Positions 1 through 64,000 of a DNA stretch of 64,000 nucleotides are shown one piece after another. The translations under genes were made by a program, and so were the position numbers. How positions within the stretch are numbered: the stretch's first letter is position 1; every line of letters starts with the position of its first letter. Below the pieces are notes generated by a model, which saw only the letters and a list, made by a program, of their open reading frames with translations, was not told the origin of the DNA and searched no databases. This DNA comes from Candidatus Harrisonbacteria bacterium (GTDB lineage: Bacteria > Patescibacteriota > Minisyncoccia > UBA6257 > 02-FULL-45-10c). The stretch covers positions 529,099-593,098 of the forward strand of contig JACPTS010000001.1 of assembly GCA_016192685.1 (NCBI GenBank), read 5' to 3'.

Positions 1-3
1 AAC

Positions 4-32
4 AGCCATCGTAAAACGATGGTTTTTTGTTT
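4..32 (+). terminator. Rho-independent terminator/attenuator upstream of rplJ
   Basis: Hairpin ccatcgt-aaa-acgatgg followed by a T6 run. Confidence 0.5.
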
Positions 33-174
33 GGGGGATTGACAGATTTTATGGTTCTGATAAGCTATTATTAATTGGTCTCCGCAGACAGCAGGCATTT
101 TTATAAGTCCTGTTTAGGAAAAGTCCTATTTTTGTTTGCGGACCATTGGCGGTCTTTTTTAATTTTTAAAAAAT

Positions 175-684
175 ATGTTAACTAAACAACAAAAAAAAGA
201 ATCGGTAGATCAAGGCACGAAAAAGATTCAGGAAAGCGGCGCTTTAGTTTTTGCGGAGTATAACAAGGTTTTAGTTGAAGATTTTAAAAAATTGCGGCGG
301 GAGCTTAAAAAAGCCGGCGCGGATTTGAAAGTTTTAAAAAAGAGGCTGCTTAATATCGCGCTTAAAAATTCCGGAGTTAATTTTGATCCGATGACGGTCA
401 AAACTCAATTAAGCACGATTTTTGCTAAAGGGGATTTAATGTCTGTTGCCGGTTTGGTCCATAAATTTTCTAAAGATTTAACCAAGGCTAAGAAAGGTGA
501 ATTCGCGGTAATGGCTGCTTACGATTTGGCGGAAAAGCGTTTAGTGGACGCCAATGAATTTAAAGTGATTGCGACTTTGCCGCCGCGGGAAGTATTGCTG
601 GCGCAAATCGCCATGATGCTAACTATGCCATTAAAACAATTAATGATGACAATTAACGAACGGTCGAAACAAACACAACAATAA
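175..684 (+). CDS. rplJ: 50S ribosomal protein L10
   Basis: 169 aa with the typical L10 N-terminus and length, directly upstream of rplL. Confidence 0.85.
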
Positions 685-691
685 TTTTTTT

Positions 692-1063
692 ATGGAAAAA
701 TATAAAGAGTTATTAGATAAAATTGGAGATATGAAGGTGATGGAGTTGTCGGAATTAGTAAAAGCCATGGAAGAGAAATTTGGCGTTTCCGCGGCCATGC
801 CGGTTATGGCGGCTGGCGCCGGAGCGGCAGCCGGCGGAGAAGCGGAAGAAAAAACTTCTTGGGGGGTATTATTGAAAGAAGGCGGCGGCCAGAAAATCCA
901 GGTGATTAAAGTTTTGCGGGAAGTTACCGGAGTGGGATTGAAAGAAGCAAAGGATTTAGTTGATGCCGCGCCCAAAGTCGTGAAAGAAGGATTGAAAAAA
1001 GAAGAAGCGGAAGAATTGAAGAAGAAGCTGGAAGGCGCGGGCGCGACAGTCGAATTAAAATAA
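692..1063 (+). CDS. rplL: 50S ribosomal protein L7/L12
   Basis: 123 aa with an Ala/Gly-rich hinge ([14 protein letters not shown]) and a conserved C-terminal domain ([22 protein letters not shown]). Confidence 0.9.
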
Positions 1064-1072
1064 AAATAAAAA

Positions 1073-1101
1073 GTACCCTGATTGAAATTAGGGTATTTTT
1101 T
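1073..1101 (+). terminator. Rho-independent terminator after rplL
   Basis: Hairpin taccct-gattgaaat-tagggta followed by a T-run. Confidence 0.55.
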
Positions 1102-1122
1102 ATTTATATTAAATATAAATTA

Positions 1123-1194
1123 GGGCAGTTAGTTTAATGGTAAAACGCTGCATTCACATTGCAGAGAGCATAGGTCCGATTCCTATACTGCCCA
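1123..1194 (+). tRNA. tRNA-Val (anticodon CAC)
   Basis: Manual cloverleaf. Acceptor GGGCAGT/ACTGCCC, D-arm GTTT/AAAC, anticodon stem CTGCA/TGCAG with loop TTCACAT, T-arm ATAGG-TCCGATT-CCTAT, discriminator A, no encoded CCA. Confidence 0.7.
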
Positions 1195-2741
1195 CAAGTA
1201 GTAGCTAAATTGAATATGGCGAGTTTACGGGTGCGGGGGTGACACAAGTAGTCCAACGGTTCGTTTAATACCGCTTGGACTATTTGTTTGTCTCTAATAA
1301 CTAATTTTTTAAAAAATGTTTTTGCCAGTAACGCTTTAAGTTCTGGCGAGGCCTTTTTATAGGCATAGTTGCAGTTTGCGGCCAACGCCAAAGCAATTTC
1401 AATTGTTTTTAAAACATTGGCAATTTTACTCTCTGATTTTGCTAATTCCTCGTTGAGTCTCTTTTCCTCGGTTTCTAAATCCACTTTAACGCTTTGAAAA
1501 AGTTCTAAATCGTTTTCGCTGGCTTTATTATCAATAAGTTGCAAAACAAGATTTTTCTTGCGTTGCTTAATACTTTCAATTTTTCCCAAAATGTCGGCAC
1601 GGGCTTTTTCATAAACTCCCTGCTCATCTTTAAATAAAGTTTTAATTCTATTTCTTATTTTTTCAACAAGGTTATTTGGCAATTGCACCACTTTAAGGAT
1701 TTCTGTGAATTGGTTTAAATAATCATTTTCTTGGCCATAGCTTTGATTACAATTAACCCGCTTACTGTGTTGCGATTTTAGGCAACGCAAATATCTAACC
1801 AAATCGCCATTTTTAAGAGTATGTTCCTCCACTGTCATTTTGCTGCCGCACTCACCGCAAAAAGCAATTGTTTTAAGTATTGAAAATAACCTGCGGTTGC
1901 GGCTACCGCCCCCCAGTCGGGCATCAAGTATTGCTTGTGCTTTTTCAAACAACCCCCTGTCCAAAAAAACTTCGTGCTTGCCGTTGGGGTTAATTAAACT
2001 GCCCCAATCAATAACGCCAATATAAAACTTATCCCGAAGCATTTTAGCTAAAAAACTGGTGTGCATTTTGCCGTTATTCTTTTTATGTTTCCGCAATGGG
2101 AACCCCTCTTTTTCTAAAACTTCAGTAAGGGTAGCAATTGAATAATTGCCAGTCGCAAAAAGTTCAAATGCTTTAATAACCCATTTGGCTTCTTGCCAGT
2201 TTATTTCAACCCACGCCCTAACTTTCCCCGTAGCAACTTTTTCCTGAACATTTTTATAGCCGTAAGGGGCTCGTGTAGGCCACCACCCCTCTTTTAATTT
2301 TTGATACATACCAGATTTAACCTTTTCAGCATTTTGCAAAGAAAAAAACTCAGCCACGGAGGATAGCACTCCTTCAAGCATTTGCCCCGAAGGGGTTTTA
2401 TCAGTTCCTTCGGTGGCCGAGCAAATCCTAATGCCGTGCTGTTCAAGGTCTTTTTTTATCAATGCAAAGTCAATGCGGTTACGAGCCAAACGGCTAATAT
2501 CATAAAATATAACCGCTTTAACGGTTTTGTCAGTTCGGCAACGCTCCCAAAGAACCCTAAATTGCGGGCGGTTGGCAGTTCTGGCACTTTCGCCTGCGTC
2601 AGTGTAAATATCCGTTGTTTCATCAACCCCATAGCCGTTTTGCTTGGCATATTCAAGACAACGCTCTTTTTGGGCGGGAATTGATAATCCTTTTTGGGCT
2701 TGGCGGTCAGTGCTAACTCGCAAGTAAATTAACGCCGTCAT
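1134..2741 (-). CDS. Large serine recombinase (integrase) of an integrative element
   Basis: N-terminal resolvase catalytic domain (ALIYLRVSTDRQ with catalytic Ser, IFYDISRLARN), long C-terminal recombinase/zinc-ribbon region (CGECGSKM...C), 535 aa. The 3' end overlaps tRNA-Val in antisense. Confidence 0.85.
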   Translation of the reverse strand: MTALIYLRVSTDRQAQKGLSIPAQKERCLEYAKQNGYGVDETTDIYTDAGESARTANRPQFRVLWERCRTDKTVKAVIFYDISRLARNRIDFALIKKDLEQHGIRICSATEGTDKTPSGQMLEGVLSSVAEFFSLQNAEKVKSGMYQKLKEGWWPTRAPYGYKNVQEKVATGKVRAWVEINWQEAKWVIKAFELFATGNYSIATLTEVLEKEGFPLRKHKKNNGKMHTSFLAKMLRDKFYIGVIDWGSLINPNGKHEVFLDRGLFEKAQAILDARLGGGSRNRRLFSILKTIAFCGECGSKMTVEEHTLKNGDLVRYLRCLKSQHSKRVNCNQSYGQENDYLNQFTEILKVVQLPNNLVEKIRNRIKTLFKDEQGVYEKARADILGKIESIKQRKKNLVLQLIDNKASENDLELFQSVKVDLETEEKRLNEELAKSESKIANVLKTIEIALALAANCNYAYKKASPELKALLAKTFFKKLVIRDKQIVQAVLNEPLDYLCHPRTRKLAIFNLATTCGQYRNRTYALCNVNAAFYH

Positions 2742-2744
2742 AAT

Positions 2745-3233
2745 TTATTTATAACAAACCTCTAATCCATAAAATATTCCGTCTATATTTTTTAGTGATT
2801 TTATGCGAAAAGGGTAGTTAGAATTATTGAGATTACTCGCTGTTCTCAATTTATTTTCTTTCCAATTTTCTCTTTTGGGATACACGCTTATTGCACAGCC
2901 AAGGCCACCAGCATCAATCAAGCGGCCACCTTCGTCATAAAAGATTCCTAATACAAGACCTTCTTTTTCCCATTCTGCCCAACCAACCTCATCTAAGGGA
3001 TAACCCTTGGGTTCTTCGCCACGAAGAGGTGAGCCAATAGCTGTTTTTATTTGAGAAAAGGATTTCCCAAAAAGAGAGGGGATATCAAATATTATTCCTT
3101 GAGTTGGTAATGGTGGTTGAGAATCGCCAGTTGATATAATCACAATAAATAGGATAAACAATGCAGCAAAGGTCATCGCACCAATAGCAAACTTTTTGCT
3201 TGGCCAAGTTTTATTTGAATTTTGTAATTCCAT
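2745..3233 (-). CDS. Hypothetical membrane-anchored protein (island cargo)
   Basis: N-terminal hydrophobic helix FAIGAMTFAALFILFIVIIS. No recognisable domain. Confidence 0.4.
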   Translation of the reverse strand: MELQNSNKTWPSKKFAIGAMTFAALFILFIVIISTGDSQPPLPTQGIIFDIPSLFGKSFSQIKTAIGSPLRGEEPKGYPLDEVGWAEWEKEGLVLGIFYDEGGRLIDAGGLGCAISVYPKRENWKENKLRTASNLNNSNYPFRIKSLKNIDGIFYGLEVCYK

Positions 3234-3296
3234 TTTATTTTTTTAATTATAATTGCGACCTTTTGGCTAAACCTTTTAGAAAATAAAAAGGGACAG

Positions 3297-3430
3297 CCAG
3301 AACCTGCAACCCACAGTATTGAAAGCCGTGAAGCTCCCAATTGTGGAGGTTTGGCTGCCCCTTTCTGCCCGCAATTGGGCTAAGTAGCAGCTCTTCACGG
3401 AAAAACAATACTGTAGGTTGCATTTTTATT
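3297..3430. repeat. Long imperfect inverted repeat / structured intergenic element
   Basis: tgcaacccacagtattg...ccgtgaag...caattg is mirrored by caattggg...cttcacgg...caatactgtaggttgca, giving arms of about 40 bp. Confidence 0.5.
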
Positions 3431-3489
3431 TTAACACCATATATTTTGATTAGTAAATTACTCCAAAATGTCTTTTGATAAACTTGGTG

Positions 3490-3852
3490 CTAATTTTCAC
3501 AAATTTTAATTGTTAATGGCGACTTTACTGCGGTGCGTAATACCACTCCTTTCTTCGCAAAATTAGTAATATAGTTTTGTAAGTAGTCATCCGTTACAGA
3601 GTTTTGGTCATAAACGATTAAAATCCGTCTAACAAATTCCGTGCTCAGCATTTCTTGAAGCTGATTTATCGTGCGGATATTTGCATCACCACATTCTTCA
3701 TCGGCAATACATTCGCTGATGTAAATATCCGTTTCTGGATTTATGTCAAAACCATTTTCCTTTGCGTATTCTAAACATTTCTCTTTTCGTAGCCCCAACG
3801 ATTCTTTGTGAGGCGCACATTTATTTAGGTAAATTAACGCTTTATTTTTCAT
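3490..3852 (-). CDS. Degenerate serine-recombinase catalytic-domain paralog (catalytic Ser replaced by Cys)
   Basis: ALIYLNKCAPHK...KCLEYAKENGFDINPETDIY aligns to the integrase N-terminus ALIYLRVSTDRQ...RCLEYAKQNGYGVDETTDIY, but the S-TDRQ motif is lost. 120 aa. Confidence 0.6.
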   Translation of the reverse strand: MKNKALIYLNKCAPHKESLGLRKEKCLEYAKENGFDINPETDIYISECIADEECGDANIRTINQLQEMLSTEFVRRILIVYDQNSVTDDYLQNYITNFAKKGVVLRTAVKSPLTIKICEN

Positions 3853-3857
3853 ATTTT

Positions 3858-4337
3858 TTAGTTATTAGCCAATATTTGCTTACGGGCATTATTTAATTTA
3901 TTAACAAAGTAATCAGCTTCATTTTGCGGTAATTGCTGCACTATTTCATATAAACTAAATTCTTTATTGTTATTGCTTTCTACTGGTTTTGGCGGCTCAA
4001 GCCGTAAAAGTTCGGCCTGCCCCCTTAAAAGTTTTTGCAGTGCATTCAATGCACCAATTTTGGCATTGCTATTATCCGCCTCACTAAAAACGCACCAGCA
4101 TTCTTTAATTGCCAAATCGTAAGCCAATACCTGATTACAGAAATAGCGGTCAAGGTTTAATTTTTTATTACGATTACCTACTCGCCGTGCGGCCACCCGC
4201 AAATATTCTTTGGCCGTTGCCCAGTTTTTAATTCCAAGCCGCCGCATTATTTGATATGGCTTTTTAACGCCTATTACAAATAAAGCTTCAGTTTCGTCTA
4301 ATAAATATTCTCGGTCTATGTTTTTATGATTGGCCAT
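3858..4337 (-). CDS. Hypothetical protein (island)
   Basis: 159 aa ORF in the leftward island block, no recognisable motif. Confidence 0.35.
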   Translation of the reverse strand: MANHKNIDREYLLDETEALFVIGVKKPYQIMRRLGIKNWATAKEYLRVAARRVGNRNKKLNLDRYFCNQVLAYDLAIKECWCVFSEADNSNAKIGALNALQKLLRGQAELLRLEPPKPVESNNNKEFSLYEIVQQLPQNEADYFVNKLNNARKQILANN

Positions 4338-4535
4338 AATGTTGGTTGGGTTTCCCCTAAATTGTGCAATTTTGGCACAATTTTACTTATAGAGTGCAAT
4401 TCTTGCACTATTTTTACTTGCTTTACTTTTAGTAAAGGATAGTATGCTAATTTTTAGCTTAAAATCTTGTTTTCTTTTTCTTGCCTGCCCGCAATGAGCA
4501 AACGAAAGTTTGCTCATTGCTTGCTTGTAAAGCAA
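4338..4535. promoter_or_regulatory. Intergenic cluster of inverted repeats (candidate operators or origin)
   Basis: aattgtgc-aattttg-gcacaatt, agtgcaa-ttc-ttgcact, and a perfect 13-bp inverted repeat gcaatgagcaaac-gaaa-gtttgctcattgc. Confidence 0.4.
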
Positions 4536-5030
4536 TTATTTGACGGTATTTTCTGGGTTATTCTCTGTAATATTTTGCCCATAATTGCAATTTGTTTTGT
4601 TTGTTTCTACAAATTGATTTGTGGCTTCTGACGGCTGGGCATTGGTTTTGCGTAACAATTCTAACAGTTTAATGACATTTATTTTAAAATGTCTTTTGGG
4701 CGGCACTCCCTCTTTTTTAACCTCTAAAATCCCTAATTGCTTCCATTTTTTAATTGCTGTGTCTTGCTCGCCTCGCGTTAGTTTTGTTTCTTGGGACATT
4801 TCCTTAATGGTTTTATAAATCCACCCGACCTTTTTCCCCTTTTCCCACCAAAAAAGCAATTGCGACATAAATAAACCAGCATTGGCACTTTTAGCTAATT
4901 CTGCCAATAAAGGGTTAAATGCTATAGGTTTTGCGGATAAGGCCTCTAACAATATCCTATTATAATTTTTGGGTAGTTTTCGGGTCATATTTTTTAGATT
5001 TTTTAATTTTTGATAGTGAGCCGTGCTCAC
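4536..5030 (-). CDS. RepA_N / replisome-organiser-like winged-helix protein (putative replication initiator)
   Basis: Motif LFMSQLLFWWEKGKKVGWIYKTIKEMSQETKLTRGEQDTAIKKWKQLGILE resembles RepA_N/DnaD-like N-terminal wHTH domains. Confidence 0.45.
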   Translation of the reverse strand: MSTAHYQKLKNLKNMTRKLPKNYNRILLEALSAKPIAFNPLLAELAKSANAGLFMSQLLFWWEKGKKVGWIYKTIKEMSQETKLTRGEQDTAIKKWKQLGILEVKKEGVPPKRHFKINVIKLLELLRKTNAQPSEATNQFVETNKTNCNYGQNITENNPENTVK

Positions 5031-5031
5031 T

Positions 5032-5052
5032 ATTTTGATAATGGTTTAAATC
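5032..5052. promoter_or_regulatory. 9-bp inverted-repeat candidate operator upstream of the RepA_N-like gene
   Basis: atagtgagc-cgt-gctcactat, directly 5' of the minus-strand start at 5030. Confidence 0.4.
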
Positions 5053-5139
5053 CTTTGCGACAAACACCAAAACACGAGCAATGGCATCAATTACCATTTC
5101 GGTTAAGACCCCCTTGTTATCGGGCTGATTTTCCATAAA

Positions 5140-5200
5140 TTAACGCCCCCAAGTAGCAGCCCGCCACCTTGAGGGCGTTAATTTATGGGAGCTGCTACTT
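5140..5200. repeat. Nested hairpin with aagtagcagc/gctgctactt arms
   Basis: ttaacgccc...gggcgttaa nested with aagtagcagc...gctgctactt. The 10-mer aagtagcagc also occurs at about 3383, and a near copy (aagtagtagc) lies just 3' of tRNA-Val. Confidence 0.4.
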
Positions 5201-5270
5201 TTTCAAAATTAAAAAGGGCTATATGCCCTTTATACACCCACTTTTTATTTAGCCCCGCCAACAATTGTTA

Positions 5271-6077
5271 CTATTGTTGTCCGTTAATATCAATATCAAA
5301 CCATTGTTTAATTAACTTTTTAATACGCTTAAATGCATTACCGACAGCTCCCGCCGTTGTTTTTAGTTCTTTTGCAATTTCACGGGCTGTAACTTGGTTA
5401 TATCTAATAACTACATCTTTTTTATATTCCTTTTCCAAGCCCCGAAGTTTTTTGGGAGAATAAGTGCCGCTCTTTTTAGCTATCACTAAAAAGCTGGACG
5501 GTAAATAATCCTTGCGCCTAACTGGATTTCCAATTCTTTTAATCAGCTTGTCAAAAATAACTAAATCTCTTTTAAATTGTTTTCGTGAGCGTATTGGTAG
5601 TGTTGTTTCTTTGGAAAAATAAAGTTTCTGTAAGTTTTTTAAATCATTTAAAGCCAGTTTTATTTCTTCTTTGTCTAAAAGGGCAAAAGTTTTAATAGAT
5701 AAATAATCAACCTCGCCGCTTTTTGGCTGGTGCTCAATAACAAAATTATAAACAGGGGGCACAATTTTATTTTTTAGAATGTAAGCCCTCAACCCATCGC
5801 CAAACAAGTTGATAAGGTGATAAGGCAATTTAAATTTTCGCCCCAATTGTTCTAATTGATTGCCGAATTTTAAATTGTCTTCTTTTTCATTAAGGGCTCG
5901 CTGCCAATTTGCCATTTGTTCGTCAGTAATAATACCGCTGCTGGGTATGTTGAATTGTTGTCTAATCGCGACGGCTTCTTTCTGGAATTGGGGTAATCTA
6001 ATCAATAATTCAAGCCGCATTCGGTTACGAAATGCGGCAGAACCCAAATTGATTGGTTTTTCGCGGCGGGCTGCCAT
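5271..6077 (-). CDS. Hypothetical protein with C-terminal HTH (sigma-70 region-4-like)
   Basis: C-terminus VTAREIAKELKTTAGAVGNAFKRIKKL is a helix-turn-helix. 268 aa. Confidence 0.4.
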   Translation of the reverse strand: MAARREKPINLGSAAFRNRMRLELLIRLPQFQKEAVAIRQQFNIPSSGIITDEQMANWQRALNEKEDNLKFGNQLEQLGRKFKLPYHLINLFGDGLRAYILKNKIVPPVYNFVIEHQPKSGEVDYLSIKTFALLDKEEIKLALNDLKNLQKLYFSKETTLPIRSRKQFKRDLVIFDKLIKRIGNPVRRKDYLPSSFLVIAKKSGTYSPKKLRGLEKEYKKDVVIRYNQVTAREIAKELKTTAGAVGNAFKRIKKLIKQWFDIDINGQQ

Positions 6078-6170
6078 ACAGGCATAATTTAAGGGACTGT
6101 ATCCAAAAAATCAATATACTACCAGCTTGTCTTAAGTAATTTTATACGATAAAATAAAAGCACTTAAAAA

Positions 6171-6359
6171 ATGATTTCCAACGAGGCACTAAAAGAATTT
6201 AAGAAAATTTGGCTTGAAGAAAAAGGCACAGAAATTTCTGATGCGGAGGCAATGGATGAAGCATCTAATCTTTTGACTTTGTTCAATGCTGTTTATCGCC
6301 CCGTGAAAAAAGAGTGGCTGGAAAACCAACCAGAGGAAAAAGGAGATAAAAAATTATGA
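6171..6359 (+). CDS. Small hypothetical protein (first gene of cargo operon)
   Basis: 62 aa, acidic. Its stop overlaps the next start (ATGA), consistent with translational coupling. Confidence 0.35.
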   Translation: MISNEALKEFKKIWLEEKGTEISDAEAMDEASNLLTLFNAVYRPVKKEWLENQPEEKGDKKL

Positions 6360-6961
6360 TTATAGACTTCCCAAAAATCAAAGAAAATTTACACAAAGGA
6401 ATGGAAATTTTCTTACGACAAGAAATTAACCGTAAAGCTCCTTTTGCGGCAACGATTGGCAAACACTTCTTTCACGAAGGAGATAAGTCCTCTTACGAAA
6501 CAGTTGACCGTGAAAAAAAAGCTCTTGATTTTAAACGAGGCGAGAGTCAATTTACGGTAACTCGTGATGAAATGAATAAGTTGACCATAAAAGACATAAT
6601 TCAAAAAGTTCAAGGTATCGCAGAAGATATGGCGGGACAAATAGAGCGTAATCTATTCCAAACAATGAACGAAACTATTGAAAAGTCTGGCAATACAATA
6701 CCTGGTAATCCGCCGTTCTCGCCAGAAGCATTTTTGAAGGGTCTGGAAATGGTTGAAATTGATTTTGATGAGGATGACCGCAACAAACCTCAACTTCCCA
6801 CGCTGGTGATGCACCCAGACCTTGCGAAGAAAGCCAAAGAGCAGGAAGCCAATATGACAGCAGAGGAAAAGAAAGCCTTTGACGAAAAGATGAAGGCGAT
6901 GATAGATAAGAAATATGATGATTTTCTCACCAGAGAAGCCAAAAGAAAATTGGTGGACTAA
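6356..6961 (+). CDS. Hypothetical protein (cargo operon)
   Basis: 201 aa, charged/coiled C-terminus, no recognised domain. Confidence 0.4.
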   Translation: MIIDFPKIKENLHKGMEIFLRQEINRKAPFAATIGKHFFHEGDKSSYETVDREKKALDFKRGESQFTVTRDEMNKLTIKDIIQKVQGIAEDMAGQIERNLFQTMNETIEKSGNTIPGNPPFSPEAFLKGLEMVEIDFDEDDRNKPQLPTLVMHPDLAKKAKEQEANMTAEEKKAFDEKMKAMIDKKYDDFLTREAKRKLVD

Positions 6962-8615
6962 ACTCCTCTCCCGCCTTCTTGGAACGAAACCAGCAATTCA
7001 GGAGAGCGTGAAGGAGTCCAACCCGTTTTTGGAGCGAACCATTGAAAATTGGTTAAACTCCGCAAATGAAATGGGTTATTTAATGCCCTTCAGCCAGCTT
7101 CTGTTAAGCGAGGAATTTAGTATTTGTCATACCTCACGTCAAAATGCTTTTGAGCAAGGCAAAGATGTGGTTGCGCTTGATAAGCACGGAAGCTCCCACG
7201 CCTTCCAACTAAAGGGCGGCAACATTACGCATAGCAGATGGCTTAAGGAAGTTAAAGGAGAGATTGAGGAATTGATTGATTTGGCTATTGAGCACCCATC
7301 AGTCAGTAAAGGGAGTAAGCACAAATCTTATTTGGTAACCAACGGTGAATTGGAAGACACGGTGCGAGTGGCGATTGATAATCTTAATTCAAACAAGTGG
7401 AAGGAAAACCCTCTTGAAGTGATTACCTACGGACAACTTTTGAGGGGGTTTGTGGCATTAAGCAATACTTTCGTGCCGCAGAAAGTTGGAAACTATAAAA
7501 CATTCCTTGATTTATACTTCAGCAATGGCGGCGGGTTAATTGACGAAAGGATTTTCTCTGATTTTATCGCTGATGTCTTGAGACTGAAGGAAGACGGTTT
7601 GTTTAAAGAAGAACGGCGAAGAAACGTTGCGGCGGCTGTATTATATACGAGCTACATCCTTGCTCCGTTCAAAAAAGAAAATAATCACATCGCAATCATT
7701 CAAATTCTTACCCTGCTTGGGAGTCATATTATGGCTGTGGCAGAGAAGTTTTCCCTCCCAGAAAAGTATTGGGAAGAATCATTCAAAATCATACAAGACG
7801 AAATTTTCCTTACTGGAGGTAGATTACAGGAAGAAATTACAAACGATGGGCTGGTTACGCTCGTTAATTCAATGTGGGATGGCGAGATTGGTAGTTACAG
7901 AAGGCATCTGGCGGTGAGCTATCTATTCTCCTTCAAGTTAGCTCAACTTTTTGAAAAGAACACTCTGTGGAACAATGCGGTCAATGATGCGTTCTTCGTG
8001 AAGTTAAAAGATTCAATGAAACTGTGGGGCGAAGGCGCAATCTATTCATTGATTGTATGCTTCCTGTATGTGAATAGGGCTTTGAGTAAAAAAGAAGATG
8101 ATAGAGCATTTTCTCCGCTCTTTACTGCCCTTGAGGCAGTCTTAAAATTCAATAGTCCAGATAGTAAATTTGGTTTGTTGTCGCCATATTACGGAATCAC
8201 GTTTGCAATTAAGCGGCGGTATGGACAGCTTGAGGAACCGTTGGATGAAAAGTTCACTGGGCGGTCATTCTTGATACGGTCTCTGATTGACCTTTTGGCA
8301 CGCCACAGTAGGAGGTTAGAGTTGGAAAAGTATTGGAGAGCTATAACACATATAGCCCAAGACAAATTCATTCCTGAAGAATTATGGCAACATTTTACTT
8401 GGCATTGTGATAAGGGCGATAATCAATCCGAGTTTTCCAATCAAACTCAAAGCTGGATAGAGTTAGTAAAGAATGCTAATGCAATTGATTTTGACTCAAT
8501 ACCAAAAACCATTCAAACGCATCTGTCTTTTTTACCTCTTTTTTTACTTGTGTATCCGCACAGAATAAACAGTAATTATATAAAATTTTTAGATGAAACT
8601 GTTAAAAATGCCTAA
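6915..8615 (+). CDS. Large hypothetical protein with possible N-terminal PD-(D/E)xK-like nuclease motif (cargo operon)
   Basis: 566 aa. GKDVVALDKHGSSHAFQLKGG fits a D...(E/Q)xK pattern. The rest appears helical. The true start is uncertain because of a 46-nt +1 overlap with the upstream ORF. Confidence 0.4.
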   Translation: MMIFSPEKPKENWWTKLLSRLLGTKPAIQESVKESNPFLERTIENWLNSANEMGYLMPFSQLLLSEEFSICHTSRQNAFEQGKDVVALDKHGSSHAFQLKGGNITHSRWLKEVKGEIEELIDLAIEHPSVSKGSKHKSYLVTNGELEDTVRVAIDNLNSNKWKENPLEVITYGQLLRGFVALSNTFVPQKVGNYKTFLDLYFSNGGGLIDERIFSDFIADVLRLKEDGLFKEERRRNVAAAVLYTSYILAPFKKENNHIAIIQILTLLGSHIMAVAEKFSLPEKYWEESFKIIQDEIFLTGGRLQEEITNDGLVTLVNSMWDGEIGSYRRHLAVSYLFSFKLAQLFEKNTLWNNAVNDAFFVKLKDSMKLWGEGAIYSLIVCFLYVNRALSKKEDDRAFSPLFTALEAVLKFNSPDSKFGLLSPYYGITFAIKRRYGQLEEPLDEKFTGRSFLIRSLIDLLARHSRRLELEKYWRAITHIAQDKFIPEELWQHFTWHCDKGDNQSEFSNQTQSWIELVKNANAIDFDSIPKTIQTHLSFLPLFLLVYPHRINSNYIKFLDETVKNA

Positions 8616-8777
8616 TTGGCGACACTCATTAAGTTGGCCGCCGCCAATCGATTAAAGCAATTCTCAAACAAAATACGCTGGTATTCGCTTAATTTTTGCG
8701 ATAATGTATTGATGTATTCAATTAGTGTCCTGTTAAGCCCACCAAAATTAAAAAAGCTTCGTTAAACGAAGCTTTTT

Positions 8778-9449
8778 CTAATCTTCTTCTTCCTTCTTGG
8801 CTAATTCCGTGGCAACTATTGTAATCCCAATTTTTAACTGGCCAACGATTTTTTCCATATGCAATTCCGGTTGGGAATTTAAAGTTATTTCTACATAACC
8901 GTTTTTTGTGCCAGAGCTATTATAAGTAGTGACGCAAACCATTGATTTCCCATCTTTTTCAGTTTTTTGGAAAGTACCGTACATAGAGCCATCTTCTTTT
9001 TCAAAAAGGTTGTCAGTTTTAATTGTTTTTTCACCATTTTGTTCGGAATCATATATAAAGTTGAACAATTCAATTAAATTTTGGGCTTCTTCAGGCCGAA
9101 ATTCGGTATATTTCAGGAATTGAATGAAACTTTTACCATCCGTAGTATTTTCCAAAGAAAGCATTATTTTTTCTGGATGAAAATCCTCCGGACTAGCTGG
9201 CCAGGCATTAATTGAAACTATTTTTATTTTATTTTTTGGCTGCTCCTGATATTTTATTCTGATGCTTAATTCATCCCAATTTACGCCATAAAAAAACATT
9301 GCTATTTTTTGGTACCATTTTACATTTTGAAATTCAAGATCGTAATGAATTATTTGTTCTTTGAAATTTGTTTCTTCCGCGAAAGCAACGGCAGTGAAGC
9401 GGGAGATGAAGAAAAGAAGCAAGATTGGCGCGGTTATTAAGCGGGCCAT
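8778..9449 (-). CDS. Secreted hypothetical protein
   Basis: N-terminal signal peptide MARLITAPILLLFFISRFTAVAFA. 223 aa. Confidence 0.45.
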   Translation of the reverse strand: MARLITAPILLLFFISRFTAVAFAEETNFKEQIIHYDLEFQNVKWYQKIAMFFYGVNWDELSIRIKYQEQPKNKIKIVSINAWPASPEDFHPEKIMLSLENTTDGKSFIQFLKYTEFRPEEAQNLIELFNFIYDSEQNGEKTIKTDNLFEKEDGSMYGTFQKTEKDGKSMVCVTTYNSSGTKNGYVEITLNSQPELHMEKIVGQLKIGITIVATELAKKEEED

Positions 9450-9710
9450 TCCTTTTAAATTTTTATTTTAAATAACCTTTTTAAGGTTATTCTATTTTTA
9501 TGAAAATCACAAGTCTAATCAGGCGAAATTCCAGGGTGTGGATAACCTGCGGATAAAAAAGCCATTTTAGCTTTATTTTTTAGCCTATTTTGGCGCTGGC
9601 TGGCATTGTTAAATTTTTAATCCAAGTGGGGTACAATTAAATGGTAGTGGGGAATTGTGGATAAGTATGGGGATAGAGCGTCAATCAGGGGATAAGTTCC
9701 ACTCGCTGTA

Positions 9711-9842
9711 CCTTTCTTTCTATCGGCACCGGCGTCGCTTCGCTCCAGCGGCGAAGCGCGCCTACGCCTCGCTCCGAAAATTTTCGCTTCGCGAAAAACC
9801 AATCTTTTTGGAGCTCCGTAGTTGCCGTACAAAAGAAAGGTA
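9711..9842 (+). repeat. GC-rich palindromic repeat element, family A, copy 1
   Basis: Core cggcaccggcgtcg...cgcctacgcctcgctccgaaa...ttcgcttcgcgaaa...ggagctccgtagttgccg with terminal inverted repeat acctttct/agaaaggt. Sits at the right edge of the integrative element. Confidence 0.7.
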
Positions 9843-9894
9843 AGCTCGCTAATTGTTGTTAGTTGTGGGTCGTTAGTCATAAGTCATAAGTCAA

Positions 9895-10326
9895 ATGTTT
9901 ATAGGCGAATACCAACATTTAATAGACGATAAAGGCAGATTGGCGGTGCCGGCTAAATTTCGCGGCGCTTTGAAAAATGGCGCGGTAGTTACTCACGGAT
10001 TAGACCATTGTCTTTTTGTTTTTGAAAAAAAGGAATGGGGGATTTGGGCCGGTAAAATAAAAGCCATGCCGATTGCCAAATCTAATTCCCGGGCCTTTGG
10101 CCGTCTGATGCTTGGCGGCGCCATGGAAGCATCCTTGGATGTTCAGGGCAGAATTTTAATTCCTGATTATTTACGGGAATATGCCGGATTAAAAAAGAAT
10201 GCCATCGTTACCGGTTTGTATAATAGACTGGAAATTTGGGATGCCGAAAATTGGAAGAAATATAAATCAAAAACCGAAGCCTCATCTGAGGATATTGCCG
10301 AACAGTTGGATGGCCTCGGTATATGA
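9895..10326 (+). CDS. mraZ: Transcriptional regulator MraZ
   Basis: MFIGEYQHLIDDKGRLAVPAKFR, 143 aa, first gene of the dcw cluster. Confidence 0.9.
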   Translation: MFIGEYQHLIDDKGRLAVPAKFRGALKNGAVVTHGLDHCLFVFEKKEWGIWAGKIKAMPIAKSNSRAFGRLMLGGAMEASLDVQGRILIPDYLREYAGLKKNAIVTGLYNRLEIWDAENWKKYKSKTEASSEDIAEQLDGLGI

Positions 10327-11195
10327 CGCACATTCCAGTTCTTTTAAAAGAAGTAATTGAGCTACTTGACCCAAAAGAGAGGGAAATAATAATTGACGGC
10401 ACTGCCGGCAGCGGCGGCCACGCAAAAGCGGTATTGCAGAAAATTGGGGAAACTGGGCAACTTTTACTGGTTGATTGGGATAAAGAATCAATCGCTAATT
10501 TAAAAAAGGCATTTGCCAGCTATCCCAATGTTTTTATTATTCATGGTAATTATGCCGAATTGCCCGGCATCATGGCGGAAAATAATTTTCCTAAAGCGGA
10601 TGGCTTACTGCTTGATTTGGGGTTTTCTTCCGAGCAATTAGAAAAAAGCGGCCGGGGATTCAGTTTTCAAAAGGAAGAACCGTTATTGATGACTTATAGC
10701 GATGCCAGCGAATCGCTGCAAGAATTTTTGAAATACGTTTCCATTTCGGAATTAACGGATATCATCCGGAAATTCGGCGAAGAAAGATATGCCGAAAGAA
10801 TTGCCGAGGCAATTTATGCGAAGCGGCGGCAAATTTCCAGCAGCCAGCAATTAGGAGAAATTATAAAAGAGGCGGTTCCTAAAAATTATGAACGGGGCCG
10901 CATTCATCCGGCTACCAGAACTTTTCAGGCTTTACGGATTTATTTAAATAAAGAATTAGAAAATTTGGAAAAAGTCTTAAGCGCGCTGGATCAAATTTTA
11001 ACGCCCGGCGGCCGAGCAGTTATTATTTCCTTCCATTCTTTAGAGGATAGGATTGTAAAAAATTATTTTAGAGAATTAGCTAAAAAAGGTCGAATAAAAA
11101 TTATTACTAAAAAACCAACAATGGCGAGCCAAGAGGAAATTAGCCAAAATCCTCGTTCCCGATCCGCTAAACTCCGAGCCGCCATTATTATCTAG
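10323..11195 (+). CDS. rsmH: 16S rRNA (cytosine1402-N4)-methyltransferase RsmH
   Basis: IPVLLKEV...DGTAGSGGH...DLGFSS SAM-MTase motifs, following mraZ. Confidence 0.9.
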   Translation: MTHIPVLLKEVIELLDPKEREIIIDGTAGSGGHAKAVLQKIGETGQLLLVDWDKESIANLKKAFASYPNVFIIHGNYAELPGIMAENNFPKADGLLLDLGFSSEQLEKSGRGFSFQKEEPLLMTYSDASESLQEFLKYVSISELTDIIRKFGEERYAERIAEAIYAKRRQISSSQQLGEIIKEAVPKNYERGRIHPATRTFQALRIYLNKELENLEKVLSALDQILTPGGRAVIISFHSLEDRIVKNYFRELAKKGRIKIITKKPTMASQEEISQNPRSRSAKLRAAIII

Positions 11196-11197
11196 CC

Positions 11198-11497
11198 ATG
11201 ACTATTATTGAGCCAGCAAAAAATAATTATATTAGTGAATTTTTATATATCGGACTATTAATTTTAATGTCAGCCGCCTTCAGCATCTATTTTTATAATT
11301 TAAATGTTAATTTAAAATACCAAATTAGCCTGCAGGAGAAATCTTTGCAGCAATTAGAAGCGGACAATGCCGATTTAAAGAACCAGTTTTATCAGATTCT
11401 TGATTCTAAAAATCTTGCCGTCATTGTTAAAAAACAAAATTTAATCTCCGATAAAAATCCGGATTATTTTGAGCACAAAATTTTTGCTTCAATGTGA
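11198..11497 (+). CDS. FtsL-like small membrane/coiled-coil cell-division protein
   Basis: 99 aa with one TM and a coiled coil, positioned between rsmH and ftsI. Confidence 0.5.
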   Translation: MTIIEPAKNNYISEFLYIGLLILMSAAFSIYFYNLNVNLKYQISLQEKSLQQLEADNADLKNQFYQILDSKNLAVIVKKQNLISDKNPDYFEHKIFASM

Positions 11498-13128
11498 TGA
11501 AATTCCGCCTTTTTCTTATAATTTCTTTTTTCTCTCTTTTAAACGCTACCTTGTTTTTTAAACTTTATGACCTCCAAATTGAAAAAAAGGAATACTACGC
11601 GAAGAAAGCCGCTTCCCAGCATCGTTTAGCTGGTTTTTTAGAGCCGCAGCGCGGCAATATTTATTTTACGGATAGGAATAATAATTTAATTCCAGCGGCC
11701 ATGAATAAAGCTTATCAAGTTATTTTTTCCGTTCCCAAAGAGATTCAAGATCCCGCCCTAACTGCCGCCTCGCTGGCTTCGGCGGCTGCTTTGGATAAAG
11801 AGAAATTGGTAAAAATGTTCAGTAAGCCCGACGATGAATACGAATTATTTTTGCGCAAAGCCTCGTTATCCCAATTGGAAAAAATCCGCGAGCTTAATTT
11901 AAAAGGAATTTATGCTGACGAAGAAAATTTAAGATTTTATCCATTTAAAAATCAGGCTTCCCACCTGCTGGGTTTTGTGGGAATTGACCATGAAAATTCT
12001 TATCCGGCCGGAAAATACGGTTTGGAATTTTATTATGATGAAAAACTTAAAGGCGAAGCCGGCCGATTGGAAACTAACCGGATTATTGACCCGATTTCCG
12101 GAGAAAATCTTTATTTGACGATTGATTCTAACATTCAAATCCGGGCGGAAGAAATTTTATTTAATTTAATCCAAAAATATAAAGCCGAGCGGGGAATGGT
12201 CATAGTGCAGGAGCCTAAAACCGGAAAAATTTTAGCCATGGGCGTTTATCCGAATTTTGACCCGAATAATTACGCGGATTATAAGGTGGAAAATTTTTTG
12301 AATCCAGCCCTGCAGTCGGTTTTTGAGCCGGGGTCAGTAATGAAAGTGGTTACCATGTCTGCCGGGATTGACGCCAAGAAATTCACTCCGGAAACTACGG
12401 TTTATGATTCTGGTTCTCTTACTTTGGATAGCCGGACAATCAAAAATTGGGATAATAAAGCCCACGGCAAAGTAACCATGACTGAAGTGATTGAGCAGTC
12501 CATTAATATTGGAGCGGCGCAGGCGGCAAAAATTATCGGAAAGGACCTTTTTTATAATTATTTGGTAAAATTCGGATTCGGAGAAAAAACCGGCATCGGC
12601 CTGCCGGGAGAAGTGGTTGGCAGCCTCGGCAATTTAAAATCCAGCTTCCGGGATATTAATTTTGCCACTGCCGCTTTCGGCCAGGGAGTGGCGGTTACGC
12701 CGATCCAGATGATTAATTCTTTTTCTGCCATTGCCAATGGCGGAGTTTTAATGAGGCCGTATTTAAATGCCGATGAGGGTTCCAAAGTGATTCGCCGGGT
12801 TATTTCGGAAGAAGCGGCCAGAGCAGTAACTAAAATGATGATTTCCGCGGTAAAAAAAGCAGCCATTGCCCAGATTCCGAAATTTGATATTGCCGGTAAA
12901 ACCGGCACTGCCCAAATCCCGGATTTAAAAAGAGGCGGCTATCTTGAAGAATTTATCCATACTTATATCGGATTCGCGCCGGCTTTTGACCCGAAATTCA
13001 CTATTTTAATCCGGATTGATAAACCGGTTGGCGCGCCTTTAGCCGGCTTAACGGTCGTGCCGGCTTTCCGGGAATTGTCAGAATTTATTTTGAATTATTA
13101 TAACGTCCCGCCAGATTACAATGAATAA
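11494..13128 (+). CDS. ftsI: Penicillin-binding protein transpeptidase (FtsI/PBP2-like)
   Basis: Dimerisation domain plus transpeptidase domain. Contains a SVMK (SxxK) motif and a KTGTA motif. Confidence 0.85.
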   Translation: MMKFRLFLIISFFSLLNATLFFKLYDLQIEKKEYYAKKAASQHRLAGFLEPQRGNIYFTDRNNNLIPAAMNKAYQVIFSVPKEIQDPALTAASLASAAALDKEKLVKMFSKPDDEYELFLRKASLSQLEKIRELNLKGIYADEENLRFYPFKNQASHLLGFVGIDHENSYPAGKYGLEFYYDEKLKGEAGRLETNRIIDPISGENLYLTIDSNIQIRAEEILFNLIQKYKAERGMVIVQEPKTGKILAMGVYPNFDPNNYADYKVENFLNPALQSVFEPGSVMKVVTMSAGIDAKKFTPETTVYDSGSLTLDSRTIKNWDNKAHGKVTMTEVIEQSINIGAAQAAKIIGKDLFYNYLVKFGFGEKTGIGLPGEVVGSLGNLKSSFRDINFATAAFGQGVAVTPIQMINSFSAIANGGVLMRPYLNADEGSKVIRRVISEEAARAVTKMMISAVKKAAIAQIPKFDIAGKTGTAQIPDLKRGGYLEEFIHTYIGFAPAFDPKFTILIRIDKPVGAPLAGLTVVPAFRELSEFILNYYNVPPDYNE

Positions 13129-14356
13129 AGAAAAATTTCAAAAATATCTTCAAAGGATTGTTCGCCGGTTGGCTATTTGGACAATTAAAAAATACCAGCC
13201 GGGCATAATTGCCGTTACCGGCAGTGTTGGGAAAACTTCTACCAAAGAAGCTATTTTCACCGTTCTCAAAAAGCACCGGAAAGTCAGAAGAAATAGCGGT
13301 AATTTTAACAATGAAATCGGAGTGCCGCTGACCATATTGGGAGATTGGGATAAAATTGCCGGAAAATATTTTTGGTTGAAAGTTATTTTAGCATCCTGTT
13401 TGAGGTTAATTGTCCGCTGGCGTTATCCCGAACTTTTAATTTTGGAGTATGCGGCGGATAAACCCGGAGATATTAGATATCTTTTGGACATTGCCAAGCC
13501 GCAAATCGGCGTTATTACCACCGTTGGCGATATTCCGGTGCATGTGGAATTTTATAGCGGGCCGGAGGCGGTGGCGCGGGAAAAAGCGAAAATAATTGAG
13601 GCCTTATCCGCAACCGGATTCGCCATTTTGAATTATGATGACAAGACAGTTTTTAATTTGCGCGATCGCACCCGTTCCCATCTTATGTATTATGGTTTTG
13701 GCGATGACGCCACGATGCGGATAACTAATTTTGAGACTAGGATGGAAGGCAATCGTCCCGGGGGAATCAGTTTCAAATTAAATTATGGCGGCAGTTTTGT
13801 TCCGGTTCGTCTGGACGGCTGTTTTGGCAAGGCCCAGGCATATGCCGCCGCCGCCGCTGCCTGCATCGGCATTGTTTTCGGTTTGAATTTAGTGAAGATT
13901 GCGGAAGCGCTTTTGGAGTATGAAGCGCCGCCGCAGCGAGGAAAACTGGCAGCGGGCGTTAAGCAAACTTGGATTATTGACGATACTTACAATGCTTCGC
14001 CTCTTTCCATGGAAGCCGCGATTCACGCCGTGGAAAGTTTGGAAGCCAAACGAAAGCTGGCGGTTTTGGGGGATATGTTGGAAATCGGGAAATATACGCC
14101 GGAAGCCCATCAGCGTATCGGAGAGCTGGTTCCAAAAGTATTTGGTCTTTTGGTGACTGTTGGCGCGCGGGCAAAATTTATTGCCGAAGGAGCGAAAGAA
14201 AATGGAATGGCTCAAAAAAATATTTTCAGCTTTGATACGGCGGAAGAAGCCGGCAAGGCAGTGCAGGATTTAATGCGGAAAGGCGATTTAGTTTTAGTAA
14301 AGGCATCCAGGGGCATTGGGCTGGATAAGGTGGTTGAAGAGATAAGAAAAATATAG
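13121..14356 (+). CDS. murF: Mur ligase family protein (MurF-like)
   Basis: P-loop GSVGKTSTKEAI with Mur ligase middle and C-terminal domains. 411 aa. Confidence 0.7.
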   Translation: MNKEKFQKYLQRIVRRLAIWTIKKYQPGIIAVTGSVGKTSTKEAIFTVLKKHRKVRRNSGNFNNEIGVPLTILGDWDKIAGKYFWLKVILASCLRLIVRWRYPELLILEYAADKPGDIRYLLDIAKPQIGVITTVGDIPVHVEFYSGPEAVAREKAKIIEALSATGFAILNYDDKTVFNLRDRTRSHLMYYGFGDDATMRITNFETRMEGNRPGGISFKLNYGGSFVPVRLDGCFGKAQAYAAAAAACIGIVFGLNLVKIAEALLEYEAPPQRGKLAAGVKQTWIIDDTYNASPLSMEAAIHAVESLEAKRKLAVLGDMLEIGKYTPEAHQRIGELVPKVFGLLVTVGARAKFIAEGAKENGMAQKNIFSFDTAEEAGKAVQDLMRKGDLVLVKASRGIGLDKVVEEIRKI

Positions 14357-14395
14357 TATTGTTATTTACAGATATCTTGATAATTAAGGTTCGGG

Positions 14396-14692
14396 ATGAC
14401 TTTGGAAGAGCTTAAGAATAATTGGGAAAATTACGCTTGGGAGATGCCGCGCGATGGGAAGCGATTGTCTATTCTTTTAAGCCGTTATTATTATAAATGC
14501 GAATTTAAAACGTTAAAGGATAATACGAAATGTCTGGCGTTTTTTCTTAGATTTGATGATGGCAGTTGGGCGCATGAATGGGATTTGCTTAAGACCGATA
14601 ATAAGGGAAATTGCTATCTGTACACTTCTTTAACTACAAATATCAATAAATCTAGATGGTTTAAAAGGGGGCGTTTTGTTAAGGTTAAATAA
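14396..14692 (+). CDS. Hypothetical protein
   Basis: 98 aa ORF with no recognised motif. Confidence 0.3.
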   Translation: MTLEELKNNWENYAWEMPRDGKRLSILLSRYYYKCEFKTLKDNTKCLAFFLRFDDGSWAHEWDLLKTDNKGNCYLYTSLTTNINKSRWFKRGRFVKVK

Positions 14693-14695
14693 TTT

Positions 14696-14720
14696 ACCGC
14701 TTTTAAAGCGGTATTTTTTA
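14696..14720 (+). terminator. Rho-independent terminator
   Basis: Hairpin accgc-ttttaaa-gcggt followed by a T-run. Confidence 0.55.
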
Positions 14721-14737
14721 TATTAGAATATAAAAGT

Positions 14738-14813
14738 TGGCCCTATCGTCTAGTGGCCTAGGACGTGGCCTTCTCAAGGCCAAAACACGGGTTCGATTCC
14801 CGTTGGGGCTACC
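14738..14813 (+). tRNA. tRNA-Glu (anticodon CTC), CCA encoded
   Basis: Manual cloverleaf. Anticodon stem TGGCC/GGCCA with loop TTCTCAA, T-arm ACGGG-TTCGATT-CCCGT, 3' ACCA. Confidence 0.65.
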
Positions 14814-14818
14814 ATTAT

Positions 14819-15166
14819 ATGATTAATCCGCCAATCATCTTAAAAGATAAATATGCATTGGTTTTTTTTGCGGCTTCATTGCTGTCTTTAATCATGGCTT
14901 TCGGAATAGCTTATGTGAATATATTAGATAATCGGAATTTACTGGTAATTCATTTTGACAGCTATCGGGGAGCGGATTTTTTCGGAGATCGCCGGGATGT
15001 GGCGGATATTTTAATTACCGGAGCAATAGTTTGGATTATTAATTTATGGCTTGCCCACGAACTTTATTTTAGAGAACGGTTTTTATCATATCTTTTGGCG
15101 GCCGGCACCCTTCTTTTTTCAGTATTGATTTTAATAGCAATTAGAGTTATTATTTCAATTAACTGA
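14819..15166 (+). CDS. Small integral membrane protein
   Basis: Predicted 3-4 TM helices. The start was moved to the internal Met (MINPP) because the ORF-track start overlaps the tRNA. Confidence 0.4.
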   Translation: MINPPIILKDKYALVFFAASLLSLIMAFGIAYVNILDNRNLLVIHFDSYRGADFFGDRRDVADILITGAIVWIINLWLAHELYFRERFLSYLLAAGTLLFSVLILIAIRVIISIN

Positions 15167-15352
15167 CGCTCGGCTTTAATTTATTTTCGAACGGCTGCTC
15201 CGGCATAAACAAAACTAATTCGCTCATAGCGGAAATTTATCACCCTAGTCATTCTTCCTGGGTACCCCGATAAATTTCCTATTCGCTCAAAGTTTTGTAA
15301 TATGCCTCCGCAATGTTCTCAAATAAAATAAAGCCTCGCTTAACTGTTTATT

Positions 15353-15664
15353 ATGATATTCGCAATTGTAGAAACCGGCGGCAAACAATATAAAGTAAGC
15401 CCTGGTCAAAAATTAAAAGTAGAAAAATTAGACGTTGAATCCGGCGCTAATTTGAGTTTGGATAAAGTGCTTTTGGTAGCGGACGATGAAGAAGTGAAAT
15501 TAGGCACTCCCTATGTGGAAGGCGCGAAAGTGGAAACTAAAGTTTTAAGCCAAGGCCGACACGACAAGAAAATTGTTTTTAAATACCATTCCAAAACCCG
15601 CTATAAAAAGAAAAAAGGCCATCGTCAGCCTTATACGGAATTGGAAGTAGTTTCAGTGAAATAA
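15353..15664 (+). CDS. rplU: 50S ribosomal protein L21
   Basis: MIFAIVETGGKQYKVSPGQKLKVEKL, 103 aa. Confidence 0.9.
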   Translation: MIFAIVETGGKQYKVSPGQKLKVEKLDVESGANLSLDKVLLVADDEEVKLGTPYVEGAKVETKVLSQGRHDKKIVFKYHSKTRYKKKKGHRQPYTELEVVSVK

Positions 15665-15667
15665 AAA

Positions 15668-15692
15668 ATGCCGCATATTGCGGCATTTTTTA
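15668..15692. terminator. Bidirectional terminator between rplU and recR
   Basis: Hairpin atgccgc-atat-tgcggcat with an A-run before and a T-run after. Confidence 0.55.
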
Positions 15693-16322
15693 ACTCCTTT
15701 TATCAATAGCGCTGCCTAAAGTTTCTTCATCCGCAAACTCAATTTCGCCGCCGGTTGGAATGCCGCGGCCGAGGCGGGTGATTTTATCAGTAAATTCTCC
15801 CAGTTCTTTTTTGAGCGTGGCGGCGTTTAAATCGCCATAAACAGTAGGATTCGTAGCAAGGATTATTTCTTCGGCCTTACCTACCCCCTTGCCCTCCGAA
15901 GCTTTATGCGAAGGAGGGAGTTCTTTCTTAATGAAATTTTTAAGCGCGGAAAGCCGCAGTTTTTGTTCCGGCTCCAGTTCGCCGTTTTTATGCAGTTCGC
16001 CGATTACCAAATACCAGCCGTTGAATTTTTTGGTTTTCTCCAGCGATAAAAGGTCGGTTTCTTTTTCCACTACAGCGATAAGTTTTTGATTGCGGGTTGG
16101 GTCAGAGCAAATTGAACATAATTTCTCATTGCCGGTATGAGTTCTAAAACAGCGGGAACAGGCGGTTAAATCAGCAAGATTAGAAACTGCCGAGGCAATT
16201 TCTTTTACTTTATTTTTACCGAGTGAAGTAATATAAAAAGCCAGCCGCGTTGCTTGACGCGGCCCGATAGATGGAAGCTTGGAAAATACTTCTACAAAAT
16301 TTTTGATGGGGTTAGGAAGCAT
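15690..16322 (-). CDS. recR: Recombination protein RecR
   Basis: HhH motif (LPSIGPRQATRLAF), C4 zinc finger (CSRC...CSICSD), Toprim domain. The start is set at the internal Met to avoid overlapping dnaB. Confidence 0.85.
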   Translation of the reverse strand: MLPNPIKNFVEVFSKLPSIGPRQATRLAFYITSLGKNKVKEIASAVSNLADLTACSRCFRTHTGNEKLCSICSDPTRNQKLIAVVEKETDLLSLEKTKKFNGWYLVIGELHKNGELEPEQKLRLSALKNFIKKELPPSHKASEGKGVGKAEEIILATNPTVYGDLNAATLKKELGEFTDKITRLGRGIPTGGEIEFADEETLGSAIDKRS

Positions 16323-17679
16323 TATGGAATTTATCAATTGACCGGAAACTAGATTTTTCCGGATCAAATCGCAGCTTAATCGTACCAGTTGGGCCATTGC
16401 GGTGTTTGGCAATATTAACCTCGGTTACATAATCTTCATTATTCGGATTGCCTCGGTCCGCATCTTTTCGGTAAAGGAACATGACTACGTCGGCATCCTG
16501 TTCAATGGCGCCGGATTCTCTAAGGTCGGAAAGCCGCGGACGTTTATTGTCTCTTTTGTCAACTTCTCTTGAAAGCTGGGAAAGAGCCAGCACCGGTATA
16601 TTCAGCTCTCTGGCCATGCTTTTAAGCCCTCTGGAAAGTTCGGTAACTTGCTGAACTATGCTTTCAAAGTTGGATCTTGGTTGGATAAGCTGGAGATAAT
16701 CAACAATAATCAGGCTTAATCCGTTTTCGGCTTGCAAGCGTCTGGCCATGGAACGCATTTGGAGAATTGTCGGTGAAGGCGTGTCGTCAATGAAAAGTTT
16801 TGCTTCGGAAAGCTTATTTAAGGCATGCTGGATGCATTCAAAATCTTCATCGTTTTTTAATCGGCCGGTCCGGAGCTCCCATACCGGTATTTGGGCTTCC
16901 GCGCCGATTATCCGGTCAACAATTTGTTCCCTTGACATTTCTAAAGAAAATATCACAACCGGCTCTTTTTCGTTCAAGGAAGCGTAACGGGCAATATCCA
17001 GGGCTAAAGAAGTTTTGCCTAATGATGGCCTGGCGCCCAATACAATCAAATCAGACTTTTGCATTCCGGAGAGTTGATTGTCTATTTCCGAAAATCCAGT
17101 CGCAACGCCGCGTATTTTGCTTCCTTCCTGATGTATTTTTTCAATTCTTTCATAAGCGCCCTGGAGTTCGTCTTTTAATTTAATAAATTTTTGGCTGAAA
17201 GATTGCTGGGAAATGGCAAATACTTTTTGTTCTATGGCATCCAGCATAGTTTCAATATCTTCAGTGGCGTCTACGGCATTTTCGGTAATTTCCGCGGAAG
17301 CTTTGATTAAATCCCGTAAAATCCGTTTTTCTTTTACAATTTTGGCATAGTGCTCCACGTGGGCGGAAGTCGGCACCGATTCAATAAGCTCCGTCAAATA
17401 GGAGTTGCCGCCGATTTCTTTTAAAAGATTTTCATTGGTTAATTTGGCAGTGACGCTTAGAATATCAATCGGTTCCCGTTTTTCGTAAAGTTTTAAAATA
17501 GTGTCATAAATCTTGGCGTGCGCCGGTTTATAAAAATCTTCCGGCAATAAAATATCGCCGACATTAATAATGGCGTTTTTATCCAGCATCAGCGCTCCTA
17601 AAACTGATTGTTCCGCCTCTAAATTTTGCGGCGGCAGTTTCAATGGATTAGTAGATACTTTAAAAGGCCTAAGTTCCAT
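16312..17679 (-). CDS. dnaB: Replicative DNA helicase DnaB
   Basis: Walker A GARPSLGKTS, IFSLEMS and RecA-like C-terminal domain. 455 aa. Confidence 0.9.
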   Translation of the reverse strand: MELRPFKVSTNPLKLPPQNLEAEQSVLGALMLDKNAIINVGDILLPEDFYKPAHAKIYDTILKLYEKREPIDILSVTAKLTNENLLKEIGGNSYLTELIESVPTSAHVEHYAKIVKEKRILRDLIKASAEITENAVDATEDIETMLDAIEQKVFAISQQSFSQKFIKLKDELQGAYERIEKIHQEGSKIRGVATGFSEIDNQLSGMQKSDLIVLGARPSLGKTSLALDIARYASLNEKEPVVIFSLEMSREQIVDRIIGAEAQIPVWELRTGRLKNDEDFECIQHALNKLSEAKLFIDDTPSPTILQMRSMARRLQAENGLSLIIVDYLQLIQPRSNFESIVQQVTELSRGLKSMARELNIPVLALSQLSREVDKRDNKRPRLSDLRESGAIEQDADVVMFLYRKDADRGNPNNEDYVTEVNIAKHRNGPTGTIKLRFDPEKSSFRSIDKFHNAS

Positions 17680-17697
17680 GTCGTTAGTTGTTTGTTA

Positions 17698-19149
17698 TTA
17701 GTTGGGGATGACCAGCGGTCCGGCTGGAGTGTCCTCTATACTAAATCCTAACGTTTCTATTTCTTTCCGCAAGGCGTCCGCTTGAGTAAATTGTTTATTA
17801 GCTCTTAATAACTCCCGCTTTTTCGCCATTTGCCTGATTTTAGCGGGAATTTTCGGGAGATTTTTGAGATTTAGACCCAAAATTGAATCTAATTTTAAAA
17901 TTTCTTTTAAAGCCAGTCCGGCGTTTTGGCTGTTCAATTTATTTTCTTTCTGCAGGCCGGCTAATTGGTTTAATAATTCGTGAATGGATCCTAGGGCTTC
18001 CGGCGTATTTAGGTCGTCGTTGATTGCGTTTTTAAATTTTCTGACCGCAGTTGCGATTAATTGTTTGGATTCGGAAGCATTTTTAGTTTTTAGTTTGGAA
18101 TAGCCTTGGAGCAGAGATAAATTGTGTTTTAATCCAACATAAGCATTGGCCGCCGACTTTAAACTGTCCCAACTGAAATTAAGCCTGGATCGGTAATGCG
18201 AGGTAAGAATCAGGTATCGGAAAGCCAAAGGATCAAAACCTTCTTTTTTTAAATCATTTATGGTAATAAAATTTCCAACTGATTTTCCCATCCGGTTTTG
18301 GTCAATCAGCAAAAATTCTCCATGCATCCAATATTTGGCAAGCGGTTTATTAAAAGCGCCTTCGGATTGGGCGATCTCGTTGGTGTGGTGTACATTGATG
18401 TGGTCTACTCCGCCAGTATGAATATCAAACGGCTGCCCCAAGAATTTTGTTGAAATAGCTGAACATTCTATATGCCATCCCGGGAATCCATCGCTCCAAG
18501 GCGATGGCCAGCGCATAATATGGTTTTTAAAATCACCCACTAATTTAAACCAGAGCGCGAAATCCGCCGGATGCCGTTTTTCTGGATCAGCCACAACTTC
18601 TTCGCGGGCGGCGGTTATTTTTTCCGAAAGCGGCTGTCGGGAAAGCTCGGTGTAGTTTCTAAATTTAGAGACATCAAAATATACTGCTTTAGAAGTTTCA
18701 TAAGCCAACCCTTTTTTAAACAAAGTTTTTACGATTTTTATCTGTTCTGGAATGGTTTTGGTCGCCGGAACGAGCAATTTCGGAACTTTTATATTCAGAT
18801 CTTTAATGTCTTTTAAAAATTCTTCGGTATAGAATTTAGTGACATCCCAAACCGATTTTTTTTCTTTTTTCGCTTCTTTTTCAATTTTGTCTTCTCCGGT
18901 ATCAGCATCAGAGGTTAAATGGCCGACATCGGTGGTATTCATAACTCGTTTTACTTTGTAGCCATTGTATTCTAGCGCTCGCTGTAAAACATCTTCAAAA
19001 ACATAAGTGCGTAGATTGCCGATATGGGCGTAGTTATAAACGGTCGGACCGCAGGTATAAAGCCCGACTTGTTTTCCGTGAAGCGGCTTAAAAATTTCTT
19101 TTTTTCTGGAGAGAGTATTAAAAATATGTAACATTTTAACAATTAACAA
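17698..19149 (-). CDS. cysS: Cysteinyl-tRNA synthetase
   Basis: HIGN motif (YAHIGNLR) and KMSKS-like motif (RMGKSVGN). 483 aa. Confidence 0.9.
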   Translation of the reverse strand: MLIVKMLHIFNTLSRKKEIFKPLHGKQVGLYTCGPTVYNYAHIGNLRTYVFEDVLQRALEYNGYKVKRVMNTTDVGHLTSDADTGEDKIEKEAKKEKKSVWDVTKFYTEEFLKDIKDLNIKVPKLLVPATKTIPEQIKIVKTLFKKGLAYETSKAVYFDVSKFRNYTELSRQPLSEKITAAREEVVADPEKRHPADFALWFKLVGDFKNHIMRWPSPWSDGFPGWHIECSAISTKFLGQPFDIHTGGVDHINVHHTNEIAQSEGAFNKPLAKYWMHGEFLLIDQNRMGKSVGNFITINDLKKEGFDPLAFRYLILTSHYRSRLNFSWDSLKSAANAYVGLKHNLSLLQGYSKLKTKNASESKQLIATAVRKFKNAINDDLNTPEALGSIHELLNQLAGLQKENKLNSQNAGLALKEILKLDSILGLNLKNLPKIPAKIRQMAKKRELLRANKQFTQADALRKEIETLGFSIEDTPAGPLVIPN

Positions 19150-19170
19150 TTAACAATTAACAATTAACAA
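19134..19170. repeat. Tandem 7-mer repeat (aattaac) x4-5
   Basis: atttaac aattaac aattaac aattaac aattaac, lying over the cysS start region. Confidence 0.6.
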
Positions 19171-19220
19171 AAATATGTTAAATGTTAGTAGTTAAAAGTC
19201 ATTAGTTAGCGCTACTGGCG

Positions 19221-20129
19221 CTAAAGCCACCCTTTTCTTCTAAAAAATATCAATAATAGTATAGTCACTATTAATACTAAAATAAAGCTAGAGCCGAAGA
19301 TGACGGGGTTGCTCCCAATCAGATCATCTATAATTTTTACATTAAAAAACGAGGTAAGAAGCACCAGTGGGAAAGTAAGGAAAGCCAGCACCGTAAATCT
19401 TTGCATCACGGCGTTGGTTTTGGCGTTTAAAAGCTGGGAATTGGTTCCCTCCAGTGCCGCCACGGTTTCCTTAAAATTATCAAGCTGCTGCATGATTTTG
19501 AGGTGGTCTCCGGCCAGGTCGGAAAAGTAAATTTTCATTGGCTCGCCCCAAAATCGCGCCCCCACGTCGCGCAGCGATTCCAGCAGGATTTTTTGCGGTT
19601 CGCTGATAATGCTGTAATCGAAAATATCTCTTTTTAGATAGGAAATCCTTTGCAATAATTGCCCTTCTTTATTTTTGAAAAGCTCGCCGCTTAAGGAAGT
19701 GACGTTTTCTTCAATGTGCCGGAGCTGGCGTTCCGAAAAAGAAAGAATTTCTTCAATCAGGTGATAGATGGTTCTGCCGGTATTTTCTCCGAGCGTCCGG
19801 TCTTTAAAATTTTTATCGTTATTTAAACGCCGCCAGAAATTATTCAGCGGCTCCAGGTCTTCATAATGGACGGTAATGATTTTGTCTTTGGTAATCAGAA
19901 AATCCACTTCTGCCCGCCGGGAGCTTTTTAGGTTGCGGTCATATATCGGCAGGTGATAGGTCATAAAGAGATAATTCTCATACGGTTCTACCCGCGATCG
20001 TGCTGACGGATGGAGAAGCTCATCTAAAATAATCGGATGGAATTTATGCTGTTTGCGGATAAACTCAATATCTTTTTTTGTCGGATCTTGAACGTCAATC
20101 CAAGTTAATTTGTCCTTGATGATTCGCAT
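19221..20129 (-). CDS. CorA-like divalent cation transporter
   Basis: CorA-like N-terminal domain and 2 C-terminal TM helices. The canonical GMN motif is replaced by FFN. Confidence 0.55.
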   Translation of the reverse strand: MRIIKDKLTWIDVQDPTKKDIEFIRKQHKFHPIILDELLHPSARSRVEPYENYLFMTYHLPIYDRNLKSSRRAEVDFLITKDKIITVHYEDLEPLNNFWRRLNNDKNFKDRTLGENTGRTIYHLIEEILSFSERQLRHIEENVTSLSGELFKNKEGQLLQRISYLKRDIFDYSIISEPQKILLESLRDVGARFWGEPMKIYFSDLAGDHLKIMQQLDNFKETVAALEGTNSQLLNAKTNAVMQRFTVLAFLTFPLVLLTSFFNVKIIDDLIGSNPVIFGSSFILVLIVTILLLIFFRRKGWL

Positions 20130-20155
20130 ATTTCAATTATATCACAGCAAAGTGA

Positions 20156-20291
20156 GCTACCTATCTGCCGTGCGGCAACTACGGAGCCGCAATTTGCTCG
20201 GTTTCGCCGAAGGCGAAAAATTGCGGCGAGGCGTAGGCGGCGCCGACCGCAGGAGTCGGCGAACGCCGGTGCCGATAGGCAGATAGGTAGC
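20156..20291 (-). repeat. GC-rich palindromic repeat element, family A, copy 2 (reverse orientation)
   Basis: cggcaactacggagc...gaggcgtaggcg...cgccggtgccg with terminal inverted repeat gctacctatctgcc/ggcagataggtagc. Confidence 0.7.
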
Positions 20292-20300
20292 GAGCGTCTT

Positions 20301-20327
20301 TTGGCACTCTATTGACAAGAGTGATAA
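20301..20327 (+). promoter_or_regulatory. CIRCE-like HrcA operator (imperfect)
   Basis: TTGGCACTC-N9-GAGTGATAA compared with consensus TTAGCACTC-N9-GAGTGCTAA, directly upstream of hrcA. Confidence 0.65.
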
Positions 20328-20347
20328 AAGTTTTATAATGCTTTAAT

Positions 20348-21052
20348 ATGGATTTAAGGAGAAAAACGGTTTTAGAAACAGCCATTAAAGAATATATTCG
20401 GAGCGGGGAGCCGGTAGGTTCTAAAGAACTCGCGAAAAAATACGATTTCGGCGTAAAAGCCGCGAGCATCCGGAATGAGCTTGGCCAACTTACCAAAGAC
20501 GGATTTTTAGCCCAGCTCCATACTTCCGGCGGCCGGGTGCCGACGGATAAGGGTTATCAGCTGTTCGTGGCATCTACGCTGGAAAATGTGGTGGAATCCA
20601 AAAAAATTCTGGAAGGCCGTTATGGGGCGCTGGCCGGCGATCTCCGCACTGGTAAACTGAAAGAATTCGTGGATGCTTTTTCCGGAGAAATGAAGCTTTT
20701 GGGCGTTGGCAAAAAAGAAAAAGAAATTCAGGCGTACAAGAGCGGCTTGAAGGATTTAGTAGAGCATTTAGATATTAGCACCAAAAAAGAAATGTCAGAG
20801 ATAGTGAACGATTTTGAATCATTAGATAGCCGGATTGACGAGGTGCGAGAGAAGATTTTTAATACCCTCCGTTTGCCCCAGGTATTTATCGGCAAAAGCC
20901 CGATTACCAAAAGCAAGAATCTTTCGGTGGTGATGGACAGCTTCAATATTAAAGATGGCAAGGTGCTGGTGGCAGTGATCGGGCCGAAGCGGATGGATTA
21001 TGATAAAACTTTAAAGGCATTTAAGCAGTTAAAAAATGAGTTAAAGAATTAA
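20348..21052 (+). CDS. hrcA: Heat-inducible transcription repressor HrcA (short form)
   Basis: N-terminal wHTH TVLETAIKEYIRSGEPVGSKELAKKY. 234 aa. Confidence 0.8.
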   Translation: MDLRRKTVLETAIKEYIRSGEPVGSKELAKKYDFGVKAASIRNELGQLTKDGFLAQLHTSGGRVPTDKGYQLFVASTLENVVESKKILEGRYGALAGDLRTGKLKEFVDAFSGEMKLLGVGKKEKEIQAYKSGLKDLVEHLDISTKKEMSEIVNDFESLDSRIDEVREKIFNTLRLPQVFIGKSPITKSKNLSVVMDSFNIKDGKVLVAVIGPKRMDYDKTLKAFKQLKNELKN

Positions 21053-21059
21053 TTTTTTT

Positions 21060-21207
21060 GATAGCTCTGCATATCTGCCTACCGGCACCGGCGTCGTTTC
21101 GCTCCTGCGGCGAAACGCGCCTACGCCTCGCTCCGAAATTTTCGCTTCGCGAAAGCCGAGCATTTCGGAGCTCCGTAGTTGCCGCACGGCAGATATCCAG
21201 AGCTATC
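21060..21207 (+). repeat. GC-rich palindromic repeat element, family A, copy 3
   Basis: ccggcaccggcgtcgtttcgc...cgcctacgcctcgctccgaaattttcgcttcgcgaaa...tttcggagctccgtagttgccg with terminal inverted repeat gatagctctgcatatctgcc/ggcagatatccagagctatc. Confidence 0.75.
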
Positions 21208-21214
21208 TATTACT

Positions 21215-21727
21215 ATGAGTGAAGATAATAAAGACGAAAAATTAAATTCCGAGGAGGAAGTTGGGGAAGAAAAGAAGCCAAAGGACGGGGAAGAAGTAGA
21301 TAAGCTGAAAGCCGAACGGGACGAATATCTTAACGGCTGGAAGCGAGCAAAAGCGGATTTAATCAATTATCAGAAAGACGAAGGCAAGCGGTTTGAGGAA
21401 ATGGCGGAATACGTGACCGGAGCTATGGTAAGAGATTTAATTCCGGTGCTGGATAGTTTTGAACTGGGAATCGCCGCGCTTGAAAAAAACGGTCCGGTGG
21501 ATAAAGGAGTTTACATTATAAAAACCCAGCTGGAAGAAGTTTTAAAGAAAAAAGGTTTGGAAAAAATTAAAGTTTCTCCTGGCGACCCATTTGATACTAT
21601 GAAACATGAATCAATTGGTGAAGTGGAGGGGAAAGGCGTTTCGGGACAAGTAGCAGAAGAAATTGAATCCGGCTATATGTTAAATGGCAAAGTCGTAAGG
21701 CCGGCACGCGTAAAGCTGACAAAATAA
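21215..21727 (+). CDS. grpE: Nucleotide exchange factor GrpE
   Basis: Acidic N-terminus, coiled coil, GrpE C-terminal beta domain. Start set at the ATG downstream of the repeat. Confidence 0.85.
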   Translation: MSEDNKDEKLNSEEEVGEEKKPKDGEEVDKLKAERDEYLNGWKRAKADLINYQKDEGKRFEEMAEYVTGAMVRDLIPVLDSFELGIAALEKNGPVDKGVYIIKTQLEEVLKKKGLEKIKVSPGDPFDTMKHESIGEVEGKGVSGQVAEEIESGYMLNGKVVRPARVKLTK

Positions 21728-21800
21728 CTACAATAAAATTAACTACAATAAACCACAATTAACTACAACTGTCGTATCTTGTAGTTATCTGTAGTCTATT
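21728..21800. repeat. Direct plus inverted 9-mer repeats in the grpE-dnaK intergenic region
   Basis: taactacaa occurs 3 times in direct orientation and is followed by its inverse ttgtagtta. Confidence 0.5.
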
Positions 21801-21810
21801 GTCAAAATAT

Positions 21811-23676
21811 ATGAGCAAAATCTTGGGTATAGATTTAGGCACAACTAATTCCGCGATGGCGATTATGGAATCCAGCGGTCCGCGCGTTTTGGAAAACTCG
21901 GAAGGCAATCGCACTACGCCGTCCATCGTAGCATTCTCAAAATCCAAAGAACGTTTGGTTGGTTTGCTTGCCAAACGGCAATCCGTCACTAATCCGCAAA
22001 ATACCATTTATTCGGTAAAGCGGTTTATTGGCCGGAAATTCAGCGATAAAGAAGTCCAGCACGACAAGAAAGTTCTTCCGTATGAAATCCGAGAAGGCGC
22101 TAATAACAGCGTGGAGGTGAAAATGGGCGAGGAATGGCTGAAGCCGGAACAGGTTTCCGCGATGGTGCTTGGAAAATTAAAAACCGACGCCGAAGCCCAG
22201 CTTGGCGAAAAAATTGAAGAAGCGGTGATTACCGTGCCGGCTTATTTTGATGATTCCCAGCGGCAGGCAACCAAAAACGCCGGAGAAATCGCCGGACTGA
22301 AAGTAAAAAGGATTTTAAACGAGCCGACCGCCGCCGCCCTTGCTTATGGCTTGGATAAAAAGAAGAATGAACAAATTGCGGTCTATGATTTTGGCGGCGG
22401 AACTTTTGACGTTTCCGTGCTGGAAGTCGGGGATGACACCGTGGAAGTAAAAGCCACTGGCGGCGACACCCATTTGGGCGGCGATGATTTTGACAAAAAA
22501 ATCGTGGAATATCTGATTACGGAATATAAGAAACAGGAAGGTGTGGATATTTCCAAAGACCCGTTGGCGCTTCAGCGTTTGCGGGAAGCCGCGGAAAAAG
22601 CCAAGCATGAGCTTTCCAGTTCCATGGAAGCGGAAATCAACCTTCCATATATTAGTTCGGACGCATCCGGGCCAAAGCATTTTGTCATGAAGCTTACCAG
22701 GGCAAAATTGGAAAGTTTAGTTCAGGAATTTATTGATAAATCTATTGAACTTGCCCTTAAAACCGTCAAAGACGCGAAATTTGATATAAAAGATATTGAT
22801 GAAGTTATTTTAGTCGGCGGCCAGACCAGAATGCCGGCAATGGCGGAAGCGGTGAAAAAAGCTTTTGGCAAAGAACCGCATAAAGGTGTGAATCCGGATG
22901 AGGTAGTGGCAGTCGGAGCTGCAGTGCAAGCCGGAATCATGCAGGGCGATGTGAAAGATATTTTGCTTTTGGATGTTACCCCGCTTTCGGTTGGTATTGA
23001 AACTTTAGGCGGAGTTTTCACTCGCCTCATTGAAAAAAATACAACCATTCCAACTGCTAAAACCCAAATTTTTTCCACTGCCGCGGACAATCAGACTTCG
23101 GTGGAAATTAATGTGCTTCAGGGAGAGCGGGAAATGGCTGCGGACAATAAAACTTTGGCGCGGTTTATTTTGGATGGAATTCCGCCATCTCCGCGAGGCA
23201 TGCCGCAAGTGGAAGTTACTTTTGACATTGATGCCAATGGAATTTTAAACGTGTCTGCCAAAGACAAAGCCAGCGGCAAAACCCAATCAGTAAAAATTGA
23301 AGCCAGCACCAGCTTATCCAAAGATGAAGTGGAGCGCTTGAAAAACGAAGCGAAAATGCACGAAGCCGAAGACAAGAAAAAGCGGGAACTGGTGGATTTG
23401 AAAAATACCGCCGAAAGCACAGTCTATATGGCAGAGAAAGCGTTGAAAGATATACCAGCTGAGAAAGCGGCAGGCGCTAGTGACGTTATTAAATCTGTTC
23501 AGGAAAAAATAGACGCATTAAAAGGAGTCAAAGACAGCACTAATGTCGAAGCAATTAAAAAAGCTTTAAGTGAACTTTCTCAAGAACTCCAAAAAATCGG
23601 ACAATACATGAATCAGCAAACTGGCGGCCAGCAACCGCCAGCAAGTGAATCGCCGTCAGAAGAAGATAAAAAATAA
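21811..23676 (+). CDS. dnaK: Molecular chaperone DnaK (Hsp70)
   Basis: [17 protein letters not shown], full ATPase and substrate-binding domains. Confidence 0.95.
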
Positions 23677-23679
23677 TTT

Positions 23680-24504
23680 ATGGAAATAATAACAAAGAAA
23701 TTTTATTTAAAGCTTGGTTTATCAGAAAAAGATATTTTAGCTCTTAATAAAGAGCTTTCATTACTCGCTGGACTTAAATTAAGTCCATCTGCCAAACCTC
23801 GTCGTATAGAAATGTTACAAGAGGCCATTCGATGGCCAAAAGGTAAAAATCAAGAAAAAAGGAAAATAACGGAGCTTTATAAATCTGGTGATTTTATAGT
23901 TGCCGTTGGTAAACCAGGAAAAGAAGCGGCGCCAGCTTTCAAACGGAAACATTACATAACTGGCAAGATTACTAATAATCCAAATGACATGAACCCCTTT
24001 GTTATGAGGGGAGGTAAAAAAGTTGGGAATGATTTAACTTTTGCAGAATTATTTGAGCAAATTGAACATTTAATTCGAGCAGATTTACTTGGATTGGAAC
24101 TTTTAGGGATGCTTATATTCAGAATGGCTTTTATGTTAGATCACAAAAAAGATTTAAAGGGGAAATGGAGATATATTCCTCCGGAAAAATCTTTGGCAAT
24201 GCTTAAAAAACGACTCCCTAAAGTTGGCGATATTCCGGTAGATATATTTTTATATTTTCTCGATGTATTAGCTCTCAATGAGGATGTTAAGATGCATACC
24301 TTGGGTCATGAAAATGCTCGATATGATTATGGACGAGTCAATACTTTACTTACCTTTACTCACTTAATTGCAGTTTTATTAAATCGACGCTCTCTAGCAA
24401 AATTTGCTGGTACGTTTGCTCGGCCACCTTCGGGAATGGCTCCACTACCTAAAATAAAAGGACTTTTTGAAACTTATCCTCTTTTATCTCCAGATTTTGT
24501 TTAA
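23680..24504 (+). CDS. Hypothetical protein, possible PD-(D/E)xK nuclease
   Basis: 274 aa. Contains IPVD-x12-EDVK. Its 3' end overlaps the fused LexA-MTase gene by 4 nt in convergent orientation. Confidence 0.3.
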   Translation: MEIITKKFYLKLGLSEKDILALNKELSLLAGLKLSPSAKPRRIEMLQEAIRWPKGKNQEKRKITELYKSGDFIVAVGKPGKEAAPAFKRKHYITGKITNNPNDMNPFVMRGGKKVGNDLTFAELFEQIEHLIRADLLGLELLGMLIFRMAFMLDHKKDLKGKWRYIPPEKSLAMLKKRLPKVGDIPVDIFLYFLDVLALNEDVKMHTLGHENARYDYGRVNTLLTFTHLIAVLLNRRSLAKFAGTFARPPSGMAPLPKIKGLFETYPLLSPDFV

Positions 24505-25967
24505 ATTTTAATCCTTTTTCTTCCCAGAAATAATTTATGTTCTGGAGCAATGAAACCATTTGCGAGGCGTTTGTTTATTATGTCACAGTATTCTTTGTTG
24601 AGCTCGGCCGAAATAAATTGGCGATTTAAATTTCTGCATACATCTATTTCTGCACCACTACCACCAAAGAGAACTAAAACCTTATCTTTTGGCTTAGTTG
24701 ATGATTTAATAAACATTTCAGTTAATTTTTGTGGAATTTGACAAGCGTGAAAAGTTTTTTCTTTGCTGACATTTTTTACAAGATTAAACTCAAACCATGA
24801 GTAAGGCATTCTTCCCTTTGAGCCATTTGCCAGATTTTGACGAATTCTTCTGTCTGTTGGATTTTTATATGGTAACGCTACTGCGTCTTTGAAGAATTTA
24901 TTATCAGCACTTTTACGAACATGAAGTATGCTTCTGTGTGCTGTTGTGAATCTTTTTGGTGTATGTCCGACATTTGTATTATAAACCCAAACATACTCAT
25001 TAATATTAGGAAAATTTATATCTAAGTATTTTACGCGAAGATGTGCATTTTGTTGAGGATAGTTCATCATAAAAAGGTTCCCATCGTTTTTTAGAACTCT
25101 CATTGATTCCTTAGTAAGTTCGGTATACCAATTTAAATAATCGTCAAAATTTCTTGTATAGTTATTACTACCATATCTAATACCGACATTATAATCCGGA
25201 TCCCCAAAAATCATGTCAATGCTATTATTTGGCAGGTCTTTCAAAACATGCATTATATCGCCGTTGTAAACTTTATTGATATATTCAGAAATATTTCCAC
25301 GTTGTTGGGGGCTTTTTTTAGAGGGTAGAATAAATGATTGGTTTAATTGTTTTATCTTATTAGTTTCAATAACATCCAGCATAATTCCTTGAATATGAAA
25401 ATCTTGTCCGCGGCGCACAATTATCGGCTCCATTTTTTTATTTGCCGGTTGTAGACGAACTTGCCCGCGTTCTTTATAGAATTTTTTAAGCGTTGCTCCA
25501 CCATCAACTAAGGCCACAATTTTTTGACCATTTTCAGCAGTGCTTTGGTGGCGCACAAGAATTGTATCGCCATCATTAATATTTTCATCAATCATACTGT
25601 TACCAGCTACTTTTAAAGCGTAAATATTGCTATTGCTGGAATTGGGGAGTTTATTTTTAGGAATCGCTATATTTTCGCTTACAGTATCAAATAGTGTTAA
25701 TGGTTGACCGGCAGCAATAGTGCCCAGTAGGGGAATTTGAACCATTTGTTCATTTTGGTTAGATAATTCAATCCCACGAGAGATGTTATCATTTCGTCGT
25801 AAAAAACCTTTTTCTACAATCGCATCAATATGTTCCAATATCGTTGAGTGCGCGGAGAGGCGAAAATGTTTTTTAATTTCCTCCGTGGTAGGGGAAATAG
25901 ATTGTTTTTTAATAAAATCAGAAACAAAATCGTAAATTTGTTTTTGACGTCTTGTCAGTGTTGCCAT
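24501..25967 (-). CDS. Fusion protein: LexA-type repressor (wHTH plus S24 autopeptidase) fused to a beta-class N4/N6 DNA methyltransferase
   Basis: The N-terminal approximately 200 aa form a complete LexA: wHTH, hinge IPLLGTIAAGQP with the Ala-Gly scissile bond, Ser VAGNSM, Lys ATLKK. The C-terminal approximately 290 aa carry MTase motif IV (IFGDPDYN) ahead of motif I (VLFGGSGAE). Single uninterrupted ORF of 488 aa. Confidence 0.75.
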   Translation of the reverse strand: MATLTRRQKQIYDFVSDFIKKQSISPTTEEIKKHFRLSAHSTILEHIDAIVEKGFLRRNDNISRGIELSNQNEQMVQIPLLGTIAAGQPLTLFDTVSENIAIPKNKLPNSSNSNIYALKVAGNSMIDENINDGDTILVRHQSTAENGQKIVALVDGGATLKKFYKERGQVRLQPANKKMEPIIVRRGQDFHIQGIMLDVIETNKIKQLNQSFILPSKKSPQQRGNISEYINKVYNGDIMHVLKDLPNNSIDMIFGDPDYNVGIRYGSNNYTRNFDDYLNWYTELTKESMRVLKNDGNLFMMNYPQQNAHLRVKYLDINFPNINEYVWVYNTNVGHTPKRFTTAHRSILHVRKSADNKFFKDAVALPYKNPTDRRIRQNLANGSKGRMPYSWFEFNLVKNVSKEKTFHACQIPQKLTEMFIKSSTKPKDKVLVLFGGSGAEIDVCRNLNRQFISAELNKEYCDIINKRLANGFIAPEHKLFLGRKRIKI

Positions 25968-26224
25968 AAGATATTGACTTTCTTAATTCACGCTTCATAT
26001 TAATTATAACCCGACAATTTCCCGACAAGAGGCAAAATTGTGGATAACTTTTCAGTAGTTAAGAATTTGGGAGCATGAAATAAAGAAAAATCCAGATAGG
26101 GTAGTCAATAAAATTATTAAATTTTTGAAATAGAATTTGCTTCTTTTTACGAACTGATTTATACTATTCAGTAATTTAAAAAATAATACGAAAGTAGTAT
26201 TTTCTATTTTAGAAAATAATTTGT

Positions 26225-26677
26225 ATGGCAATTCAAATGGATTTAAAAAAGATTTCGTTGATTCGTATAGAGGGTGCTAAAATACTATTAGATAAAGGAG
26301 ATTATCAAGGTTCTGCATATATGATGGGTCTTGCTCTAGAGTGCGCCTTAAAGGCAACTGTATGCAAAACTCTTAGAATACCCACCTATCCCGAAGATTA
26401 TAATGCCGATAAAAAAGTTCCCGACTTTTTTATGACGCATTCTTTTGTTAGACTATTATTAGTATCTGGTTTAACAGATATATTTAGTGCAAGTAGCAAT
26501 AACGTTAAAGCTTTCGATAACTGGTCCTTTTTTACGATTCAATATCCGGGTGAATGGGTGAGTATGCGCTATAGATTAGATCAGTTTGAACAAGATTTAA
26601 CAGAGGAGTTATATCAATGTTTATATTTTGATGAGAATAGCATTATTAAAGTCATTGAATATCAAAATAGATGGTAG
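26225..26677 (+). CDS. HEPN-like small protein (AT-rich accessory gene)
   Basis: N-terminal helix pattern AKILLDKGDYQGSAYMMGLALECALKA, typical of the HEPN fold. No clear Rx4-6H motif. Confidence 0.35.
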   Translation: MAIQMDLKKISLIRIEGAKILLDKGDYQGSAYMMGLALECALKATVCKTLRIPTYPEDYNADKKVPDFFMTHSFVRLLLVSGLTDIFSASSNNVKAFDNWSFFTIQYPGEWVSMRYRLDQFEQDLTEELYQCLYFDENSIIKVIEYQNRW

Positions 26678-27066
26678 ATAAACTTAAAAAAATATTAAGC
26701 AAAATGAAATCAGATGGAAAACCAGTCTGGCTATTTGCTTTTTTAAAAATGGATGAAATTATAGATAAATGGTCTTTAGTTATTTCTGCGCCTTGGATAA
26801 ATGAACAAAATCGTGATCAAGAATTTGAATATATTATCAATTTGTTAAAAGAAAATCTTAATGGCGAAGAATTATCTTCAATAGCTCGTATTAGTGTTTT
26901 GGCTAAAGATAGTCATTTAAGTCAAGAATTAATGAAGAAAAAAACAGGTGATTTAATAAAGGAAGAACAAATAAATGGCAACATTATTCACGAAGGTCAA
27001 ATATTGGAATCAAGCGTTGAGGCGCAGTGGCCATCAAATAATTTATTTGCTAAACAATCAAGTTAA
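26671..27066 (+). CDS. Hypothetical protein (overlapping partner of the HEPN-like gene)
   Basis: 131 aa. Overlaps the upstream gene by 7 nt. AT-rich. Confidence 0.3.
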   Translation: MVDKLKKILSKMKSDGKPVWLFAFLKMDEIIDKWSLVISAPWINEQNRDQEFEYIINLLKENLNGEELSSIARISVLAKDSHLSQELMKKKTGDLIKEEQINGNIIHEGQILESSVEAQWPSNNLFAKQSS

Positions 27067-27079
27067 ATTTACTTTTATA

Positions 27080-27192
27080 AAAATTTTCTGCTAATCTATA
27101 CCAAAACCGGCGTTATATTTTTTAAATAAAATTAATCAAACCGAGTCAAATCAGTTTATTATCGCAAAACCTGCCCTTGGCAGGTTTTGCGT
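27080..27192 (+). repeat. Intergenic repeat module, copy 1 (partial: ttctgctaa-ctataccaaaaccggcg plus terminal hairpin)
   Basis: Shares the ttttctgctaatctataccaaaaccggcg segment and the hairpin cgcaaaacctgcc-cttg-gcaggttttgcg with the modules at 27969 and 29087. Confidence 0.6.
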
Positions 27193-27289
27193 CAGATTAT
27201 TTTATGATAAAATTTATAGATTAAATTTATGTGTAAATCCGAAAATAATTTTGCTTATATTGACGGCGCTAATTTGCATAAAGGCATAT

Positions 27290-27350
27290 TGAAGGTCTAA
27301 AAAGAAAAAGCCCCCGGCGGATACGGATTCCGCAGGGGTCTTTTTCGTAG
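27290..27350. terminator. Bidirectional terminator-like hairpin
   Basis: aaaaag-cccc.ggcgga...tccgcagggg-tcttttt. Confidence 0.45.
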
Positions 27351-27426
27351 TGATACTTATACTATAGCATATTCAATGTTGAAGTCAATTGGGTGTTTTA
27401 GGAATAGTTTATATAAAATATAATTT

Positions 27427-27957
27427 ATGCAAATACCCAGACGGAAGTCGGAAGAACTTAGGAGGAAAGTTGAGGGGCCGATTCATATAACTGAAGAGGG
27501 TTTTAAGCGCCTGAAAGAACGGCTGGCGCATCTTAAACTTGCGCTGCCTGGCTATATCGTTGAGACGCAACGGGCCGCCGCATTCGGCGATCGGTCGGAT
27601 AATGCTGAATATAAAGATGCAAAATCAAGATTAACCCGCACGCACTTACAAATTTTAAGAATTCAGGATCAAATTAAGCGGGCGGTGATAATTCCTTCGG
27701 GTCAGAATACTTCTGGCTCGGTCCAGCTCGGTTCCACTGTTATATTGCGGGCCGAAGGCCTCGAGTATTCCCGAGGGGCAGGTGAGTCGCGGAAAACTTT
27801 TCAAATTCTTGGCGCGCATGAAACCAATCCAACTTTAGGGCGTATTTCATTTCAGTCGCCGCTCGGTGCCGCGCTTATGAATCACAAAAAAGGCAATGCC
27901 GTCACAATCCAGACCCCAACCGGTCCCCAAAAATATATTATTTTAGAAATTAAATAA
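27427..27957 (+). CDS. greA: Transcription elongation factor GreA
   Basis: GDRSDNAEY motif and a C-terminal FKBP-like domain. 176 aa. Confidence 0.85.
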   Translation: MQIPRRKSEELRRKVEGPIHITEEGFKRLKERLAHLKLALPGYIVETQRAAAFGDRSDNAEYKDAKSRLTRTHLQILRIQDQIKRAVIIPSGQNTSGSVQLGSTVILRAEGLEYSRGAGESRKTFQILGAHETNPTLGRISFQSPLGAALMNHKKGNAVTIQTPTGPQKYIILEIK

Positions 27958-27968
27958 ATCATTCGGTA

Positions 27969-28095
27969 AAAATTCCCTTTCCTGAAAATTTTCTTTTTGG
28001 TTATCTTCTCTAATTGTATCGAATGATTGAATAGTTTCAAAAATAAAATTTGCCCTTCTAAAAATTTTCTGCTAACCTATACCAAAACCAGCGGC
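27969..28095 (+). repeat. Intergenic repeat module, copy 2 (approximately 125 bp)
   Basis: aaattccctttcctgaaaattttctttttggtta(t/c)cttctctaattgtatcgaatgattgaatagtttcaaaaataaaatttgcccttctaaaaattttctgctaacctataccaaaacc is near-identical to 29087-29212. Confidence 0.8.
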
Positions 28096-28173
28096 AAAAA
28101 TAGCGTTTTTGCAATACAGTTATCCACCAAAGTTATTTATTACAGGTTAGTTATTATAGATTATCCGCAACAT

Positions 28174-28199
28174 TCTAACATTCTGCAGAATGTTGGAAT
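28174..28199. promoter_or_regulatory. 26-bp palindrome (candidate ArsR-family operator), upstream copy
   Basis: ttctaacattctgcagaatgttGgaa, with 1 mismatch from a perfect palindrome, overlapping the regulator start. Confidence 0.6.
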
Positions 28200-28495
28200 G
28201 TTGCGGGAGTAATGATATAGTGAAAATTATGAAAACGCCGAAACAACTAGAAAGACACTTTAAGGGGGTAGCCAATCATTGGCGGATCGCGATTTTATCA
28301 ATCGTGCATCAAAATGAGGGGATTGCGGTTGATGGCATCACGAAAGAGCTTAATGCGAATTTTAAAACCATTTCCCAACACACTAGATCATTGGTCCAAG
28401 CCGGCCTTTTGAATAAAAAATATCTCGGCCGCCAAGTAACCCACACCCTCTCGCCTTACGGGAAACTTTTTCTTAAATTTATTAAATCATTCTAA
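28190..28495 (+). CDS. ArsR/SmtB-family HTH transcriptional regulator
   Basis: HWRIAILSIV...GIAVDGITKELNANFKTISQHTRSLVQAGLL wHTH. 101 aa. Confidence 0.7.
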   Translation: MLECCGSNDIVKIMKTPKQLERHFKGVANHWRIAILSIVHQNEGIAVDGITKELNANFKTISQHTRSLVQAGLLNKKYLGRQVTHTLSPYGKLFLKFIKSF

Positions 28496-28515
28496 CATTC
28501 TGCAGAATGTTAGAA
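28490..28515. promoter_or_regulatory. Perfect 26-bp palindrome, downstream copy
   Basis: ttctaacattctgcagaatgttagaa, which is its own reverse complement. Overlaps the regulator stop. Confidence 0.65.
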
Positions 28516-28677
28516 TAAAGTTTCTAAAGATAAAATTCCCTTTCCTGAAAATTTTTTGCAGCGGGGTTAAAATTTTTCAAAACATTCTCAAGTGTGTAAG
28601 GATGTTATTTTTAATATAAAATTCTTTTGCCTGAAAATTTCCGCCTGTTATGGATTAAAGAATGCTAGAATAAACAA

Positions 28678-29076
28678 ATGAGAACTTATCAGGAATTTTA
28701 TCAGAGCATCCAGAAACCATTTTTTTCTCCGCCGGAATGGGCGTTCGGGTTGGCGTGGGGGATTATTTATCCGCTGATTGTGGTTGCTGGAATATATTTG
28801 ATTTATCTGGTTTATAAAAAACAAGCGCCGAAAAGTTTACTATGGGTTTTTCTTGCAAATTTGGCCGCGAATCTTTTATTTACTCCAATTCAGCTTGGTT
28901 TGAAATCGCTTTGGCCGGCGTCAGTTGTTATTTTAATAATTTTAGGAACTTTGGCTTTTTTTGAATATAAAATCCGGCTTCATTCCAAATTGATTTTTGT
29001 TTTGCTTTTGCCTTATCTTTTGTGGGGCGCATTTGCCACTGCGCTTCAGCTGTCAATCACCCTTTTAAATTTTTAA
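28678..29076 (+). CDS. TspO/MBR-like tryptophan-rich membrane protein (short)
   Basis: KPFFSPPEWAFGLAWGIIYPLIVVAGIYLI matches the TspO KPxWxPP...VWxxLY signature. 132 aa, about 4 TM helices. Confidence 0.5.
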   Translation: MRTYQEFYQSIQKPFFSPPEWAFGLAWGIIYPLIVVAGIYLIYLVYKKQAPKSLLWVFLANLAANLLFTPIQLGLKSLWPASVVILIILGTLAFFEYKIRLHSKLIFVLLLPYLLWGAFATALQLSITLLNF

Positions 29077-29086
29077 TTTAAATAAA

Positions 29087-29283
29087 ATTCCCTTTCCTGA
29101 AAATTTTCTTTTTGGTTACCTTCTCTAATTGTATCGAATGATTGAATAGTTTCAAAAATAAAATTTGCCCTTCTAAAAATTTTCTGCTAACCTATACCAA
29201 AACCGGCGCTACAATTTTTAATAAAATAACCCAAATTAATCAGATAATTCGCAAAACTTGCTTCCGCGGCAGGTTTTTTGTCA
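29087..29283 (+). repeat. Intergenic repeat module, copy 3 (full: approximately 125-bp core plus terminal hairpin)
   Basis: Near-identical to 27969-28095 and extends through cgcaaaacttgcttccgcggcaggtttttt. Confidence 0.8.
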
Positions 29284-29335
29284 GCGGAGCCGGCATAGTT
29301 ATCTCTTATTAGAGAGCTAAATAGTTTATATAGGT

Positions 29336-29370
29336 TATGTGTCCTTCGTCAAGTGACACACCATCACTTG
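29336..29370. promoter_or_regulatory. Perfect 14-bp inverted repeat upstream of the toxin-antitoxin operon (candidate operator)
   Basis: ccttcgtcaagtga-cacacca-tcacttgacgaagg. Confidence 0.55.
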
Positions 29371-29415
29371 ACGAAGGTAAAGTAGTAAGCTACTATTTAA
29401 GCAATAAATAGCATT

Positions 29416-29673
29416 ATGGAAAATAAAGAATTCATTTCAACAGTTGAGCTGGCCCAGATCTTGGGTATCAGTCGGCAAGCGGTAGCTGACAAAATTAAAC
29501 ACGGCAAAATAAAAGCCCAAAAATCCGGCCGGGTTTATGTGATTCAAAGAAAAGATATCCCGGAAATTTTAGGCGAGGTTTTAACCGAAAGCGATAAAAA
29601 AGAAATAGAGGTGGCGGTTAAGAAAACCGTAAGAGAGTACGGCGAAACTTTAAGATTGCTTGGAAAAGAATGA
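29416..29673 (+). CDS. HTH (excisionase/MerR-like) antitoxin, Phd-like partner of Doc
   Basis: STVELAQILGISRQAVADKIKHGKI HTH. 85 aa. Overlaps the toxin gene by 4 nt. Confidence 0.6.
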   Translation: MENKEFISTVELAQILGISRQAVADKIKHGKIKAQKSGRVYVIQRKDIPEILGEVLTESDKKEIEVAVKKTVREYGETLRLLGKE

Positions 29674-30095
29674 AATCCATCACAATATCCGAAGTGGAAT
29701 ACGTGGCGTTTCGATTGGCGAAAGAGCATATGCTGTGGGATGAGCCGATTCCGGATTTCGGTTCCCGTTTCCCGAATATTTTAGAAAGCTGCCTGGCGTC
29801 CCCATTCCAGTCTTTCGGCGGCAAAAAATTATACAAAGGATTGCTGGAAAAGGCATCGGTATTATTTTATCTGATGGTGAAAAATCATCCTTTTAAAAAC
29901 GGCAATAAAAGAATCGCAATGACAACACTGCTTTATTTTTTATATAAAAATAAAAAATGGATAAAAGTTGATAATCAGGAACTTTATAATTTTGCCAAAT
30001 GGGTGGCTGCCAGCAATCCTAAATTAAGGCGAGAAACAATTGCCGCCATTAATAAATTTCTCTCAACTTATTTACAAAATTTTATGATAAAATAA
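29670..30095 (+). CDS. doc: Doc/Fic-family toxin (death-on-curing)
   Basis: Fic/Doc motif HPFKNGNKR (HxFx(D/N)GNKR). 141 aa. Confidence 0.75.
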   Translation: MKSITISEVEYVAFRLAKEHMLWDEPIPDFGSRFPNILESCLASPFQSFGGKKLYKGLLEKASVLFYLMVKNHPFKNGNKRIAMTTLLYFLYKNKKWIKVDNQELYNFAKWVAASNPKLRRETIAAINKFLSTYLQNFMIK

Positions 30096-30111
30096 ATTTA
30101 TAGAATAATTT

Positions 30112-30885
30112 ATGGCTAAACGGCATATTATTATAATTTTAGGAATTTTATTGGTTGGCGGATTAGGAATTGTTATGGCAAGATTGGCTTCTCCGCTTAT
30201 GCCGGAAGAATTAAATCGCAAGTTTATTACTTCTAATCCGTTAGATTTATCCCAAATTGCGGGATTTTCAAAATATAGAAGCTGTGTGGGGCATGATTTT
30301 CGCGGACCGTCCGCGGCTACCGGAGAAAAAGAAGCCACACCTCGTTCAATGAAGCATTATGTAAAAGTGCGCGGTGATTTGCGCGGGAAAAATGGCATTG
30401 TTAAAGCACTCGCTCCTTTTGACGGGAAAATTTTTAATATAGATGATGATTTGTCGGGCGGTCCCGGAGACCAGCAGATTTGGCTGACGCCGGATTCCAT
30501 CAGCCCCAGGCAGTGGCAGTTTATATTTTTCCATATTGCTTTGGCAGATGGTTTAAAGAAAGGTTCCGCGGTGAAAGCCGGGCAGCTTATCGGCACTGCC
30601 AATTTGAGGCGCGGGCCCGATATGGCAACGGATAATTTTGACATAGCTGTGAAATTTACGCGCCCGTTTCAGGCGCCGGCTGTTGACGCGCCGTTTAATC
30701 ATGTTGCGCAGAGTGTTTTGGATGAGTACGAAAGGCACGGGATCAGCGCCAACGATTTAATTATTCCGGAAAAAGAGCGTGATGCCGCGGTTTGCCCAAT
30801 TGACCCTAATGTAAATTATGGAGGACCGGATGTCTATTTTTCACGGGAGGCAAGTCCTGGAGACTCTGTTTGGCTAAGAAATTAA
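30112..30885 (+). CDS. Membrane-anchored or secreted hypothetical protein
   Basis: N-terminal TM helix IIIILGILLVGGLGIVMA. 257 aa. Higher GC than its neighbours. Confidence 0.4.
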   Translation: MAKRHIIIILGILLVGGLGIVMARLASPLMPEELNRKFITSNPLDLSQIAGFSKYRSCVGHDFRGPSAATGEKEATPRSMKHYVKVRGDLRGKNGIVKALAPFDGKIFNIDDDLSGGPGDQQIWLTPDSISPRQWQFIFFHIALADGLKKGSAVKAGQLIGTANLRRGPDMATDNFDIAVKFTRPFQAPAVDAPFNHVAQSVLDEYERHGISANDLIIPEKERDAAVCPIDPNVNYGGPDVYFSREASPGDSVWLRN

Positions 30886-30945
30886 GGAGAATTTAGAATT
30901 TTAAAAAAATAGAATTTTTCTCGCCAAACGAGGAATTTTGTTTTA

Positions 30946-31167
30946 ATGTTAAGTAAAATGCGGTATTCAGTATCGGTAAAATTTCATAAAGATTTTGTGG
31001 AGATTGATGGCAGTAAGATTGTTGTCGGGATTCAGGCCAAGCCGGAAAAGGGGAAAGCCAATGAGGAAGTGATTAAAAAAATCGCGCGGCATTTTAAAGT
31101 GGCGCCTTCGCGAGTCAGCATTCATTCCGGCGCGCGGTCGCAACGGAAAATTATTGATATTTTATGA
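30946..31167 (+). CDS. YggU/DUF167-family protein
   Basis: GIQAKPEKGKANEEVIKKIARHFKVAPSRVSIHSGARSQRK is typical of DUF167. Confidence 0.6.
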   Translation: MLSKMRYSVSVKFHKDFVEIDGSKIVVGIQAKPEKGKANEEVIKKIARHFKVAPSRVSIHSGARSQRKIIDIL

Positions 31168-31718
31168 AATACCAGAATCATTTTATCCAAGATTTGGCGA
31201 TTATTGCTTTAAGCATTTTGATTGCGGTTATTTTAGTAAAAACCGGCGCGTTGATAAATTTGTTGTCGGCTTCAAAAAATTTAGAGCGTTTTGGCAGTTT
31301 TATATCAGGAATATTTTTCACTTCCATATTTACTGTAGCGCCGGCGGCGGTTACACTTGGGGAATTGGCGAGAATAAATTCGGTTTTTTGGAATGCTTTT
31401 TGGGGAGGCATTGGAGCGCTGTTGGGAGATTTGATTATCTTCCGATTTGTAAAAGACAGATTTTCAGAAGATTTAAAAGAATTGTTGCGGCATAATAAAA
31501 TCAGCAAAAGGCTTCGGGCTTTATTCCGGTTGAAATTTTTCCGATGGCTGACTTTTCTTATCGGCGGCCTCATTATCGCTTCACCGCTTCCAGATGAATT
31601 GGGAATTGGTCTGCTCGGTTTTTCCAAAATGAAAATTTCATGGTTTATTCCGCTGTCCCTAATTTTTAATTTTATCGGGATTTATCTTGTTGGGCTTGCG
31701 GCTAAAGCAGTTTTATAA
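31164..31718 (+). CDS. Integral membrane protein
   Basis: About 5 predicted TM helices. 184 aa. Confidence 0.4.
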   Translation: MKYQNHFIQDLAIIALSILIAVILVKTGALINLLSASKNLERFGSFISGIFFTSIFTVAPAAVTLGELARINSVFWNAFWGGIGALLGDLIIFRFVKDRFSEDLKELLRHNKISKRLRALFRLKFFRWLTFLIGGLIIASPLPDELGIGLLGFSKMKISWFIPLSLIFNFIGIYLVGLAAKAVL

Positions 31719-31726
31719 TTCGTCCA

Positions 31727-31753
31727 TTTAGCACTCTTGACGTAAGAGTGCTA
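31727..31753 (+). promoter_or_regulatory. CIRCE (perfect HrcA operator)
   Basis: TTAGCACTC-TTGACGTAA-GAGTGCTAA matches the consensus exactly. Lies upstream of the 31793 membrane protein and dnaJ. Confidence 0.85.
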
Positions 31754-31792
31754 ATTTGTTATTTTGTGGTATAATTAAATTAATTACCATTT

Positions 31793-32773
31793 ATGGAACC
31801 TTCAATTAATCCATCATTAGAAACCGCCAACATTGATATTTCTAAATGGAAAATAGCAGTGGTTTGGGCGGCCGGGCTTATTTCCGCTTTAGCTTTCGGC
31901 TATTTTTTGCGGTTGTTTTTAGGCGGCGGAAATCAATTGATGGTCTTAACTGCAGCTCTGGTCTTATTTTTGATTGTTTTTGTTTTACAGACTTTATTTT
32001 TGAAGGGCGGTAAGATTGTCTATTCGCTGGCGGCTTTAGAAAGCGGCGGCCTAATGATTTTTTTCCTGGATTATTTTTCTTGGTATTGGTTGGCGGCTTT
32101 AGCGGCCTTGCTCGGTTTTTTCTGGCTGGCAGTGTATCGCGGCCGGGCAGAAATAGACGACCAAATGAAAGTCCATTTTCCCCGGATTGAAAAAAAAGTG
32201 CTGGCGCAAGTTTTTACCGGAATTTCTTTGCTTATCAGCTTAATGTACGTGGAAATTGCCGGTTTGGGGAATTTAGGCATTACCCAAAAGCAGATTGATA
32301 ATCTTTTGCGGCCGGCCGAGCCGATAGTTCAGAATCTTTTAATTGGTAATTTTTCTTTTAATATGACGGTTTATCAGTTTGTGGAAGCGAGTATGGTTAA
32401 TCAGTTAGCGGGGCAGCTGGGCGTGCCGATTAATGCGGTTCCGGCGGCAGCGAAATCAGCGGCGATTAATCAAAGCTTAAATGCTCTTCAGGGACAGGCG
32501 GCTGGCTACGGGATAAATTTCCGGAACAGCGACACTATCAGCCAGGTGGTTTATAATTATCTGGTAGGACAGATTAAAAAAATTCCATCCGGATTCCGAT
32601 TCGCGGTTCCGGCCGGAGTAGCGCTGATTGTTTTTTTGACGGTTAGGGGATTAGGAACGATTATCCGTTGGTTAGTTTCGGTTCCGGCTTATTTGGTTTA
32701 TGAGCTGTTGCTGCTGACAGGATTCGCGCGGTTAAGTTTGGAATCAAGAAGCAGGGAAATAATTATCTTATGA
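31793..32773 (+). CDS. Membrane protein co-transcribed with dnaJ
   Basis: Multi-TM. 326 aa. Stop overlaps the dnaJ start. Confidence 0.4.
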
Positions 32774-33849
32774 GTAAGGATTACTACAAAATTTTAGGCG
32801 TGGAAAAAAGCGCCAATGAAGAAGAGATTAAAAAAGCATACCGGAAGCTGGCGCATAAATATCATCCGGATAAATCCGGCGGGGATGAAAAGAAATTTAA
32901 AGAAATAAATGAGGCGTATCAGATTTTATCGGATAAAAATAAGCGGACGCAATATGACCGGTTTGGCAATGCGTTTGAGGGCGGGCAAGGATTTGGCGGT
33001 TTTGATTTTTCCGGCGGCCAAGACGGTTATAATTTTGGTTTTGGCTTTGACCCTTCCAATATGGAAGATTTGTCTAATGTCAGTGATATTTTTGACGCTT
33101 TTTTTGAAGGTTTAGGTGTTAAGCGGAAGCGGAAAACCTATCATCGCGGCGCGGATTTAGAAATGGCAAAAGAAATTACTTTGGAAGAGGCGTTTCGTGG
33201 CAGCGCCGCCAAGATTCAGGTGGAAACTTTTGTTAGTTGCGCTGTTTGTGCCGGAATAGGGTATTTTTCAAAAGATGGAGTTACTAAATGCGCTACTTGC
33301 GACGGCCGGGGAGAAATTCGGGAAACCCGGCAGAGTTTTTTCGGCCAATTTTCCCAGGTGCGGACTTGCGGGAAATGCCATGGCCAAGGCGAAATCCCCA
33401 ATAAAGTTTGTAAGAATTGTTCCGGCGGCCGGGTAAAAGCAGTTAGGGAAGTTCAGATAACTTTGGCGCCGGGAATTGCCGACGGCCAACTGATTAAAGT
33501 TGCGGGCGCCGGACAAGCCGGCGAGCAGGGCGCCGGCGCCGGCGACCTTTACGTTCGGATTAAAATCAAGCCGCACCATACTTTTAAGCGGGTTGGCGAT
33601 GATTTATTGGCCAGAAAAGATTTGGATATTTTGTCCGTGCTTGCCGGCAGGAAAATTGAAATTCCGACTTTGTCCGGCGGTAAAGTGATGGTGGAAATTC
33701 CGATTGGCTTTAATTTGCGCGAGCGATTGCGGATTGCCGGCGAGGGGATGCCAAAATTCGGCGGCTACGGCAGAGGGGATTTATACGTAGAATTCGACGT
33801 TAAAGTTCCAAAGATTGATCAGAAATTGAAAAAGTTTTTTGAGGAATAG
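32770..33849 (+). CDS. dnaJ: Chaperone DnaJ
   Basis: J-domain with HPD (KYHPDKS), G/F region, 4 CxxCxGxG zinc repeats. Confidence 0.9.
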
Positions 33850-33850
33850 A

Positions 33851-33921
33851 TGCCCCCACTTGGAATCGAACCAAGGTCAACTGCTTAAAAGGCAGCTGCT
33901 TTACCATTAAGCTATGGGGGC
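33851..33921 (-). tRNA. tRNA-Lys (anticodon TTT)
   Basis: Manual fold of the reverse complement. Acceptor GCCCCCA/TGGGGGC, anticodon loop CTTTTAA, T-arm CTTGG-TTCGATT-CCAAG. Confidence 0.6.
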
Positions 33922-34035
33922 GGCAAAATTGTATTTAAGCATATTATAACAGGTTTTGTAAAGATTTGCTTTGATGTGATTTTTGAGGTATAATTTGTAA
34001 GAACTTTAAAAGCAAAAGAAAATAACTCTTAAACC

Positions 34036-34353
34036 ATGCCTTTTTATAAAAGGGTTATTTTCGGGATTATAGCCATGATTTTGCTGGCAGCGGGAATTAT
34101 TGGCCTGGCGGTTCCGATAGTGCCGCACTTTTCTCCCATGCTTCTCAGTCTCCCATTTTTCCGATACGCGAAAATTCCCATTATTAGTTCATTGGTAATA
34201 GGCGCCGGAGCAATATCCTTACTTTACGTAAAACGGACATTACGATTGTTGGATAAAAAGCGAAATACCAGAATGCGCTTTAAGTTTTATCGCCTGGTTG
34301 CCACCTTCAAAGTTTACGGAAATAAATTGATTGGCAGAAGATCTAAGCTCTGA
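34036..34353 (+). CDS. Small membrane protein
   Basis: 2 TM helices. 105 aa. Confidence 0.35.
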
Positions 34354-34368
34354 AGTATCAGAGCTTTA
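34335..34368 (+). terminator. Rho-independent terminator
   Basis: aagctctga-agta-tcagagctt followed by T8. Confidence 0.6.
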
Positions 34369-34400
34369 TTTTTTTTGCTTTTTATAATAGAATTATTTCT

Positions 34401-34982
34401 ATGTTTAAGAGCAAAACTATTTTGATATTGGTTTTATTGGCGGCTATTTTGGGCGGGGTTGGATATTTTTTAAACCTATCAAAACCCGAAGTTAATCCAG
34501 TGGTGGTTATGAAAACCAATTTCGGTGATGTTGAACTGGAACTTTTTAAAAAGGACGCCCCGAAAACCATTGCCAATTTTATTAAGTTAGCGGAAAGCGG
34601 ATTTTATAATGGCACCAAATTTCATCGGGTGATTCCGAATTTTATGATTCAGGGCGGCGACCCGAACAGCAAGGATAATAATTGGGCGGATGACGGCACC
34701 GGCGGCCCGGGTTATTTGTTTGAAGATGAATTAAATCCTAATGCTGTATCATATAAAAATGGATATGCCAGAGGAACTTTGGCAATGGCTAATTCCGGCT
34801 CGAATACCAATGGCAGCCAGTTTTTCATTACGCATAAAGATTATCCTTTGCCGCATGCCTACACGATTTTCGGCCGAGTATTAAAAGGAATGGAAGCGGT
34901 GGATGCGATTGTGAATTTGCCGCGCAATAAAAATGACCATCCATTAGAGGACGCGGTAATTTTAGGAATTTATGAGCTCTAA
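34401..34982 (+). CDS. ppi: Peptidyl-prolyl cis-trans isomerase (cyclophilin type), membrane-anchored
   Basis: [34 protein letters not shown]-terminal TM helix. Confidence 0.85.
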
Positions 34983-36225
34983 ATCGCTTTTAGTTTTAAC
35001 ATTAATTTTAACGGCAGCAGCGGGTTTTTTTGTTTATCCGCAAAGCCCGATCGCAAATCAAATTTTGCCTTGGCGGTTGGGATTGGATTTAGTCGGCGGC
35101 AGCCAATTGATTTATGAGGTGGATATGTCCGGAGTGGAATCCGGCGACCGGAATTCAGTGATGGCGGGACTGCGGGACGTGATTGAGCGGCGGGTGAATT
35201 TATTCGGCGTGAGCGAGCCCACGGTCGTTGTTTCTAAATCCGGAGAGGCGCACCGCCTTTTAGTGGAGTTGGCCGGCGTTCAGGATATTAACGAAGCCAT
35301 CCGGCTTATCGGTGAAACGCCATTTTTATTTTTTTCCGAAGTTGAGGAGCCTTTGAAAGAGGCTGTTAAAAAAGAAGGATCAGAAGCGGCGAGCCCTAAG
35401 TTTATTCCGACCGAATTAACCGGCCGCTACGTCAAAAAAGCCCAATTGATATTTGATAGGGTTTCCGGCCAGCCGCAGATATTTTTGGAATTTAACGGCG
35501 AAGGGGCAAAAATTTTTGAAACCCTTACCGAAAAAAATACCGGAAAACCGCTGGCGATTTTTTTGGATGACAATCTAATCAGCGCCCCGGTGGTTTCCGA
35601 GAAAATCAGCGGCGGCCGGGCGCAAATCACCGGACAATTTACTTTGCCCGAAGCCAAAAAATTAGTGGAACGTTTTAATGCCGGCGCCCTTCCCGCCCCG
35701 ATAAAATTAGTTAACCAGCAGACCATTGGCGCTTCTTTGGGTCAGGATTCATTCCAAAAAATGGCTTGGGCCGGCATTTACGGAACCCTGGCCGTGCTTC
35801 TTTTTATGGCCTTGTATTATCGCCGGTTCGGGCTTTTTGCCGCTGTTGCTCTTATTATTTATGTGGTTTTGGCGCTCGCGGTTTTTAAGGTTTTTTCCGT
35901 GACTATGACTCTGGCTGGCATTGCCGGCTTTATTTTATCAATCGGCATGGCAGTGGATGCCAATGTTCTTATTTTTGAGCGCACTAAAGAAGAAATGAAC
36001 CGCGGACTGGCGGTGGCGGCCGCTTTAGACAGCGGTTTTGAAAGAGCCTGGACTTCTATCAGAGATTCCAACTTTACTACTATTATTACGGCGATTATTT
36101 TGTTTTATTTCACTTCCAGCTTTGTGAAAGGTTTTGCTTTAACTCTTTTGATAGGCGTTTTGGTAAGTATGTTTACGGCAATCACGGTGACCAGGACATT
36201 ATTAAGAGTTTTTATAAAAAGATGA
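34972..36225 (+). CDS. secD: Protein translocase subunit SecD
   Basis: Periplasmic domain plus 6 C-terminal TM helices of the SecD/SecF family. Confidence 0.85.
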
Positions 36226-37112
36226 ATGTTATTAAATATAAATATTTTTTCATTGGTTTTTCCGCGGTATTAACTTTAGCGGCTATTGCCATAATGCTGA
36301 TTTTTGGTTTTCGGCAGGGAATTGATTTTGCCGGCGGCGCGCTTTGGCAATTAAGATTGGAATCAGAAAAAATTAGCGCCGGCCATCTGCAGGAATGGCT
36401 GATTAAAAGAGGAATTGAAGCTTCGGTGCGCCAGGGCGCCACCGCGAAAGATTTAATGATTCGGATGCCGGAAGTTTCTGAACCGGAACATCAGGAATTG
36501 GCTAAATCTTTAAAGAATGAATTTGGAGATTTCCAGGAATTAAGTTTTTCCAGCATTGGTCCGGCGATCGGCTTGGAAATTCGCAATCGGGCCTTGACCG
36601 CTTTTATTTTAGTGCTGGCCGGCATTTCTTTGTATGTCGCTTTTGCCTTTCGGAAAGTTTCCCAGCCGGTCAGTTCTTGGAAATACGGTTTCGTTACTTT
36701 AATTACTTTATTTCATGACGCCTTAATCCCGGCCGGATTTTTTTCTCTTTTGGGATATTGGCGCGGAGCGGAACTGGATACTAATTTTATTGTCGCGATT
36801 CTGGTAGTGATGGGTTTTTCCGTTCATGACACGATTGTGGTTTTTGACCGAATCAGGGAAAATTTGTTTTTGGCAAAAAATAAAAATGACCTGACTGCCA
36901 TTATTAACGCGAGTATCAAACAGACTTTCGTGAGATCAATAAATACTTCTTTAACTCTGGTTTTAGTGCTTTTGGCGCTTTACTTTTTTGGCGCGGAAAA
37001 TCTCCGTTATTTCACTGTTACCATTCTTTTGGGAACGATTATCGGAACTTATTCTTCTATTTTTGTGGCCAGCCCTCTTTTAACTTTTTTTCATAGGGGC
37101 TCCAAGCAATGA
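36222..37112 (+). CDS. secF: Protein translocase subunit SecF
   Basis: SecF topology. Follows secD with overlapping stop/start. Confidence 0.85.
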   Translation: MNVIKYKYFFIGFSAVLTLAAIAIMLIFGFRQGIDFAGGALWQLRLESEKISAGHLQEWLIKRGIEASVRQGATAKDLMIRMPEVSEPEHQELAKSLKNEFGDFQELSFSSIGPAIGLEIRNRALTAFILVLAGISLYVAFAFRKVSQPVSSWKYGFVTLITLFHDALIPAGFFSLLGYWRGAELDTNFIVAILVVMGFSVHDTIVVFDRIRENLFLAKNKNDLTAIINASIKQTFVRSINTSLTLVLVLLALYFFGAENLRYFTVTILLGTIIGTYSSIFVASPLLTFFHRGSKQ

Positions 37113-37245
37113 AGCTCCGCGCAGCAAGCTACGCGCTATCGAGCGGAATTCTCCAAAGCCACCCATCCTTCGCTCTTCGAGCTTCGGAGGGTTCTCCGCG
37201 CCTTCATCTCCGCAGCAAGCTGTGGAGTATTCGGCGACGGAGAAT
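37113..37245. repeat. GC-rich repeat island (family C-like)
   Basis: ccgcgcagcaagct...ccgcagcaagct direct repeats plus a cttcgagcttcggag palindrome. GC-rich against an AT-rich background. Confidence 0.5.
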
Positions 37246-37350
37246 AAAATAGTATTTGACTCAAAATTTGATTTATGGTATACTATTAATATAAGTATAT
37301 ATAAGGGGGGATTGACTCCCGGGCCTTATTTATAGTAAAATATAAAAATT

Positions 37351-38397
37351 ATGAGTCTTAGCGTTTCTAAATTAACAATTCATTTATTGGAAAGCCTTGA
37401 CCAGAGGCAAAGAGAAGTTTTGGAGGGCCGGTATGGGCTCAAAGACGGCCATCCGAAAACCTTGGCTGAAATAGGCGATGCTAATCGGGTCACCAGAGAA
37501 CGGATTCGCCAAATAGAATCCGCGGCTTTGGCGGCTGTTAAAAAGTCAGCCGGCAAAACTCAACTTAGAGAGTTCGTGACAACGGTTAATTCCCATTTGC
37601 GGAATTTAGGCGGCTTGCGGCGCGACCTTCTGCTTTTGACTGACCTTCGGGCGATGGTTGGCGACCCCAATACCTCCAATTTAGGCAATAAGATTCATTT
37701 TCTTTTAGAGGTAGCCGGCGAAACTAAATTACATCCGGAAGACGGCGACTATTATTCTTACTGGCATTTAACCGAGGAAGACCGGAAAAGAGCCGGAGGA
37801 TTTCTCGGCAAACTGGTTAAATTGATGGAAGCTCGGAAACAAGAAGTGGTTTCCCATGGCACCATTGATTCCCTTTTTAAGGAAGCCATCGCGCCGCATA
37901 ACTTAAAAGATTTGGTGGCGTTAAACTACATTTCTGCTTCCAAAAATTTCCATGTCAACGAATATGGCGATTTCGGACTTTCTGGTTGGCCGGAAATTAA
38001 TCCTAGAACTATGCGGGATTGGGCGCATATTGTTCTGCGGAAACAGCAAAAACCGGCCCATTTCCAGGAAATCGCGAAAATGATTAATAAGGTCAGAAAG
38101 AATTCGCAAAAGTTTGCCCATCCCCAGACGGTTCATAATGAATTGATTAAAGACCAGCGTTTTGTTTTGGTAGGCAGGGGAATCTACGGATTGCAGGAGT
38201 TTGGTCTGATGCCCGGCACGGCTAAAGAGGTAATGGGCAGAATAATGGAAAAACACGGCCCTTTATCGCCAAAACAATTATTAGAGCTAGTTTTAAAAGA
38301 AAGAATGTTTAAAAAGAACACTATTCTAATCAATCTCCAGAATAAAAAGCACTTTCAGCGATTGGAAGACGGACGTTATACGATTAATTTGGTTTAA
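37351..38397 (+). CDS. Sigma-70 region-4 HTH domain protein
   Basis: N-terminus LDQRQREVLEGRYGL...[24 protein letters not shown] is sigma-70 region 4. 348 aa. Confidence 0.6.
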   Translation: MSLSVSKLTIHLLESLDQRQREVLEGRYGLKDGHPKTLAEIGDANRVTRERIRQIESAALAAVKKSAGKTQLREFVTTVNSHLRNLGGLRRDLLLLTDLRAMVGDPNTSNLGNKIHFLLEVAGETKLHPEDGDYYSYWHLTEEDRKRAGGFLGKLVKLMEARKQEVVSHGTIDSLFKEAIAPHNLKDLVALNYISASKNFHVNEYGDFGLSGWPEINPRTMRDWAHIVLRKQQKPAHFQEIAKMINKVRKNSQKFAHPQTVHNELIKDQRFVLVGRGIYGLQEFGLMPGTAKEVMGRIMEKHGPLSPKQLLELVLKERMFKKNTILINLQNKKHFQRLEDGRYTINLV

Positions 38398-38448
38398 AAA
38401 TAAGTTTTGTTCTTTTTCTTTGTTCGTTTTAAAATAAATATATAAGCT

Positions 38449-39735
38449 ATGGATTTTCCGGCTATTGCTTTTGGAATCAGCAAGACAATTTTAGAGGTTT
38501 TGAAAGTCAGTTGGTGGGCGTTATTGCCGCTCGGCTTATTTTTCTTTTGGCGGGAATTTTGGCTTTGGGGATTGAATCGTTTATGGAAAAAGAAACAAGA
38601 ATGGATTTTGTTGGAATTGAAGATTCCCCGCAATATTTTGAAGACTCCGAAAGCGATGGAAAATGTTTTTTCCGCCCTTCATGCCATTTATATCAGGCCG
38701 ATGGGTTTTGAAGACGTCTATTTTAAAGGCGAAGAGTTATATTGGTTTACTTGCGAGTTAGTGGGCTATGCCGGCGGAGTTAATTTTTATATCCGTTGCC
38801 TGAAAGGATTTCGCAATTTAGTTGAGTCCGCGATTTATTCGGAATATCCGGATGCTGAAATTGCGGAAGCGGAAGATTATACCGCTCTTATGCCGGACGT
38901 TTTGCCGAATGATATTTATGATCTTTGGGGCAATGATTTTATTTTAGCGAAAGATAATCCTTACCCGATTCAAACCTACGAGTTTTTTGAGGCTAACGTG
39001 GAAGAGCAAAGATTGGATCCGATTTCTGCCATTACGGAAGCGATGTCCCGCCTGAAAGAGGGGGAGGCGATTTGGCTCCAGTATCTTCTCCGGCCGGTAT
39101 CAGACGAGTGGAAAAAAGAAGGAGAGGCTCTGCGGGATAAAATGATGCAGCGCAAAAAAGAAAAAGAAGCAGGGTGGCTGGAGTCAATCGTGCAGGGACT
39201 GGTTCAATTTTTCAAAAATCTTTCTTTAGCTTCCATTGAACATCCGACTTGGCCGGAAACGGCGAAAAAGGAAAAAGAATATAAATTAATGGAATTTTTA
39301 TCCCCGGGAGAAAGGAAAGTGCTGGAAGGTATTGAGAATAAGATATCCAAATTAGGTTTTGAAGCCGCTATCCGGTTTATTTATATTGACCGGAAAGATA
39401 GTTTTTCTCGGGCTAATATTTCTGCCGTGCACGGGGCCATGCGCCAATTTAATACTCAGGATATGAATAGTTTTAGGATGCTCAGCGGAACAACGACCTA
39501 TGTCACTTCCAAAATATTAACTTACAAGAGCTGGTTTCGGGAACAACGGGTTTTTTATCTGAAGCGTTTGATTTATGAACTTTACAGACTGCGCTGGTTT
39601 CCGCCGAAAGTTTCTGTTTTAAATACGGAGGAGCTGGCAACCGTGTTTCATTTTCCATTGGTAACCGTGGAAGCGCCTTTGCTTGGCAGGGTAGAAGCTA
39701 AAAAGGGTGAGTCGCCATCTAATCTTCCAATTTAA
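38449..39735 (+). CDS. Membrane-anchored hypothetical protein (partner of the downstream ATPase)
   Basis: 2 N-terminal TM helices. 428 aa. Confidence 0.35.
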   Translation: MDFPAIAFGISKTILEVLKVSWWALLPLGLFFFWREFWLWGLNRLWKKKQEWILLELKIPRNILKTPKAMENVFSALHAIYIRPMGFEDVYFKGEELYWFTCELVGYAGGVNFYIRCLKGFRNLVESAIYSEYPDAEIAEAEDYTALMPDVLPNDIYDLWGNDFILAKDNPYPIQTYEFFEANVEEQRLDPISAITEAMSRLKEGEAIWLQYLLRPVSDEWKKEGEALRDKMMQRKKEKEAGWLESIVQGLVQFFKNLSLASIEHPTWPETAKKEKEYKLMEFLSPGERKVLEGIENKISKLGFEAAIRFIYIDRKDSFSRANISAVHGAMRQFNTQDMNSFRMLSGTTTYVTSKILTYKSWFREQRVFYLKRLIYELYRLRWFPPKVSVLNTEELATVFHFPLVTVEAPLLGRVEAKKGESPSNLPI

Positions 39736-39752
39736 TAAAAACTGGTAAATTT

Positions 39753-41339
39753 ATGCTTAAAAAAGAAATAATAAACCATTTTGGAATAACTAATTTTAGG
39801 AATCACAAGCAGGTATTTGGAATTAAGATAGAGGACCGCCGCCGGCATGTTTATGCGATTGGAAAAACCGGGTCGGGAAAAACTAATCTTTTAGAAACTA
39901 TGGCAATTGCCGATATTTTAGCCGGCAATGGAATGGCTTTTATAGATCCTCACGGAGACTCTGCTGAAAGGCTGCTGGATTTTATTCCGGAAAATCGCAT
40001 TAAAGACGTGATTTATTTTGACCCTTCTGACATGAATTTCCCCATTGCCTTTAATCCTTTGGAGCAAGTTGGAACAGAATATCGCCATTTAGTGGCATCT
40101 GGAATTATGGGAGTTTTTAAGAAAATCTGGGTGGATATGTGGTCAGCGCGGATGGAGTATATTTTAAACAATACTTTGCTCGCGCTTTTGGAATATCCCG
40201 AATCAACCTTGCTTGGCATTATGAGAATGCTGAATGATAAAGATTACCGGAAAAAAGTAGTGGACAATTTAAAAGACCCGGTAGTTAAAGGATTTTGGGT
40301 TAATGAATTCGCGAAATACAGCCAAAAATTTGAAACTGAGGCAACGGCTGCCATTCAGAACAAGGTTGGCCAGTTTGTCACTAATCCTTTAATCCGGAAT
40401 ATTTTAGGTCAGCCAAGGTCTTCTTTGGATATGCGCAGGGTAATGGATGAGGGCAAGATTTTAATTGTAAATTTATCTAAAGGCAAAATTGGAGAAGATA
40501 ATTCCGCGCTTTTGGGCGCGATGATAATTACCAAGCTTCAACTTGCGGCAATGTCCCGGGTGGATGTTCCGGAAAGCGAGCGTCAGGATTTTTACCTTTA
40601 TGTGGATGAATTCCAGAATTTTGCCACTGATTCTTTCGCGAGTATTCTTGCCGAGGCAAGAAAATATCATCTTTGTCTGATTTTAGCCCATCAATATATA
40701 TCTCAATTAATTCATGCCACTACTACTAAAGTTCGGGATGCGGTTTTTGGCAATGTTGGAACATTGTTGGCTTTCCGGGTTGGCGCGGAAGACGCGGAGT
40801 TTTTGGAAAAAGAATTTCAGCCGGATTTTATGGCGACTGACTTTGTTAATCTGCCTAAATATAATTTTTACATTAAATTGATGATTGATGGAATTTCTTC
40901 CCGCCCTTTTTCCGCTTCCGGCATTCCTCCTTTAAAACCGCTGGAGAAAAATTTTAAAAATGAAATTATTGAAAATAGCAGAAGGGAATATGGAAGGCCT
41001 CGGGAAATTGTTGAAAAGAAAATAGACCGAGATTGGCTGGCTGGAGGAGAAGTTATGGTTGAAGAAAAAATTTTCCGCCGGGCCGAACGCCCGCTTTCTC
41101 AGGTTTTAAAGCCGAAAGACGCGGGAGAAGAGCGATTTTTTGCTCCGAAGCCTCGGTCTTCGGCTGGTTCGCCTCCGGCGGAAAAACCGTCAATTCCGAT
41201 AGCCGAGTCCCGTCCGGATTTTCACAGGGAACCGCCGGCAGTTCCGGAAAGAAGTAAAAAGAAAGTGGCGATTGATGAACTGCGAGCGGCTTTAGAAAAG
41301 TCTTTGGCCGGCTCTCGAAGAAAGAATGATGAAGAATAA
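39753..41339 (+). CDS. FtsK/HerA/TraD-superfamily P-loop ATPase (T4SS coupling-protein-like)
   Basis: Walker A GKTGSGKT, Walker B LYVDEFQNF. 528 aa. Confidence 0.55.
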   Translation: MLKKEIINHFGITNFRNHKQVFGIKIEDRRRHVYAIGKTGSGKTNLLETMAIADILAGNGMAFIDPHGDSAERLLDFIPENRIKDVIYFDPSDMNFPIAFNPLEQVGTEYRHLVASGIMGVFKKIWVDMWSARMEYILNNTLLALLEYPESTLLGIMRMLNDKDYRKKVVDNLKDPVVKGFWVNEFAKYSQKFETEATAAIQNKVGQFVTNPLIRNILGQPRSSLDMRRVMDEGKILIVNLSKGKIGEDNSALLGAMIITKLQLAAMSRVDVPESERQDFYLYVDEFQNFATDSFASILAEARKYHLCLILAHQYISQLIHATTTKVRDAVFGNVGTLLAFRVGAEDAEFLEKEFQPDFMATDFVNLPKYNFYIKLMIDGISSRPFSASGIPPLKPLEKNFKNEIIENSRREYGRPREIVEKKIDRDWLAGGEVMVEEKIFRRAERPLSQVLKPKDAGEERFFAPKPRSSAGSPPAEKPSIPIAESRPDFHREPPAVPERSKKKVAIDELRAALEKSLAGSRRKNDEE

Positions 41340-41343
41340 GCAG

Positions 41344-41919
41344 CTATTCTTTAGATTTTTCCATTCTTTCCACGTAAAGCCCGGTATCAGTATTGACTCG
41401 GATAATATCGCCGGTATTTACAAAAAGCGGCACGGCTACTTGAGCATCGGTTTCTAAAATCGCGGTTTTGGTGCCGCCTTGGGCAGTATTGCCCCGTTCT
41501 CCGGGCGGCGTCTCTTTCACTTTAAGGTCTATTTTAATCGGCGCTTTGACGCTTAAAATCTGGCCATCCAATTTCATGGCTGTAACTTCACTATTTGGCT
41601 TTAAGAATTTTGCGGCTGGCCCGATTTTTTCTTCCGTAATTTTAAAGCGATTTTTTGGATTACCTTTCTCGCAGAACCAAAATTCTCCCTTATGATTATA
41701 AAGGTAAGTGATCAGATGTTTTTCTACGTCAATTTCCGACAAGGCTTCATTTTGATGAAAATTTCGTTCCGTAATTTGGCCGTTTAAAAGGTTTTTAAGT
41801 TTGGTTTTGGCCACTGGTTTCCGCTGCTGCATTCTTAAAAACGCGTATTCCAGCACTTCATAGGGGACGCCTTCAAATTTGAACATTGTTCCGATTTTTA
41901 ATTCGTTATAGCTTAACAT
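41344..41919 (-). CDS. efp: Elongation factor P
   Basis: 191 aa. N-terminus YNELKIGTMFKFEGVPYEVLEY is EF-P-like. Confidence 0.85.
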   Translation of the reverse strand: MLSYNELKIGTMFKFEGVPYEVLEYAFLRMQQRKPVAKTKLKNLLNGQITERNFHQNEALSEIDVEKHLITYLYNHKGEFWFCEKGNPKNRFKITEEKIGPAAKFLKPNSEVTAMKLDGQILSVKAPIKIDLKVKETPPGERGNTAQGGTKTAILETDAQVAVPLFVNTGDIIRVNTDTGLYVERMEKSKE

Positions 41920-41973
41920 AGGTGTTTATTTAACTTTTGATTTATAATATAAGTTATATTATAAAATACTAAT

Positions 41974-42702
41974 ATGCAAGTTCGAAAAGCAATAATTTTA
42001 GCCGGCGGGAAAGGCACCCGGCTTTATCCGGTGACTTTGGAGACCCCGAAGCCGCTTTTAACCGTCAATAAAAAGCCGATTATCAATTATTTAATTGAGA
42101 TGTTTCGCCGGCATGGCGTTGAGGAAATTGCCGTGACGGTCCGGAAAAACGATTTTGATGATTTTTCTTGGTGGCTGCGGCGTTATCAGAATGATCTCGG
42201 CGGCGTTTGGGTGAATTTAATGATGGAGGAAGAATCAATGGGGACATTGGGTTTATGGGCTCATAGTTTGCATACTTGGACAGGGAATGAGCCATTCTTT
42301 TTGACTAATGGCGATGAACTTAAGGAAGTTAATCTTTCCGAAATGGCCGCCCAGCATCAAAAAACCGGTGGAATGGCGACTATTGCCGCAGTAGCAGTTT
42401 CGAATCCCAGTGAATATGGAGTATTGGTTTTAGATGGTAATTATATCCATAGTTTTTTAGAAAAGCCGAAAAATCCGCCGACTAATTTTATTTCCTCCGG
42501 ACTTTATCTTATTGACCCGAAGGTTCGAGAATACGTAAAAGAAGATTTAGCGGCTAATAAGAAATTTTTAATGATTGAAAAAGACCTTTTTCCGAAATTG
42601 GCAGCGGAAAAGAAACTCGTCGTTTATAAGTCAAGCGGCCGTTGGCACGATTGCGGAAATTTGCAAAGATGGGAAAAGGCGATTAAGGAGTGGGGGGTGT
42701 AG
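41974..42702 (+). CDS. Sugar-phosphate nucleotidyltransferase
   Basis: ILAGGKGTRLYPVTLETPKPLL signature. Confidence 0.8.
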   Translation: MQVRKAIILAGGKGTRLYPVTLETPKPLLTVNKKPIINYLIEMFRRHGVEEIAVTVRKNDFDDFSWWLRRYQNDLGGVWVNLMMEEESMGTLGLWAHSLHTWTGNEPFFLTNGDELKEVNLSEMAAQHQKTGGMATIAAVAVSNPSEYGVLVLDGNYIHSFLEKPKNPPTNFISSGLYLIDPKVREYVKEDLAANKKFLMIEKDLFPKLAAEKKLVVYKSSGRWHDCGNLQRWEKAIKEWGV

Positions 42703-42856
42703 CTTTATTTTACTCGCCGAATCTTTTCCCTCAACCCGTTTCGCTCATCCAGCGATTCGCTCACTTGTGCTCGTCGATTTGGTCGCCTGCGGCGACACCA
42801 TGCCAAATTGACTGCGCGGGTTTCGGAGAAAAGATATCGTCTCGTTCCAATAAAGC
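42702..42856 (+). repeat. GC-rich palindromic repeat element, family B, copy 1
   Basis: ttccctcaacccgtt...ctcacttgtgctcg...ctgcgcgggtttcggag with terminal inverted repeat gctttatt/aataaagc, immediately after the nucleotidyltransferase stop. Confidence 0.65.
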
Positions 42857-42927
42857 TATTTTTAGTGAAAGTTGTTATAAAAATGAAAAATCCCAACCGT
42901 AGCGGTTGGGATTGATTGAGAAAAAGA

Positions 42928-43197
42928 TTAGGGATTTCGGCGTTCCAGATCGCGGCAGTTTTGGTAGAGGAGGCTGTAAGCGGTAGATTGGCTTGAAAAA
43001 GAATTTGCTCTTACAGCGGAGAAACTTTCATTCTCTGCCTTTTTCATCTCTTGTAGCGCCTTTTCATGATATTGCTGGCAAGAATCGGGTTTGGCGGCGT
43101 GGGCTGTCTTTTTTTCAACAATTCCAATCAGCAGAAATAAATTTAATGCCATTAATCCAAGAGCGACAGCCGAGAGAACAGTAATGGTTTTATTCAT
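42928..43197 (-). CDS. Small secreted or membrane protein
   Basis: Signal/TM segment LSAVALGLMALNLFLLIGIV. 89 aa. Confidence 0.35.
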   Translation of the reverse strand: MNKTITVLSAVALGLMALNLFLLIGIVEKKTAHAAKPDSCQQYHEKALQEMKKAENESFSAVRANSFSSQSTAYSLLYQNCRDLERRNP

Positions 43198-43261
43198 TTT
43201 TCCTCCTTGCCCCGGTTTGATTTTCAGGAGCTGAGAGTAGTATATTATATAAATCTATAAT

Positions 43262-44671
43262 ATGTCAAATGTTAAAAGTAAAAAGTTAAAGGTATTTTGT
43301 GCAATGTCCGGCGGAGTGGATAGTTCGGTTGCGGCAGGCCTTTTGAAGCAGGAAGGATATGAAGTGATTGGGGCGCATATGAAATGTTGGAGTGATGGTA
43401 GCCCTACTTCGCCAAGGCTTCGAAGGGCGGATGCTTGCGCATCCGAGCAGGATGCGGAAGACGCGCGAAGAGCGGCGGAGGTTTTGGGCATTCCATTTTA
43501 TGTTTTTGATTTTGAAAAAGAATATAAGGAGAAAGTAGTGGAATATATGGTGGATGGGTACCGGCAGGGAATTACGCCAAATCCGGACGTGATGTGCAAC
43601 AAGGAAATCAAGTTCGGGCTTTTTTTGAAAAAGGCATTGGAAATGGGAGCGGATTATGTCGCTACAGGTCATTATGTTTGTTTGGTTGAGCGAAGAAACT
43701 TTATTCCCTCAACCCGTTCGTCCGCCACCGCGGACTCACTTGTGCTCGCTCGCTTTGCCGATCGAGGCTTTGCCAAAACGATCGGACCAGGCAAAGCGGC
43801 TGCGCGGGTTTCGAAGAATAAAGCTTCTTCGCTTTATGGAATTCAAAGTAGCTGCTCCGCCTGTGTTTCGTGCGGCAACTACGGAGCCCTGAAATGCTCG
43901 GATTTTTGCGAAGCAAAAAATTTTAGGGCGAGGCGTAGGCGCGGTCGCCCGCCGGAGGCGACCGACGCCGGTGCCGTCAGAAATGCAGGCGGAGCGGCAC
44001 TTTTTACAGCTAAAGACAAAAATAAAGACCAGTCCTATTTTCTTTGGACTTTGACGCAGGAGCAGTTGCGGCATTGCCTTTTTCCGATTGGGGATTATTT
44101 GAAGCCGGATGTTAGAAAAATGGCGCGGAAGTTTGGTTTGCCGAACGCGGAGAAAAAGGACTCGCAGGGGATTTGTTTTTTAGGCCAGGTAACGCTGAAA
44201 GATTTTTTGGGAAATTATTTGCCGGAAAAGCGGGGATTGATTTTAAATACTGTAGGCAAAGTTGTTGGTGAGCATCAAGGGGCGCATTTTTATACTATTG
44301 GCCAGCGAGGCGGCCTTGGATTGGGCGGACAGGTGAAACCGGTTTATATCGCAGAAAAAGATATTAAAGAAAATGCGATTTTGGTGGCGGAAGAAAATGA
44401 TGCAGTGCTTTATAAAAAAGAGATTGAACTGAAAAATGTTAATTTAATAAATTCTGAATTAAAAATTCTGAATCATGAATTATTGATTCCTATTTTTGTT
44501 AGAGTTCGTTATAGGCAGCCATTAGTAAAAGCGAAATTAGTTATATGCCGTATGCCGTATGCCACATGTAAACTTGTGTTTGATAAGCCTCAAAAGTTTG
44601 TCGCGGCCGGCCAATCCGCGGTTTTCTACAATGCGCGGGGCGCAATGTTAGGCGGAGGCACTATTGCGTAA
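43262..44671 (+). CDS. mnmA: tRNA 2-thiouridylase MnmA with an approximately 100-aa in-frame repeat-derived insertion
   Basis: PP-loop SGGVDSS, ATGHY, KDQSYFL. 469 aa versus about 360 aa typical. The extra segment between ATGHY and KDQSYFL coincides with GC-rich repeats B and A. Confidence 0.85.
   Translation: MSNVKSKKLKVFCAMSGGVDSSVAAGLLKQEGYEVIGAHMKCWSDGSPTSPRLRRADACASEQDAEDARRAAEVLGIPFYVFDFEKEYKEKVVEYMVDGYRQGITPNPDVMCNKEIKFGLFLKKALEMGADYVATGHYVCLVERRNFIPSTRSSATADSLVLARFADRGFAKTIGPGKAAARVSKNKASSLYGIQSSCSACVSCGNYGALKCSDFCEAKNFRARRRRGRPPEATDAGAVRNAGGAALFTAKDKNKDQSYFLWTLTQEQLRHCLFPIGDYLKPDVRKMARKFGLPNAEKKDSQGICFLGQVTLKDFLGNYLPEKRGLILNTVGKVVGEHQGAHFYTIGQRGGLGLGGQVKPVYIAEKDIKENAILVAEENDAVLYKKEIELKNVNLINSELKILNHELLIPIFVRVRYRQPLVKAKLVICRMPYATCKLVFDKPQKFVAAGQSAVFYNARGAMLGGGTIA
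43699..43990. repeat. Composite family B (43699-43833) plus family A (about 43860-43990, reverse) insertion inside mnmA
   Basis: ctttattccctcaacccgtt...ctgcgcgggtttcgaagaataaag followed by gcggcaactacggagcc...gaggcgtaggcg...gacgccggtgccg. Reading frame stays open. Confidence 0.7.
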
Positions 44672-44730
44672 ATTGGTTTTTTGCGCTAAACTTTAGAAAG
44701 TTCTAAGAAATATTTTTAGATTCTATATTC

Positions 44731-45117
44731 ATGAAACCGCGCGGCCGGACCCTGAATTTACGCTCAACTTCTTTTTCTCTTTTTCGGAGAGGAGCAACAG
44801 TTAATCAGGTAGCATATCAATTAGGAATTTCGGCCGGTCAGGCCAGACAACTAAAATATGCCTATCTGCGCGATTTTTTTGAAGTAACCGACTATTACCT
44901 GAAAGAAAATGAACGGCGAAGGAGCGAGTTGGTGGAAAAATTTTTGGCGCAATTTTTGCAAGCAGTTCGCCGGGGATTTAATGGTTTGGATGACCCGGAA
45001 ATTATGCGAAGAGTTAGTTTTATTTATTCCGTGTTAGGCGAAGATTGTGAAATCGTGAAAATTTTACTTTTCCCATCCGCTGGAGATGGGGTTGCGGCTT
45101 GGGAGACATTCTCTTGA
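44731..45117 (+). CDS. Hypothetical protein
   Basis: 128 aa ORF, start uncertain. Confidence 0.3.
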   Translation: MKPRGRTLNLRSTSFSLFRRGATVNQVAYQLGISAGQARQLKYAYLRDFFEVTDYYLKENERRRSELVEKFLAQFLQAVRRGFNGLDDPEIMRRVSFIYSVLGEDCEIVKILLFPSAGDGVAAWETFS

Positions 45118-45238
45118 CAAGATTTTTTGTTACGCTGGGTAAGTTGCTATTATTGTATTATTTATTAATATTTATATTGTATTTATTGTTTGGTTAGCGC
45201 TCCGATTTTTTATCGGAGCATTTTTTTAAAGAATTATC

Positions 45239-46654
45239 ATGATTAATCTTTCGATTCACGACTTCGCTTTCTGGCTCTGCGCCTTTTTTCTTTTGGGCGT
45301 GCTTTTAATCAGCTTGCTGAACAATTTTATCGCGGTAATTTTGATTAACGCGATTATATTTTTAACCCTGCTGGTTTTTAAACAATACAATTTTCTTTTG
45401 CTGATTCTATTTATTCTTGTTGGTTCCGGCTATTATGAAGCGGCCAACTACTTTCAAGAAAAAATTAATCTGCCATTTGACCAAAAGCAAGAATTAAAAG
45501 GAGTGGTCGTCCGGTTGGAGCAGTCTGCCGCGAAACAGGAATTAGTTTTAAATTTGGAAGAACCTTATCGAGGTAAAATTAAAATTAATGCCCGGCGTTA
45601 TCCCGGCTTTGAATACGGAGATTCGGTAAGAGTTATCGGCGTTATCAAAAAACCTCCGTTGATTTCGGAAAATTATTATAAAAAAGAAGGGATTAGCGGA
45701 TTGATAAATTTTCCCGCCATTGAATTATTAGAAAAAGAACAGGGGAATTTTATTAAGGCCTCACTTTTGGATTTTAAAGAAAAGATTGTCGGCACTTTTA
45801 AAAAATTTCTGCCCCAGGAGAAAGCCGCGCTTTTAGCTGGCCTTACTTTAGGAGCGCGGGAAGATTTCTCCAAGGAGCTTCAGGAAAAGATGTCTCTTAG
45901 CGGCACTACTCATTTGGTGGCGCTTTCCGGATATAATATTTCCGTTATTTCAATCACTATTGCTTCGCTTTTTGGATTATTCTTGTCGCGATCCGTCTCT
46001 TTTTACGCGAGCGTTCTCGTAATTATTCTTTTTGTATTGATGACTGGCGGGGAAGCATCGGTGGTCCGGGCAGCAATCATGGGCATTATTGCGATTATGG
46101 CTAAAGAATCTGAACGGATTTTTAGCATCCGAAACGCGATTATTATCGCCGCCTTTTTGATGGTTTTAGCGAATCCAAAAGTGCTGGTTTTTGATCTGGG
46201 ATTTCAGTTATCTTTTTTCGCGCTTCTTGGCATTGTTTATTTACTGCCGGTTTTAGAAAAGCTGTTTAAAATAAAGTCTCCAGGAGTTTTAAAATGGAAA
46301 GAAAATACTTTAACCACCCTTTCCGCCCAATTGGCGGTTATCCCATTTCTGCTTGGTGCCTTTGGGAAATTTTCCGTGTTTTCTTTAGTGTCTAATGTTT
46401 TGATTGCCGAGGCGATTCCGATTACTATGGCGCTTGGTTTTTTAATGGCTGGTTTGGGATTAATTTCCGATTTCCTTGCTTCAATTACCGCTTTGGCGGT
46501 TAATTTATTTCTTATTTATGAACTTTGGATTATTGATTTATTTTCCCAATTTACTTTGCCGGTAGCTTCAGAATCTTTTAGTTTTTTAGCCGCTGTTATT
46601 TACTATTTATTATTAATTGGTGTAGTATACGCATTAAATTGGAAATTAAAATAA
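45239..46654 (+). CDS. comEC: ComEC/Rec2 competence channel (membrane domain)
   Basis: Multi-TM with the conserved competence domain (SLSGTTHLVALSGYNISVI). Confidence 0.75.
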   Translation: MINLSIHDFAFWLCAFFLLGVLLISLLNNFIAVILINAIIFLTLLVFKQYNFLLLILFILVGSGYYEAANYFQEKINLPFDQKQELKGVVVRLEQSAAKQELVLNLEEPYRGKIKINARRYPGFEYGDSVRVIGVIKKPPLISENYYKKEGISGLINFPAIELLEKEQGNFIKASLLDFKEKIVGTFKKFLPQEKAALLAGLTLGAREDFSKELQEKMSLSGTTHLVALSGYNISVISITIASLFGLFLSRSVSFYASVLVIILFVLMTGGEASVVRAAIMGIIAIMAKESERIFSIRNAIIIAAFLMVLANPKVLVFDLGFQLSFFALLGIVYLLPVLEKLFKIKSPGVLKWKENTLTTLSAQLAVIPFLLGAFGKFSVFSLVSNVLIAEAIPITMALGFLMAGLGLISDFLASITALAVNLFLIYELWIIDLFSQFTLPVASESFSFLAAVIYYLLLIGVVYALNWKLK

Positions 46655-46660
46655 ATTTTT

Positions 46661-47554
46661 ATGGAGAAAGTTGTTCAGGAAGATAAATTTAAATATTTAA
46701 GGATAAGTTTAGGATTATTAATTACGCTGGATATTTTAATTTGGGTTTCAATTTTATTTCCGGTTCGCCGGCTGGCGGAGAAAAATTTAGAGCTTTATTT
46801 TTTGGACGTCGGGCAGGGGGACAGTTCTTTTATCCGGCTGGTCGGTGGAGTAGATTTGCTGATTGACGGCGGGCCGCCGAATGGGCGATTAGAGAAGAAT
46901 TTAGAGAAGATTTTGCCTATTCAAGACCGCTATATTGATTTAGTAATGGTATCTCATCCGCAATTGGACCATTTCGGCGGATTGATTGAGGTTTTGAAAA
47001 ATTATAAAATTGGAGCGGTTTTAACCAGTAATCAAATAAGCAAGCAGGCAGCCTGGCAGGAATTAGAAAAAATTATTAAAGAAAAAGGAATTCGGCGGAT
47101 TATTTTAGCGGCCGGCGATAAAATTAAATATCAGAATTCACAATTAGATATTTTATCGCCGCGAACTTCAGACTGGGCAAAAGACATCAATGATTTGAGT
47201 TTGGTGGCGCTTTTACAATATCCTTACATACTTGAGAATGTAAGGGTGTTGTTTACGGGGGATATTAGCGGTAAAAAGGAAAAAGAACTGGCAGATTTAT
47301 ATGATTTAGATGTTGATATATTGAAAGTCAGCCATCACGGGTCGCGATTTTCTTCCGACAGCGCGTTTTTAGAAGAAGCCAGCCCGGCAGTTTCAGTTAT
47401 TGAAGTCGGCAAAAATTCTTACGGCCATCCGACATCGCAGGCGCTTGCCCGGCTGGCTAATTTTAGCAGCCAAGTTTATCGGACGGATAATGACGGATTA
47501 GTGAAGTTATTGATTGACGGCGGAAAGTTAAGGGTCTATGCCGCAAAGCAGTAA
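46661..47554 (+). CDS. ComEC-associated metallo-beta-lactamase-fold domain protein (separate ORF)
   Basis: DVGQGDSSFI, HPQLDHFGG (HxHxDH). N-terminal TM helix. Confidence 0.7.
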   Translation: MEKVVQEDKFKYLRISLGLLITLDILIWVSILFPVRRLAEKNLELYFLDVGQGDSSFIRLVGGVDLLIDGGPPNGRLEKNLEKILPIQDRYIDLVMVSHPQLDHFGGLIEVLKNYKIGAVLTSNQISKQAAWQELEKIIKEKGIRRIILAAGDKIKYQNSQLDILSPRTSDWAKDINDLSLVALLQYPYILENVRVLFTGDISGKKEKELADLYDLDVDILKVSHHGSRFSSDSAFLEEASPAVSVIEVGKNSYGHPTSQALARLANFSSQVYRTDNDGLVKLLIDGGKLRVYAAKQ

Positions 47555-47572
47555 TAAGTTATATTTTATTTA

Positions 47573-48976
47573 ATGCGTACATTAGTTGGAGAAATCGTAA
47601 ATAAAGAAGGTGAGAAGGCGGAATTAATGGGTTGGGTTGCGGTTCGGCGGGATCACGGGAAAATTATTTTTATTGACCTTCGGGACCGGAGCGGTATTTG
47701 CCAGCTGGTTTTTATTGGTAAAGACAAAGAACTTTACGAAAAAGCGAGCCAGCTCCGTTCCGAATGGGTAATTCGGGTTGTCGGACAGGTAAATAAACGC
47801 CCGGAGAATTTAGTGAATCCGAATCTTGCGACTGGCAAGCAGGAAGTTTTAGTTGAAGAATTAGAAGTATTAAATGAAGCCGAAACTCCGGCTTTTGATT
47901 TAGCTACCGACGGTTATGAGATAAGCGAAGAGGTGCGGATGGAATATCGTTATTTGGATTTGCGTCGGGAACGTTTACAAAGAAATTTGAGGATGCGGAG
48001 TAGGGGATTAAAATTAATTATGGATTTTTTAAACGAGCGTGGATTTATTTATGTAGAAACTCCGATTTTAGGAAAGTCTACTCCAGAGGGTGCTCGTGAT
48101 TATTTGGTGCCGTCCAGATTGCATCAGGGAAAATTTTACGCTCTGCCGCAGTCGCCCCAGCAATATAAACAGCTTTTAATGGTAGCCGGATTGGAAAGGT
48201 ATTTTCAAATTGCCCGTTGTTTCCGGGACGAAGACACGCGCGGTGACCGTCAGCCGGAATTCACCCAGCTGGATTTGGAAATGAGTTTTACTAATGAGGA
48301 AGAAGTAATGCGATTGATTGAAGAAATGCTGGTGTATTTAGCCGAAAATTTAGTTCCGGAAAAGAAATTAGCGCAAAAACCTTTTCCAAGAATGACCCAT
48401 AAGGAAGCGATGGAGAAATATAATTCGGATAAGCCGGATTTACGGAAAAGCGAATTAGGAATTATGAATAATGAATTAGGGTTTGTTTGGATTACGGATT
48501 TTCCGCTTTTGGAGTATTCGGAAACCGAAAAAAAATTAGTTGCCACGCATCATCCGTTTACCCATCCGAAAGAGGAAGATATTGAAAAACTGGATTCTGA
48601 CCCGAAATCAGTCCGGGCGCGGGCTTATGATATTGTTTTAAATGGTTTTGAGATAGGCGGCGGGTCTATCCGTATCCATAAGCCGGATTTACAGGAAAAA
48701 ATGTTTGAAGTTTTAGGCTTATCAAAAGAAAAAACCGAAGCGGATTTCGGGCATTTATTAAAAGCGTTTAGGCATGGCGCGCCGCCGCATGGCGGCATTG
48801 CCTTGGGGCTGGATCGTTTGTTCGCGATTTTATCCGGAGAGCCGAACATCCGTGAAGTAACCGCCTTTCCCAAAACCGGCGATGGCCGGGATTTATTAAT
48901 GAATGCGCCGAGTGAAGCTTCAAAAGAACAATTAAAAGAGTTAAATATTGAAATTAGAAAAAAGAAGAAAGATTAA
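47573..48976 (+). CDS. aspS: Aspartyl-tRNA synthetase (short form lacking GAD insertion)
   Basis: OB anticodon-binding domain, class II motifs, FRDEDTRGDRQPEFTQLD. 467 aa. Confidence 0.8.
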   Translation: MRTLVGEIVNKEGEKAELMGWVAVRRDHGKIIFIDLRDRSGICQLVFIGKDKELYEKASQLRSEWVIRVVGQVNKRPENLVNPNLATGKQEVLVEELEVLNEAETPAFDLATDGYEISEEVRMEYRYLDLRRERLQRNLRMRSRGLKLIMDFLNERGFIYVETPILGKSTPEGARDYLVPSRLHQGKFYALPQSPQQYKQLLMVAGLERYFQIARCFRDEDTRGDRQPEFTQLDLEMSFTNEEEVMRLIEEMLVYLAENLVPEKKLAQKPFPRMTHKEAMEKYNSDKPDLRKSELGIMNNELGFVWITDFPLLEYSETEKKLVATHHPFTHPKEEDIEKLDSDPKSVRARAYDIVLNGFEIGGGSIRIHKPDLQEKMFEVLGLSKEKTEADFGHLLKAFRHGAPPHGGIALGLDRLFAILSGEPNIREVTAFPKTGDGRDLLMNAPSEASKEQLKELNIEIRKKKKD

Positions 48977-48988
48977 GATATTTTTATT

Positions 48989-49507
48989 ATGAATAAAAAA
49001 GAACGGACTTTAGTTTTATTAAAGCCGGACGCGGTGCAGAGGAATTTGGTCGGGGAGATTGTGGGGCGGTTTGAACGGGTTGGGCTAAAAATTGTGGCAA
49101 TGAAATTGGTATTGCCGACCCAAGAACAAGCTTTGGCTCATTATAAAATCAATCCGGAGCTTCCGGAAAAGATTTTAAACCATTTAAAAGTATTTTTGTC
49201 CGCTAGTCCGGTAGTGGCCGTGGTTTTAGAGGGCAATAAAGCGATTCCGATTGTCCGAAAATTAATCGGTTCTACCGAGCCGCTTAAATCAGATATCGGA
49301 ACTATTCGGGGAGATTATACTATTGATTCTTATGATTTAGCTGATAAAGACGGCCGGGCGGTAAGAAATCTAGTGCATGCTTCGGCAAGCGAATCGGACG
49401 CGGAGAAAGAAATAAAAGTTTGGTTCGCCTCAAAAGAATTGGTGAATTATAAATCAGTAAGAGAAAAGATTTTATACGACGTTAATCTGGATAATATACT
49501 AGAATAA
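48989..49507 (+). CDS. ndk: Nucleoside diphosphate kinase-like
   Basis: ERTLVLLKPDAVQRNLVGEIVGRFERVGLKIVAMK. Confidence 0.7.
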   Translation: MNKKERTLVLLKPDAVQRNLVGEIVGRFERVGLKIVAMKLVLPTQEQALAHYKINPELPEKILNHLKVFLSASPVVAVVLEGNKAIPIVRKLIGSTEPLKSDIGTIRGDYTIDSYDLADKDGRAVRNLVHASASESDAEKEIKVWFASKELVNYKSVREKILYDVNLDNILE

Positions 49508-49556
49508 ATAAAAAAGCCCTTCGACGCAGCGTCGGAGAGCTTTATTGTTTCTTATT

Positions 49557-49934
49557 TTAGAGCGGGAGAACTTTAAGATGCGCGTGCGTCCCTTTTCTTA
49601 TAAATGGTCCGGTATGAGTGATTCCGCATTGCGGCACTTTGCCGTCGTTCCATTTTAAATCGTATTTTGAAGCGCGCCATTTATTTTCCAGAACTTCAAC
49701 TGCTTTTTTTGCCAATTCCTCCGCTTCTTCTTTCAATCCGGTTATTTGAAGAAGGCGGGAACTTTGCTGTTCGTGGAAATTTGGAATTATCAAGATGAAA
49801 TTCAGCCCTTCTTTATTTTCAAAAAAAGCGAGGAAATTTCTTGATGCGCGGATTGTTTCCTTTCGCGGCAATTCCAATCCATATATCATTCCGCAGAAAT
49901 CGCAATGCCGGTCTGGCGGCGGTTTTATAAACAT
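49557..49934 (-). CDS. Hypothetical protein (weak HIT-like C-terminus)
   Basis: CDFCG at the N-terminus, C-terminus GTHAHLKVLP. 125 aa. Confidence 0.3.
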   Translation of the reverse strand: MFIKPPPDRHCDFCGMIYGLELPRKETIRASRNFLAFFENKEGLNFILIIPNFHEQQSSRLLQITGLKEEAEELAKKAVEVLENKWRASKYDLKWNDGKVPQCGITHTGPFIRKGTHAHLKVLPL

Positions 49935-49987
49935 TTTTCTCCTTTTCTCGGGAACTAGTCAAATTTAATATTATTATTTCAGTTTTG

Positions 49988-50569
49988 TCAAGCAATTTCG
50001 GGGAAAAGAATTAAAGTGCTGACGGGCGTTTTATCAATGATTGCAAAAAGAGGGATAAAATTAAGTTCCCGGTGAGCATTTTCGTCCGGCAGGGATAGAT
50101 ATACTACGAGGGCGGCTTGATATGCCGCGATAAGCTGTTTCACCTTATTGCGCCGATTTAGCGGCATAAAATCCAAGTTTTCCAGGAAATATTTAAGGGT
50201 TTGGCGAAATTTTAAAACCTCGCTGCGCTCATTCGGGCTAAGCGAAGTAAGATATTTTTTTTGATTGCGTATAGCATCTATGGTTTTTAAAAGAAATCGG
50301 ATTTCCGCTTTTAAAATTTCGTAACTGACAGCTAAATCTTTTAAGTCTTGAATATTAAGCAAAATGGGTTTTGGCGGAAAAAGCCATTGGTTGCCGTGCA
50401 GAATTTGAATTGCCCGGTCCGCCGCCTCTTTTCTGGTATTGGAAAATTCATCCCGAATACTTTTAAAAAGTTTAAGCAAATTCTTTTGTTTTTTGCCGCA
50501 ATAAAAAACATAAAGGGTTACCGCCAGTATTGGCAGGACGAGAAAAATAATTCCGGCCGCTAGCAGCAT
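49988..50569 (-). CDS. Membrane-anchored hypothetical protein
   Basis: N-terminal TM helix. 193 aa. Confidence 0.35.
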   Translation of the reverse strand: MLLAAGIIFLVLPILAVTLYVFYCGKKQKNLLKLFKSIRDEFSNTRKEAADRAIQILHGNQWLFPPKPILLNIQDLKDLAVSYEILKAEIRFLLKTIDAIRNQKKYLTSLSPNERSEVLKFRQTLKYFLENLDFMPLNRRNKVKQLIAAYQAALVVYLSLPDENAHRELNFIPLFAIIDKTPVSTLILFPEIA

Positions 50570-50776
50570 CTAATTTATTTTGATTCAAAGAACTCTAAAT
50601 AGATTTAAGCATAAAATATGATATAATGAAAATGGATCGTAAGATCCGTAAAATCTCGCTCGTTTTCCTGATCAAATTGTTTTATAAGGGATGGCGAATC
50701 GCTGTTGGCCTTGGCCAGTAGCTGAGCCGACCCACTTGCATTTTAGCAGGGAACAAAGGGCGAGGTTTTATTTTTT

Positions 50777-50933
50777 AAAAAGCTTTGCCAAATTGTTTAC
50801 GGGAACCGGCGTCACTCTGCTCTAGCGGCAGAGTGCGCCTACGCCTCGGCTTCAAAACTCGCCCCACAGTGTGGGGCGAGAACAAGCTTTTGAAGCCTCC
50901 GTAGTTTCCCTACAACAACTTAGCAAAGCTTTT
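50777..50933 (+). repeat. GC-rich palindromic repeat element, family A, copy 5 (variant central hairpin)
   Basis: accggcgtc...gcgcctacgcctcggc...ctccgtagtt with central palindrome ctcgcccca-cagtg-tggggcgag. Terminal inverted repeat aaaagctttgccaaattgtt/aacaacttagcaaagctttt. Confidence 0.65.
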
Positions 50934-50998
50934 ATATTTGAAAAATTGATTAGGATGAGGTATTTTAAAATCAGATCGTTAATAAATCGGAAATCTAA

Positions 50999-51991
50999 AT
51001 GCTGCCGGAATGGCTGAAACCGAAGACTGGGACACGGCGTTTAGCTTATTTGGCGCACCCTCATCGGATGAAGGAAATGGGGAATGTATTTGAAGATTAT
51101 GTAAGAAATCTTGGGCGTGAGCCAATAAATCCTTTTGCTTCGGAAAGGGGTAAAGACGGTAAATTTCGGAAGGATAATATTGAGGAAGGTTTAGTGGGAA
51201 GGCCGGCAATGCTGAAATTGGGAATTTGCACCCAGCGTGGCTGTGGAGAAACCGATGTTTTGGGAATCTCTGAAGGCGTAGTCGGAGAAGTTGCCGATAG
51301 ATTGGATTGGGATTCGGAAAAAAATATCCGAGTTTTTTATTCTCCTGGCCCGGATTTGCCGGCATTTGATCCAAGGTGGGACGAAGAATGGGACAGATGG
51401 AAGGCCGGTTCGGTTTTCGCGGCTTTGCGCGGCAAAAATCGGCTGATTGGTTTGGTCGGCGGCAGATTAGTCGGGAAAACTTACGCGATTGAAAAGGCGA
51501 TTCGTCAATTTGGCGATAAATTAAAACGGGTTAGAAACGTAACCACTCGTGATTCAAGAAACGAGCAAGATAAGAAATATTATTATTTTGTCACCAAAGA
51601 ACAATTTGAAGCCGGTATAAAGAATCGCGCTTTTCTGGAATATGACAACCCATTTGGCCAATATCACGGTTCGTCTTTGGAAGAGATAAAACAGGTATTG
51701 CGTTCTACTAATGGAATTTTTGCCATTACTCCGGAAGGAGCAAAAGCATTGTATCAGTGTCGGTTTGAAATTAACATTTCTTTTATTCTTCTTAAGCCGG
51801 AATCAGATTCGGTATTAAAAATTAATTCAGAACGGCGCAATATTTTAGACCCGGAAGAGCAAGAAAAATATATTAAAAAAGCGAAAGATTTTGTGTTGCC
51901 GAGCAATATTCCGCATCAGGTTTTAACAATGACCAGCACGAAAGCTGACAAGGTAAGAGTTTTGGATTTGATAAGCCCTTTATTGAGATAA
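50999..51991 (+). CDS. Guanylate-kinase-like domain protein with N-terminal extension
   Basis: C-terminal half GGRLVGKT...VTTRDSRNEQDKKYYYFVTKEQF is GMP-kinase-like. The N-terminal approximately 150 aa are unassigned and the true start is uncertain. Confidence 0.5.
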   Translation: MLPEWLKPKTGTRRLAYLAHPHRMKEMGNVFEDYVRNLGREPINPFASERGKDGKFRKDNIEEGLVGRPAMLKLGICTQRGCGETDVLGISEGVVGEVADRLDWDSEKNIRVFYSPGPDLPAFDPRWDEEWDRWKAGSVFAALRGKNRLIGLVGGRLVGKTYAIEKAIRQFGDKLKRVRNVTTRDSRNEQDKKYYYFVTKEQFEAGIKNRAFLEYDNPFGQYHGSSLEEIKQVLRSTNGIFAITPEGAKALYQCRFEINISFILLKPESDSVLKINSERRNILDPEEQEKYIKKAKDFVLPSNIPHQVLTMTSTKADKVRVLDLISPLLR

Positions 51992-51995
51992 ATTA

Positions 51996-52066
51996 GTCGG
52001 AGTGCCGAGAATCGAACTCGGGCTGCATGCACCCCATGCACGCGGGCTACCACTACCCCACACTCC
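51996..52066 (-). tRNA. tRNA-Pro (anticodon GGG)
   Basis: Manual fold of the reverse complement. Acceptor CGGAGTG/CACTCCG, anticodon loop ATGGGGT, T-arm CCGAG-TTCGATT-CTCGG. Confidence 0.6.
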
Positions 52067-52070
52067 GAAA

Positions 52071-52103
52071 AAATCCGCTATTTTACAGCGGATTTTGTTT
52101 TTT
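52071..52103. terminator. Bidirectional terminator
   Basis: aatccgct-attttac-agcggatt flanked by A6 and T-runs. Confidence 0.55.
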
Positions 52104-52275
52104 CTTTTCGGATACACTTTATGCAGGCCTTAACTCGCCCGGTTTTGCCAGTTAAAGTCAGCCATTGGAGATTCGGCTGTTTTCGGGAGTAATTGGTTGG
52201 ATTATAGTGGCCGCGGAGCAATTTGCGGGTGCCGCCCATCAAATAGCTCTTGGCGCAAATGGCGCATTGACGCAT
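52078..52275 (-). CDS. rpmB: 50S ribosomal protein L28
   Basis: MRQCAICAKSYLMGGTRK...NPTNYSRKQPNLQ. 65 aa. Confidence 0.7.
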   Translation of the reverse strand: MRQCAICAKSYLMGGTRKLLRGHYNPTNYSRKQPNLQWLTLTGKTGRVKACIKCIRKEKTKSAVK

Positions 52276-52345
52276 ATGTTAGTTGATTATATAGGACTTG
52301 AAACTTTAAAGCAAGTTAGGTTATTATATTTATTAGCACGTTCAA

Positions 52346-52729
52346 TTGGACAGGAGAGAAAGAATGAAAAAGAGCAGGAAAAGAAGGGAGAGCAAGGCGG
52401 ATTTTATTATGGAAAAAATAGGCGCGCGCATTCTGGTATCGTTTGAGCCCGGTGCTGGTAATAATTCTTTTCGCATAAAAGAACATGTTGACGGTAATAT
52501 ATTGGAAAGAATAGTTCATAATTTATCCGACTATCCTTCAAACAAACTCTTAAAGTATTATAAGGTTTTAGGCGTTGCTGACGGGCAAGATTTTATGCAT
52601 TGTTTATATCTTGGTTCTAAATACGCGAAAAATTTTGAGCACAATGTTGCGGGATACACAGTAGCGGCATCAGATAAAAAGGGATGCACAATGAAAGTGA
52701 TTTTTTATAAACTAAAGAAAAAGGCTTAA
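52346..52729 (+). CDS. Hypothetical protein
   Basis: 127 aa. Likely true start at the internal Met (MEKIGARIL, about 52409). Confidence 0.3.
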   Translation: MDRRERMKKSRKRRESKADFIMEKIGARILVSFEPGAGNNSFRIKEHVDGNILERIVHNLSDYPSNKLLKYYKVLGVADGQDFMHCLYLGSKYAKNFEHNVAGYTVAASDKKGCTMKVIFYKLKKKA

Positions 52730-52752
52730 AGCTGGCATTGCCAGCTTTTTTG
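52729..52752 (+). terminator. Rho-independent terminator
   Basis: aagctggc-att-gccagctt followed by T6. Confidence 0.6.
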
Positions 52753-52789
52753 ATTGTAAAATTTTAATAAGTATCATAAAATTTAGAAT

Positions 52790-54520
52790 ATGTCCGATAC
52801 CGCCCAATTAGTGAAAGATAAATTGGATATCGTGGATTTTTTGCGGCAATATGTGGAATTAAAGCCGTCTGGGAAAAATTTCAAAGCCCGCTGCCCGTTT
52901 CATAAAGAAAAAACTCCTTCTTTTATGGTTTCGCCGGAACGGCAGTCCTGGCATTGTTTTGGCTCCTGCAGTGAGGGCGGCGACATCATTAAGTTTTTAA
53001 TGAAATATGAAAATCTGGAATTTTATGACGCTTTAAAGATTTTAGCGGAAAAAACCGGGGTAGAAATTTCTGCCGGTAACCGGGATTTTCAGGCCAATAA
53101 TAATTTATACGCGGTAATGAATGCTGCCAAAGAATTTTACAAATCCAATCTTACGAGGTCGGACCTCGTAAAGGGGTATTTAAAAGAGCGGGGGTTAAAA
53201 GAAGAAATAGTTCAAGAGTTTGAATTGGGTCTGGCGCCGGACGGCTCTGATGTTTTGACGCGGCATTTGTTAAAACTAGGCTATAATATTTTAGATATTG
53301 AAAAAGCCGGTTTGGCGCTAAAAACCGAACGCGGCACTTATTGGGACCGTTTCCGTTCCCGGGTGATGTTTCCTATTTATAATCAGGTTGGCAAAGTGGT
53401 TGCTTTTACCGGGCGGATTTTGCCCGGGAGTGATACCGGCAATGTCGGGAAATACGTAAATAGCCCGGAAACGCCAATTTTTCAAAAATCAAAAATTCTT
53501 TACGGTTTTCACGAAACAAAAAATGCCATTCGGGAAACTAAGCAGGCGGTAGTAGTGGAGGGCCAGATGGATTTTTTAATGGCCTGGCAGGACGGAGTGA
53601 AAAATGCCGTGGCTAGTTCCGGCACTGCTTTAACGCCGGACCACCTTACTATTTTGCGGCGTTTGGCGGATGAATTAGTTTTAAGTTTTGACGCGGATGA
53701 GGCGGGACAGCTGGCGGCGGAGCGAAGCATTGATTTGGCCGGCCAACAGGATTTTTTGGTAAAGCTTCTTATTATAGAAGGGCCAGAGGTTAAAGACCCA
53801 GCCGATGTAGTTAGAAAGCAGCCCGGGCGAATTAAAAAGCTGGTGGAACAGTCAAAATCAGCGATGGAATATTATCTTCACCGTTATATAAAAGATTTGC
53901 CAAGCGACCAAAAATTAAAAAAACAGAATCTTCGGACTATGCTTTCTAAAATCAAGAGTTTAGCGAGTCCGATTGACCAAAATTATTGGTTGAAGGAACT
54001 TTCGGGAATGGTAAATATTGAAGAGCGGATTTTGGCGGAAGAAATGGGAATGCTTAAAGAAGCGAGCTTGGCCGCGCGGCCAGAAAGCGCCGGTTTGGAA
54101 AAACCCGTTCCCAAATTATCCCGCCGGGATCTTATTTCGGAACGTCTGCTCGGCCTTCTCTTTCACCTGAAAAACGACCTTAATGAATTAACGGAGCACT
54201 TGTCTTATCTGCCAAAGCCTTATTTCCAAGTCTATGAAACTTTTGCGAAACAGAATAATTTAGAATTGCCCGGTGATTTATCAGAGTTAATGGCTAATGT
54301 CAGCCTCCGTTTTAGTTTTGATAATCAAAATTTGAACCCAGCTGATTTAGAGAAAGAGACGAAAAACCTTCTTCGGGAATTAAAAGTTGAATATTTGAAG
54401 GAAAAGCGGCAGGAAATCAGCGATTTAATACGTAAATTGGAAAAAGCCGGGGATGAAAATAGTTTGAAAGAGGCGCTTCGGGAATTCGCTGTTATTTCAA
54501 AAGAGCTGCAAAACGTATGA
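52790..54520 (+). CDS. dnaG: DNA primase DnaG
   Basis: Zinc finger [11 protein letters not shown]...CFGC. Toprim (EGQMD, DAD). Confidence 0.9.
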
Positions 54521-55749
54521 AAAAAAGAAAACCTAAGAAAAAACTTAATAAGGGAAAGAATCAAAAGCCGCGAAAAAGAAAAACGCTGCCAAGCTACTCC
54601 GTGCGTCCGCACGGACGCTCTAGGAAGAAAAAAATGGCAAAGGGAACGAAAGCGAGAAAAGTCCGTAAAACTAAAGCGGAAACGAGGAAAGAAATCTACG
54701 AACAGAACCTTAATGAGCTTCTGGAACGCGGCAAGGGCCGCGGTTTTGTGACGGATACCGAGGTACTGCATTATTTTCCGAGAGTGGAAGATGACGTGTC
54801 TTTTTTGGAAGAAATTTACAGCCGGCTGGAAACCGCCAATATTAAAGTGGTGGAAACCAGCCAATTGATTCAGCTGCCGAAAGAAGAGGAAGAAAAAGAA
54901 AGTTTTAGCGGCGAAAGCAGCCTTCCGGATTCCGTTCAGACTTATTTGAAAGAAATCGGCAAAACCGACCTTTTGACCGGGGACGAGGAAAAAGAGCTGG
55001 CCAAAAGAGTGGAAAAAGGCGATAAGGAAGCGCGGCAAAAATTCGTTAAAGCTAATTTGCGACTGGTGGTTTCCATTGCCAAGCGTTATGTCAATCGCAC
55101 TCCCCATTTAAGCATTCTGGATTTGGTGGAAGAAGGGAATATCGGGCTGATGCGGGCGGTGACTAAATTTGATTACCGGCGCGGTTTTAAGTTTTCCACT
55201 TACGCCACCTGGTGGATTCGGCAGGCGATTACCCGCGCTTTGGCGGACCAATCCCGCACCATCCGGATTCCGGTCCATATGGTAGAAACTATTTCCAAAT
55301 ATACCCAAGCGAAACGCCACTTAATCCAGGAACTTGGCCGCGATCCTTTGCCGGAAGAAATTGCGATTGAAATGGGGTTGCCGGTGGAAAAAGTCCATCA
55401 CATCCAGAAAATTTCTCAGGAAGTAGTTTCTTTAGAGGCGCCGGTTGGCGAGGAGGACGAGGAATCATCACTTTCGGAATTTATTGAGGATACCTCCAGC
55501 CTGACGCCGTCGCAGATAGCGTCGCAGACTTTGCTTCGCGAAAGAATCAAGGAAATTTTAGTGGATTTAACGCCACGTGAGCAGAAAATTTTAGAAATGC
55601 GTTTTGGATTGGCGGACGGCATCACCCATACTCTTGAAGAAGTAGGCAAGGAATTCGCGGTTACCCGGGAACGGATCCGCCAAATTGAAGCGAAAGCCCT
55701 TAGCCGCATCCGCCAGCACGGGAAGTCCCATTTGATTGAAGGATACTAA
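54517..55749 (+). CDS. rpoD: RNA polymerase sigma factor RpoD (sigma-70)
   Basis: Region 2 [40 protein letters not shown], regions 3 and 4. Basic N-terminus. Confidence 0.9.
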
Positions 55750-55860
55750 AGCTGGATTTTTTGGGAGTAATATGCTATACTATAAATAAGTTAATATAAG
55801 GTCATTTTAATCGGGAAAAATATGTGAGGACCCTGTTTTAAGGGTTTTTATATTGTAACT

Positions 55861-57405
55861 ATGCCTATTCAATTTATTCGTAAATTTGCGGCAAAAACCA
55901 TGTTAGTTGGCTTGATTTTGGCATCGCCGCTTGCCCTGAGCTTGCCGAATGGGCTGGCTTTTGCCCAAGAAGCCACTAATCAGGATAACGGCGGCAGTTT
56001 GGTAAAAAAATTTGTGGCGGCAGAACTGGTAACCGCGGAAGATTTAGGGATTGAAAATCCCGGCATTTTAACCCCCAACCCTTTTTATTTTGTAAAGAAT
56101 TTTCGGCGTTCCACGCTGCGAACTTTAACTTTCAACCCATTAAAGAGAGCGGATTTTGAGTTAGAGGTTTTAAATGAAAAAGCCGCGGAAATCAAATTAT
56201 TGCTGGAACTTAATCCGAAAAGCGAGTCTTTGGAATTTGCCGCGGCGAATTATCAATTTACTTTAGACCGCATGAAAACTGCCTTTAGCAATTTAAAAGA
56301 CTCCAGCAGCAATGCCGCCGTAAATCAGCTTTTAGATAAATTAACAAACAGAGCCCTGACTCATCTGCGGCTTTTTGATGAATTAAAAGGCAGGCTGGAT
56401 TTGGCCGGAAAAGAAAAAGTAGATTCTTTGCAGTCTAAGCTGGCAGGAGTTTTAGCTGATACTTTAGAGCGATTAGACAATCGGGAAAAATTAGTTTTGC
56501 GTTTGGAAAGGGCAATTGAGGCGCAAAGCGGCGGGCTTTTCAAGGAATTGCGTTTGGCCGAAATTTTGAGCTTCGCGGAAGAGCAATCCGAGTTCGGCTT
56601 CTTATTTAAGGAAGCGGTTTTGCCATTAGAGGAAAATTTGCTTTTGACTGCCCAGTTAAAATTTACTTCAGAAAAAATTGATTCAGTTTTGCCGGCGGTT
56701 TTGGAGCTTTTGCCGGGGGACAGTTCCCGAAGGATTAAGACTCTTGACCTGGCAAGAGAATATTTCAGCGATTCAGACCTTAGAAATGACATCGGGCAAA
56801 TCCGCCAGCTGCTTTTGGATTTAGCCGCCCGATCGCGCGATATCGGCAAGCCGGCAGCTGAAACAGCGGTTCGCGCCGCCGCCGAAGCAACCGGTTATTT
56901 AAAGAACGCTTTAACTGATTCCGGATTGCGTTCCAATTCCCTGAACACCTTGCTTTCCCGCGCGGAATTTAATTTAAAACAAGCGGAGGAGTCTTTGCGC
57001 GGAGGCCAGCCGGTTTCGGCTTTCGGGCAGGCGAGCATTGCTTCGGCAGCCGCCAAAAATGCCTTAAATCAGCTTAGCCAATATCAAAATGTGGAAAAAG
57101 CGATAAAAGATTTAAAAGCGGATTATGACGAGTTAATGGACTTGGCTTCCGGGAATGGATTAGATGGAGATAACGCGCCGGAATTATTTGCTTTGTTCGG
57201 GAAGCTGGAAAAATCTTTGGTGAAACTGGCAGATTTGGCGGTAAAGGATTCTAAGCCAGATCAAACCATGGCTGCTTTGCGGGAAACAAAAACAATTTTA
57301 TTGGAAGCAAAATATTTGCTGGGAAATTTGCTTCAGCAACTGGAAGAAGAGGCAGTTGCCAAGCGTTCTGCCAAGCCACTCATTGAAAGGGTGCTGCAAA
57401 AATAG
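55861..57405 (+). CDS. Secreted coiled-coil hypothetical protein
   Basis: Signal peptide MLVGLILASPLALSLPNGLAFAQE. 514 aa. Confidence 0.4.
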   Translation: MPIQFIRKFAAKTMLVGLILASPLALSLPNGLAFAQEATNQDNGGSLVKKFVAAELVTAEDLGIENPGILTPNPFYFVKNFRRSTLRTLTFNPLKRADFELEVLNEKAAEIKLLLELNPKSESLEFAAANYQFTLDRMKTAFSNLKDSSSNAAVNQLLDKLTNRALTHLRLFDELKGRLDLAGKEKVDSLQSKLAGVLADTLERLDNREKLVLRLERAIEAQSGGLFKELRLAEILSFAEEQSEFGFLFKEAVLPLEENLLLTAQLKFTSEKIDSVLPAVLELLPGDSSRRIKTLDLAREYFSDSDLRNDIGQIRQLLLDLAARSRDIGKPAAETAVRAAAEATGYLKNALTDSGLRSNSLNTLLSRAEFNLKQAEESLRGGQPVSAFGQASIASAAAKNALNQLSQYQNVEKAIKDLKADYDELMDLASGNGLDGDNAPELFALFGKLEKSLVKLADLAVKDSKPDQTMAALRETKTILLEAKYLLGNLLQQLEEEAVAKRSAKPLIERVLQK

Positions 57406-57414
57406 CCGGCAAAA

Positions 57415-57444
57415 AGGCGCGGCAACGCGCCTTTTTTATTTTTT
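57415..57444 (+). terminator. Rho-independent terminator
   Basis: aggcgcg-gcaa-cgcgcct followed by a long T-run. Confidence 0.65.
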
Positions 57445-57468
57445 GAAAATTCGTGATAAAATTTTTAT

Positions 57469-59232
57469 ATGAAATCAGAAGAGATTCGTAAAAGGTTTTT
57501 AAAATTTTTTGAAGAGCGCGGGCATACGATTGTTTCGTCTTCCTCTTTAGTTCCCGATGACCCATCGGTGCTTTTGACTACGGCCGGAATGCAGCAGTTT
57601 AAGCCGTATTATGTCGGTAAAGCCGACCCAATGAGGGATTTCGGTTCTCGGAATACGGCTTCGGCGCAAAAATGTTTCCGGACTTCGGATATTGATGAAG
57701 TCGGCGATCAAACTCACCTGACTTTTTTTGAGATGCTCGGTAATTTTTCTTTCGGCGGTTATTTTAAAAAAGAAGCAATCCGTTGGGCGTATGAATTTAT
57801 AGTTAATGAATTAGGCGTGAGCCGTGACCGGCTCACGGTAACTATTTTTGCCGGTGACCCTTCGGCAGGCTCAGGGCAAGTTATTCCGGAAGATAAGGAA
57901 TCGTATAGTATCTGGCATAAAGAAATCGGCTTGCCGGAATCGCGGATTAAAAAGCATGGCCGGCAGGATAATTTTTGGGGGCCGACCGGCAATGAAGGCC
58001 CTTGCGGCCCGACTACGGAAATTTACGTTGACGGCGTGGAGATTTGGAATTTAGTGTTTAATGAGTATTATTGCAAAGCTGATAAAACTTTAGAAAAATT
58101 ACCTTCGCCAGGCGTAGATACTGGAATGGGATTGGAGCGTTTAGCCGTAATGCTTCAAGGCGCGGGTAATGTTTTTGAAACGGATTTATTTCACCCCCTC
58201 ATTTCTAAATTAAGAGAGGTCGCTCCGAAGTTGCCGTACGAAACGCAGCCAGATCAGCCAGAGCGTATTCTTCGGATTTTGGCAGACCATCTCCGCGCTT
58301 CTATTTTTTTGATTGCTGATGGCGTACGGCCGTCCAATAAAGAAGCTGGCTATATTTTGCGGCGGCTTCTGCGGAGGATTTTGGTTTATGGCATTCAATA
58401 TGATATTCACGCGGATTTATTTCCGATGGCGGTTGATTTTGTAAAATATAATTACGGCGATTGGTATCCGGAGATCAAAAATACCAAAGAAATTTTAACG
58501 GTAATGCTGGAAGAAAAAACTAAGTTTGAAAAAGCGCTGGCGCTTGGAGTGAAAGAAATTGAAAAATATGAATCAATTTCCGCCAAAGACGCCTTTTATA
58601 TTTATGAAACTTTTGGCTTGCCGTGGGAACTTTTAAAAGAATTAGTGCCGGCAAAAGTGAAAAATTTGGCTAAAGAAGCTTTTGAAGAAGAATTTAAAAA
58701 GCATCAGGAAATTTCCCGCGCCGGATTGGAGAAAAAATTCGGCGGGCACGGTTTGATTTTGGACACCGGCGAACTTAAAGCTTCCACGCCGGAAGAAGTA
58801 GAAATTGTCACCCGGCTCCATACCGCCACTCATCTTTTGCAGGCGGCGCTTCGGAAAGTGCTGGGGCCGGAAGTTAAACAAATGGGTTCGGATATTACGG
58901 CCGAGCGGACACGATTTGATTTTTCTTTCAATCGTAAACTTACCGATGAAGAAATAAAAAAGGTGGAAGATTTAGTCAATGAAGCCATTCAAAAAGATTT
59001 GCCGGTGTCCTATCAGGAATTGCCGATTGCGGAAGCGAAAAAAACCAAAGCTCTGTATTTTTTTAAAGAAAAATATCCGGAACAAGTAAAAGTGTATTCC
59101 ATGGGGGAATTCAGCAAAGAATTCTGCGGGGGGCCGCATGTTACTAATACTTTAAGAGTTGGAAAGTTTAAGATTGCAAAGCAGGAGGCTGTTGGTTCGG
59201 GAATCAGACGGATACGTGGGGTTGTGGAGTAG
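57469..59232 (+). CDS. alaS: Alanyl-tRNA synthetase (short, lacks C-Ala domain)
   Basis: Catalytic domain plus editing-domain motifs HTATHLL and CGGPHV. 587 aa. The stop abuts the partial repeat A. Confidence 0.85.
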   Translation: MKSEEIRKRFLKFFEERGHTIVSSSSLVPDDPSVLLTTAGMQQFKPYYVGKADPMRDFGSRNTASAQKCFRTSDIDEVGDQTHLTFFEMLGNFSFGGYFKKEAIRWAYEFIVNELGVSRDRLTVTIFAGDPSAGSGQVIPEDKESYSIWHKEIGLPESRIKKHGRQDNFWGPTGNEGPCGPTTEIYVDGVEIWNLVFNEYYCKADKTLEKLPSPGVDTGMGLERLAVMLQGAGNVFETDLFHPLISKLREVAPKLPYETQPDQPERILRILADHLRASIFLIADGVRPSNKEAGYILRRLLRRILVYGIQYDIHADLFPMAVDFVKYNYGDWYPEIKNTKEILTVMLEEKTKFEKALALGVKEIEKYESISAKDAFYIYETFGLPWELLKELVPAKVKNLAKEAFEEEFKKHQEISRAGLEKKFGGHGLILDTGELKASTPEEVEIVTRLHTATHLLQAALRKVLGPEVKQMGSDITAERTRFDFSFNRKLTDEEIKKVEDLVNEAIQKDLPVSYQELPIAEAKKTKALYFFKEKYPEQVKVYSMGEFSKEFCGGPHVTNTLRVGKFKIAKQEAVGSGIRRIRGVVE

Positions 59233-59262
59233 GGGCCGCCGCAGGAGCAAGCGGACGCCGGT
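59222..59262 (-). repeat. Partial family A repeat (half element)
   Basis: gcaggagcaagcggacgccggtgccggtaggca resembles the copy 2 arm. Confidence 0.5.
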
Positions 59263-59295
59263 GCCGGTAGGCAAATAAGCAAAACGCCTAGCGGC

Positions 59296-60516
59296 ATGTT
59301 ATACTTAAAAGTGTTGAGCTTCCAAAAAATAAGAGAGTTTATTATCCGTTTATTCACCAAAAGCGATTCTTATTTATTGGTTGAAATTTTGAATCATTAC
59401 GTTCAAATTACCCTTTTTAGAGTTTATCCGGACGAAAAACTGATTTTCATAAAAAAATCCTGGATTAAGGAAGTGCCGGATTTTACTGCCTATAATATTC
59501 TTCAGGCGTTCAGTTTCCTTTTAAAGAAAGCCGGCAATCCGAACAAATATAAAATAATTTTAAGTTTGGATTCGTTTTTTGCCACCACTATTTATTCATC
59601 GGTGGCTTTAGTGCGCCCCCGCCCCAAGGAAATCATTGATGAGGCGGATATGGATAATTTGATTTCTCAGGCAATCTGGAGATTTTTTGACCGGCAGCGC
59701 CTGAAAGCCGCCAAAAAAATGGGTATTGATGATGTGGATGTGATTTTAAGCGATGTCCGGATCCGTGGCATTAAATTAGACGGCCACAAAATTATTAATC
59801 CCATCGGCTTTAAGGCTAAGGCGGTAGAAATATTTTTTAGCCAAACTTTTTTACCTAGGGAATTGCTGCGGGGCATCCGCGATTTTTTGCCGAAAGGAAA
59901 TATCGCGCTTATCACCGAAACCGGAACCGCGATGAGCCATATCCTTTCCAAAGCTCTGGGCCAAGACCGATTTTTGGTAGCCAATCTTTTTCCGGACCAA
60001 ACCGCGATTTTTTCCGCGTCCGCCGGGCGGCTCAGCCATCTGGATGATTTTGAATGGGGAGAAAAAGATTTAATTCATTTGCTCGGGCGTCATTTACAGG
60101 TTGACCCGGCCGCCGCCCGGCTTTTAGTTAAAAATTACGCCGACCGCAACGCTTCCGAAGGATTTCTCCGCCGGTTTGAAAATATTCTCTTTAAAGAATT
60201 GCAGATTTTTGCCAATGGACTGGAATCTTTAGTTCCGGAAGATAACAATCAAGTTTATCTGAATCCCTTTTTTACCCTTCCGCCGGTAGTTTTTTCGGAT
60301 AGATTCCAGAACCGGCTGCAAAAAAATCTGACCTTGCTGCCGTTATCCACAAATTTAATTACCGAAAAGCTCGGTTATGAGGTACAATTTAAAAAATCAG
60401 CCTCCGTGAAAAATCTTTGGACCGTTTTAGCCGCCTTTCTGGAGATAAATTTCCTGCCGCAAAATGATAAAATGAGCCATTTGGCTAATAGAAGAGTGAG
60501 GTGGCTGGTAACTTAA
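59296..60516 (+). CDS. Hypothetical protein
   Basis: 406 aa, no recognised motifs. Confidence 0.35.
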   Translation: MLYLKVLSFQKIREFIIRLFTKSDSYLLVEILNHYVQITLFRVYPDEKLIFIKKSWIKEVPDFTAYNILQAFSFLLKKAGNPNKYKIILSLDSFFATTIYSSVALVRPRPKEIIDEADMDNLISQAIWRFFDRQRLKAAKKMGIDDVDVILSDVRIRGIKLDGHKIINPIGFKAKAVEIFFSQTFLPRELLRGIRDFLPKGNIALITETGTAMSHILSKALGQDRFLVANLFPDQTAIFSASAGRLSHLDDFEWGEKDLIHLLGRHLQVDPAAARLLVKNYADRNASEGFLRRFENILFKELQIFANGLESLVPEDNNQVYLNPFFTLPPVVFSDRFQNRLQKNLTLLPLSTNLITEKLGYEVQFKKSASVKNLWTVLAAFLEINFLPQNDKMSHLANRRVRWLVT

Positions 60517-60524
60517 TTTTTTAA

Positions 60525-62108
60525 ATGAAAAAAATTTCAGTTAACAAAAGCGATGAGATAGCGGTCATCGTGGAAAAAATCATTGAAGCTCCGGAACAGG
60601 AGATTGTTTTAGCCATTCCCAAATTTTCTCATCTCGGCGAATCGCTTAGTAATTTTAATCTCTTAAAGAGAGAGGCGGATGCTTTGGAGAAAAAAATCAT
60701 TATAGAATCGGTAGATGACCATATTGTGGAACTGGCGGAAATGAGCGGCCTTACCGCTATTAATCCTTTTTTTGCCAAAAACAAGAGGCAATTTTCCGAT
60801 ATTTTAGGGCCAAAAACCGCGATTTCCGGAAAAAAGAAACCGGCGGTAAGCGTATTTCGGTCGGAATCAGCCGGGAAAAATTTGGAAGAAGAATTTGCTT
60901 CTTTGGAAGAAAGTCTGTACCGCGGGCCATTCGGAAGCAAGCGTTGGAAATGGAGAATTAAATTTCCCAAAATAAAATTTTCGGAGTTTTTTTTGGCCTT
61001 CGGCAGCCTGGCAATTTTAGCTATTTTAGTTTTTGCCGGCATGAAAGTTTTACCTCGGGCAAAGGTAATCATTGCCGCCCAGACCCAGGAGTGGGTTTAC
61101 AATGATTCCGTGACTACCGATAAGTCCGCTTCTTTGGATATCGTAAAAATGGCCATTCCGAACCAGATTTTTTCTCAGAAAAAGAATGTCAGCCTTAGAT
61201 TTCCGGCCAGCGGCAAGCGCCAGGTAGAAAAAAGAGCTTCGGGTATTGTCTCTATTTATAATAGTTATAGCTCTGACCCTCAGCCGTTGGTGGTACAGAC
61301 GCGGTTCGCGACTCCAGACGGCAAGCTTTTCCGTTTGGCCAAAGGCATTACTGTTCCGGGCGCGAAAATCGTGGAAGGGAAAATTATCCCTTCCAGCATT
61401 GAGGCAGAGGTGGTGGCCGACAAGCCGGGGCCGGATTATAATATCGGTCCGGTAAAATTGCTTACCATACCGGGTTTTAAAGGCACTCCTAAATACCAGG
61501 CATTTTATGGAGAATTAACCGGCAATATGAGCGGCGGGTTTGTCGGCGAAGTGTCTTATCCAACCGAGGATGATATTAAAAAAGCCAAAGCCAGTATCCA
61601 AAATGATTTGGAATCCGGAATTCGGACCGCGCTTCTCACTCAAATTCCTAAAGAATTTAAAGTTTTAGACGGTTCTTCCAGATATAAAATTTTGGAGCAA
61701 ACTATTGATTCCGAAGCGGACGCGAGCGGCTCTTTTGGAATTTTCAGCGAGTCGCAGATGACCATTATTGCTTTTAAAGAAGAAAATTTGAAAGAATTAT
61801 TAGTCCGCCGGGCCAGAAAAGATAATGGCGAGGATTTTGAAATCAGAACTTCCGGTCTTGAGTATGGTTTGGCGCGGGCGGATTTTGACCGCGGCCTTCT
61901 TTCCTTCCCGGTGAATTTTAAGGCGGTACTGGCGAGGAAAATTGATGCTGAGGCCTTAAAAAAGGCCATTGCCGGAAAGTCTGAATTGGAGTTAAAAGCC
62001 GCGGTTTTCGGATTGCCGGGCCTTAAAAGCGCTACCATCTCACTTTGGCCATTTTGGGTTAAAAACGTTCCGACTAATCCGGAAAAGATAAAAATTTCAG
62101 TTGAATAA
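60525..62108 (+). CDS. Hypothetical protein with an internal TM helix
   Basis: 527 aa. TM segment FFLAFGSLAILAILVFAGM. Confidence 0.35.
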   Translation: MKKISVNKSDEIAVIVEKIIEAPEQEIVLAIPKFSHLGESLSNFNLLKREADALEKKIIIESVDDHIVELAEMSGLTAINPFFAKNKRQFSDILGPKTAISGKKKPAVSVFRSESAGKNLEEEFASLEESLYRGPFGSKRWKWRIKFPKIKFSEFFLAFGSLAILAILVFAGMKVLPRAKVIIAAQTQEWVYNDSVTTDKSASLDIVKMAIPNQIFSQKKNVSLRFPASGKRQVEKRASGIVSIYNSYSSDPQPLVVQTRFATPDGKLFRLAKGITVPGAKIVEGKIIPSSIEAEVVADKPGPDYNIGPVKLLTIPGFKGTPKYQAFYGELTGNMSGGFVGEVSYPTEDDIKKAKASIQNDLESGIRTALLTQIPKEFKVLDGSSRYKILEQTIDSEADASGSFGIFSESQMTIIAFKEENLKELLVRRARKDNGEDFEIRTSGLEYGLARADFDRGLLSFPVNFKAVLARKIDAEALKKAIAGKSELELKAAVFGLPGLKSATISLWPFWVKNVPTNPEKIKISVE

Positions 62109-62170
62109 AATAGTAAAATAAGGGGATTGACTCTTAACTGCTCTTTATGTTATACTCTTAATCATCTGTT

Positions 62171-62395
62171 GTGGTAAATAATTCACCGAAAGGAAATTTT
62201 AAAGTGGATGGAATTGTTGAAGAGGCCTTACCGGGCGCCTTTTTTCGTGTTAAGACAGCTGTGGGGGGAGAAATTCTGGCGCATCTTTCCGGTAAAATGC
62301 GGATGCATTATATTAAAATTCTTCCGGGCGATCGGGTAATCATAGAAATGACCCTATATGACGATAAGCGGGGAAGAATCGTAAGAAGGCTATAA
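62171..62395 (+). CDS. infA: Translation initiation factor IF-1
   Basis: GIVEEALPGAFFRVKTAVGGEILAHLSGKMRMHYIKILPGDRV. Confidence 0.85.
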   Translation: MVNNSPKGNFKVDGIVEEALPGAFFRVKTAVGGEILAHLSGKMRMHYIKILPGDRVIIEMTLYDDKRGRIVRRL

Positions 62396-62398
62396 AAT

Positions 62399-62512
62399 AT
62401 GAAAATTCGTTCATCGGTAAAAACTATTTGTAAAGATTGTAAGGTAGTTAGGAGAAGCAACCGAGTTTTTATTGTTTGTAAAATTAAGAAACATAAACAA
62501 CGCCAAGGATAA
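62399..62512 (+). CDS. rpmJ: 50S ribosomal protein L36
   Basis: Translation gives [37 protein letters not shown]. Not in the ORF track because it is under 60 aa. Confidence 0.8.
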
Positions 62513-62523
62513 ACGACATCATT

Positions 62524-62907
62524 ATGAGAATCAGCGGAATCAACATACCGGACAATAAAAGAATAGAAATATCGCTTGCTTATTTGTATGGCATCGGGCC
62601 TGCTTTGGCTAGGAAAATTTTACAAGCGACTAAAGTTGACTTGGACAAACGCGCCAAAGATTTAACGCCGGAAGAAGTAAATAAAATTAAAAATTTCATA
62701 GAAAAAAATTACAAGATTGAAGGCGAACTTCGCCAGCTGTTGAAGCAAAATATCAATCTTCTGAAAGAATTGCAGGCCTACCGCGGGATAAGGCATTTAA
62801 GGCACTTGCCGGTAAGAGGGCAGCGAACCCGCACCAATTCCCGCACGGTTCGCGGCAATGTCAGAAAGACCGCCGGCAGCGGCAAGAGGAAAACAGAATT
62901 AAAATAA
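62524..62907 (+). CDS. rpsM: 30S ribosomal protein S13
   Basis: MRISGINIPDNKRIEISLAYLYGIG. Confidence 0.9.
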   Translation: MRISGINIPDNKRIEISLAYLYGIGPALARKILQATKVDLDKRAKDLTPEEVNKIKNFIEKNYKIEGELRQLLKQNINLLKELQAYRGIRHLRHLPVRGQRTRTNSRTVRGNVRKTAGSGKRKTELK

Positions 62908-62950
62908 GACTTATAAGTCTTATGGGTCTTATTGGACTTATATATAAAAA
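62904..62950. repeat. Palindromic repeats in the rpsM-rpsK intergenic region
   Basis: ataagacttataagtcttat is a perfect 20-bp palindrome, followed by gggtcttattggacttat. Confidence 0.55.
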
Positions 62951-62952
62951 CT

Positions 62953-63405
62953 ATGGGCAAGAAAAAAGTAATCCAACAAACTCAAGAGGAGGCATTAAAA
63001 GAAAAAGAAGTTTTAGAGCGGAGTTTGGCAAAAACTGCCGGCAAAGCTTCTGCCAAAAAATTGGGAATGGGCAATGTTTACATCGGCGCTTCTTATAATA
63101 ATACGATTGTTACGGTGACCGATGAAAAAGGCGATGTGGTTGCCTGGGCATCGGCTGGTTCGCTTGGATTTTCCGGTCCGAAAAAAGCCACGCCTTTCGC
63201 CGCTTCCAAAGTAGTTTCCGCCATTGCGGAAAAATTAAAAAAAACCGGTTTATTGAATGTAAATGTTTTTGTAAGCGGGGTGGGAAGCGGCCGGGATTCC
63301 GCCATCCGTTCTTTCGGCAATCAGGGATTTAATATATTATCAATCAAAGATATGACTCCGATCCCCCATAACGGGCCAAGGCCGAAAAAAGTTCGGAGAG
63401 TATAA
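62953..63405 (+). CDS. rpsK: 30S ribosomal protein S11
   Basis: C-terminus TPIPHNGPRPKKVRRV. Start set at the internal Met (MGKKKV). Confidence 0.85.
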   Translation: MGKKKVIQQTQEEALKEKEVLERSLAKTAGKASAKKLGMGNVYIGASYNNTIVTVTDEKGDVVAWASAGSLGFSGPKKATPFAASKVVSAIAEKLKKTGLLNVNVFVSGVGSGRDSAIRSFGNQGFNILSIKDMTPIPHNGPRPKKVRRV

Positions 63406-63409
63406 TAAA

Positions 63410-63445
63410 TAGGACCTATAAGACTTATAGGTCCAATAGGACTTA
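63410..63445. repeat. Palindromic repeats in the rpsK-rpsD intergenic region
   Basis: gacctataagacttataggtcc shares the taagacttata core with the 62904 element. Confidence 0.55.
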
Positions 63446-64000
63446 TGTTCAATACCAAAGAAAAAAAGGAACGGGCATTAGGGGTAAAACTTTTTTTGAA
63501 AGCGCATCGTTGTAATTCGCCAAAATGCGTAATGTTAAGGCGGCCGCACCGCCCCGGCCTTCACGGCAAAGCCAGGCATGTTTTATCGGAAGTCGGCCAA
63601 CAGCTTCAGGAGAAGCAAAAAATTAAAGTAAGTTATGGTTTAAGGGAATCTCAAATGGGGAAAATTTTTCGGAAGGCAGTTAAGAATCCCGGCGTCACCG
63701 GAGAGATGATAATTCAATTGTTGGAACGCCGTTTAGATAATGCCGTATTCAGGCTTGGCCTTGCCCCTTCCCGGTCAGTAGCGCGGCAATTAGTCAGTCA
63801 TGGCCATATTTTAGTGAATAGCCGAAAAGTCAGCATTCCGTCTTATTTGGTTAAAATCGGCGATCAAATCAGCGTCCGTCCCCAATCAAGAGAAAGCGGC
63901 TCTTTAAAAGGATTAAGCGAGTGGTTAAAAAATTATCAAGAGCCGGTTTGGCTGAAATTAGAAAAAGATAGCGGGGTTGGCAGGGTGGTAGCCTTGCCGA
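63446..64000 (+). CDS. rpsD: 30S ribosomal protein S4 (partial, runs off the window)
   Basis: Starts MFNTKEKKERALGVKLFLKAHRCNSPKC... and continues in frame to the window edge. Confidence 0.8.

Follow-up and report, generated by a model that had tools for sequence, protein, structure and literature searches.

When a LexA-type repressor and a DNA methyltransferase (MTase) share one reading frame, as they do in the window studied here (the whole stretch of DNA that was analysed, 64 kb long), the question is which of the two serves the other. A sequence-only reading had taken the protein for an SOS repressor with an MTase attached. In our analysis the LexA module proved to be real, but the protein appears to be better described the other way round, as the methylase of a mobile restriction-modification (R-M) pair that carries LexA-type control.

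Architecture and distribution of the fusion

The fusion gene (24501..25967, minus strand) is an uninterrupted frame of 488 aa which, as had been read from the letters, joins LexA to a methyltransferase. It comprises a LexA-type winged helix-turn-helix (wHTH), a Peptidase S24 domain, a linker, and a beta-class N6/N4 DNA MTase domain. Profile searches recovered both halves. The Pfam families LexA_DNA_bind (residues 1-65, 25773..25967, E 1.7e-13), Peptidase_S24 (residues 79-196, 25380..25733, E 4.8e-29), and N6_N4_Mtase (residues 250-466, E 1.9e-36) all matched, the last within an MTase domain that spans residues ~226-479 (24531..25292; all on the minus strand). In addition, residues 1-202 scored 180.6 bits against the NCBIfam lexA equivalog TIGR00498 (cutoff 110.95), PDB searches matched the fusion to T. 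maritima LexA (3k2z, 6e-33) and its MTase half to M.BceJIV (8urk, 1.5e-26), and the PADLOC profile MTase_II (PDLC03337) matched at E 1.5e-117.

The LexA hallmarks named in the sequence-only reading were all found in frame on the minus strand: LLGTIAAGQP with the predicted autocleavage bond Ala86-Gly87 (LLGTIAA/GQP, 25707..25712), VAGNSM with Ser124 (nt 25596-25598), and ATLKKF with Lys161 (nt 25485-25487). A86-G87, S124, and K161 align to their equivalents in E. coli and T. maritima LexA, and a cut at Ala86-Gly87 would, as had been claimed, detach the wHTH from the remainder of the fusion. In the MTase half, the DPDY motif IV (residues 256-259, nt 25191-25202, minus strand) precedes the FGGSG motif I (residues 434-438, nt 24654-24668, minus strand), which is the beta-class order that had been noticed before. 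All of these positions are under strong constraint: A86, G87, S124, K161, DPDY, F434, and G436-S437-G438 are invariant in a 47-member family alignment, with G435 conserved in at least 90%. The invariant DPDY has Asp in place of the second Pro of the canonical (D/N/S)PP(Y/F/W), a type of motif that is present in most other LexA-N6_N4 fusions.

Conservation is unevenly spread over the protein. Mean pairwise identity in the family is 85% for the MTase, 46% for the wHTH, and 44% for the linker, which makes the MTase half the most conserved part and the wHTH and linker the two fastest-evolving segments. In an AF2 model of the whole fusion, pLDDT was about 80-90 across the S24 part and below 50 for linker residues 203-222 (block means 30-40), and the target-recognition region was of low confidence. 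The variable linker between S24 and MTase (residues ~201-228, 25284..25367, minus strand) is predicted to be disordered.

The sequence-only reading had left the continuity of the frame as a question. We could rule out, with near certainty, that an assembly error or a frameshift had joined two genes. The frame is unbroken in the best 120 database matches, all of which are ~480-510 aa long, have the same three domains, and come from independent assemblies. Altogether, more than 120 independent full-length homologs with this architecture were found, nearly all in Patescibacteria (CPR); the uninterrupted ORF is present in about 36 genome loci, and a Logan assembly contains a 100% identical copy (P0001). 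We conclude that the fusion is, judged by its sequence, a genuine single polypeptide with a complete, apparently cleavage-competent LexA-type module and a beta-class amino-MTase. Its design is shared by hundreds of CPR sequences and is hence no rarity. The earlier remark that no LexA-MTase fusion had been described agrees with our search of the full-text literature, which found no published description, but the architecture itself is widespread in CPR bacteria, on at least four MTase classes. A 2017 study of the Patescibacteria SOS network, reportedly by Sanchez-Osuna, Barbe and Erill in Environ Microbiol 19:3465, may mention such proteins.

The methylase half and its convergent partner gene

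At its 3' end the fusion meets a convergent gene of 274 aa (family 'c1'; 23680..24504, plus strand), a putative restriction endonuclease gene that overlaps the fusion stop by 4 nt and starts 4 nt past the dnaK stop. This partner, like the conserved DnaA box described below, had been overlooked in the sequence-only reading. A convergent partner gene abuts the fusion stop codon in all 30-odd fusion loci, and the partner of the MTase nearly always belongs to one of three families. The 274-aa ORF had no match in Pfam, NCBIfam, PADLOC, PHROGs, or PDB, and no recognisable nuclease fold was found in the c1 family. In sibling loci the same MTase is paired with family c2, for which PADLOC REase_II gave a match at 3e-15. 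Unfused homologs of the MTase, at 60-69% identity, are scattered over very diverse lineages of Bacteria and Archaea, as is typical of a mobile R-M gene, and these too come paired with nuclease-type partners. Some of the unfused systems contain a divergent HTH_3 C-protein-like gene, but beside the module in the window there is no Xre-type controller gene with a C-box. The fusion and its 274-aa partner are, on this comparative evidence, a probable Type II R-M pair.

The fusion was absent from the plasmid and phage collections that were searched for named relatives. The named plasmid relatives of the MTase half are YhdJ-type genes that are only about 30% identical, and one methylase of the Thermus phage phiLo is 62% identical to it. 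GC content drops at 24-30 kb of the window, which fits the expectation for an acquired island, and fusion genes in general sit in variable, island-like contexts. A HEPN-like gene pair adjoins the locus in the window, and the surroundings are defence-island-like. We also looked for depleted palindromes as a clue to the recognition site. GATC, TCGA, and GGCC are scarce both in the window and in the fusion loci, a generic pattern that does not single out this system.

The LexA half has a history of its own. Its nearest relatives are the N-terminal modules of N6_N4, Eco57I/N6_Mtase, D12, and C5 methylases, such that, by sequence relationship, this LexA clade is joined to at least four unrelated MTase classes in CPR bacteria. 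Ala-Gly, Ser, and Lys are also invariant in 46 LexA-MTase fusions of the other classes (across 42-60% identity), and the LexA-C5-MTase loci show the same promoter cassette together with convergent partners that belong to recognised nuclease families, RE_Bsp6I or PDDEXK_5. Nested within the fusion clade are variants in which the LexA gene is separate from the MTase (L032), its product retaining a Cys-Gly site, Ser, and Lys, or in which the HTH alone, without S24, is fused to the MTase while the same promoter is kept (L033 and L036).

The promoter and the reach of the LexA module

A LexA-box palindrome had been anticipated upstream of the fusion (about 25968-26100), but it is not there. The region holds a tandem direct repeat with a period of 11 instead (TTGTCGGG-aaa-TTGTCGGG; 26010..26028, minus strand), which is a putative operator for the fusion's own wHTH. 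Directly downstream of it lies a TATAAT -10-like hexamer (26003..26008, minus strand) that was read from the sequence; a consensus promoter scan did not call it, there being no good -35 at 16-18 nt. A repeat that abuts TATAAT or TATACT recurs across the fusion loci, and a period-11 direct repeat lies against the -10 in nearly all fusion promoters. No palindrome was found between the start codon of the fusion and the DnaA box. Such inverted repeats as there are consist of AT-rich sequence near the divergent gene, and the palindromic SOS box GAAC-N4-GTTC occurs nowhere in the 64-kb window.

The DnaA box is a perfect 9-mer (TTATCCACA; 26039..26047, minus strand) that lies upstream of the fusion, some 47 nt before transcription is likely to start. 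The window contains 4 copies of this 9-mer versus 0.33 expected. A perfect box is present in 26 of 33 fusion promoters and in none of 39 promoters of stand-alone MTases; among the LexA-C5-MTase promoters it is perfect in five of eight, and the remaining three are one mismatch off. We considered the 9-mer as a target of the R-M system as well, and rejected this since it is without a palindromic sub-site and occurs in both orientations, and since a separate cluster of boxes is like an ordinary DnaA-binding region.

Outside its promoter the tandem TTGTCGGG repeat was not seen again: it occurs once in the 64-kb window and is absent before the partner gene. In each of the fusion loci the operator is essentially confined to the locus's own promoter, with L018, L021, and L023 each having one further match, with one substitution, elsewhere. 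The repeat differs between close relatives and, in a tally that ignores phylogeny, co-varies with the recognition helix: STAHF/YH goes with TTTCTAT, STV/IHQH with TTTCGGT, STILEH with TTGTCGGG, GTVQEH with CTACGG, ATVHKH with TTTCGCT, and STIHYH with TTTCGAT (the recognition helix region of the fusion in the window being ..SAHSTILEHIDAI..). A direct repeat that is particular to its own promoter and changes with the helix fits a private autoregulator and not the master of a regulon, and the LexA module indeed looks like such an autoregulator rather than an SOS master repressor.

We weighed this against the possibility that the fusion is the host's genuine and only SOS master repressor, with damage switching the regulon and methylation together. 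The equivalog cutoff of TIGR00498 is passed, no second LexA was found within the 64-kb window, PGAP names family members 'transcriptional repressor LexA', and two fusion loci have GTTC-N7-GTTC repeats, which we take to resemble the alphaproteobacterial SOS box. However, a regulator of many promoters could hardly tolerate an operator that drifts from locus to locus with the recognition helix and is essentially limited to one promoter, and a regulon of DNA-repair genes under a common SOS box was not supported by this single, locus-specific site in the 64-kb window. Moreover, the same LexA clade sits on at least four methylase classes, each within an R-M pair and, for the fusion gene, in changing genomic surroundings, and in one fusion host (L085) a LexA-like gene of 189 aa stands apart from the fusion, its promoter containing the classical palindrome GAAC-N4-GTTC. 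We therefore regard a role as SOS master as improbable, and the PGAP label as misleading; it could distort reconstructions of SOS regulons in Patescibacteria.

The same data bear on the earlier idea that the MTase is targeted to LexA-box sites, with the wHTH tethering the methylase to particular DNA sites for local or epigenetic methylation near operators. The DNA-binding domain and the catalytic domain do share one polypeptide, and yet there is essentially one operator per locus for the wHTH to bind, at the gene's own promoter. The wHTH drifts freely in its specificity, whereas the MTase is constrained; the latter is an ordinary R-M enzyme, highly conserved and at work without any fusion in many phyla. 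Targeting thus found no support, and we judge tethering to be very improbable.

A further possibility is that the LexA module serves for DNA binding and dimerisation only, with an S24 domain that is deaf to RecA*, so that the protein would be an SsoII-like HTH-methylase with no link to damage. The C-terminal domain of LexA is, by textbook knowledge, its dimerisation domain, and the HTH-only variants that keep the same promoter show S24 to be dispensable for the role of the wHTH, so that it could mainly be a dimeriser. Dimerisation alone, however, needs no such conservation as the invariance of Ala-Gly, Ser, and Lys throughout the 47 family members and the 46 fusions of other classes, and even the separate LexA-like protein of L032 has retained its cleavage site and dyad. 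This makes loss of cleavage unlikely in our view, although less so than the two possibilities above.

A proposed circuit and its known counterparts

In the explanation to which we give slightly better than even weight, the fusion serves as methylase in a mobile Type II R-M module of two genes, the LexA module is its own transcriptional controller, and this control is relieved by damage-induced cleavage. From the co-variation of helix and repeat, two wHTH domains in an S24-mediated dimer would bind the 11-bp-period repeat at the -10 and repress the fusion's own promoter, so that the methylase would limit its own level as SsoII- and EcoRII-type HTH-methylases do. By homology to LexA, RecA-ssDNA filaments would make S24 cut Ala86-Gly87; these filaments could arise from DNA damage, or where the module's own nuclease has cut both strands of an under-methylated site. 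Such a circuit is biologically plausible, for the SOS response has been found to be induced when Type II R-M activity is out of balance and during post-segregational killing (PMC3874152). Cleavage would free the wHTH with ...IAA as its new C-terminus, which is similar to the degron for ClpXP that cleaved E. coli LexA exposes, and the release would de-repress the promoter and yield more methylase. The S24-linker-MTase product should remain catalytically active because a disordered linker of ~25 residues separates the domains. On balance, damage would raise the level of methylase, and a closed feedback loop would shield the chromosome from self-restriction, much as restriction alleviation does but in a Type II system. 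The upstream DnaA box would provide a second input, presumably replication status, and the fusion would thus probably tie self-protective methylation to both DNA-damage and replication signals.

This outcome depends on the fate of the cleaved fragment. In E. coli, as is textbook knowledge, both LexA fragments are degraded after cleavage, the C-terminal domain by Lon. If the S24-MTase fragment were degraded like this domain, the outcome would be the opposite of the proposed rise: methylation would drop, and the stable nuclease would kill the damaged or phage-infected cell in a damage-triggered suicide or abortive infection. R-M systems do behave as toxin-antitoxin-like addiction modules (PMC3874152), and the HEPN-like gene pair and the character of the neighbourhood would be in keeping with such a function. 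Cleavage, however, also removes the repressor, so that production of new methylase should go up simultaneously; in addition, the disordered linker suggests that the MTase domain is independent of S24. We consider such a suicide switch improbable, to about the same degree as a role as SOS master.

Taking the loci together, we tentatively propose, at somewhat less than even confidence, that a portable CPR cassette of DnaA box, tandem operator, and self-cleaving LexA has been grafted onto many unrelated Type II R-M methylases, that methylase supply answers to RecA* and DnaA, and that the 274-aa partner is a restriction endonuclease with a fold new to the PDB. If damage-relieved control holds true, the methylase gene senses damage by its partner nuclease, or general DNA or replication stress, and answers with more protection. 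This would be the first R-M regulation through SOS-type proteolysis of the methylase itself, and a closed-loop safeguard against autoimmunity for bacteria whose defence leans heavily on R-M systems. To our knowledge, CPR bacteria have tiny genomes and few CRISPR systems. That the LexA module recurs in hundreds of their lineages, on methylases of at least four classes, suggests a role in coexisting with their own defence systems. The loci would also offer natural orthogonal pairs of LexA-type repressors and operators for studies of wHTH specificity and for synthetic biology, a candidate case of DnaA as a transcription factor in CPR bacteria, and, in the partner genes, candidate nucleases of possibly novel fold.

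How does this compare with what is known? R-M systems have to balance nuclease against methylase, and they are known to do so by means of C-proteins, antisense RNAs, or binding of the methylase to its own promoter. In C-protein Type II systems such as PvuII, BamHI, and Esp1396I, a dedicated regulator determines when M and R are made and in what proportion, and the module described here similarly has a dedicated DNA-binding regulator within a mobile R-M cassette. Unlike a C-protein, this regulator is covalently attached to M, is of LexA/S24 and not of Xre type, and appears to control M rather than R. Restriction alleviation of Type I systems after DNA damage, for which ClpXP degrades HsdR in E. 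coli, has the same proposed purpose of guarding the chromosome when damage or repair creates unmodified sites; the fusion, however, would achieve this by inducing methylase transcription through repressor self-cleavage and not by proteolysis of a nuclease subunit.

Among enzymes with a structure or a name, those nearest to the catalytic half, M.BceJIV (8urk; GTWWAC m6A) and YhdJ-type beta-class methylases, are orphans without a LexA module and have DPPY where the fusion has DPDY. With LexA proper (TIGR00498; 1jhh, 3jso, 3k2z) the fusion shares domain order, the Ala-Gly site, the Ser/Lys dyad, and a putative operator over its own promoter, but it bears a 260-aa methylase and a locus-specific, hypervariable operator, no regulon was seen, and at least one fusion host has a conventional LexA-like gene besides.

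The nearest counterparts are the methylases reported to bind their own promoter, EcoRII, SsoII, Ecl18kI, and ScrFI (PMC3874152). Like the fusion, methylases of the SsoII/Ecl18kI/EcoRII/MspI/ScrFIA type have an N-terminal DNA-binding region on an R-M methylase (PMC3874152), and SsoII-type methylases have an operator in the methylase promoter, negative autoregulation, and a two-gene Type II system, the corresponding site of the fusion being deduced from co-variation. The fusion and its partner are convergent and not divergent, with no copy of the operator before the nuclease gene and no sign of co-regulation. The fusion's operator is a tandem direct repeat, its cassette includes a DnaA box, and its hosts are CPR bacteria. 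Where the SsoII type has a simple HTH, the fusion has a complete LexA with its S24 protease, and with it the potential for a signal-dependent, irreversible release.

A LexA-type repressor joined to a probable restriction-modification methylase

The sequence-only reading had proposed that a single gene joins a complete LexA to a DNA methyltransferase, and the ORF at 24501-25967 (minus strand, 488 aa) indeed ran uninterrupted through the window. Pfam profiles matched both parts, with LexA_DNA_bind at residues 1-65 (E 1.7e-13) and Peptidase_S24 at residues 79-196 (E 4.8e-29), followed by N6_N4_Mtase at residues 250-466 (E 1.9e-36). The NCBIfam lexA equivalog TIGR00498 scored 180.6 bits over residues 1-202 (cutoff 110.95 bits). 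In a search of solved structures the N-terminal 200 residues aligned end to end with Thermotoga and E. coli LexA, and the C-terminal half aligned with M.BceJIV (8urk, an N6-adenine enzyme with the site GTWWAC), MboIIA, CcrM and RsrI. An AlphaFold model was confident for the LexA part and moderately so for the methylase core, with a disordered linker (residues 203-222) between them.

The motifs quoted for the two halves were found in frame: Ala86-Gly87 in LLGTIAAGQP, Ser124 in VAGNSM, Lys161 in ATLKKF, and DPDY (256-259) preceding FGGSG (434-438). In a 47-sequence alignment A86, G87, S124, K161, DPDY, F434 and G436-S437-G438 were invariant, and G435 was conserved in at least 90%. A rival reading, in which S24 is a mere dimeriser, has to be weighed against this invariance; dimerization through S24 is itself part of the working proposed below. 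The best 120 of 3,621 database matches were all ~480-510 aa long with the same three domains and came from many independent assemblies, and these full-length homologs ruled out an assembly artefact. A genome-collection scan gave ~36 loci with the same ORF. Family members carry the labels 'transcriptional repressor LexA' or 'DNA methylase', and their sources are given as Patescibacteria, Woesebacteria, Yanofskybacteria, Falkowbacteria, Kerfeldbacteria and Paceibacterota. In the window, the downstream ORF matched a hypothetical protein from a Candidatus Harrisonbacteria MAG at 100% identity.

The methylase half belongs to a gene pair. PADLOC assigned it to a Type II methylase model (E 1.5e-117), and clustering of neighbouring genes over 83 loci placed the methylase almost always beside one of three partner families: c0 (~210 aa, 39 loci), c1 (~275 aa, 19 loci, including the window ORF 23680-24504 on the plus strand) or c2 (~258 aa, 12 loci). 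At every fusion locus in this set a c0 or c1 gene was convergent and touched or overlapped the methylase stop (by 4 nt in the window); in unfused systems the partner usually lay upstream in the same direction, and some of these also had a divergent HTH_3 gene of the C-protein kind. Family c2 matched Pfam DUF6996/DUF6997 and a PADLOC Type II restriction-enzyme model (3e-15). No curated family matched c0 or c1, which were weakly related to one another by profile-profile comparison (hhalign E 2.4e-4) and shared the motifs PGK, D-hydrophobic and (N/Q)ED. In a genome scan the full fusion occurred almost only in CPR-type MAGs, and stand-alone methylases, matching at residues ~222-487 with 60-69% identity, occurred in very diverse Bacteria and Archaea, among them Melioribacteraceae, Zixibacteria, Nitrospinota, Anaerolineae, Gammaproteobacteria, Halobacteriota and Altiarchaeota. 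A distribution this wide, with identity this high, is what horizontally mobile R-M genes typically show. Among records from cultured organisms, only an unfused gene of Thermus phage phiLo (MH673673.1, 16818-17600; 62% identity), annotated 'putative DNA methylase', was closely related to the methylase half. We consider it very likely that the fusion is an R-M methylase carrying a LexA-type autoregulatory module.

A putative private operator and an attached DnaA box

The palindromic LexA-like box that had been expected upstream of the gene was absent; a repeat finder returned instead an 8-bp direct repeat with 11-bp spacing, which occurs once in the 64-kb window, upstream of the start codon, where the minus strand reads ...aagTTATCCACAattttgcctcTTGTCGGGaaaTTGTCGGGtTATAATtaatatg.... 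A shared plan emerged from 33 fusion promoters, consisting of a perfect DnaA-box 9-mer (TGTGGATAA or TTATCCACA) and, after it, a 6-8-bp element present twice with an 11-bp period and set against a TATAAT/TATACT hexamer; in six loci two inverted repeat units flank the -10. The repeat follows the pattern (G/T)TTC-N7-(G/T)TTC. Two loci have GTTC-N7-GTTC, which, as a lead only, resembles the direct-repeat SOS box of alphaproteobacterial LexA.

The repeat varied from locus to locus in step with the wHTH recognition helix: STAH(F/Y)H went with TTTCTAT, ST(V/I)HQH with TTTCGGT, STILEH (the window) with TTGTCGGG, GTVQEH with CTACGG, ATVHKH with TTTCGCT, STIHYH with TTTCGAT and STAHEH with TGCTCGG. Mean pairwise identity ran from 85% in the methylase through 69% in S24 to 46% in the wHTH and 44% in the linker. 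Within each locus the putative operator was essentially confined to the fusion's own promoter; three homologous loci from other genomes (L018, L021 and L023) each had one extra match with one substitution elsewhere, and the scan of each locus found none before the partner gene. This confinement also counts against the alternative that the wHTH tethers methylation. From the sequences, a fast-drifting wHTH that tracks one operator looks like a private autoregulator, and fits poorly with a master regulator that many target sites hold in place.

That the fusion is the SOS master repressor of its host would agree with its LexA score, and the 64-kb window contained no second LexA; it contained no recA or uvr genes either. 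A further homologous locus, L085, has a separate 189-aa LexA-like gene with Ala-Gly, Ser and Lys, in a two-gene operon (region 1834-2900, minus strand) 1 kb from the fusion, and a GAAC-N4-GTTC palindrome between its -35 and -10. Because of this gene and its classical palindrome, the L085 host also has a conventional LexA, an anecdotal case as the only one among 90 loci. Altogether, the fusion is probably not the host's SOS repressor. The L085 lexA-like promoter also has a near-DnaA box (TTATCCCCA) just upstream, which hints that promoters of lexA in CPR may generally contain DnaA boxes and that a chromosomal lexA gave rise to the fusion cassette.

The DnaA box was perfect in 26 of the 33 fusion promoters and had one mismatch in 4 more; none of 39 unfused-module promoters had a perfect box. 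Fusion loci totalling 228 kb contained 33 perfect boxes, ~29 of them in the fusion promoter. The window held 4 copies of TTATCCACA (0.33 expected), two of them (9537 and 9656) in the 445-bp intergenic gap 9450-9894 upstream of mraZ (9895), together with several one-mismatch boxes (TTATCCGCA, TTATCCCCA, CTTATCCCC). Since boxes cluster before mraZ, the 9-mer acts in this genome like a genuine DnaA-binding element. The gap precedes the mraZ-rsmH-PBP-Mur cell-division cluster and lies near the cumulative GC skew minimum (~4-6 kb), and its boxes could mark oriC or a DnaA-regulated dcw promoter. The fourth perfect copy (60343-60351, plus strand) lies inside ORF 59296-60516, which has no Pfam match; this copy may have arisen by chance or be a DnaA site within a gene. 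We also considered the 9-mer as the R-M target and rejected this, because it has no palindromic sub-site and occurs in both orientations. The box in the window has its centre ~47 nt before the probable transcription start, and a promoter scan there found no good -35; both would fit activation, and a DnaA input to the fusion promoter is likely.

Recurrence across methylase classes and genomic setting

When the LexA half alone was searched against 1.84 billion cluster representatives, its closest relatives (42-60% identity) were nearly all long (348-841 aa) and carried the LexA module at the N-terminus; ordinary ~200-aa LexAs first appeared at lower ranks (42-47% identity) and dominated past about rank 60. 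All 46 long proteins had wHTH and S24 with invariant Ala-Gly, Ser and Lys, and their C-terminal halves were DNA methylases of unrelated classes: N6_N4 (31), Eco57I (6), D12/Dam-type (5), N6_Mtase (4) and C5-cytosine (3), with further MmeI- and TaqI-type parts. LexA-C5-methylases by themselves make up more than 120 clusters, also from Patescibacteria. A convergent partner touched the stop at all nine of their loci examined, being RE_Bsp6I at three, PDDEXK_5 preceded by an HTH_3 C-protein at one, and unannotated (274-328 aa) at the rest; one locus also had Vsr. Among the eight such promoters with DNA available, the DnaA box was perfect in five and had one mismatch in three, at the same position, and in all eight a TTCGGT-type repeat of 11-bp period adjoined the -10. 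The cassette as a whole thus moves together with the LexA module, whichever methylase follows.

In a tree of N6_N4 methylases the fusions filled one half, with three variants nested within. At L032 (3806-5397) a separate LexA-like gene with a Cys-Gly site lies 30 nt upstream of an unfused methylase; at L033 (3926-5083) and L036 (3998-5080) the wHTH sits directly on the methylase without S24, and L036 retains the DnaA box and repeat.

The window gene immediately follows hrcA-grpE-dnaK, and dnaJ (32770-33849) lies ~9 kb beyond, an arrangement that looks like an island inserted between the two. G+C around the fusion gene was 0.34-0.36, against 0.40-0.45 in the flanks. Flanking genes differed in every homologous locus compared, from which we conclude that the unit is a small mobile cassette. 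The partner gene starts 4 nt past the dnaK stop codon (23676-23680), leaving no room for its own promoter; it may be transcribed by read-through from the heat-shock operon. Adjoining the module is a divergent pair of genes overlapping by 7 nt (26225-27066, plus strand), the first of 150 aa with weak HEPN (Pfam E 0.003) and PADLOC PDC-M28A (3e-4) matches and the second of 131 aa without annotation; this may be a toxin-antitoxin or defence pair. Its promoter region has AT-rich inverted repeats (26165-26218), including a perfect TATTTTCTA/TAGAAAATA. Elsewhere in the window, a large serine recombinase (Resolvase, Recombinase and Zn ribbon; 1134-2741, minus strand) and a VirD4/TraG-type coupling protein (39753-41339, plus strand), with a sigma-70 region 4/HARE-HTH protein nearby (37351-38397), are signs of integrated mobile elements. 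The window had 67 GATC sites where 188 were expected, and the fusion loci 265 where 672 were expected, a strong depletion also seen for TCGA and GGCC; this suggests that several 4-bp-cutter R-M systems put these CPR genomes under pressure.

Proposed working and relation to known systems

We propose that the fusion, as a dimer formed through S24, would bind the tandem repeat and repress its own promoter. The RecA-ssDNA filament (RecA*) would trigger cleavage at Ala86-Gly87 and free the wHTH. Cleavage of E. coli LexA exposes a ClpXP signal, which the new ...IAA C-terminus of the freed wHTH would resemble. The promoter would then be de-repressed and more methylase made. According to a review (PMC3874152), SOS is induced when R-M activity is out of balance and by post-segregational killing; the wiring proposed here would thus complete a feedback loop from self-restriction through RecA* to more methylase. 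Cleavage of the fusion could, less probably, serve damage-triggered suicide instead. We regard the case for a damage-induced protective loop as evenly balanced. Local control of the R-M module, not rewiring of the SOS response, is the most likely role.

A full-text literature search, its scope lacking the clearly relevant Sanchez-Osuna et al. 2017, found no published account of a LexA-methylase fusion. Fusions of this kind are frequent in CPR, and experiments on the cassette are worthwhile given how general it is. The proposed loop would be a Type II counterpart of Type I-style restriction alleviation. Functionally closest are the SsoII, EcoRII, MspI and ScrFIA methylases, which repress their own promoters, alongside C-protein control; by its structure, the N-terminal half is a true member of the LexA family. 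Unlike these systems, the fusion carries a predicted self-cleaving repressor covalently on the methylase, and its putative operator is a tandem repeat with a DnaA box attached.

Follow-up and report, generated by a model that had tools for sequence, protein, structure and literature searches.

The 64,000-nucleotide stretch of DNA analysed here (hereafter the window) contains a heat-shock operon in which hrcA (20348–21052), grpE (21179–21727) and dnaK (21799–23676) lie upstream of ORF274, a plus-strand gene (23680–24504) that begins with ATG, encodes 274 amino acids and is considered in what follows as a candidate restriction endonuclease (R) belonging to an unnamed family. The only spacer left between the end of the dnaK frame at 23676 and the start of ORF274 is the trinucleotide TTT (23677–23679), while the opposite end of the gene runs into a convergent gene of the minus strand (24501–25967), the TTAA palindrome at 24501–24504 being common to both stop codons; the identical 4-nt stop overlap is found in at least 15 related loci. 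Both junctions had been reported in a preliminary description of this DNA and stand as reported, the coordinates of the 4-nt overlap agreeing exactly and the 3-nt gap being read directly in the sequence. The convergent gene encodes a 488-amino acid fusion of LexA_DNA_bind, Peptidase_S24 and N6_N4_Mtase domains (LexA-MTase). It is accompanied by two overlapping small genes, one (26225–26677) with a weak Pfam match to HEPN and the other located at 26671–27066, and these four genes constitute a low-GC island (23680–27066) between dnaK and greA, with GC3 values of 0.19–0.27 as opposed to 0.44–0.51 for hrcA, dnaK and greA. The dnaK–greA segment is best described, from its sequence, as an inserted island.

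That ORF274 is a genuine gene and not a chance open reading frame is indicated by its conservation, since 256 close homologues sharing 55–86% identity were collected along with, in an exhaustive profile search, 379 family representatives clustered at 50% identity. A promoter scan detected no convincing promoter for ORF274 within the 3′ end of dnaK and no promoter-like or terminator-like site was found in the window between the two genes; because nothing of this kind separates ORF274 from dnaK and because a controller gene present in related loci (see below) has been lost here, ORF274 is probably transcribed together with the heat-shock operon in this genome. If so, could the protein be a co-chaperone, namely a functional member of the hrcA-grpE-dnaK operon, as suggested by the 3-nt spacing without promoter or terminator and by the synteny with dnaK also seen in a sister Harrisonbacteria lineage? 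The preliminary description had allowed that the gene may simply belong to the chaperone operon, and this may be correct as far as transcription is concerned. Functionally, on the other hand, it is contradicted by the occurrence of homologues in at least nine unrelated genomic contexts without dnaK, the synteny being limited to that one sister lineage, by a GC3 of 0.22 for ORF274 vs 0.45 for dnaK, by the lack of any J-domain or chaperone-related Pfam match in ORF274 and by the fact that the invariant partner of the gene is a DNA methyltransferase (MTase). The probability of a co-chaperone function is close to negligible.

Neither as a single sequence nor as a profile does ORF274 match any Pfam, NCBIfam, PADLOC or PHROG model or any PDB sequence, and sequence–profile searches starting from distant family members were likewise without result; in particular, the DpnII/MboI endonuclease family of Pfam gives no match at E ≤ 1. 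Every database copy of the family is labelled “hypothetical”, another large protein search, started from a Bacteroides member, yielded unnamed proteins only, and no copies of the family were found by tblastn in plasmid and phage collections. The family alignment is characterized by residues that are invariant throughout, both in the N-terminal half (K78, G80, K81, E82, N100, D103, M104, R148 and D154) and in the C-terminal half (N200, E201, D202, K204, G218, R219, N221 and T225), the conserved E, D, K, H, N and R residues being retained down to 28–40% identity. A metal-dependent active site is proposed to be made up of K78-P-G-K-E82, N100/D103, D154-H155, N200-E-D-x-K204 and R219/N221.

The preliminary description had pointed to a loose IPVD-x12-EDVK motif as a possible sign of a PD-(D/E)xK nuclease. 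The string is indeed present (IPVD at 185–188, EDVK at 201–204) and its E201, D202 and K204 are invariant, but D188 is not conserved, varying to G, E, R or K in the family alignment. Two AlphaFold2 models were obtained, the first with 25 close homologues as input (pLDDT 78.9, pTM 0.83) and the second with 54 sequences extending down to 28% identity (pLDDT 93.6, pTM 0.92, all five models above 91). The two agree in topology, with a small β-sheet (62–69, 72–78, 105–110), a hairpin (155–165) and about ten helices, and in both of them the invariant N200-E-D-V-K204 sits within helix 187–207. The α-β-β-β-α-β core that displays D…(D/E)xK on adjacent strands, by which PD-(D/E)XK enzymes are defined, was not found in ORF274, nor was a recognisable catalytic domain of the PD-(D/E)XK, HNH, GIY-YIG, PLD or half-pipe type, and a Foldseek search of the model against the PDB gave no match below E = 0.39. 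The PD-(D/E)xK reading is not supported in view of the variability of D188, the helical location of NEDVK and the lack of a detected nuclease fold. What structure prediction yields is a confident model without a known nuclease relative. As judged from this model, the fold has no detectable structural relative and appears unlike that of any solved nuclease. A His-Me (β-β-α) arrangement might be imagined in which D154-H155 is combined with hairpin 155–165 and helix 169–178, an idea to be set against the finding that the residues of this helix are not conserved.

The feature that stays constant across the family is its genomic linkage to DNA methyltransferases. When 80 reference-genome loci were surveyed, their neighbour genes being classed as C5 or N6_N4 by a Pfam batch search, six turned out to be cut by contig ends and were set aside; in 72 of the 74 informative loci, bacterial as well as archaeal, a DNA MTase was found either adjacent to the ORF274 homologue or one gene off. 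More precisely, the MTase lies within 400 nt in 67 of the 80 loci (34 C5 and 33 N6_N4) and is separated by a single gene in five, only two loci having full flanks and no MTase. The preliminary description had held that its nuclease proposal would fall if an unrelated fold were found together with homologues devoid of MTase neighbours; the first half of this combination is what the model suggests, whereas the second is the opposite of what the survey revealed.

The nature of the partner differs from one group of relatives to another. Relatives at least 68% identical to ORF274 are convergent to the same LexA-MTase fusion in unrelated contexts, usually with the 4-nt overlap, and in the close loci the MTase domain is 81–90% identical to that of the window while the LexA domain is merely 50–61% identical. 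The copies found in DPANN archaea (53–60% identity) are paired with a plain 253-amino acid MTase lacking LexA, and distant copies (25–34% identity) from Bacteroidia, Clostridia, Elusimicrobia, Spirochaetes and Dehalococcoidia still adjoin MTases that are 60–65% identical to the one in the window and share its unusual DPDY motif IV. In an intermediate tier the adjacent genes are C-5 cytosine methyltransferases in 30 of 38 cases and N6_N4 enzymes in three more. These C5 partners, which may resemble M.Sau3AI, have their closest homologues among annotated plasmids (45–50%) in mostly solitary genes, one of which adjoins a BglII/BstYI-family enzyme. The upstream gene of locus L075 is not a MTase and has no match. 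In a metagenome-assembled genome (L049) the ORF274 homologue is intact and the neighbouring MTase apparently frameshifted, possibly by an assembly error. Most family loci hold just the ORF274 homologue and the MTase. Two traits are classically taken to mark a restriction enzyme, namely pairing with chemically different classes of MTase and a divergence that outpaces that of the MTase, and the ORF274 family shows both: its partners belong to different MTase classes and it is the non-MTase gene that diverges faster.

The distribution of the family is patchy, encompassing Patescibacteria, DPANN and other archaea, Bacteroidota, Clostridia, Gammaproteobacteria, Chloroflexi, Elusimicrobia and Spirochaetes, and bacterial and archaeal copies share 52–60% identity. 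Given this level of identity across the two domains, the occurrence of the same R and M pair in nine or more unrelated contexts, its low GC3 and the fact that the module abuts a tRNA gene in three of the four related loci checked, the pair is supported as a mobile, horizontally transferred module of the restriction-modification (R-M) type. Indeed, mobility, patchy distribution, controller genes and a tight convergent pairing with a MTase are hallmarks of selfish R-M modules. Taken together, these data make it likely that ORF274 provides the restriction function of a mobile Type II R-M module acquired by horizontal transfer, in which the modification partner would be the convergent LexA-fused β-class methyltransferase. 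ORF274 is best explained, on the sequence data, as a protein that acts in the manner of a Type II restriction enzyme yet fits no known nuclease superfamily, since the features that define the known catalytic domains were looked for and not found in it; the nuclease activity of the family is inferred.

The linkage to MTases would be equally compatible with a restriction-type partner that is not a phosphodiesterase, such as a sequence-specific DNA glycosylase/AP-lyase or a nickase. A precedent for unexpected restriction chemistry exists in R.PabI, a “half-pipe” restriction glycosylase whose fold and chemistry lie outside the known nuclease superfamilies, and the fold of ORF274 matches that of no hydrolytic nuclease. 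Nevertheless, the five conserved acidic residues, along with K and H, are those expected of a metal-dependent nuclease and nothing points specifically to glycosylase chemistry, making this an unlikely alternative to hydrolytic cleavage.

Further support for the restriction reading comes from the genes that precede R in related loci. In six of these (L004, L012, L016, L017, L019 and L020) the start codon of R follows the end of a conserved 73-amino acid HTH_3 gene by 1 nt, and the product of this gene matches solved controller proteins, namely C.Esp1396I (3.9e-5), C.AhdI, C.BclI and C.Csp231I, as well as the PADLOC Control_protein models (7e-7). One further locus has an AbrB/MazE-type gene in the controller position, another (L015) retains only a 3′ remnant of the C gene, and the copy of R found in the window has no controller gene. 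Toxic R genes are known to be switched by C proteins (PMC3874152). The ancestral layout would have consisted of a small C gene placed before R and of a convergent M gene; in the present genome the C gene would have been lost and R grafted right behind dnaK, with read-through from the heat-shock operon being probable.

Which sequence might the module recognize? Three independent clues, namely fusions of the Sau3AI type, an exchange of the MTase and a depletion of the site in host DNA, converge on GATC, which is somewhat favoured as the recognition site, although the specificity may differ between subfamilies. The first clue is offered by eight relatives of about 460 amino acids bearing a C-terminal extension whose profile matches the C-terminal effector domain of Sau3AI (1e-22) and MutH (3e-8); in these fusions the family domain occupies the position of the Sau3AI catalytic domain. 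Sau3AI itself cuts at /GATC, its C-terminal domain serving as an effector without catalytic activity (PMC5766183). A cryptic MutH-like domain within the ORF274 family itself was sought and rejected, the profile–profile alignment (hhalign) with the Sau3AI-C-like domain having a probability of 0.06, and the family profile has no MutH or Sau3AI match in the PDB.

The fusion of some relatives to a MutH/Sau3AI-like DNA-binding domain and the probable GATC target could also evoke a methyl- or hemimethylation-directed nicking enzyme, that is a functional analogue of MutH for which the mark laid down by the MTase would serve repair and not defence. Both the outcome of the profile–profile comparison just mentioned and the mobility, patchiness, controllers and convergent MTase pairing, which typify selfish R-M systems and not core repair, argue against it and render such a function very improbable.

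The second clue in favour of GATC comes from a group of loci (L001–3, L012 and L026) in which R is 69–86% identical to ORF274 and keeps all invariant residues, its C-terminal 30 residues being altered, whereas the MTase domain located behind the same LexA is only 25–27% identical to that of the window. The substituted domain, which is DpnA/M.LlaDCHIB-like, instead shares 50–52% identity with the second methylase encoded by pSRQ700 and by a Staphylococcus aureus plasmid, both of which carry systems with the three-gene layout of DpnII. Plasmid pSRQ700 encodes LlaDCHI/LlaII, which recognizes GATC (PMC6458302, PMC11514479). If R is an active restriction enzyme, it could have outlasted this exchange only with both methylases protecting one and the same site. 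As to the third clue, no other 4-bp palindrome is as depleted as GATC, either in the window (observed/expected 0.36) or in the host DNA of every tier (0.10–0.55, host genomes alone). This clue is tempered by the fact that avoidance of GATC is widespread among prokaryotes.

The loci with the exchanged MTase carry, in addition, a gene of 191–196 codons belonging to an abundant and unannotated Patescibacteria family of its own, which elsewhere forms a separate convergent pair with a DpnA-like MTase where no ORF274 homologue is present; its product is possibly another restriction enzyme that has escaped recognition. Being located between R and the MTase, this gene could supply the actual nuclease of those loci, a circumstance that, along with the lack of a recognisable nuclease fold or motif in ORF274, would suit a non-catalytic accessory of the MTase (a regulator, a reader of methylation or a specificity/targeting factor) in a module that is not a restriction system. 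Several observations speak against such an accessory and make it quite unlikely: most loci consist of the family gene and the MTase only, the family gene is paired with unrelated MTase classes, the genes preceding R are of the controller type that is known to accompany toxic R genes (PMC3874152), the family domain takes the place of the catalytic domain in the Sau3AI-like fusions and a protein of about 270 amino acids with 17–19 polar residues invariant across the family has the appearance of an enzyme.

The presumed cognate modification enzyme of the candidate restriction enzyme, the LexA-fused MTase, is composed of three domains. The β-class N6_N4 MTase domain (residues ~226–488, positions 24504–25292 of the minus strand) is recognized by PF01555 (1.9e-36) and by the PADLOC MTase_II model PDLC03337 (389.6 bits); it has FGGSG as motif I and DPDY as motif IV, the latter being conserved throughout the subfamily, distant partners included. 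The LexA-type S24 autopeptidase domain (residues ~79–196, 25380–25733, minus strand; PF00717, 4.8e-29) contains an Ala-Gly cleavage site in the context IAAGQP, a Ser in GNSM and a Lys in TLKKF, all of which are conserved in the alignment, and is preceded by the LexA winged-HTH DNA-binding domain (residues 1–70, 25758–25967, minus strand; PF01726, 1.7e-13). With 180.6 bits, the fusion exceeds the cut-off of 110.95 bits set for the lexA equivalog (TIGR00498), and its LexA part looks cleavage-competent.

The core of the LexA-MTase promoter (26003–26028, minus strand) consists of direct repeats followed by TATAAT: two identical 8-nt copies of TTGTCGGG occupy positions 26028–26021 and 26017–26010, 11 nt from start to start, and TATAAT directly follows at 26008–26003. 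All 13 loci examined have a pair of repeats with this 11-nt spacing at the LexA-MTase promoter, and none has such a pair close to the R gene. Furthermore, the repeats fall into classes (“TCGG” and “TTTCTA”) that co-vary across loci with the sequence of the recognition helix of the LexA HTH, and because the class of the repeat tracks the helix, the TTGTCGGG repeats are regarded as candidate operators for the fused LexA. A DnaA-box-like 9-mer, TTATCCACA (26039–26047, minus strand), identical to the consensus DnaA box, lies about 10 nt further upstream. It has four matches in the window as against 0.33 expected. Of 14 LexA-type loci, 12 carry an exact copy at the promoter of lexA or of LexA-MTase; the archaeal loci have none, and 105 kb of tier-3 loci contain a single one.

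These features suggest how the modification gene may be controlled. The fused LexA would repress the promoter of its own methylase gene by binding to the two direct repeats spaced by 11 nt and, the LexA being complete with its autoprotease, repression could be lifted by RecA-stimulated self-cleavage. Cleavage at the Ala-Gly bond would free the HTH and the synthesis of methylase would increase during DNA damage, a response that would be the Type II counterpart of restriction alleviation. This direction of SOS control is the simplest to assume; the opposite outcome, in which cleavage destabilises the methylase and R kills the cell, is possible and less parsimonious than derepression. A literature search found nothing specific on a published LexA-MTase fusion or on an SOS-regulated R-M system, and in a review of R-M regulation from 2013 LexA figures in connection with toxin–antitoxin systems only. 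The proposal, made in the preliminary description for the case that ORF274 is a restriction-type nuclease, that it and its neighbour form an SOS-wired R-M-like module is a reasonable one as regards the MTase linkage, the mobility, the functional-looking LexA and the operator-like repeats, its nuclease component being the inferred part. The more ambitious combination, that is a widespread new catalytic fold of restriction enzymes specific for GATC, associated with a LexA-fused methylase and a DnaA box through which protection from self-restriction would be coupled to SOS and perhaps also to the initiation of replication, is a tentative and rather doubtful reading; the spread considered in it comprises 379 clusters from Patescibacteria, DPANN archaea, Bacteroidota and Clostridia, with the LexA fusion occurring in Patescibacteria.

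What would such a system add to present knowledge? The catalytic folds known among restriction enzymes are few, and a 2008 census counted 56 characterised and 521 predicted enzymes devoid of a fold assignment (PMC2441816); a widespread family that is confidently modelled and has no structural relative would be a concrete target in the search for a new nuclease architecture. Should it be specific for GATC, it would also join the MboI/DpnII, Sau3AI and CviAI types as a further example of convergence on that site. The LexA–methylase fusion, for its part, introduces the idea of a Type II R-M antidote derepressed by DNA damage and, if this is true, of a form of restriction alleviation built into the small Patescibacteria genomes. 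Finally, both the ORF274 family and the 191-amino acid family escape the defence annotators, having no matches in PADLOC, Pfam and NCBIfam, which implies that the R-M content of CPR/DPANN genomes is under-counted.

The module may be compared with several known systems. It resembles Sau3AI, a Type IIE enzyme with a C5-MTase partner, in that some relatives consist of a presumed catalytic N-terminal domain fused to a Sau3AI-type effector domain, many family members are paired with C5 MTases and the target is probably GATC. With DpnII, MboI and LlaDCHI it shares a β-class N6_N4 MTase partner and, again, the probable GATC target, but ORF274 has no similarity to the DpnII endonuclease, there is one MTase instead of two and the MTase of the window is merely 24–27% identical to the DpnA type. 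The C-like gene placed directly before R in the relatives is reminiscent of the Type II systems governed by C proteins (the Esp1396I, AhdI, BclI and PvuII types), from which the arrangement in the window differs in that R is joined to dnaK without a C gene and the MTase has a LexA regulator of its own. R.PabI, in turn, is a precedent for a restriction enzyme beyond the known superfamilies (for the fold classification see PMC2441816), although ORF274 has no detected structural or sequence similarity to it. As to autoregulation, M.SsoII and M.EcoRII repress their own promoters through an N-terminal DNA-binding region (PMC3874152, refs 169–171); the MTase of the window is comparable in that an HTH lies at its N-terminus and its promoter carries operator-like repeats, and it differs from them in that its N-terminal part is a complete LexA, with S24 autoprotease, Ala-Gly site and Ser/Lys dyad.

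A 9-mer identical to the consensus DnaA box, TTATCCACA, lies on the minus strand at window positions 26039–26047, and the operator-like repeats in the promoter of LexA-MTase, the convergent fusion gene, lie about 10 nt downstream of it; the 9-mer occurs four times in the window, against 0.33 expected. Exact copies are found at the lexA or LexA-MTase promoter in 12 of the 14 LexA-type loci (L001, L004, L006, L007, L011, L012, L013, L016, L017, L018, L022 and L046), including L011, which has lexA as a separate gene. The 9-mer is also present within the short divergent intergenic region between the methyltransferase and restriction-enzyme-like (R) genes of L054 and L060, both patescibacterial and C5-type; it is absent from the archaeal loci, and 105 kb of tier-3 loci contain one copy. 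Because TTATCCACA is invariant across loci while the LexA helix-turn-helix and the repeats vary, it is unlikely to be the LexA operator; speculatively, it could connect the LexA-MTase promoter with DnaA and replication. Elsewhere in the window, an intergenic region of ~440 bp (9450–9894) bears two exact DnaA boxes, at 9537 and 9656, and several GGATAA variants, and could be oriC-like or under DnaA regulation.

In P0163 (393 aa) the ORF274 family domain is followed by a C-terminal, LexA-like Peptidase_S24 domain (5e-22); in some organisms, therefore, the SOS-cleavable module is borne by the R-like protein itself and not by the methyltransferase. Another family-domain fusion, P0225 (658 aa), displays a weak match to the HNH-type GmrSD_C (E 0.0026).

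As to the genomic setting, genes for tRNA-Ser (L015, 5849–5938), tRNA-Gln (L018, 260–331) and tRNA-Glu (L022, 5772–5843) are situated immediately upstream of the module and, in L015, the 3′ end of the controller gene survives between the tRNA and R, which together suggest that the module integrates at tRNA loci. The methyltransferase directly adjoins DndB-family genes in L006 (3309–4235), L007 (8737–10371) and the plasmid locus L101 (4119–5339); such neighbours occur in several unrelated loci, among them one on a plasmid of Paraclostridium whose C5 methyltransferase is related, and this looks like a recurrent association of methyltransferase and DndB. In L049 (1309–2643), from a Levyibacteriota MAG, the ORF274 homologue (49% identity) is intact and the LexA-MTase adjoining it appears split by a frameshift; either the assembly is at fault here, or the R gene is tolerated in a host that lacks the matching methyltransferase. 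The low-GC island of the window that houses R and LexA-MTase also contains two overlapping small genes of 150 aa (26225–26677) and 131 aa (26671–27066), just downstream of a perfect 9-nt inverted repeat, TATTTTCTA/TAGAAAATA (26198–26218); in view of the weak HEPN (E 0.0033) and PADLOC PDC-M28A matches of the former, they may constitute a toxin–antitoxin or defence pair.

Over the whole window GATC (observed/expected 0.36), TCGA (0.28), CTAG (0.41), GTAC (0.40), CTNAG (0.47) and GGCC (0.65) are all strongly depleted, suggesting exposure to several restriction systems. Motif IV of the methyltransferase domain (24504–25292) and its homologues reads DPDY, the canonical form being (D/N/S)PP(Y/F), and is kept in methyltransferase partners at 60–90% identity from Patescibacteria through Bacteroidia and Clostridia.

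A separate, abundant patescibacterial family of 188–196 aa (226 hits), devoid of any annotation, is represented in L001 (6888–7463), L012 (5189–5779), L026 (5169–5744) and L097 (4001–4573). In L001-3, L012 and L026 one of its genes, together with its partner, a methyltransferase resembling DpnA/M.LlaDCHIB, has entered the LexA fusion by recombination, and the pair has taken the place of both the original methyltransferase domain and the ORF274 homologue's C-terminal tail. When alone, the family has as its convergent partner a methyltransferase like DpnA/M.LlaDCHIB, the latter being the second methylase of the GATC system LlaDCHI, and may therefore represent a second unrecognised family of restriction enzymes.

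Follow-up and report, generated by a model that had tools for sequence, protein, structure and literature searches.

Which function is encoded by two short, overlapping, and AT-rich genes situated between dnaK and greA in the genome of a Candidatus Harrisonbacteria bacterium? HEPN RNases are recurrent effectors of toxin-antitoxin (TA), abortive-infection, and CRISPR-associated systems, and the original prediction for this locus proposed a HEPN-like first gene and, thereby, a candidate TA/abortive-infection module. Based on an analysis of the whole 64-kb stretch of DNA (hereafter the window) and of related loci, we somewhat favor this reading, in which the pair is a TA-like or abortive-infection module whose RNase effector is restrained by a cognate protein. 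It would represent a candidate module for the CPR/Patescibacteria, whose defense repertoire is poorly known. The features of the pair are as follows:

26225..26677, + strand: gene A, a 150-aa HEPN-domain protein (HEPN-T/PF05168-like, of the AF0298/AbiV-like "alternative histidine" type), the predicted RNase effector
26671..27066, + strand: gene B, a 131-aa alpha/beta protein of an uncharacterized family, the predicted antitoxin-like binding partner and regulator of A
26671..26677, + strand: the 7-nt stop/start overlap ATGGTAG, with the same junction in nearly all related loci and predicted translational coupling

Both open reading frames (locus tags HYY86_02960 and HYY86_02965, each annotated as "hypothetical protein" in database matches) were found exactly as proposed, together with the 7 nt common to them, which read TGG TAG (Trp-stop) in A and ATG GTA (Met-Val) in B. 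The AT-richness attributed to the pair was borne out as well. The GC content of A and B together is 0.309 vs. a window mean of 0.409 (sd 0.039, 842-nt windows), i.e., within the lowest 1.3%, with dnaK at 0.454 and greA at 0.475 on the flanks; the pair is the most AT-rich part of the 64 kb, and the interval 25851-27450 hosts all 15 lowest-GC windows. Comparison with the 75%-identical orthologues resulted in dN/dS values of 0.10 for A and 0.18 for B, and both are real genes under purifying selection.

The peptide GSAYMMGLALECALKA, quoted in the original prediction as a HEPN pattern, is helix 2 of A and belongs to the part aligning to the Pfam HEPN model. This model (PF05168) matches the A protein of the window with 18.0 bits (E 0.0033) along residues 6-49, covering helices 1-2 only, and the gathering threshold of 22 bits is not reached. 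A profile search of 1.8 billion representatives retrieved 1502 relatives of A at E<=1e-3. Within a set of 57 diverse relatives, 44 matched PF05168 at E<=0.01 (best 3.7e-11) and seven matched HEPN_AbiV weakly, while the homologues from a Klebsiella phage and from Acinetobacter exceed the PF05168 threshold with 28.7 and 26.8 bits, respectively. The suggested HMM comparison with HEPN families was thus positive for the relatives, whereas the A protein of the window stays below threshold itself. In hhalign, helices 1-2 of the A family profile aligned to four PDB HEPN sequences at E 5.8e-5 (negative controls, 0.2-0.5% probability). Structure prediction, named in the original prediction as a possible source of refutation, returned the HEPN fold, in which two alpha-hairpins make up a four-helix up-down bundle and an insert separates helices 2 and 3, as characteristic of the superfamily. 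Since a PDB profile search with the 57-member alignment gave no sequence match at E<=1, the assignment of A to HEPN is based on its fold, on Pfam transitivity, and on hhalign. On these grounds, the proposal of a HEPN-like first member holds.

The HEPN fold membership of A stands; its canonical catalytic membership does not. The Rx4-6H motif at the end of helix 3 is absent, as no His follows R115 and columns 117-125 are variable among the 57 sequences, and with its absence RNase activity is not assured. RX4HXY, the motif with the AMPylated Tyr of class I HEPN toxins, is absent from the A family as well, which features R-Y at this site instead. E39, K43, H72, W111, and Y116 are invariant across the 57 relatives down to 25% identity, and R115 is kept in 56 of them. 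In the model, E39 is located in helix 2, H72 in the insert of residues 51-93, and R115-Y116 after helix 3; E39 aligns to the Glu of A-E-K-A-L-K in 1ufb. The HEPN survey of Anantharaman et al. (PMC3710099) describes an acidic helix-2 residue adjacent to the active site, notes that HEPN-T (PF05168) proteins without the motif His "have a conserved H elsewhere", and reports an alternative His from the helix-2/3 insert for AbiV and AF0298-like proteins. Because the placement of E39, H72, and R115-Y116 fits this description, A is a divergent HEPN-T with a plausibly intact but non-canonical catalytic constellation. Conserved features of the family's own are C47, W100, W111, and a C-terminal Trp.

The model of B displays an alpha/beta domain with five strands at a pLDDT of 87.5, dropping below 50 for residues 123-131; the last ~17 residues are disordered and variable. 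A search for homologues yielded 217 at E<=0.01, the best 120 of which carried no Pfam domain except for one PF28292 match that a local Pfam scan did not reproduce. Neither Pfam nor PADLOC models gave anything beyond noise with the B protein of the window and 45 diverse members, and a PDB sequence-profile search returned noise only, e.g., G-alpha and CmeR. A PCI (Pfam) match at E 0.0029 was treated as chance because it was seen in one of 45 family members, and matches to PADLOC Csx19 and NCBIfam EpsZ/VOC were rejected as sub-threshold noise. Foldseek detected nothing below E 0.015, with all TM scores below 0.45; BolA, CDF C-terminal domains, RimP, and acyl-CoA synthetase C-domains matched weakly at an equal level. 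D28, W34, W42, N102, and G103 are invariant in the close B family. Distant homologues keep only the hydrophobic pattern and an I-N-G motif and have lost the polar invariants, which at the level of sequence argues for a binding protein rather than an enzyme.

As a minimal nucleotidyltransferase (MNT) partner would mean a class II HEPN/MNT system (PMC7641770), the MNT identity of B was tested directly. The GSX10DXD motif was absent from all 45 B sequences, and the B profile aligned to four PDB MNT sequences with an hhalign probability of 0.4%, equal to the negative control; by these tests, B is not an MNT. A related explanation holds that B derives from an MNT, lost catalysis, and now inhibits a PF05168-type HEPN stoichiometrically. 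The same motif, hhalign, and Foldseek results speak against it, as do the unrelated folds (MafI2, BolA, CDF C-terminal domains, RimP) that score as well as MNTs and a gene order reversed in comparison to MNT-HEPN. We consider it rather unlikely, and descent of B from MNT is unsupported.

Could the B region act as an antitoxin RNA instead of a protein? Lactococcal AbiV sets a precedent for such a type III arrangement, being a HEPN RNase inhibited by the abiV2 transcript (bioRxiv 10.1101/2024.05.05.592566), and the weak HEPN_AbiV matches of some A relatives point in the same direction. However, with a dN/dS of 0.18, 217 homologues sharing conserved motifs, a confident fold (pLDDT 87.5), and a domain that is also part of larger proteins, B behaves as a conserved protein, making the RNA explanation extremely unlikely.

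The reading of A and B as one module draws on their linkage. In 26 of 27 loci, a B homologue is located directly downstream of the A homologue, and in nearly all of these 26 the junction is ATGGTAG or one of its variants ATGGTGA and ATGGTAA. The recurrence of this (A/T)TGGT(A/G)(A/G) stop/start junction shows that the overlap is not due to chance, and the shared junction accounts for the conservation of both the C-terminal Trp of A and the Met-Val start of B; distant relatives still keep a ...W-stop overlapping ...L-V. The loci found in species-representative genomes (n=21) are nearly all from the CPR and cover about ten lineages overall, including Saccharibacteria, Andersenbacteria, Microgenomates, Paceibacterota, Levyibacteriota, Kaiserbacteria, Roizmanbacteria, Berkelbacteria, Dojkabacteria, and Uhrbacteria. 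Their neighborhoods are unrelated, with 107 Pfam families among 122 flanking genes. N6_N4 DNA methylases (four loci) and serine recombinases (two loci) are the commonest neighbor families, and the contexts range from a DGR/resolvase/ArdC island and a ParB-methylase neighbor to the gap between RNase J and FtsK and positions next to tRNA synthetases. The phyletic distribution, suggested as a further check, is therefore sporadic across about ten CPR lineages and not that of a core-conserved pair. As in type II-like TA modules in general, A and B are small, co-directional, overlapping genes that travel together and occur sporadically in variable or mobile contexts.

Over short distances, the picture is a different one. 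The closest relative (L001; A 75% identical) keeps the order dnaK - ORF - LexA-MTase - A - B - NYN - greA, with a DNA identity of 78% for A-B vs. 85% for dnaK and 88.5% for greA. Since this gene order is kept while distant neighborhoods are unrelated, the module is inherited vertically over short distances and reshuffled over long ones. The stable inheritance implied by synteny with a 75%-identical relative counts against a TA/abortive-infection function.

This synteny also favors an explanation without any conflict system, i.e., a patchily distributed, non-toxic two-subunit RNA-binding or RNA-processing factor or an MtlR-like regulatory HEPN. Non-catalytic and housekeeping HEPNs do exist, e.g., sacsin, MtlR, and Las1 with its partner Grc3 (PMC3710099), and many neighbors of the pair are housekeeping genes, such as those of the RNase J/FtsK gap and the tRNA synthetases. 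A sporadic distribution in unrelated neighborhoods, the presence on plasmids, in a phage, and in prophage accessory slots, the association with R-M genes and recombinases, and the anomalous composition of the pair render this fairly improbable.

Several loci deviate from the standard arrangement. In L036 (GCA_026395725.1, JAPLYE010000274.1, 1138-1726), A and B are fused in frame (P0083), an unverified case because the contig breaks off within the ORF. A separate protein, P0078 (287 aa), carries the A domain twice in tandem (A-A), which fits the dimers formed by HEPN proteins. P0018 joins an A fragment to type I R-M specificity-subunit (PF01420) sequence. In L023 (Saccharibacteria MAG CAYPKR010000001.1, 4001-4803), a 127-aa truncated A-like ORF overlaps by 4 nt with a 140-aa protein of the Mrr_cat restriction-endonuclease fold that replaces B. 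Mrr_cat was rejected as an alternative partner: given the C-terminal truncation of A, the locus was taken for a disrupted module.

The immediate surroundings of the pair in the window contain three further features that bear on its expression and history:

26158..26205, + strand: conserved upstream block GATTTATACTATTCAGTAATTT...GAAAGTAGTATTTT, a candidate promoter/operator of A-B
27163..27191, + strand: perfect 13-bp hairpin GCAAAACCTGCCC ttg GGCAGGTTTTGC, ~100 nt after the B stop, a candidate operon terminator
27229..27300, + strand: remnant of an NYN (PIN-like RNase) gene, MCKSENNFAYIDGANLHKGILKV-stop, with ~22 N-terminal codons left

Within the upstream block lie a TATACT -10-like hexamer and a small palindrome, TACTattcAGTA; the block is ~95% identical to L001, the sequence between it and the lexA-MTase promoter region being diverged or replaced. 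A sigma-70 promoter scan did not score above shuffled expectation in the AT-rich DNA of the pair region. The region 27060-27200 folds at -28.5 kcal/mol (z -3.6 vs. shuffles); the hairpin was missed by a terminator scan because no T-run directly follows. In L001, the counterpart of the NYN remnant reads ...KTDNNYAFIDSQNLNLGIQK... and runs into a 162-aa NYN protein (PF01936, E 9e-12). As L001-L003 have an intact copy of this gene (162 aa) between B and greA, the window lineage has undergone an internal deletion. An Rfam search in and around the pair returned only spurious miRNA matches, located on a palindrome at 28165-28206.

The original prediction had further placed the pair, a LexA-MTase gene, and a 274-aa gene in a small accessory patch between dnaK and greA. 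The composition agrees with this, as the latter two genes have a GC content of 0.32-0.35; the patch is, however, not a recent insertion in the window lineage, since it is syntenic in one related genome (L001-L003). These comparisons characterize the dnaK-greA gap as a small island of variable content. The LexA-DNA methyltransferase fusion (24501-25967, - strand; LexA_DNA_bind, Peptidase_S24, and N6_N4_Mtase; 4146-5687 in L001) is ~96% identical to that of the relative in its LexA half and ~27% identical in its MTase half. Its convergent neighbor (23680-24504, + strand; 4-nt overlap, no Pfam match; 3427-4128 in L001) has 274 aa here vs. 233 aa in L001, and the two are unrelated. The divergent MTase half and the unrelated neighbor next to a nearly identical LexA half look like the replacement of a putative R-M cassette fused to lexA. 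A-B adjoins this swapped putative cassette and the decayed NYN gene, which we count as defense-context support.

Further repeats and genes were recorded in this part of the window. Upstream of lexA-MTase, a direct repeat CCCGACAA-ttt-CCCGACAA (26010-26028, + strand) lies in a block almost perfectly conserved in L001 and is a candidate LexA operator; no other copy of the repeat with <3 mismatches occurs in the window. The 25-nt element TTTTCTGCTAAYCTATACCAAAACC is present in exactly three copies in the 64 kb, all on the + strand (27084-27108, 28065-28089, and 29180-29204; none expected by chance), each just 3' of a gene (B, greA, and a membrane-protein gene). Two of these copies sit in a 144-nt repeat of 92% identity (27950-28093 and 29065-29208), and the element was not found in any fetched related locus; it may mark a cassette boundary, serve as a promoter, or be a small mobile repeat. 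The palindrome at 28165-28206 is a near-perfect one of 42 nt, its two 21-nt arms directly adjoining each other and being 95% complementary. It lies where an ArsR/MarR-like wHTH gene (28190-28495) starts, and a near-identical 29-nt copy is found at the gene end (28488-28516). At a distance of 2.4 kb downstream, a second TA-like pair (29416-30095, + strand) consists of an HTH_17 protein (85 aa) and, with a 4-nt overlap, a Fic/Doc-family protein (141 aa).

Extension of the search beyond the CPR revealed distant A homologues of 25-35% identity, still at E<1e-34 to the family HMM and followed by overlapping distant B homologues. By hhalign, single sequences of the latter were assigned with 70% and 90% probability, and a profile-profile comparison gave 91.7% (E 7.7e-7). 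One distant pair adjoins an IS200-type transposase on a metagenomic contig, and another is located directly downstream of an MmeI-like type IIG R-M enzyme. On the Acinetobacter johnsonii plasmid pAJ4131 (13.9 kb), the pair lies beside BrnT/BrnA, with A named "HEPN domain-containing protein" by PGAP, and Klebsiella phage Kp4864-1 carries a distant pair. In Escherichia coli, it occurs in 190 of 5426 complete genomes (3.5%), with one chromosomal copy in every case, located in a lambdoid prophage between the replication genes P/ren and the nin region (e.g., L035, EC21Z-014 chromosome NZ_CP101274.1, 8001-8797; "HEPN domain-containing protein" WP_001038620 and hypothetical protein WP_000520499). This replication/nin-region slot is known for accessory and defense genes, as described for Gifsy-1 in the HepS paper (PMC13043305). 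In contrast to these mobile contexts, which favor the module reading, the rarity of the pair in isolated phages (1 of 50,697) and plasmids (5 of 72,556 records) counts against a TA/abortive-infection function. A screen of IMG/VR viral contigs gave pattern matches, none of which was confirmed as a relative.

On a plasmid of Deinococcus sp. AB2017081 (NZ_CP140099.1; L033, 2995-4763), the gene downstream of an A-like HEPN gene overlaps it in the same manner and encodes a 460-aa protein whose N-terminal B-like domain (hhalign 98% probability, E 1e-13) is fused to DUF3800 (Pfam E 3e-4). Type VII retrons also contain DUF3800, a putative effector domain of the RNase H2-like kind (PMC7736814). Together with the A-B and A-A fusions, this B-DUF3800 fusion is counted as support for a physical coupling within the proposed module.

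The fusion to a putative nuclease also raises the question of polarity. B might be the toxic or effector component, with A as a catalytically inactive HEPN serving as upstream antitoxin or regulator. A is the 5' gene, the position of the antitoxin in MNT-HEPN and most type II dyads (PMC3710099), and it lacks the canonical Rx4-6H; besides the DUF3800 case, an A-like ORF precedes the Mrr-type nuclease in one locus. The latter, however, contains a C-terminally truncated A and looks like a disrupted module. Across deep divergence, A keeps E39, K43, H72, R115, and Y116 at HEPN active-site positions, needless for a mere binder, whereas distant B homologues have almost no invariant polar residues and B is without similarity to any toxin family. 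This reversed polarity is therefore, in our view, decidedly unlikely.

Returning to A as effector and B as its partner, the HEPN fold, the A-B linkage, and the sporadic and mobile contexts support the TA/abortive-infection proposal as a candidate. Two properties count against it: a toxin-first order is the minority arrangement for type II TA systems and the reverse of MNT-HEPN, and B contains no DNA-binding domain of the kind typical of most type II antitoxins. The pair would constitute a two-gene conflict module that is autonomous and moves horizontally. By analogy with other HEPN enzymes, A would be a HEPN-fold endoribonuclease acting as a dimer with a composite active site, predicted to comprise E39, R115 (with Y116), and the insert residue H72 in place of the canonical Rx4-6H histidine. 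B would be non-enzymatic, made in fixed proportion to A via the overlapping stop/start, and would bind A and keep it inactive. Loss, degradation, or displacement of B, e.g., by a phage product, would free A, leading to cleavage of cellular RNA and growth arrest. We infer the RNase activity and toxicity of A, its binding and neutralization by B, and any such trigger. More tentatively, and as a possibility rather than an expectation, the B domain may be an unrecognized dedicated HEPN-regulating inhibitor, perhaps an infection sensor, which together with the alternative-histidine HEPN would form a new ancient defense family found in CPR, Proteobacteria, Deinococcus, plasmids, and lambdoid prophages, including a DUF3800-recruiting variant. 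In that case, it would be among the few dedicated anti-phage/addiction modules described for reduced CPR genomes. A literature survey covering the E. coli and Acinetobacter accessions, PDC-M28, and HEPN in combination with Patescibacteria found no characterization of the pair. With homologues in E. coli prophages and on a small Acinetobacter plasmid, the hypothesis is testable in standard hosts without CPR culture.

The restraint of HEPN proteins in known systems varies, from AMPylation (MNT) via an RNA antitoxin (AbiV) and a protein antitoxin (RnlB) to allostery (HepS, Tha). In respect to the HEPN-T/PF05168 proteins of known structure (TT1696 1ufb, ST0689 1wol, AF0298 2hsb, TM0613 1o3u, and 4nqf), the A protein of the window differs by its score below the gathering threshold, a longer insert (residues 51-93), conserved residues of its own, and a partner that is not an MNT. 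RnlA is far larger, comprises several domains, and has a canonical HEPN motif; A and B showed neither sequence similarity nor top-ranked structural similarity to RnlA/RnlB. What the pair would share with RnlA-RnlB and LsoA-LsoB (PMC8266594) is that the toxin gene comes first, that the effector is a HEPN RNase restrained by a small protein dedicated to this task, and that phage defense is implicated, the roles being predicted ones in our case. With HEPN/MNT systems (HepT-MntA, type VII) it has in common a small HEPN protein, a small alpha/beta partner of about 100-130 aa, and a mobile, sporadic occurrence; class II HEPNs of these systems are likewise without RX4HXY (PMC7641770). In contrast, B has neither GSX10DXD nor a sequence relation to MNT and the gene order is reversed, so that neutralization by AMPylation is not expected. 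AbiV (PF18728) differs by its RNA antitoxin (bioRxiv 10.1101/2024.05.05.592566), as opposed to a conserved protein under purifying selection here, and neither PF18728 nor the PADLOC AbiV model was matched by the A protein of the window.

The PADLOC candidate PDC-M28 resembles the pair in its A component, as the PDC-M28A model was matched by 46 of 57 A relatives (best E 2.1e-10; 2.9e-4 for the window). PDC-M28 is a three-family cassette, a guilt-by-embedding candidate and itself unvalidated (Payne et al. 2024 preprint, supplement). The other cassette parts do not match B, no PADLOC model convincingly matched the B family or the distant partners, and the window neighbor genes matched nothing; membership was rejected because A alone is weakly similar. 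Nothing about the pair contradicts current understanding, nor is it categorically new: a HEPN-based two-gene conflict module is a known kind, whereas the partner family is new here and the HEPN belongs to the alternative-histidine type. To the known modes of HEPN restraint, the pair would add another one, exerted by a partner family without recognizable relatives and without a Pfam or PADLOC model.
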